From contig JBNKUM010000050.1 in assembly GCA_050298595.1 (NCBI GenBank), positions 1 to 17,248 on the forward strand: a stretch of 17,248 bases of DNA. Reading direction: 5' to 3'. The DNA is from Gammaproteobacteria bacterium (GTDB lineage: Bacteria > Pseudomonadota > Gammaproteobacteria > GCA-001735895). Positions 1-17,248 of the stretch are shown one piece after another (the first letter of the stretch is position 1; the number at the start of each line of letters is the position of its first letter). The position numbers and the translations under genes were made by a program. The notes under the pieces were generated by a model. It worked only from the letters and a program-made list of their open reading frames with translations, had not been told where the DNA came from and made no database searches.

Positions 1-177
1 GTATTCATCAACAGTCTTTTTCATTACCTCATGCAGTAGCTCAATTTCGTACACACGAGTATCCGGTTCTGCGAATGTGTGGTATTTAATGGTAAAGTTT
101 TCACACCATCCACTCTGCCCACCGAGCAGAAAAAAACTGACAACAACCAACTTTAGAGTAAAAATACTATTTTTCAT
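1..177 (-). CDS. 5' part of an exported protein, probably periplasmic solute-binding (PBP2/SBP_bac_3-like); runs off the left edge
   Basis: Not in the ORF track. Hand translation from ATG 177 is open to position 1: MKNSIFTLKLVVVSFFLLGGQSGWCENFTIKYHTFAEPDTRVYEIELLHEVMKKTVDEY. It starts with a signal-peptide-like segment. D-x-R..Y.IELL....KT..Y resembles the start of gammaproteobacterial solute-binding proteins. Confidence 0.55.
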   Translation of the reverse strand, partial: MKNSIFTLKLVVVSFFLLGGQSGWCENFTIKYHTFAEPDTRVYEIELLHEVMKKTVDEY

Positions 178-751
178 CTTACATACCCCAATTATCTATT
201 ATATTAAAAGATTGCCTATGAGGCTCAGCTATTGATCGAGTGAGTTCTGCATAATGAAAACCATTGTAAAATAAAAAAGGGGCCATTATACCGAAAACAA
301 ACGAATCAATTGCAAAAGAGCCTTGTACTGTAAGAGTTTCCTGACCACCAGGGAATCGAAAAGTGGTGCAGTTACGCGCTGTATTCACTGGATTGACCCA
401 CAGGGTATGTTTACCCTTGATATAGCAAGTGAATTCGCCACTGCTGCGTCGGTCAATCCTTTCAGAAGCGACAGGCAGGCTATACCGGAACGAGGTGCTG
501 CGGCATACTGTTTTCTATCGATCAGAGATTTCATGATTCGTCTCCATCCTGGACATGTTATGTCAATTGATCGCGGTTAGGTCACGTGGCTTATCACGAT
601 TGTAGTACAAGTATAGATCACCATATAGTAGAGCGTCGAGTAAATAAGGGCCAGTGCAGCAGAGGCCCGCCGCAAGCCGCACCGATGGGGCAAGGCCACG
701 TTTAAGCGCACCAGACCAACTTTCATAGCTTGTTTCCTGCAATGAAATACT

Positions 752-988
752 TTATGCAATAACATAGCCCTGTTCCCGAAACAGTTTCACACAGGCATCG
801 ACGACAGTCGGGTCATAGCTTTCGACCCACCCATGTTCGATTTCATCCAGAGCGGCATGCATGCCGAGGGCAGGACGATAAGGCCGATGAGAGGACATCG
901 CCTCGACCACGTCGGCAACAGCCAGGATACGTACCTCGAAAATAATCCGATCGCGTTGCAGCCCGCGCGGATAACCACTGCCATCCAT
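752..988 (-). pseudogene. C-terminal remnant of an HD-GYP c-di-GMP phosphodiesterase
   Basis: MDGSGYPRGL...RILAVADVVEAMSSHRPYRPALG...YDPTVVDAC is the HD-GYP C-terminus. The HD dyad and HHE motif are missing, and the in-frame upstream sequence (MPIYLGAPGVLYI) is unrelated. Confidence 0.85.
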
Positions 989-1087
989 AATATATAAGAC
1001 ACCTGGTGCGCCTAGATAAATCGGCAAAAGATTGGCGGTGTAAATCCGCTACCTGATAAGGATTAGCGATCCAAAAATATTTACACT

Positions 1088-1111
1088 CTACTGACACAAT
1101 GCTGTCAGTAG
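1088..1111. promoter_or_regulatory. Perfect palindromic operator-like site CTACTGACA-caatgc-TGTCAGTAG
   Basis: 9-bp perfect inverted repeat with a 6-nt spacer, ending 45 bp before ATG 1157. It has no U-tract, so it is not a terminator. Confidence 0.65.
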
Positions 1112-1156
1112 GGCCTATTTAAAATTAAACCTCAACACAAAATGTAGAGGTGAAAA

Positions 1157-1522
1157 ATGTTAAGGTCATATCTAAATCCCTTTCTCCTTGGGATCGTATT
1201 AATACTTTCAGCAAATGCTGCTCAGGCAGAAACGGTTGAGGTTGTGGTGTTCAAAGCCAAAAACGGCGTTAGTGAAAAATCAATTCTGAATTCAGCTGAA
1301 GGCATGTTAAGCACACTTAAAAGCTGGGATGGATTCATATCCAGAGAGCTAATAAACGCTGGAAATCAGAAATGGATTGATGTAGTTCACTGGCGCGATC
1401 TGGAATCAGCCGAAGCAGCTCAGCACAAAGCTATGGAAAGTGACTCCTGCTTACTTTTCTTCTCGTTTCTGGAAGAAAACGGTCAGCAAATTTTTCATGG
1501 TGAAAAGATGCTGACACAGTAA
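1157..1522 (+). CDS. Exported dimeric alpha/beta-barrel (ABM-like) protein
   Basis: RBS GAGGTG upstream. Signal peptide ends ANAAQA|E. Mature part VEVVVFKAK.GV...GFISREL...WIDVVHW.DLESA.AA follows the ABM/Dabb pattern. Confidence 0.7.
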   Translation: MLRSYLNPFLLGIVLILSANAAQAETVEVVVFKAKNGVSEKSILNSAEGMLSTLKSWDGFISRELINAGNQKWIDVVHWRDLESAEAAQHKAMESDSCLLFFSFLEENGQQIFHGEKMLTQ

Positions 1523-1599
1523 TACTTTTGGTTGTAACGGCTCTTATGCAGTATTGGAAATAGACTGAGTTTGGAACAACCCGGTTAGTGGGAAAACCT

Positions 1600-1691
1600 G
1601 GGTCAGAGAATTTAAAGGGGTCGGAAGTAAAGCGGAGTTAAAGGGGACGGAAGTACATGAGAATTATTCCCATTTTACACTGACCCCTTAA
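1600..1691. repeat. Cluster of short GGGGTC/GACCCC REP-like repeats
   Basis: GGGTCAGAG (~1600), then near-identical direct repeats TTAAAGGGGTCGGAAGTA and TTAAAGGGGACGGAAGTA, then an inverted copy TTTTACACTGACCCCTTAA (~1673-1691). Confidence 0.5.
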
Positions 1692-1695
1692 ACCA

Positions 1696-1794
1696 TGCGA
1701 CAACCTGAACCGCAAGATCCGCGAGACCGATCCGAAAGGGTAGGTCACCGAGTACAGCTACGACACCGTCGGCAACAAAACCCTGGAGCAGTAA
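1696..1794 (+). pseudogene. Isolated YD/RHS repeat fragment
   Basis: Translates as (C)DNLNRKIRETDPKG*VTEYSYDTVGNKTLEQ*, matching the YD-repeat consensus YD.L.R....TDP.G..T.Y.YD..GN. It has an internal TAG at 1741 and is visibly more GC-rich than its flanks. Confidence 0.75.
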
Positions 1795-2000
1795 TGTTTA
1801 TAGACACTCAGTGATTTGAAAAGAAATTAAACATCAGCGATATCGCTATGGCTTCAGTTAAATGAAGGTGGTATTAAGTAAAAAATAGGTTTCTGTTGAA
1901 CCTTAATGGGTATTTTTTCTTCGGCTGGGTTCAAAGTACAAAATGATCCTGCAACCTGTGATATCAGGTTGGTGTTTGAAAGAGTTATCTAGGGGAGGGC

Positions 2001-2714
2001 TTATGTGTCGGGAAAAACTTCAGCGCAGCGTTTCACACCGTGCACCCAATTCTTCCCCATTTCTCACAGGCTTGTCTGATTTTATACGCACTACCTACCA
2101 GTGATTTAAACGGGCTTTCAAAATCCTTAGTCAGGTATACCCAGTGCCTGGGATCGATATTAAGTCGGGTCAGTATGTCAGGTAGATGTTCAGGAATGTA
2201 TCCCTTTTTATCATCCCCGAGAATACGTCCGGTCTACAAATTTAATGGATAAATTTGTACAGATGTGCTGCCCTAATGGTAAGCCTTTTGGCATTTTGTT
2301 ACGCGGGTAGCCTGCGAATGGTAGTAACTCTATTGGTTTGGCACGTATTGCTTCAGGGTTAACTGGGCTCGTATGGGTTTGATGTTCAATACGTTTCTTA
2401 ACAGAGCTGTGATCCGATGTTTCAGGTCTCTGCTATTTAAGAGCGAAGTAGATTGAGATCGGTATAAGCTATACAGGCTGCTAATGCTTTTTTATCCATA
2501 GTGATTGCTCATGATCGTGTAAGCAGCAATATCAATGGCAAAGATGTTGGATAATGAAAGTAATCGATCTTCAATCCACTGTCTTCTGTGTTCATAATCC
2601 TGTCCGGATTGTGAATCCTTACCACATAAAAAAGGCACGGTGTTCTCAGCGGGAAATACTATGGTAGTAAGGGGTAGCTTCGATAGAAACCTGTGTCTAC
2701 CGAGCTTTAGGCAT
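2001..2714 (-). pseudogene. Degraded Y1/HUH tyrosine transposase (IS200-like/REP-associated, long gammaproteobacterial form)
   Basis: RBS AAGGAG and ATG at 2714. Pieces across stops and frameshifts: [26 protein letters not shown] / [42 protein letters not shown] / [15 protein letters not shown] / PETSDHSSVKKRI / LLPFAGYPRNKMPKGLP / TGRILGDDKKGYIP..LPDILTRLNIDPRHW / WVHGVKRCAEVFPDT*. There is an internal deletion directly after SNHY (the HUH motif). Confidence 0.85.
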
Positions 2715-2872
2715 AATGCGCTCCTTGCGATTTGATGAGGTTAAAAAAAACTACGACTTTTGTTAGCAGCTGTCAATGTTCAATATATGTCCGTGTTTAT
2801 TATTGTGGACGAAGAATCGATAAGATAAATCAATGTGATGTATCGACCAGTGTATTTTATCTGATAATTCAT

Positions 2873-3808
2873 TTATTTCTTTTTAGCCAGATAGAGAATT
2901 CCATACAGACTAATAATAACCACCAGCAAAGAAGTGACTTGAAAACTCTGAATCGTTTCCTGAAGAAATAGAACGGCCAATAACATTGTAATTAAAGGAG
3001 TAGGGGTTGTGATAGAACTGGCCAGGGATACATCTATATGTTTGACCGCGTAAAACCAGCTGATTAATTCCAGATAATAAACAAAGCCCATACTGAAGGC
3101 AGATATCTGGAAATTAATAGTAATCATTCCAGTGATGACAGAGTCGAGACCATTCACAGATATTGTAGCTATCAATAAAAATATCGCGGATATCAATACC
3201 CTGAAAAAAGTGACCTGCAGTGGCGTTATTGGAGTGGTATCTAATGTGTTCTTGATAATAACGTGCGCAATGCTCCATAGAAAAGGTACTGCCAGAGCAA
3301 GTATAAACCAAACAGATAAGCCTTCAATTTTCCAGCTTCCCTGTGTGCCTAAATAATATAAGCCAGCGATGAGTAATATCGTAAAGAATAGCTCTGTTTT
3401 AGTCTTCTTTTTATTAAAAAAAATACTCTCCCACAGAATAGCAAAAAGGGGGTAAGCCTGAATCGCAATTATGGCGCTCACAGTACCTGCTTTTTCTACA
3501 GAAAGTACATAGACGTAAGTTGATAATCCAAAGATTAAACCTGTTAACAGGATGATCAAGATGGTTCTATTTCTTAATCTAGCTGGCAGTTTCTTTGTAA
3601 AAATACCATGTGTGTTCTTGCTGTATTCATTGAATAGCAAAGGCAAAGAACAGACCAGTTGCCAAAGCGATAGATAAAAAGCAAAGTTCAGTGCATTTAA
3701 CCCTGCAGGACGCCCATTTGAAATAACTGGTAGCATTCCCAGTAAAAGCAAACAGGTAAATGCCAACAAAACGCCAGTTTGTTTATTGGCTTGAAAAGCC
3801 GTATTCAT
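2873..3808 (-). CDS. DMT/EamA family transporter (amino-acid or metabolite exporter)
   Basis: 311 aa, about 10 hydrophobic segments in two EamA repeats (AYPLFAILWESIFFNKK; TPLITMLLAVLFLQE). The start overlaps the upstream stop (ATGA, 3805-3808). Confidence 0.9.
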   Translation of the reverse strand: MNTAFQANKQTGVLLAFTCLLLLGMLPVISNGRPAGLNALNFAFYLSLWQLVCSLPLLFNEYSKNTHGIFTKKLPARLRNRTILIILLTGLIFGLSTYVYVLSVEKAGTVSAIIAIQAYPLFAILWESIFFNKKKTKTELFFTILLIAGLYYLGTQGSWKIEGLSVWFILALAVPFLWSIAHVIIKNTLDTTPITPLQVTFFRVLISAIFLLIATISVNGLDSVITGMITINFQISAFSMGFVYYLELISWFYAVKHIDVSLASSITTPTPLITMLLAVLFLQETIQSFQVTSLLVVIISLYGILYLAKKK

Positions 3809-4758
3809 GGTTTAACATATTCCATAAATCTATTCAGATCAATCATTCCACCGCTCAGAATAAGGCCGACTCTTTTCCCTTTCATTTTTTCCTTTTCTTT
3901 ATTTAAAGCTGCCAGCGGTGCGGCTCCCGCGGCTTCCGCCAGATTATGAGTGGATTGATAATACTGTCGCATTGCAGCTTTAATCTGTTCATCACTCACC
4001 GTAATGATTCTGCTGGCACCGGCTAAAATGATGTCAAAGGCTTCCTCAAGCGGGGAGCTGGTAGCGACGCCATCGGCAATAGTATTTACACCTGACGTTG
4101 GAATGATCTTCCCGGCCTCAAAAGATATAGAGAAAGTAGGCGCGCCTTCAGCAACGACACCGACAATTTCGGTTTTCAACCCCAGCAAGTCTCTTGTTTT
4201 TATCAAGCCGCAAATCCCTGACCCCATGCCAATAGGCGCATACACGGTTTGTATATCCTTGATGCTGGATAAAAATTCCAGTGCATAGCTGGCAACGCCC
4301 AGTACCAGGTCCCGACAAAAAGGTGCAACAGCTTCGTAGCCATATTCCTGTTGTAATTCCAGACTATGTTGACGGGCAGCTTCAAAATCTTTTCCGAAAA
4401 TAATCAGCTCTGCTCCTAAAGACTGTATTGCCCGGTTTTGATCCTGACTATTATTTTCAGGTACAACTATAGAGACAGGTATGTCGGCACGGCTTCCGGC
4501 AAATGCCAGACTTTGCCCGTGGTTGCCTCTAGTGGCCGAAATAAGTCCTACAGGTTTATCGGTTCTACAGCTAATTTGATGTAACAGATGAATCCCTCCG
4601 CGCACCTTAAACGCAGTTGTGGGCGTATGGTTTTCATGTTTCACCCACACATCACAATCGGTGCTTTTACTCAGTAATGGCCAGTTGTGTTGCAGGGTAG
4701 GTTGTATGGTTTTATGAACAATGGCTGTAGCCTGTTCAAGCTGTGTCAGGTTAAACAT
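3805..4758 (-). CDS. PLP-dependent threonine/serine dehydratase-like enzyme (fold type II, no regulatory domain)
   Basis: KHENHTPTTAFKVRGG (PLP lysine), SATRGNHGQS, PIGMGSG phosphate loop, TIADG and ILSGG. At 317 aa it has no ACT domain. Confidence 0.9.
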   Translation of the reverse strand: MFNLTQLEQATAIVHKTIQPTLQHNWPLLSKSTDCDVWVKHENHTPTTAFKVRGGIHLLHQISCRTDKPVGLISATRGNHGQSLAFAGSRADIPVSIVVPENNSQDQNRAIQSLGAELIIFGKDFEAARQHSLELQQEYGYEAVAPFCRDLVLGVASYALEFLSSIKDIQTVYAPIGMGSGICGLIKTRDLLGLKTEIVGVVAEGAPTFSISFEAGKIIPTSGVNTIADGVATSSPLEEAFDIILAGASRIITVSDEQIKAAMRQYYQSTHNLAEAAGAAPLAALNKEKEKMKGKRVGLILSGGMIDLNRFMEYVKP

Positions 4759-4785
4759 TCCTAATGATCCAAATCTCTGTTGACA

Positions 4786-4832
4786 ACAATTCTAGATACT
4801 GAGATTGTATGACTCAAGAGTTATATTGTATG
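4786..4832. promoter_or_regulatory. Probable MocR-family operator in the divergent promoter
   Basis: Direct repeat ATTGTATG at 4804-4811 and 4825-4832 (21-bp period), plus an inverted half-site ACAAT at 4786-4790. MocR/GabR regulators use mixed direct and inverted repeats. Confidence 0.6.
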
Positions 4833-6200
4833 GCGGATAATATTATGTGGAGTCCAGACTTATCGACAGAGCAGGGGCCTTTATATCTACAGTTAGTGAA
4901 TAAAATGGCACAGGATATTGAGACGGGTGTACTTAAGGTCGGTGAGAAGCTACCTCCTCAACGTCAACTGGCCTGGCATCTGGATATCAATTTAAGTACG
5001 GTTACCAAGGCCTTTCAGGAAGCTACTAAAAGACATTTGATCACCGGTGAGGTCGGCAGAGGTACCTATATTCTGGCAAAAAGTAGCGAAGCCGAATTAT
5101 TCAATCTAAAACAGGATCTGGATGAATCGATCATCGATCTGAGTACACACGTCCCGGTTGCAATGCCTAATGATCTCGATCTTGAGAATACATTGAATGA
5201 AATGATGCAGGATGATCAGGGCCTGTCTCAATATCTAAACTATCACTCCCCAGCATCCGTGCTACGGTACAGAATAACTTGTTCCAAATGGCTAACTGAG
5301 CTGGGATACCCGATAGGGCCAGAGTCATGTGTTGCAACTACCTGTGCACAAAATGCCTTGTTAGTAAGCCTGTTAAGCTGCTGTCGAGCCGATGATACTG
5401 TTCTGGTAAATGAACTCACCTTTCCAGGTATGAAGGCAGTGGCAAAACAGCTCAGTATTAAATTACATGGTATAGAAATGGATGAGCAGGGGATAATCCC
5501 AGAAGCACTGGCTTTAGCCATAAGAACAACGCATGCAAAAGTTCTGGTTTCAGATCCCACTTTGCAAAACCCGACCTCAACCAGCATGGGCAAGCAACGT
5601 CAGCAGGAGATTATTAAAATAATAAAACAGAACAACCTGTTATTCATAGAAGAATATGTGATCGGGGCTTTATCGGCTCAGCCACCCATCAGTACACAGA
5701 TAAAATCACACTCCATAGTGATCACCAGTTTTGCTAAAACCGTAGCACCGGGCATTCGCTTTGCGGTGATTGCAGGAGAGCATTCTGTTCTACAAAAGAT
5801 ATTGGCTGAATCTCACGCCACTAGCTGGCAGTTTAGTCCGTTAATGGCCGAGATAGCCTGTCGCTGGATAGAATCAGGGCTGGCTAAACAAAGAATGAAC
5901 TGGCAATGGAGTGAAATTCAGAAAAGGCATAGAATTTTTAAAAAGATATTCCCAGATACTAAATACAATGGAAATAAGGACCTGTGTTCGCATGTATGGT
6001 TACCAGTGGAAGGAACAGCTGTACAGGCTCAGGAAAAATGTCATCAACTCGGTGTGGAAGTTGTGCCAGCTGGACTTTTTGCGGTGGGTCGAAATTACCC
6101 AGAATGTATTCGAGTCAGTTTAACCGCCGCGAAAAGCAGACAGCAATTAAAGATAGGTTTGCAGAGAATTTATCAATCTGGGGTCGTTAAACAGAAATAG
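4830..6200 (+). CDS. MocR/GabR family transcriptional regulator (GntR wHTH + aminotransferase-like domain)
   Basis: GPLYLQL...GEKLPPQRQLA..L.INLSTVTKAF....GEVGRGTY is the GntR HTH. PTLQNPT and TSFAKTVAPGIR mark the PLP domain. The start is uncertain (4809, 4830 or 4845); 4809 lies inside the operator repeat. Confidence 0.92.
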   Translation: MADNIMWSPDLSTEQGPLYLQLVNKMAQDIETGVLKVGEKLPPQRQLAWHLDINLSTVTKAFQEATKRHLITGEVGRGTYILAKSSEAELFNLKQDLDESIIDLSTHVPVAMPNDLDLENTLNEMMQDDQGLSQYLNYHSPASVLRYRITCSKWLTELGYPIGPESCVATTCAQNALLVSLLSCCRADDTVLVNELTFPGMKAVAKQLSIKLHGIEMDEQGIIPEALALAIRTTHAKVLVSDPTLQNPTSTSMGKQRQQEIIKIIKQNNLLFIEEYVIGALSAQPPISTQIKSHSIVITSFAKTVAPGIRFAVIAGEHSVLQKILAESHATSWQFSPLMAEIACRWIESGLAKQRMNWQWSEIQKRHRIFKKIFPDTKYNGNKDLCSHVWLPVEGTAVQAQEKCHQLGVEVVPAGLFAVGRNYPECIRVSLTAAKSRQQLKIGLQRIYQSGVVKQK

Positions 6201-6258
6201 GGGAGGTAGATAAATCGTTTAAGTAAGCTCAGATTTAAGCAAACCTCTCCCTTTCTAA

Positions 6259-6732
6259 TCAGTAAGGGCTGCCGTCCTTGTGCAGGAATAGCCACGAACC
6301 AGTGTCTTCGGATTTGGCAATCAAGTCATCATCTGGGTATTCAGCTTTATCATTAGGTGAACGATCGCCAATTTCAAGATATGTAACTGTTTCACTGGAT
6401 TTATTAACTAGCTGATGACCGATACCTTTAGCTTTTTCGAAACCAAAACAATCACCAGCCTGCATTAGAAATTCATCATTACCAAATATTAAAGTAGGAG
6501 ATCCCTGAAGAATGTAAATGAATTCATCCTGTGTTAGATGATGGTGCTTTAGCGCCGACATTGCGCCAGGTTTGAGCTCTGTCAAGTTAATACCGAAGTT
6601 GGTGAGGCCGAAGTAATCACCGAGTTTTCTCTTAACTCGTCCTTCCATCATCGATGCGAATGGCTCTGGGTAGAGAGACTTCTGTAAATTCACTTCAATA
6701 TTTTTTGCAGCTGTTGGTTTTATAGTAGACAT
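6259..6732 (-). CDS. Cupin domain protein
   Basis: RVKRKLGDYFGLTNFGINLTELKPGAMSALKHHHLTQDEFIYILQG...GIGHQLVN...YLEIGDR...YPDDDL: cupin metal ligands H-x-H...E...H. Confidence 0.9.
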   Translation of the reverse strand: MSTIKPTAAKNIEVNLQKSLYPEPFASMMEGRVKRKLGDYFGLTNFGINLTELKPGAMSALKHHHLTQDEFIYILQGSPTLIFGNDEFLMQAGDCFGFEKAKGIGHQLVNKSSETVTYLEIGDRSPNDKAEYPDDDLIAKSEDTGSWLFLHKDGSPY

Positions 6733-7357
6733 AGGTATTTAGTTGATTAGGTGTTAGCACAATCCGAACGGATTCCATTTTGATCCTTTATGCAACATGG
6801 ATCAATATAATCAACCAGAAGCACTGCCCACCACCTGTGGGACATCTAAAGATCTGGCAGAGAACAGCATTCACTCAAAGCGTAAGGTAAAGCCTGTTAA
6901 AGTCTCTGCATTTGTTCAGGTTCAATCCGATGTTTCTTTAACCTCTCCAAAACAACCCCGCATCAAGCTGACGAGGTATTGTTACTATCTGCTAAAATTG
7001 TACCAATTGATAGTCACTATGGAGCTTTTTGGTAACTTCCACCCTGTCCTTTCACATAATTTACAAAAGGTAAATCGGAGGCTGAGCCGGTGGCTTACCT
7101 TTTGTTAATTATTCTATGGGGTAAATCTTGATAAGATTCAGCTCGTAGAGGGATTCACCTATTTGGAGAATAGATATATTGACTGTAATGGTCGACGAAA
7201 CTGTGAGTTACCCTCTAACACGAGCGGTCAACTGCGGAATCCAGGTTTAACTTTCTCTCCGCACGTATTAGCCCTGGAGTTACCCAGGATACAAATCATT
7301 TCTCTCATTGCCTCAAATCACAACCCTGTTACTATCTCCAAAACACTGGAGATCATC

Positions 7358-9178
7358 ATGACTGGAGAAATCCTTTTCATATTTTGCCTGTTAACTGTGA
7401 CCATCGGCTTATTTATCTGGGACCGTATCCGGATGGATATTGTCGCTTTAATGGTGGCAATGACATTGGCTTTCTCTGGAGTGATCAGTGTTTCTGAGGT
7501 TTTTTCGGGGTTTGGTAATTCCGTAGTCATAATGATTGCGGGGTTATTTGTTGTTGGTGAAGGTCTATTTCGTACCGGTGTAGCTGCCGCAGCTGGTCAG
7601 TGGATTCTGAATATGGGGGGTAACAGCGAGGCCCGCTTACTGTTGTTTTTACTCCCGGTTATTGCGACCTTATCAGCTTTCATGAGTTCGACTGGAGCAG
7701 TTGCTCTACTAATACCGGTAGTCCTCAGTCTATCTCGAAAATCTGGTATGTCTCCCTCTAAACTACTAATGCCATTGGCTTTTGCATCTCTGGTAGGGGG
7801 AATGTTAACGCTGATTGGTACTCCCCCTAATATCGTAGCCAGTGAGACCTTACTGCAGGCGGGCTTCGCCCCCTTTGCATTTTTTGATTTCACGCCTATC
7901 GGTCTGGCTATACTGGTATTCAGTATGTTTTATCTGATTGTTATCGGTCGACGCTTACTGCCCAATGTTGATATCAGAAACCCCGATCAACCCCATCCCC
8001 ATTTACATGAGTTTGCTGAGCGTTATGGCATCAGTGATCAGTTGCACTTGCTATCGGTGCCGGCAGATTCGAATCTTATCGGTGAGACTGTTGTCACTGC
8101 GGGACTACGTACTAACTATGAGGTCACGGTATTCGGCATACGTCGTAAAGGTCGTTTAACCTCGATGCTATTACCGGTAACTATAGAAACCATAATCAAA
8201 AAAAATGATGTGCTGATGGTTTATGCTGATTCGAAACAAATCACCTCGATCTGTGAGGCTTTCAGTCTGACGTCTGAAGTTTTTCCCACGGGCCTTATCA
8301 GAAAAATGCATAATGAGTTTGGGGTGGCTGAGGTAATGTTACGTCGCGGATCTTCACTGGTAGGGAAAACAATCAAAGAGGGCAGGTTCAGAGAAAAATT
8401 TGGACTCAGTGTGATTGGTATTTTACGTGATGATGAAGCACTAACGACTGATTTTGATGGCACTGCTCTCAAATTTGCAGATAGCTTATTACTTGCCGGT
8501 GGCTGGAACTTTATAGAGAAGTTAAACGACAGGCGCGATTTTATCGTTATCGAAACTCCCGCAGAAATGGTGGAAGCACCTTCTCACGCCAGTAAAGCTC
8601 CATTGTCGTTGCTCATCATGCTATTGATGCTGATCTCTATGACTATGGGTTGGTTACCCACCCTGACGGCAGTTATGGCAGCTGCCCTGGCCATGGTGAT
8701 TACCGGTTGTGTCACTATGGAAGAAGCCTATAAATCACTTAAACCCTCAAGTCTAATACTGATAGCCTGTATGCTTCCGGTGGCGATTGCGATGGAAAAA
8801 ACAGGAGCAGCCAGGCTGATTGTCGATCAACTGGTAGTTGCTTTTGGTGGAGGTAGCCCTATGGCTCTGGGGGCAGCCCTGTTTATCTTTACCTCGATCT
8901 TCAGTCAGTTTATCTCTAATACTGCGACTACTGTGCTGGTGGCCCCAATTGCAATCAGCGCCGCACAATCTCTGGGCGTCAATCCACAGCCCTATATGAT
9001 GATGGTTGCTCTGGCGGCATCAACTGCCTTTGCGACGCCTATAGCATCGCCGGTGAATACTCTGATCCTGGCGCCTGGAAAATATACGTTTTTAGATTTT
9101 GTCAAAGTAGGGGTACCGCTTCAAATTGCAGCGATGATTATTGCGCTGCTGTTAACCCCGCTCATTTTTCCGTTTTAA
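7358..9178 (+). CDS. SLC13/CitMHS-type (DASS-related) permease with two TrkA-C (RCK_C) domains
   Basis: RBS GGAG at 7348-7351 supports ATG 7358 over the track's TTG 7163. Motifs: R.DIVAL, LSAFMSSTGA, GGMLTLIGTPPN, a central soluble region with two TrkA-C repeats (SNLIGETV; SSLVGKTI), SQFISNTAT, FATPIASPVN and Y.F.DF.KVG.PL. Confidence 0.9.
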   Translation: MTGEILFIFCLLTVTIGLFIWDRIRMDIVALMVAMTLAFSGVISVSEVFSGFGNSVVIMIAGLFVVGEGLFRTGVAAAAGQWILNMGGNSEARLLLFLLPVIATLSAFMSSTGAVALLIPVVLSLSRKSGMSPSKLLMPLAFASLVGGMLTLIGTPPNIVASETLLQAGFAPFAFFDFTPIGLAILVFSMFYLIVIGRRLLPNVDIRNPDQPHPHLHEFAERYGISDQLHLLSVPADSNLIGETVVTAGLRTNYEVTVFGIRRKGRLTSMLLPVTIETIIKKNDVLMVYADSKQITSICEAFSLTSEVFPTGLIRKMHNEFGVAEVMLRRGSSLVGKTIKEGRFREKFGLSVIGILRDDEALTTDFDGTALKFADSLLLAGGWNFIEKLNDRRDFIVIETPAEMVEAPSHASKAPLSLLIMLLMLISMTMGWLPTLTAVMAAALAMVITGCVTMEEAYKSLKPSSLILIACMLPVAIAMEKTGAARLIVDQLVVAFGGGSPMALGAALFIFTSIFSQFISNTATTVLVAPIAISAAQSLGVNPQPYMMMVALAASTAFATPIASPVNTLILAPGKYTFLDFVKVGVPLQIAAMIIALLLTPLIFPF

Positions 9179-9207
9179 TTCCTGTTACTGGTGCTTTAAG
9201 AATCAAT

Positions 9208-9226
9208 TTTTACGCAAATTTTACGC
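9208..9226 (+). promoter_or_regulatory. KdpE/OmpR-type tandem direct repeat TTTTACGC-aaa-TTTTACGC upstream of trkH
   Basis: Two exact 8-mers with an 11-bp period (9208-9215 and 9219-9226), and a third degenerate copy TTTTAACGC at 9251-9259. A candidate -10 TATAGT lies at 9275-9280. Confidence 0.65.
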
Positions 9227-9307
9227 CTTGATGTCGTTTCGTATATAGATTTTTAACGCCAGAAAGTTGAATCATATAGTCTGAAATTATTCAGGTATTT
9301 GATTCCA

Positions 9308-10756
9308 ATGATTAAGCTTTTACGGCCTATCCTCTACATCTGTGGGATATTGGCCTTAATTATGGCCGCTTTAATGCTGCTGCCCGCTGGATTTGCCTAT
9401 TTCACCCATGACCAGGAATTACAGCCTTTTCTTGATTCGGCTGCAGTTACGGCCGTATCAGGGTTAACCCTGATCCTGATATTCAGGTCATCCACAATCT
9501 CTCTAGCAACCCGTCAACTTTATCTACTCACCACTTTTAGCTGGATACTGCTATCGCTTGCGGGTTCACTGCCACTTATATTCGCACATCACCCCTTATC
9601 GCTGGTTGATGCCGTATTTGAGTCGGTTTCAGGCATTACTACCACGGGTTCAACGGTGATGAGTCATCTTCAAACCTTGCCTCCGAGCATACTGTTGTGG
9701 CGGTCTTTGCTGCAGTGGGTAGGTGGCCTGGGGGTGATCGGGATGGCGGTTTCGATTCTACCCTTTTTACAGATAGGGGGGATGAAGCTATTTCAGACAG
9801 AATCTTCAGACTGGTCTGAAAAATCACTACCTAAATTCCATGGTCTGGCGCGAGCCTTACTGGTTAGTTATCTGTTAATCACCCTGTTATGTGCTGTGAG
9901 TTACTGGATGGGGGGGATGTCGATCTTCGATGCCATCAATCATGCGATGACGACAGTCTCTACCGGCGGCTATGCGACTGATGACCGCTCTATGGCACGT
10001 TTCGGTCCCGCAATACTCTGGATATCAGTGCTCTTCATGATAGCGGGAGCATTACCTTTAACCTTTTTTATCCGATACTTCACCGCACGCTCGATACATT
10101 ACCAGGTAGATCAACAGGTGATGGGGTTTTTACTGATAACCGCTTCGCTGATTCTTTTAATGACGCTACAGTTGATGTCGGTAAACACTTTGCCACCATT
10201 TGAGGCTCTGACTCAGGCGGCATTCAATATCACATCGGTAATCACTACGACCGGATATGCTTCATCTGATTACACCAACTGGGGGCAATTCAGTATTGCA
10301 TTGTTCTTTATTGTAACCTTTATCGGTGGCTGCTCGGGTTCTACCAGTGGCGGGATGAAGGTATTTCGCTTTCAGCTGTCTTTTCTATTTCTACTCAACC
10401 AGTTAAAAAAACAGGTCCATCCACATGGCATATTTCTAATCAAATATAATGGTAAACGCATCGAAGATGATATTACCGCATCGGCTATTGCTTTTTCATT
10501 TATGTTCTTTATTGCGCTGGCGATTACCACATTATTGCTAACGGCGTTTGGTGTTGACTTTATCACCAGCTTTACAGGCTCCGTTACTGCTTTAACCAAT
10601 GTTGGCCCCGGGTTAGGGGATATCATCGGTCCTGCAGGCAACTTTGCACCGCTGCCTGATTTTGCAAAATGGACGCTGTCTTTTGCAATGATTCTAGGAC
10701 GACTGGAACTATTGAGTGTAATCGTATTATTCTCTACAGTTTTCTGGAAACGATAA
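9308..10756 (+). CDS. trkH: Trk system K+ uptake membrane protein (TrkH/TrkI type)
   Basis: Four pore loops with filter glycines (SGITTTGST, TVSTGGY, VITTTGY, LTNVGPGLG), plus LLWRSLLQWVGGLG, the gating loop GGCSGSTSGGMK and GRLE. ATG 9308 is preferred over TTG 9299. Confidence 0.95.
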   Translation: MIKLLRPILYICGILALIMAALMLLPAGFAYFTHDQELQPFLDSAAVTAVSGLTLILIFRSSTISLATRQLYLLTTFSWILLSLAGSLPLIFAHHPLSLVDAVFESVSGITTTGSTVMSHLQTLPPSILLWRSLLQWVGGLGVIGMAVSILPFLQIGGMKLFQTESSDWSEKSLPKFHGLARALLVSYLLITLLCAVSYWMGGMSIFDAINHAMTTVSTGGYATDDRSMARFGPAILWISVLFMIAGALPLTFFIRYFTARSIHYQVDQQVMGFLLITASLILLMTLQLMSVNTLPPFEALTQAAFNITSVITTTGYASSDYTNWGQFSIALFFIVTFIGGCSGSTSGGMKVFRFQLSFLFLLNQLKKQVHPHGIFLIKYNGKRIEDDITASAIAFSFMFFIALAITTLLLTAFGVDFITSFTGSVTALTNVGPGLGDIIGPAGNFAPLPDFAKWTLSFAMILGRLELLSVIVLFSTVFWKR

Positions 10757-10763
10757 TCAGGTT

Positions 10764-12284
10764 ATGCATCCATACTCAGCGCGCGATAGAGTCCTATTCT
10801 GGGTGATGCCCTGGCTAGCACCTTTGCTGGCAACATTAATTTCCTGGGCATTATCGCCCATATTACCCAAAGCGCATTACTCCATGATTTACCTGGCAGG
10901 GGTTTTATTTACGGCGGTATTTACCCGGGTAAAACCAGCCCTGGCCTGCGCTGTGTTGAGCTTTCTGGCCTATAACTTTTTTCATTTTGAACCACACTTC
11001 AGTTTTTATATGGTGCATCAGCAAGATATCCTGACGGTTGCACTGTTTATTTTGGTAGCCTTCGTTACAGGGCATCTGGCAGCGCGTTTACGCGAACAGG
11101 TAGTAGCGCTGGAGGATAGTGATCGTTGGAACAAGCATCAAATGCTGCTGGCTGAGGAGCTGTCCAGTTGTGTCAATGGTGAGTCGGTGATCAGGACTCT
11201 GGAGCAGCATCTGCAAACCAGTTTCGAGATTAATAGCGTCGTTTTATATAGGGACAATGCGACAGATGAGTTTCGATTGCTATGTGGTGAATTACCAATT
11301 CCGTTGCATGAATCAACTCCTAAATGTAGCGACTCGGTGGCTGAGGTATTGCTCGATATACACAGCAAATCAGTATTGATTACCTTCTGTAGCAGTAGAA
11401 GTTGTCTGGGGCAAATAATGATTAAGCTTTCATATGCTCTGGATAATGGACAAAAGCATCAGCTTGAAGGTTTTACCGGGCTGGCTCGTCTCGCATGGAG
11501 TCGAGTGGTATTGAATGAAGTGTTGCGTTCAGAAACTCTGGTGAAAGAACGCGAGCAGTTACGCTCCGCTTTACTGTCCTCTATATCGCATGATTTACGC
11601 ACACCGCTGGCGACTATGATCGGTTCAGTATCCACGCTAATTGAATTGCATGATGCGCTGGATACCTCCCAGCAGGAAGAATTATTGCAAAATACCCTGA
11701 GTGAAGCGCAGCGACTGAATCGCTATATTCAGAAATTACTGGATATGACCCGCCTGGGGCATGGTGAACTATCTCTTGATCGAGACTGGGTCGGTATTGA
11801 CGATATACTCAGTGTCGTCATCAAGCGTAGTAAAAGCCTGCTCAACGGCAGTAGTATTAAAGTCGATCTGCAACCTGATCTGCCTTTGCTACATGTCCAT
11901 CCAGCGCTGATAGAACAGGCTGTTTTTAACGTATTAGAGAATGCTATCCGATATGCACCCAAAGATACCTCTATTACCATCAAAGCATATTCAATTGATG
12001 ATCGATTACAGATCGACATCCACAACTTTGGCCCGGTGATACCGGTAGAAAGCTGGAACAGTATCTTTGATATGTTCTTTACCTTTGCGCATGGTGATCA
12101 GGACTCAGCAGGCACAGGGCTGGGTTTGGCCATCTGCCAGGGTATACTCGGTGCGCATGGCGGTCTTGCTTCGGTGATACATAGCAGTATCGAAAAAGGA
12201 ACAACCTTAAGGATTTCACTACCACTTAAAGAGACTCAACAATCCGTTCAGGAAATCAATGATGACACGCATACTGATAATTGA
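10764..12284 (+). CDS. KdpD-like sensor histidine kinase lacking the N-terminal KdpD/Usp cytoplasmic region (DUF4118 TM - GAF-like - HisKA - HATPase)
   Basis: Begins directly with four TM helices (MIYLAGVL...LAYNFFHFEP.FSF). H-box EQLRSALLSSISHDLRTPL, N-box NVLENAIRY, G2 GTGLGLAIC. It is 506 aa, versus roughly 900 aa for full-length KdpD. Confidence 0.88.
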   Translation: MHPYSARDRVLFWVMPWLAPLLATLISWALSPILPKAHYSMIYLAGVLFTAVFTRVKPALACAVLSFLAYNFFHFEPHFSFYMVHQQDILTVALFILVAFVTGHLAARLREQVVALEDSDRWNKHQMLLAEELSSCVNGESVIRTLEQHLQTSFEINSVVLYRDNATDEFRLLCGELPIPLHESTPKCSDSVAEVLLDIHSKSVLITFCSSRSCLGQIMIKLSYALDNGQKHQLEGFTGLARLAWSRVVLNEVLRSETLVKEREQLRSALLSSISHDLRTPLATMIGSVSTLIELHDALDTSQQEELLQNTLSEAQRLNRYIQKLLDMTRLGHGELSLDRDWVGIDDILSVVIKRSKSLLNGSSIKVDLQPDLPLLHVHPALIEQAVFNVLENAIRYAPKDTSITIKAYSIDDRLQIDIHNFGPVIPVESWNSIFDMFFTFAHGDQDSAGTGLGLAICQGILGAHGGLASVIHSSIEKGTTLRISLPLKETQQSVQEINDDTHTDN

Positions 12285-12963
12285 AGATGAACCACAGATT
12301 CGTCGCTTTCTAAACATCAGCCTGGGATCGCAGGGCTATTCTATTCTGGAAGCTGCTGATGGTCATTCAGGCCTGGAGCTGGTTGCACTGGAAAACCCTG
12401 AACTCATCATACTGGATCTTGGTCTGCCCGATATGGATGGTCAGGATGTGCTCAAGGGCCTGCGCGATTTTTACAAAGGCCCCATTATCGTACTGTCGGT
12501 ACGCGATAGCGAGAGGGAAAAGGTGGTTGCACTGGATAATGGTTGTAACGATTATGTCGAGAAGCCATTTGCGGTGAATGAGTTACTGGCACGTATACGT
12601 GCTGTACTTCGTACCTTTTCAGGTATCGAAAAACCACCCACCGGTTTTGACGATGAGCATCTTAAAATCGATCTGTTAAACCGCCGCGTGGTGCTGGCAG
12701 ATGAAGAGGTTCATCTATCGAAAAAGGAGTATGAGTTGCTGAAAACACTGATTAGTTATCCGGGCAAAATACTCACCCAGCAACATCTGTTACGTGATAT
12801 CTGGGGGGCGCATCATACTGAAGATACCCATTACCTGAGAGTGATTATTGGGCGATTGAGAAACAAACTGGAAGATGATCCCACCAATCCGCAATATATC
12901 GAAACAGTGGCAGGAGTAGGATATCGGTTTATCGGTGTAGAAAGCGGTACGGTTATAAACTGA
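12259..12963 (+). CDS. kdpE: KdpE-like OmpR-family response regulator
   Basis: ILIIEDEPQIRRFL, ILDLGLPDMDG, PIIVLSVR..E.EKV.ALD.G..DYV.KPF, GKILTQQHLLRDIWG..H.EDTHYLRV...LR.KLEDDPT.P. Overlaps the end of the kinase gene. Confidence 0.9.
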   Translation: MMTRILIIEDEPQIRRFLNISLGSQGYSILEAADGHSGLELVALENPELIILDLGLPDMDGQDVLKGLRDFYKGPIIVLSVRDSEREKVVALDNGCNDYVEKPFAVNELLARIRAVLRTFSGIEKPPTGFDDEHLKIDLLNRRVVLADEEVHLSKKEYELLKTLISYPGKILTQQHLLRDIWGAHHTEDTHYLRVIIGRLRNKLEDDPTNPQYIETVAGVGYRFIGVESGTVIN

Positions 12964-12969
12964 GGCGCT

Positions 12970-13536
12970 TTAAAAATCAGCGAAGCAGTCGGCTTTATTC
13001 TTGCACAGACCAAAATTCATCCCAATAGATAATCGGTATTTGTCAGAGCGATTTTCATTCACCGAATGCGGTGTGCTGGGGGCAAAAAACACATAGTTTC
13101 CCTGAATGGGTTTCAGTTCAATTATTTCATCTTTGGTTTTAAGTACCAGATTGCCTGAATCCTCGGGTACCGTTATATAGATAACGCCAGAAAGCAGTTC
13201 ATCAATGTCGTCATGGGTATGCTGGGTTGTTAAATGACCGGGAGGCATGTAGTTAAACCAGAAGCCAACACATAGCTCATCGACGTTTATATCTAAAATA
13301 CTAGCTGCAACATTGAGTGCTTCGCTGACCAGTTGTTTCAGATCAGGGTGGCTGTTGCGATTGATATAAATATTCTCATAACGCCCATGAAAAAAATGGG
13401 TTTTGTGTAAAGTGTCTGAAGAGTTTTTCAGTTGTTGTTGCAGAAATTCGTCAATAGACCCCAGTTGTTCGGATGATAACTGAGTGTAGCGACGTAAGTA
13501 GGGGGAGTGTCCAGAAAAGAGGGTAGAACCAGCCAT
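12970..13536 (-). CDS. Putative 2OG-Fe(II) oxygenase-family protein
   Basis: WFN.MPPG..T..HTH....LSGVIYI...GNL...FAPSTPHSV..N.S...RLSIGMN: a double-stranded beta-helix with H-x-H...H ligands and an R-x-S motif. Confidence 0.8.
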   Translation of the reverse strand: MAGSTLFSGHSPYLRRYTQLSSEQLGSIDEFLQQQLKNSSDTLHKTHFFHGRYENIYINRNSHPDLKQLVSEALNVAASILDINVDELCVGFWFNYMPPGHLTTQHTHDDIDELLSGVIYITVPEDSGNLVLKTKDEIIELKPIQGNYVFFAPSTPHSVNENRSDKYRLSIGMNFGLCKNKADCFADF

Positions 13537-13562
13537 AGTTCAAATCACAGTAAAGCATTTGG

Positions 13563-13601
13563 ACTAACGGAGCAGATTAATCTGCTCCGTTAGTTTTTTT
13601 T
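13563..13601 (+). terminator. Intrinsic terminator-like hairpin (32-bp perfect palindrome + T-tract)
   Basis: ACTAACGGAGCAGATT|AATCTGCTCCGTTAGT at 13563-13594, followed on the + strand by a T run. It lies 21 bp beyond the stop of the minus-strand 63-aa gene. Confidence 0.7.
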
Positions 13602-13615
13602 ACTTTTTTTCGGAA

Positions 13616-13807
13616 TTACTTCCAGTTTTCGAAATTGTCAGTATTTTTTTCCTGACCATCTTCATAACCGGCAGAATAAGCGTCATTTACATTTTGTTCT
13701 TCTCGCTCTGGATGACCCAGGTAACCACCTTGCCAGCCGATGATATATTGTTCCTGTACACCCATTTCTTCCATCTTTGTGGTCGCATCACGATAAGCTT
13801 GATCCAT
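13616..13807 (-). CDS. Alvin_2107-family small protein (associated with sulfur-globule oxidation)
   Basis: Strong RBS GAGGAG. 63 acidic residues with Y......ME..GV...YI.GW.GGYLGHP.REEQ....AY.AGY.DG, recognised as the Alvin_2107 family pattern. The nearby dsrS supports the call. Confidence 0.75.
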   Translation of the reverse strand: MDQAYRDATTKMEEMGVQEQYIIGWQGGYLGHPEREEQNVNDAYSAGYEDGQEKNTDNFENWK

Positions 13808-13991
13808 AATAATCTCCTCAGATTCAGATAATAAAAGATCGATTTAACATGTAGTTCGCCTGTTAATCGGTAACCACACTACGAAAAATGAGCGTACTTT
13901 ATAGAAAGTTTGTAGGGTTTTTAATATCCCTATTGGGGGGATAATGTGCTCGCATTGTAGATAAACGACCCATCAGGGGTATTCGACAATC

Positions 13992-14005
13992 AGTCATTAA
14001 TGACT
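13992..14005. promoter_or_regulatory. 14-bp perfect palindrome AGTCATTAATGACT upstream of the Sel1-MoxR-VWA cassette
   Basis: Self-complementary, ending 37 bp before ATG 14043, within a divergent intergenic region. Confidence 0.4.
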
Positions 14006-14042
14006 ATTATCTATCCTTTACTGATACAACAGGTTCATCATT

Positions 14043-14468
14043 ATGCCTACCGATAACGATATGAATTTCATCAGCGGCATGTCCGCATTCGAAGCCAAAG
14101 AGTTCGCAAGAGCCGTTCAGTTTCTGGTGCCATTTGCCGAGAAGGGCGATCCAGATGCCCAGCACAGGGTGGCTATCATGTATCAGAATGGTCTGGGTAT
14201 GGTACGTAAACCTGAAGAAGCTTTCTACTGGATGAAGACTGCTGCAGAGCAGGGCCATGCAGTGGCACAGCACGGGCTGGGGTTTATGTATATGGAAGGC
14301 GACTGTGTCGAAAAAGATAGTCAGAAAGCCATCGAATGGTTTAGTAAAGCCGCTGATCAGGGGCTGGTAGGTTCTTTGACGACACTGGCGATGATGTACG
14401 ATGAAGGTAATGGCGTCGAACAGGACAAGGAAAAGGCTAAAGAACTTTACGCAAAGGCAGGCTTTTAA
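14043..14468 (+). CDS. Sel1-like repeat (SLR/TPR) protein, no signal peptide
   Basis: Three 36-aa SLR units: GDPDAQHRVAIMYQNGLG..., GHAVAQHGLGFMYMEGDC..., GLVGSLTTLAMMYDEGNG.... The stop overlaps the next start (TAATG). Confidence 0.92.
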   Translation: MPTDNDMNFISGMSAFEAKEFARAVQFLVPFAEKGDPDAQHRVAIMYQNGLGMVRKPEEAFYWMKTAAEQGHAVAQHGLGFMYMEGDCVEKDSQKAIEWFSKAADQGLVGSLTTLAMMYDEGNGVEQDKEKAKELYAKAGF

Positions 14469-15511
14469 TGCGTCCATCTCATCTAGCCAGAGTACTCAAT
14501 GAAGAGGTTCTAAGTACACAGAAAGGGCACCACACACCGGTAATGCTTTGGGGGCCACCTGGGGTTGGAAAATCACAGATTATCCTGCAGATAGGCGAGC
14601 GCCATGACCTGCCGGTCATCGACATTCGACTATCGCAGATGGAACCCAGTGACCTGCGCGGTATTCCCTTCAAACTCGATGACAAGGTCGAATGGGCCGT
14701 ACCATCCATGCTACCGGATGCAAAGCTTCACGGTGAAGCAGGCATCTTGTTTCTGGATGAAATCAATTCAGCAGCACCTTCGGTATCCGCCGCTGCCTAC
14801 CAGTTGATCCTGGATCGTAGACTCGGTAATTATCAGGTACCTCAGGGCTGGGCCATCTTTGCTGCGGGCAATCGTCAGGGTGACCGGGGCGTTACCTATG
14901 CCATGCCAGCTCCATTAGCCAATCGTTTTTCGCATTATCAAATTGATCTGAATCTGGATGACTGGGTTGCCTGGGCTTACAGCAATGGCATCGATGAACG
15001 CATTATCGGCTTTTTGCGTTTCCGCCCTGAGTTACTGTTTGATTTTGATCCCGCGCATAACCCGGTGGCCTTCCCATCGCCTCGCTCCTGGGAATACGCG
15101 CATCGTGCCTTACAGAAATTCATCAACTTCCCCGATCTTTTGCTAGGTTCGCTTCAGGCCTGTGTAGGACAGGCTGCGGGTATTGAGTGCCACGCCTTTA
15201 TCGAAAGTCTGGATCAAATGCCTGATCTGGATAAGATCATAAGCGGTGAAGATACTAAAGCGCCAGATGAAATTGACTTGCAATATGCAGTTGCCTCTGC
15301 GCTGGTAGGCCGCGCCATTCGTGCTAAGGGCAGTGAAGAAGCATCCAGCGTATTTGGCAATATACTCAAATATGCGGCCTGTTTCCCGCAACGTGAAATG
15401 GGTGTGATGCTGGTTTCTGATATGCATCGAGCCATTGGTAACGATCTGTTTGAAGTCGCTGAATTTGCCGAATGGGCGGATTCGATTGCAGATCTGATCC
15501 TTTACGACTAA
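14468..15511 (+). CDS. MoxR-like AAA+ ATPase
   Basis: Walker A GPPGVGKS, DIRLSQMEPSDLRGIP, Walker B ILFLDE, sensor I AAGN, Arg finger LANRF and sensor II SPRSW. Confidence 0.92.
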   Translation: MRPSHLARVLNEEVLSTQKGHHTPVMLWGPPGVGKSQIILQIGERHDLPVIDIRLSQMEPSDLRGIPFKLDDKVEWAVPSMLPDAKLHGEAGILFLDEINSAAPSVSAAAYQLILDRRLGNYQVPQGWAIFAAGNRQGDRGVTYAMPAPLANRFSHYQIDLNLDDWVAWAYSNGIDERIIGFLRFRPELLFDFDPAHNPVAFPSPRSWEYAHRALQKFINFPDLLLGSLQACVGQAAGIECHAFIESLDQMPDLDKIISGEDTKAPDEIDLQYAVASALVGRAIRAKGSEEASSVFGNILKYAACFPQREMGVMLVSDMHRAIGNDLFEVAEFAEWADSIADLILYD

Positions 15512-15522
15512 GTTGCTTCGTT

Positions 15523-16905
15523 GTGCAGGACTCACTGGAAGCTATTGAAAACAAACTCAGTGCAGCACGCACACGTCTGATTCTGGATAAACCCTTCCTG
15601 GGCGCGCTGGTGTTACGCCTGCCTTTACAGGCTGCAGATCCTTCATGGTGTGCGACTACTGGCACTGATGCGCGTAAGTTTTATTACAATCCCGAATATA
15701 TCGAAGCGTTGAAAGCCGAGGAAACCCAGTTTGTGCTGGCTCATGAAGCGCTGCATTGTGCTTTATCACATTTTGCGCGGCGAGGTCATCGCATCAAACA
15801 TCGTTGGGATATCGCCTGCGATTATGCCATTAATCCCATCCTGCTCGACGAAGGCCTGACAGCGCCGCCAGGCTCTCTGGTGATGAAAGAATACAAGGGT
15901 ATGACTGCGGAGGAGATCTATCCTCTGATCAAGGATAACGACCACTCAGAGACACTTGATCAACACCTCTACGATAAACAGGATCAAACCAGCGAAGGTG
16001 GACAGGACAAGCAGCAAAATCCACTTGAACAGCAGTACAAAAAAACCGAGTCAGGAGGTGAGGGGCAGGGAGAACAGCCTCAGGAGCAAAAGTCTTCCGG
16101 TGATAAACCCTCCGAATCCGAAGGGCAGGGGCAGGATAGAGATCATGATCCAGAGCAGCAGAAATCAGGTTTGCCCAAACATAATGCTGATGAAGACCTG
16201 CAGCATCCGAATCCGACTGAAGCAACAGAGCAACCGTCTCAAACAGCTCAACCTGAGCCTTTAACCGAAAGCGAAAAAGACGAATTACAGGTGCAATGGC
16301 AGCAACGTCTGGCAGGCGCCGCACAACAGGCACAACAGGCAGGTAAGCTGGCTGAAGGCATGGCTCGCATGATTGACTTCTTTCTACAGCCAACCTTGCC
16401 CTGGAGAGTATTACTGGCGCGTTACATGAATAGTATCTCGCGTGATGATTACAGCTACACCCGTCCTTCCAGTCGGCGTGGAGACCCTGCCATCTATCCC
16501 AGCCTGCGTAGCCCACAGATGAATGTTGTGGTAGCTGTTGATGTGAGTGGATCAATCAAGCAGGAAGAGTTAAACGAATTTATCGCAGAAGTGGACTCTC
16601 TCAAGGCCCAGGTAAGGGCAAGGGTTACTCTGATCACCTGTGATTCGAAAATCACCGGAGACAGCCCCTGGGTCTTCGAGGCCTGGGAGTATTGCCAGTT
16701 ACCGGAGAAGGTCATTGGTGGTGGCAGTACAGATTTCTGTCCTGTGTTTGAATGGGTGGATGAAAATGATATACGACCAGACCTGTTGATTTACTTTACC
16801 GATGCAGAAGGCAAGTTTCCCGAGTATGAATCCAGCTATCCCAGTATCTGGCTGGTGAAAGGCCGTAAAGCTGTTCCCTGGGGGGAGCGGATTCAGTTGA
16901 ATTGA
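15523..16905 (+). CDS. DUF2201-type protein: N-terminal HEXXH metallopeptidase-like domain, disordered linker, C-terminal VWA domain
   Basis: TDARKFYYNP, VLAHEALHC (HEXXH), WDIACDYAIN, a Q/E/S/P-rich linker, MIDAS DVSGS, GGGSTDF and YFTDAEG. Probable start is GTG 15523, just after the ATPase stop, not ATG 15472. Confidence 0.88.
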   Translation: MQDSLEAIENKLSAARTRLILDKPFLGALVLRLPLQAADPSWCATTGTDARKFYYNPEYIEALKAEETQFVLAHEALHCALSHFARRGHRIKHRWDIACDYAINPILLDEGLTAPPGSLVMKEYKGMTAEEIYPLIKDNDHSETLDQHLYDKQDQTSEGGQDKQQNPLEQQYKKTESGGEGQGEQPQEQKSSGDKPSESEGQGQDRDHDPEQQKSGLPKHNADEDLQHPNPTEATEQPSQTAQPEPLTESEKDELQVQWQQRLAGAAQQAQQAGKLAEGMARMIDFFLQPTLPWRVLLARYMNSISRDDYSYTRPSSRRGDPAIYPSLRSPQMNVVVAVDVSGSIKQEELNEFIAEVDSLKAQVRARVTLITCDSKITGDSPWVFEAWEYCQLPEKVIGGGSTDFCPVFEWVDENDIRPDLLIYFTDAEGKFPEYESSYPSIWLVKGRKAVPWGERIQLN

Positions 16906-17022
16906 TTATATTAACTTCGAAGCATACGAAGAACATGAAGGGTGTGTTTTTTGGTGGTTTGAAAAAGATCGTTTGTAACTGTTATCGCCCGTTCGTTTTT
17001 GGGGGCTAAAAAAGACAATTTA

Positions 17023-17098
17023 AACCACAGAGATCACAGAGCACACAGAGTTTACAAAGCATGAATAAACATATCTTCCTTCGTGATCTTCGTGGTTA
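17023..17098. repeat. Small imperfect-palindromic intergenic repeat (REP/MITE-like)
   Basis: The left arm has three CACAGAG units with a 9-bp period (17026, 17035, 17044). The right arm CTTCGTGATCTTCGTGGTT reverse-complements to AACCACGAAGATCACGAAG, versus left AACCACAGAGATCACAGAG. Confidence 0.65.
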
Positions 17099-17107
17099 AA
17101 AAATAAT

Positions 17108-17248
17108 ATGCAACTATCCAACGAAGACAACCTGCGATTAAACGTGCTGCTGGCGCAGGACCTTAAAGCTGTGCGTATTGATGAATCTAAAATGATTGTC
17201 TATGCATTGACTGCAAAAGGCGATGTTAAGGTTCAGCTCAATCCTAAC
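17108..17248 (+). CDS. dsrS: Sulfur oxidation protein DsrS, 5' end (runs off the right edge)
   Basis: Not in the ORF track. ATG 17108 is open to the window end: MQLSNEDNLRLNVLLAQDLKAVRIDESKMIVYALTAKGDVKVQLNPN. This matches the DsrS N-terminus M.LS.ED.LRLNVLL....A.RIDES.M......G...V.L.P. Confidence 0.8.
   Translation, partial: MQLSNEDNLRLNVLLAQDLKAVRIDESKMIVYALTAKGDVKVQLNPN

What the first reader, a model, noticed from the sequence alone, without database searches (positions are those of the whole stretch)
13616..17248. Sel1 adaptor - MoxR AAA+ - metallopeptidase/VWA cassette between two sulfur-oxidation genes of unknown mechanism (Alvin_2107-like and dsrS)
Seen: a cytoplasmic Sel1-repeat gene is translationally coupled (TAATG) to an intact MoxR ATPase. 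A HEXXH + VWA (MIDAS DVSGS) gene follows 11 bp later, then dsrS on the same strand. The Alvin_2107-like gene is divergent across a 235-bp intergenic region. Known: MoxR-VWA pairs (CbbQ/CbbO, NorQ/NorD, RavA/ViaA, CoxD/CoxE) are ATP-driven chaperones that remodel or metallate specific enzymes, and dsrS is needed for efficient stored-sulfur oxidation in Allochromatium vinosum by an unclear mechanism. Inference: this may be a dedicated maturation, repair or proteolytic quality-control machine for the reverse Dsr pathway or sulfur-relay proteins, with Sel1 as substrate adaptor. I know of no characterised MoxR system with this role.
Basis: partly seen in the sequence, partly recalled or inferred. 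Interest (0 to 1): 0.75.

Follow-up and report, generated by a model that had tools for sequence, protein, structure and literature searches.

The report
ATPase-peptidase pair tied to DsrS
This gene cluster encodes an ATP-driven motor and a zinc-peptidase/adaptor protein that sulfur-oxidising bacteria keep together with DsrS, a sulfur-oxidation protein of unknown role, which gives a testable idea of what DsrS does.

Summary
The window carries Alvin_2107 (-), then Sel1, an AAA_5/MoxR-like ATPase, a HExxH+VWA (DUF2201) protein and the first 47 codons of dsrS (+). The contig end cuts dsrS.

The link to sulfur oxidation is conserved, not a local accident. I searched 300 genomes spread over about 230 families of the class.
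- 82 carry a strong VWA orthologue, and 77 of these have dsrA.
- Of 207 genomes without dsrA, 5 have the orthologue.
- Among 93 dsrA+ genomes, VWA and DsrS occur together in 77 and are both missing in 15. One genome has only a broken dsrS.
- dsrS lies within 1.5 kb downstream of the VWA gene in 38 genomes of 32 families.
- Alvin_2107 lies beside the pair in 21 genomes and beside dsrS in 20 more.

Sel1 is a lineage-specific add-on (18 of 80 loci). DsrS, not Sel1, is the conserved third partner.

The ATPase and VWA-peptidase belong to a large uncharacterised family that also occurs in N4-like and jumbo phages. No paper I could search describes the Dsr link. This scan has noted the same module in six other genomes.

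The mechanism is inferred: ATP-driven remodelling or maturation of a Dsr component, with DsrS as adaptor.

The parts
13616..13807 (-). Alvin_2107-family small acidic protein (63 aa), divergent from the operon
   Evidence: NF049856 at 94.9 bits, cut-off 60. The family was found in 80 of 300 class genomes, 77 of them dsrA+. It lies within 6 kb of the VWA gene in 21 of 82 genomes, covering 19 families.
13808..14042 (.). 235-bp divergent intergenic region with a sigma-70-like site (TCGACA-16-TATTAT, 13983-14010, + strand) ahead of Sel1
   Evidence: This is a consensus match only: 3 sites were found in the region against 5.3 expected by chance.
14043..14468 (+). Sel1-repeat protein (141 aa, 3 repeats). 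No N-terminal hydrophobic stretch, so probably cytoplasmic (read from the sequence, inference). A lineage-specific accessory.
   Evidence: Pfam Sel1 at 111 bits. TAATG overlap with the next gene. Present directly upstream of the ATPase in 20 of 69 loci and 18 of 80 class loci.
14468..15511 (+). AAA_5 (MoxR/midasin-like) AAA+ ATPase, 347 aa
   Evidence: Pfam AAA_5 at 39.9 bits, cut-off 22. Walker A G29-P31-G32-G34-K35-S36, Walker B D97-E98, N135, R136, R140 and R153 are invariant in 44 sequences, with mean column identity 79%. The nearest solved sequence is a midasin AAA module, E 1.3e-7. phrog_1297 at E 4.2e-92.
15523..16905 (+). Zincin-like HExxH domain, acidic disordered linker and VWA/MIDAS domain (DUF2201_N + DUF2201), 460 aa from the GTG start
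   Evidence: Pfam 159.9 and 82.3 bits. H78, D340, S342, S344 and D427 are invariant, and H74, E75 and T403 are at least 90% conserved, in 53 sequences. In the model, residues 330-460 form a VWA fold with Z 12.8; the NorD VWA domain 9qh8_G scores Z 11.2. Residues about 157-227 have pLDDT under 50. phrog_1314 at E 1.3e-88.
16906..17107 (+). 202-nt spacer bracketed by inverted arrays of heptad repeats (CACGAAG/CACAGAG type against CTTCGTG type). Probably an RNA stem or a dispersed palindromic element ahead of dsrS.
   Evidence: RNA fold -54.1 kcal/mol, z -2.75. The arms change together between relatives: CACAGAG/CTCTGTG in L003, L006, L007 and L012, against CACGAAG/CTTCGTG in the window, L004, L005 and L010. 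The genome holds about 20 such arrays on each strand; three scrambled control heptads gave 0.
17108..17248 (+). dsrS, first 47 codons, cut by the contig end
   Evidence: 97.9% identical over 47 aa to the 372-aa DsrS on C31. In close relatives a full-length dsrS follows the VWA gene, and in 13 of the 69 loci cysG follows. Family named by NCBI.

Best explanation
The ATPase, the HExxH/VWA protein and DsrS form one functional unit. It is an accessory part of the reverse-Dsr pathway that oxidises stored sulfur in Gammaproteobacteria.

Inferred mechanism, by analogy with other AAA+/VWA pairs:
- The ATPase forms a ring that supplies mechanical work.
- The VWA domain docks a client through its MIDAS metal site.
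- The conserved zincin domain may cut a peptide.
- DsrS, an all-helical repeat protein without conserved cysteines, acts as the client-specific adaptor or scaffold.

The most likely client is a cytoplasmic Dsr component. Candidates are DsrAB with its sirohaem-type cofactor, or the DsrC/DsrAB complex, which would be matured, re-activated or cleared. Sel1 is an extra adaptor in some lineages. Alvin_2107 is a frequently linked but separable partner.

Shown here: the genes, their conserved motifs, co-occurrence and adjacency.
Inferred: that the proteins bind each other, the identity of the client, and the activity.
For: Profile in 300 class genomes (about 230 families).
- A strong VWA orthologue is present in 82 genomes of 69 families; 77 of the 82 have dsrA. 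It is present in 5 of 207 genomes without dsrA, and three of those five are at most 86% complete.
- Within 93 dsrA+ genomes: VWA+DsrS+ 77, VWA+DsrS- 0, VWA-DsrS+ 1 (a dsrS with an internal stop), VWA-DsrS- 15.
- Five families hold both states. This argues for joint gain or loss rather than shared ancestry alone.

Adjacency.
- dsrS lies within 1.5 kb downstream of the VWA gene in 38 of 82 genomes, covering 32 families. In two genomes of one family the order is ATPase-VWA-DsrS-dsrA on one strand.
- The ATPase is beside the VWA gene in at least 74 of 80 loci.
- Where dsrS is not beside the pair, it is the divergent neighbour of Alvin_2107 in 20 genomes of 17 families.
- The same linkage appears in 69 independently fetched loci: DsrS in 20, Alvin_2107 in 26, Sel1 in 20.
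- Other recurrent neighbours in those loci are sulfur genes: SoxY 18, SoxZ 18, rhodanese 16, DsrC-like 8. The sirohaem synthase CysG follows dsrS in 13.

Purifying selection on all catalytic motifs: Walker A/B, HExxH and MIDAS.

DsrS is modelled with high confidence (pLDDT 91.7) as a small N-terminal alpha/beta domain followed by an alpha-helical array. None of its invariant columns is a cysteine.

The literature notes dsrS 'elsewhere in the genome' in Thioalkalivibrio, Sulfurifustis and Sulfuricaulis, and its own promoter in A. vinosum (passages of PMC5328954, PMC5024460 and PMC3368242).
Against: - No experiment or binding evidence exists. All support is comparative.
- 15 dsrA+ genomes of the class lack both the VWA gene and dsrS, and 11 of the 16 dsrA+ genomes without the VWA gene still keep Alvin_2107. 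The unit is therefore dispensable for Dsr-based oxidation.
- 53 dsrA+ genomes of other classes of the phylum have no VWA orthologue at E 1e-20. Five of them, tested with profiles, have neither protein. The unit is not a general Dsr requirement.
- G167 (100% complete) has the VWA gene, DsrS and Alvin_2107 but no dsrA match.
- In A. vinosum-type loci the pair sits with an M48 peptidase and soxYZ, and dsrS is elsewhere.
- The protein family is large and mostly outside sulfur oxidisers, phages included. The fold says nothing about the client.
- Genomes in the sample are related, so the counts overstate independence.
- Calling five weaker VWA hits paralogues was my own post hoc cut (E above 1e-45). 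Counting them gives 77 of 87.
Confidence: 0.6

Rival explanations
1. The pair serves the periplasmic Sox carrier SoxYZ or thiosulfate oxidation, for example maturation of SoxYZ together with the neighbouring M48 peptidase, rather than the Dsr system.
For: In 18 of 69 loci SoxY and SoxZ lie about 3.5-4 kb downstream, and in 21 an M48+TPR peptidase directly follows the VWA gene. The A. vinosum genome paper groups Alvin_2108-2112 as 'sox cluster one', in which only SoxY and SoxZ are Sox proteins. Alvin_2110 is listed as an M48 peptidase that rises together with soxYZ on pyrite (passages of PMC3368242 and PMC11267869).
Against: In the family-level sample this arrangement is rare: SoxY or SoxZ in 3 of 80 loci and M48 in 6 of 80, against DsrS in 37 of 80. 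The ATPase and VWA protein have no signal peptides (read from the sequence), while SoxYZ is periplasmic (established knowledge). The co-occurrence with DsrS is perfect within dsrA+ genomes. Co-occurrence with soxYZ was not measured here.
Confidence: 0.1
2. The pair is a chelatase-like or cofactor-insertion system for the sirohaem or siroamide of DsrAB, working like CobS/CobT or BchI/BchD, with DsrS as the carrier.
For: The sirohaem synthase CysG follows dsrS in 13 of 69 loci and 10 of 80 loci. On C31 of this genome dsrS is followed by a cysG N-terminal domain. The ATPase gives a weak match to phrog_249 'porphyrin biosynthesis', E 2.3e-10. The BchD VWA model 2x31_A aligns at Z 10.4.
Against: CysG already has its own chelatase function (established knowledge). 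No large CobN/BchH-like subunit is in the neighbourhood. The conserved HExxH domain has no counterpart in chelatases. The VWA fold match is generic. The CysG link is confined to one type of locus.
Confidence: 0.15
3. The pair has a general housekeeping role, and its link to Dsr reflects only shared ancestry and frozen gene order in one branch of Gammaproteobacteria.
For: The ATPase is very conserved (60-77% identity across families). In about a third of class loci the pair sits among housekeeping genes (HtpG, S4 protein, NUDIX, adenylate kinase, thioredoxin, Moco genes) with no sulfur gene beside it. Related pairs exist in many other bacteria and phages.
Against: Only 5 of 207 dsrA-negative genomes of the same class have it. 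VWA and DsrS are lost or kept together, including within five families. Adjacency to dsrS recurs in at least four different surrounding contexts.
Confidence: 0.08
4. It is a mobile, phage-derived or anti-phage module.
For: Full-length matches to phrog_1297 and phrog_1314. Homologues occur in 653 phage records.
Against: Identity to the phage copies is only 25-33%. No PADLOC family matches beyond E about 5e-4. The position is chromosomal and syntenic across 69 families. No integrase or phage genes are in the window.
Confidence: 0.02

Closest known systems
NorQ/NorD (Fe_B insertion into cNOR) and CbbQ/CbbO (Rubisco activase): AAA_5-class MoxR ATPase plus VWA adaptor
   Same: An AAA_5 ATPase is encoded next to a protein with a C-terminal VWA/MIDAS domain. 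The NorD VWA domain (9qh8_G) aligns to residues 331-460 at Z 11.2. The pair is genetically tied to one respiratory or energy enzyme system.
   Different: There is no sequence-level membership: NCBIfam returned nothing for the VWA protein and only a sub-threshold IteA_antiphage match (E 0.0016) for the ATPase, and no PDB sequence hit to NorQ, CbbQ or RavA at E 1e-3. The VWA protein here carries an N-terminal HExxH zincin domain, which I recall NorD and CbbO lack. A third conserved subunit, DsrS, is present. The client is unknown.
Phage pair phrog_1297 (ATPase) and phrog_1314 (annotated 'HNH endonuclease' or 'putative metallopeptidase') of N4-like and jumbo phages
   Same: Same two-protein family over the full length, E 4.2e-92 and 1.3e-88. 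Homologues occur in 653 phage records.
   Different: Only 25-33% identity. The phage copies are uncharacterised too. No DsrS, Sel1 or Alvin_2107 equivalents were found in PHROGs beyond a generic Sel1 family.
Allochromatium vinosum Alvin_2107 / Alvin_2108-2112 region and dsrS (Alvin_1265)
   Same: Alvin_2107 is the namesake of the upstream gene's family. Loci of type 'Alvin_2107 < > ATPase, VWA, M48, SoxY, SoxZ' (L073, L085, L086) match the published description of Alvin_2108-2112 with Alvin_2110 as M48 and Alvin_2111/2112 as SoxYZ. On that basis Alvin_2108 and Alvin_2109 are inferred to be the orthologous pair.
   Different: I did not see the A. vinosum sequence. The assignment rests on synteny and on passages of two papers. 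There dsrS sits at the end of the dsr operon (Alvin_1265; table in PMC10892978), and I infer from the synteny type that no Sel1 gene is present.
Rea1/Midasin (MDN1) AAA ring with MIDAS domain
   Same: It is the nearest solved sequence relative of the ATPase, E 1.3e-7. MIDAS domains of MDN1 and Rea1 align to the VWA domain at Z 10.6 and 10.1. It offers a model of an AAA_5 motor pulling a client held by a MIDAS domain.
   Different: It is a eukaryotic single giant polypeptide acting in ribosome assembly, with no peptidase domain. The similarity is at the level of domains only.

Membership tests
AAA_5 / MoxR-type AAA+ ATPase | Pfam AAA_5 above the gathering score | tested here: met
   39.9 bits, cut-off 22.
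AAA_5 / MoxR-type AAA+ ATPase | Intact Walker A, Walker B, sensor and arginine residues | tested here: met
   GPPGVGKS, D97-E98, N135, R136, R140 and R153 are invariant in 44 sequences.
MoxR proper (Pfam AAA_3) and bpMoxR | Score above the family cut-off | tested here: not met
   AAA_3 at 18.8 bits and bpMoxR at 19.2 bits, both under the cut-off of 27. 'MoxR' is used here in the broad sense only.
AAA_5 / MoxR-type AAA+ ATPase | Hexameric ring and ATP hydrolysis | not testable with these tools
   Needs biochemistry or a multimer model.
VWA / MIDAS domain | DxSxS motif plus the distal T and D | tested here: met
   D340, S342, S344 and D427 are invariant, and T403 is at least 90% conserved.
VWA / MIDAS domain | Rossmann-like VWA fold | tested here: met
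   Residues 330-460 against 9doc_A: Z 12.8, rmsd 2.5, 129 residues aligned. 104 chains score Z 8 or more.
DUF2201_N zincin-like metallopeptidase | Pfam PF13203 above the cut-off and a conserved HExxH | tested here: met
   159.9 bits, cut-off 23.2. H74 and E75 are at least 90% conserved and H78 is invariant. The third zinc ligand and peptidase activity were not tested.
Sel1 repeat protein | Pfam PF08238 repeats above the cut-off | tested here: met
   111 bits, 3 stretches, cut-off 30.7.
Alvin_2107 family (NF049856) | Equivalog HMM above the cut-off | tested here: met
   94.9 bits, cut-off 60.
DsrS | Homology to a protein named DsrS | tested here: met
   The C31 protein is 52% identical over 99% of its length to a protein NCBI calls 'sulfur reduction protein DsrS', E 1.2e-116. 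The window fragment is 97.9% identical to the C31 N-terminus. No Pfam or NCBIfam model matched.
DsrS | Position at the 3' end of a dsrAB...NR(S) operon in some genomes | tested here: met
   In G019, G124, G166, G186 and G275 the homologue lies 11.4-11.8 kb downstream of dsrA on the same strand.
DsrS | Full-length gene in this window | tested here: not met
   Only 47 codons are present before the contig ends. This is an assembly limit and does not show truncation.
NorQ/NorD, CbbQ/CbbO, RavA/ViaA, CoxD/CoxE | Sequence membership (NCBIfam equivalogs or PDB relatives) | tested here: not met
   No such NCBIfam hits. No PDB sequence hit other than midasin. The resemblance is in architecture only.
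Anti-phage defence systems (PADLOC) | A match to a defence family model | tested here: not met
   Only marginal P-loop matches at E about 5e-4.

The most novel reading that the evidence does not exclude
DsrS is the client-recognition subunit of a three-part machine (AAA_5 motor, MIDAS adaptor fused to a zinc peptidase, helical DsrS). The machine matures or re-activates the reverse dissimilatory sulfite reductase. It could do this by seating or exchanging the sirohaem-type cofactor, or by pulling a stalled DsrC out of DsrAB. This would be a 'DsrAB activase' comparable to Rubisco activase CbbQO. It would explain why dsrS mutants oxidise stored sulfur more slowly (recalled from Grimm, Franz and Dahl 2011, which I did not see here).
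Probability: 0.3. Interest if true: 0.85.

Novelty: new variant of a known kind. Interest (0 to 1): 0.7.

Why it matters
DsrS has been part of the textbook dsr operon for some two decades (recalled) without a known function. The A. vinosum genome paper still says its function 'is not resolved' (passage of PMC3368242). Alvin_2107 is recognised only as a sulfur-oxidation-linked small protein.

DsrS is inherited and lost together with an ATP-driven motor and a peptidase/adaptor protein, and is usually encoded directly after them. That turns 'unknown accessory protein' into a concrete hypothesis that can be tested genetically in a tractable organism.

It would also give the first physiological context for the large DUF2201 (HExxH-VWA) plus AAA_5 family, which is uncharacterised both in bacteria and in N4-like and jumbo phages.

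The genes occur in free-living sulfur oxidisers and in symbionts of tubeworms and clams (record titles). The module is therefore relevant to an ecologically important metabolism.

Tried and rejected
1. Complex prediction of the VWA protein with DsrS, using alignments A3 and A2: no verdict, score 0.00. This is evidence neither for nor against binding.

2. Fold of DsrS. Foldseek against the PDB gave no match at E 0.001 or better. VIA-align wide gave a best Z of 7.1 over 83 residues, and the other rows were generic helical repeats at Z 5-6, within the noise for helical proteins. No fold assignment was made.

3. N-terminal zincin domain of the VWA protein. VWA matches filled both fold searches, so the N-domain was effectively untested. 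A profile of A3 against PDB sequences found nothing.

4. RNA evidence. One metatranscriptome run (X1) held 5% of the sampled words. When laid, six contigs 90-95% alike (a relative, not this strain) covered Alvin_2107 at word depth about 16, plus short pieces at the ATPase 3' end, both VWA ends and the dsrS leader. Contigs cannot show transcripts or operon structure, so I draw no conclusion.

5. DsrD (PF08679), to type the 53 other-class dsrA+ genomes as reductive or oxidative: 0 of 251, but nothing rang in any control either, so the result is uninformative.

6. VWA-DsrS or ATPase-VWA fusions. Long open frames of 657-730 aa in three genomes suggested fusions. They proved to be an artefact of my longest-ORF rule, and separate ATPase ORFs are present. 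No fusion is claimed.

7. Whether C31 continues the window. The DNA overlap is only 88% identical. The first 196 nt of C31 recur on C111 at a contig end. No other DsrS fragment exists in the assembly. A second copy, a strain variant in the bin and an assembly break at a repeat cannot be told apart.

8. Papers not held: Weissgerber et al. 2013 and 2014, and Grimm et al. 2011. What I say of the dsrS mutant phenotype and of Alvin_2107 abundance is recalled, not read. Their supplements might list expression of Alvin_2108/2109.

9. Literature searches. 'Alvin_2107' gave 1 paper. 'DUF2201' gave 4, unrelated judging by their titles and abstracts (not opened). 'COG3864/PF13203/PF09967/DUF2201_N' gave 2, both already among those 4. 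'MoxR + Dsr + sulfur oxidation' gave 1, a SAR324 genome paper seen as listing only. 'Alvin_2108-2111' gave 2. None of those I read passages of describes the ATPase/VWA link to DsrS. Subscription journals are not covered.

10. Defence-system reading rejected.

Full report
WHAT IS IN THE WINDOW

The window is the whole of contig C50 of a 5.49-Mb, 119-contig assembly. The region of the finding holds these genes.
- A 2OG-Fe(II)-oxygenase-like gene, 12970-13536 (-).
- A strong hairpin followed by a T-run, 13561-13596.
- The Alvin_2107-family gene, 13616-13807 (-): NF049856 at 94.9 bits against a cut-off of 60.
- A 235-bp divergent intergenic region.
- A three-repeat Sel1 protein, 14043-14468 (+).
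- An AAA_5 ATPase, 14468-15511, whose ATG overlaps the Sel1 stop (TAATG).
- After 11 bp, a 460-aa protein starting at GTG 15523. It has an N-terminal DUF2201_N domain (HEALH), a roughly 100-residue acidic, low-confidence linker, and a C-terminal DUF2201/VWA domain (DVSGS).
- After a 202-nt spacer, an ORF starting at 17108 that runs off the contig after 47 codons.

IS THE LAST ORF dsrS?

It has no Pfam or NCBIfam match. The assembly holds one full-length relative, a 372-aa protein on contig C31. It is 97.9% identical over the 47 residues, and the DNA is 88% identical over 265 nt. The N-terminal domain of sirohaem synthase follows it. That protein also matches no Pfam or NCBIfam model. Its family has 3735 database proteins at E 1e-5 or better among the 8000 candidates scored. 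One member, 52% identical over 99% of the length, is named 'sulfur reduction protein DsrS' by NCBI. In five sampled genomes the homologue lies 11.4-11.8 kb downstream of dsrA on the same strand, as expected for the last gene of dsrABEFHCMKLJOPNRS. I accept it as dsrS.

I cannot decide whether C31 is the continuation of the window, a second copy or a strain variant. The first 196 nt of C31 recur at the end of contig C111, which suggests that a repeat broke the assembly.

CLOSE RELATIVES

A scan of one genome per species with the VWA protein returned 69 loci at 52-98% identity. By their record titles all are from sulfur-oxidising Gammaproteobacteria: Thiothrix, Thiolinea, Cocleimonas, Candidatus Thiodiazotropha, Sedimenticola, tubeworm endosymbionts, Chromatiaceae and Ectothiorhodospiraceae. 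The method finds close relatives only, so this list alone cannot separate function from ancestry.

tblastn with the window's proteins found DsrS in 20, Alvin_2107 in 26 and Sel1 in 20 of the 69 loci, several of which are short contigs. The twelve closest (L003-L013 and L015) keep the full order: 2OG, Alvin_2107, Sel1, ATPase, VWA, DsrS. In 13 of the 69 loci CysG follows DsrS. Other recurrent neighbours are:
- an M48+TPR peptidase directly after the VWA gene (21 loci);
- SoxY (18) and SoxZ (18);
- a rhodanese (16);
- a DUF6866/Sfum_1244-family protein (15);
- a DsrC-like protein (8);
- an unannotated 194-aa protein beside Alvin_2107 (26).

PHYLOGENETIC PROFILE

I searched the same 300-301 genomes four times. 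They were drawn evenly over the class, about 230 families with at most two genomes per family.
- The VWA protein matched in 87 of 300.
- Alvin_2107 matched in 80 of 300, all above the cut-off.
- dsrA (TIGR02064) matched in 93 of 301, 87 above the cut-off.
- DsrS matched in 81 of 301.

Five VWA matches were much weaker (E 5.9e-7 to 1.8e-41) and I set them aside as probable paralogues. This was a post hoc cut. All five lack dsrA, DsrS and Alvin_2107.

Of the remaining 82 genomes (69 families), 77 have dsrA. The five exceptions are G077, G251 and G258 (72-86% complete), G135 (its VWA match is only 41-50% identical) and G167 (100% complete, with DsrS and Alvin_2107 but no dsrA match). Of the 207 genomes without dsrA, 202 have no strong VWA match.

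The sharper result lies inside the 93 dsrA+ genomes. VWA and DsrS are both present in 77 and both missing in 15. One genome (G076) has only a dsrS match that carries an internal stop. No genome has VWA without DsrS. Five families contain both states, so the two genes have been gained or lost together more than once.

Alvin_2107 is coupled less tightly. Among dsrA+ genomes, 11 have VWA but not Alvin_2107, and 11 the reverse.

OUTSIDE THE CLASS

A second sample of 251 genomes of the phylum gave the VWA orthologue only in the window's genome and one class member. Yet 53 genomes of other classes in that sample have dsrA above the cut-off. Five of these, 99-100% complete, were searched with profiles of DsrS and of the VWA protein, and neither was found.

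The unit therefore belongs to the Dsr system of this class and is not a universal partner of DsrAB. I could not establish whether those other DsrAB are oxidative or reductive (see Tried and rejected).

GENE ORDER IN THE FAMILY-LEVEL SAMPLE

From the coordinates:
- dsrS lies within 1.5 kb of the VWA gene in 38 of 82 genomes (32 families);
- Alvin_2107 lies within 6 kb of it in 21 (19 families);
- in 20 further genomes (17 families) Alvin_2107 and dsrS are immediate divergent neighbours without the pair between them.

I fetched 80 of these loci and mapped them. The ATPase is next to the VWA gene in at least 74 of 80. Three more were hidden by my ORF filter, and three loci end at the VWA gene.

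Four contexts recur.
(A) DUF6866, 194-aa protein, Alvin_2107, a TrpD/YbiB-like protein, then Sel1-ATPase-VWA-DsrS-(188-aa protein)-CysG. The window is a variant of this type.
(B) ATPase-VWA among HtpG, an S4-domain protein, NUDIX, a response regulator, HDOD, GGDEF, thioredoxin and Moco genes, with Alvin_2107 and dsrS paired elsewhere.
(C) ATPase-VWA-DsrS in unrelated surroundings. In two genomes of one family this sits directly upstream of dsrA on the same strand.
(D) Alvin_2107, then ATPase-VWA-M48-...-SoxYZ.

Type D fits the published Allochromatium vinosum region. The genome paper groups Alvin_2108-2112 as a 'sox cluster' in which only SoxY and SoxZ are Sox proteins, and a transcriptome table lists Alvin_2110 as an M48 peptidase (passages of PMC3368242 and PMC11267869). 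By synteny, Alvin_2108/2109 would be the ATPase and VWA genes. I did not see that sequence.

THE PROTEINS

ATPase. It is highly conserved: mean column identity 79% in 44 sequences from different families. Walker A, Walker B and several arginines are invariant. It is AAA_5 but falls below the cut-offs of AAA_3 (MoxR proper) and bpMoxR. Its nearest solved sequence relative is a midasin AAA module.

VWA protein. It keeps HExxH (H74 and E75 at least 90% conserved, H78 invariant). It also keeps the full MIDAS set: D340, S342, S344 and D427 invariant, T403 at least 90% conserved. Cysteines C43 and C99 are invariant, and C79 and C373 are at least 90% conserved. Its model (pLDDT 79.9) shows a helical N-domain, a disordered linker and a VWA fold. 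The best match has Z 12.8, and the NorD VWA domain of the NorQ-NorD complex has Z 11.2.

DsrS. It is modelled with high confidence (pLDDT 91.7, pTM 0.86) as a small N-terminal helix-plus-three-strand domain followed by about 20 helices. Its invariant residues include D7, D25, E101 and W121-W122, and a conserved loop (consensus GSPGGYPVYLKRWTRMGQ, residues 66-84). None of its invariant columns is a cysteine. It therefore looks like a scaffold or adaptor, not a redox or sulfur-carrier protein. That is an inference from the model and the alignment.

THE WIDER FAMILY

The VWA protein has 5561 database relatives at E 1e-10 or better among the 8000 candidates scored. Both proteins match phage families over their full length: phrog_1297 at E 4.2e-92 and phrog_1314 at E 1.3e-88. 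tblastn finds homologues at 25-33% identity in 653 phage records, including roughly 70-78-kb N4-like phages and 350-390-kb jumbo phages. No defence-system model matches.

The Dsr-linked genes are thus one specialised cellular branch of a large, uncharacterised ATPase/VWA-peptidase family.

HOW IT PROBABLY WORKS (INFERENCE)

Characterised AAA+/VWA pairs work the same way: a ring ATPase does work on a client that the VWA/MIDAS domain holds. I recall this for NorQD, CbbQO, CoxDE, the chelatases BchID and CobST, and midasin. By analogy I propose that the ATPase, the VWA protein and DsrS form a complex acting on a cytoplasmic Dsr component. DsrS would supply specificity, and the zincin domain a possible cleavage step.

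Three observations fit an accessory maturation or re-activation factor better than a core catalytic step:
- dsrA+ genomes exist that lack the unit;
- CysG is a frequent neighbour;
- a dsrS mutant is recalled to have a partial phenotype.

I put 0.75 on 'ATPase-VWA-DsrS is one functional unit serving Dsr-type sulfur oxidation'. I put about 0.3 on the specific 'DsrAB/DsrC activase or maturase' reading. The overall confidence is 0.6.

WHAT IS KNOWN

Papers I could read in part say three things. The function of DsrS is unresolved and dsrS has its own promoter in A. vinosum (PMC3368242). dsrS lies 'elsewhere in the genome' in Thioalkalivibrio (PMC5328954) and outside the dsr cluster in Sulfurifustis and Sulfuricaulis (PMC5024460). 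A recent survey of dsr genes only names dsrS (PMC11406059). None of these mentions the ATPase or the VWA protein.

My literature searches are listed under Tried and rejected and found no description of the link. Subscription journals and three key papers were not available.

This scan itself has already reported the same module in six other genomes. I reached my reading before seeing those notes. I used them as leads for the phage relatives and the A. vinosum region, and checked both.

VERDICT

This is a new variant of a known kind of system, an AAA+/VWA remodeller with a fused zincin domain, a dedicated third subunit and a new pathway context.

Noticed in passing
window 16906-17107; also G000 C31:120-320, C8:6117-6260, C15:35673-35800, C67:66875-66920, C78:944-1000: The VWA-dsrS spacer is bracketed by inverted arrays of a 7-nt repeat, CAC[AG][AG]AG on one side and its complement on the other. 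The same kind of paired arrays occurs about 20 times on each strand of the genome, while three scrambled control heptads gave 0. In relatives the two arms change together (CACAGAG/CTCTGTG against CACGAAG/CTTCGTG). It may be a dispersed REP-like palindrome or an RNA stem controlling dsrS. It may also explain the assembly break.
   Followed up: partly
window 12970-13536 (-) and 13561-13596: A 2OG-Fe(II)-oxygenase-like gene (PF13759, TIGR02466-like) lies downstream of Alvin_2107 behind a 16-bp-stem hairpin with a T-run. It is conserved there in the 12 closest loci. A different 2OG oxygenase family (PF13640) recurs upstream of DUF6866 in 8 class-level loci.
   Followed up: partly
L078, L082, L084, L086, L093, L098, L100, L111, L126, L143 (upstream of Alvin_2107): Alvin_2107 has its own recurrent company. 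These are a DUF6866 protein (NCBIfam Sfum_1244 family, 461.8 bits), an unannotated protein of about 190 aa convergent with Alvin_2107, and a TrpD/YbiB-like glycosyltransferase-3 family protein between Alvin_2107 and Sel1. A further unannotated 188-aa protein sits between dsrS and cysG. None has a known role.
   Followed up: partly
G167 (locus L078): This genome is rated 100% complete and has Alvin_2107, Sel1, the ATPase, VWA, DsrS and CysG in the standard order. It has no dsrA match at E 1e-20. This is an exception worth a closer look: dsrAB may be unassembled, or the unit may work without DsrAB.
   Followed up: no
G000 C31:1-196 and C111:6618-6920: The end of an unannotated ORF (45 aa seen on C31, 81 aa on C111; 95.6% identical) is repeated at two contig ends, one of them directly upstream of the full-length dsrS. 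It is a repeat of unknown nature.
   Followed up: partly
window 7163-12963: Upstream of the finding lie a CitMHS/TrkA_C transporter, a TrkH-type cation transporter, a DUF4118 histidine kinase and an OmpR-type response regulator. This looks like a KdpDE-style potassium-sensing pair placed next to Trk-type rather than Kdp-type transport genes. The regulator is conserved next to the 2OG gene only in the four closest relatives.
   Followed up: no
phage records H1-H15: The phage homologues of the VWA-peptidase protein are annotated inconsistently as 'HNH endonuclease', 'putative metallopeptidase', 'hydrolase' or hypothetical. phrog_1314 carries the 'HNH endonuclease' label, which the HExxH/VWA architecture does not support.
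   Followed up: no
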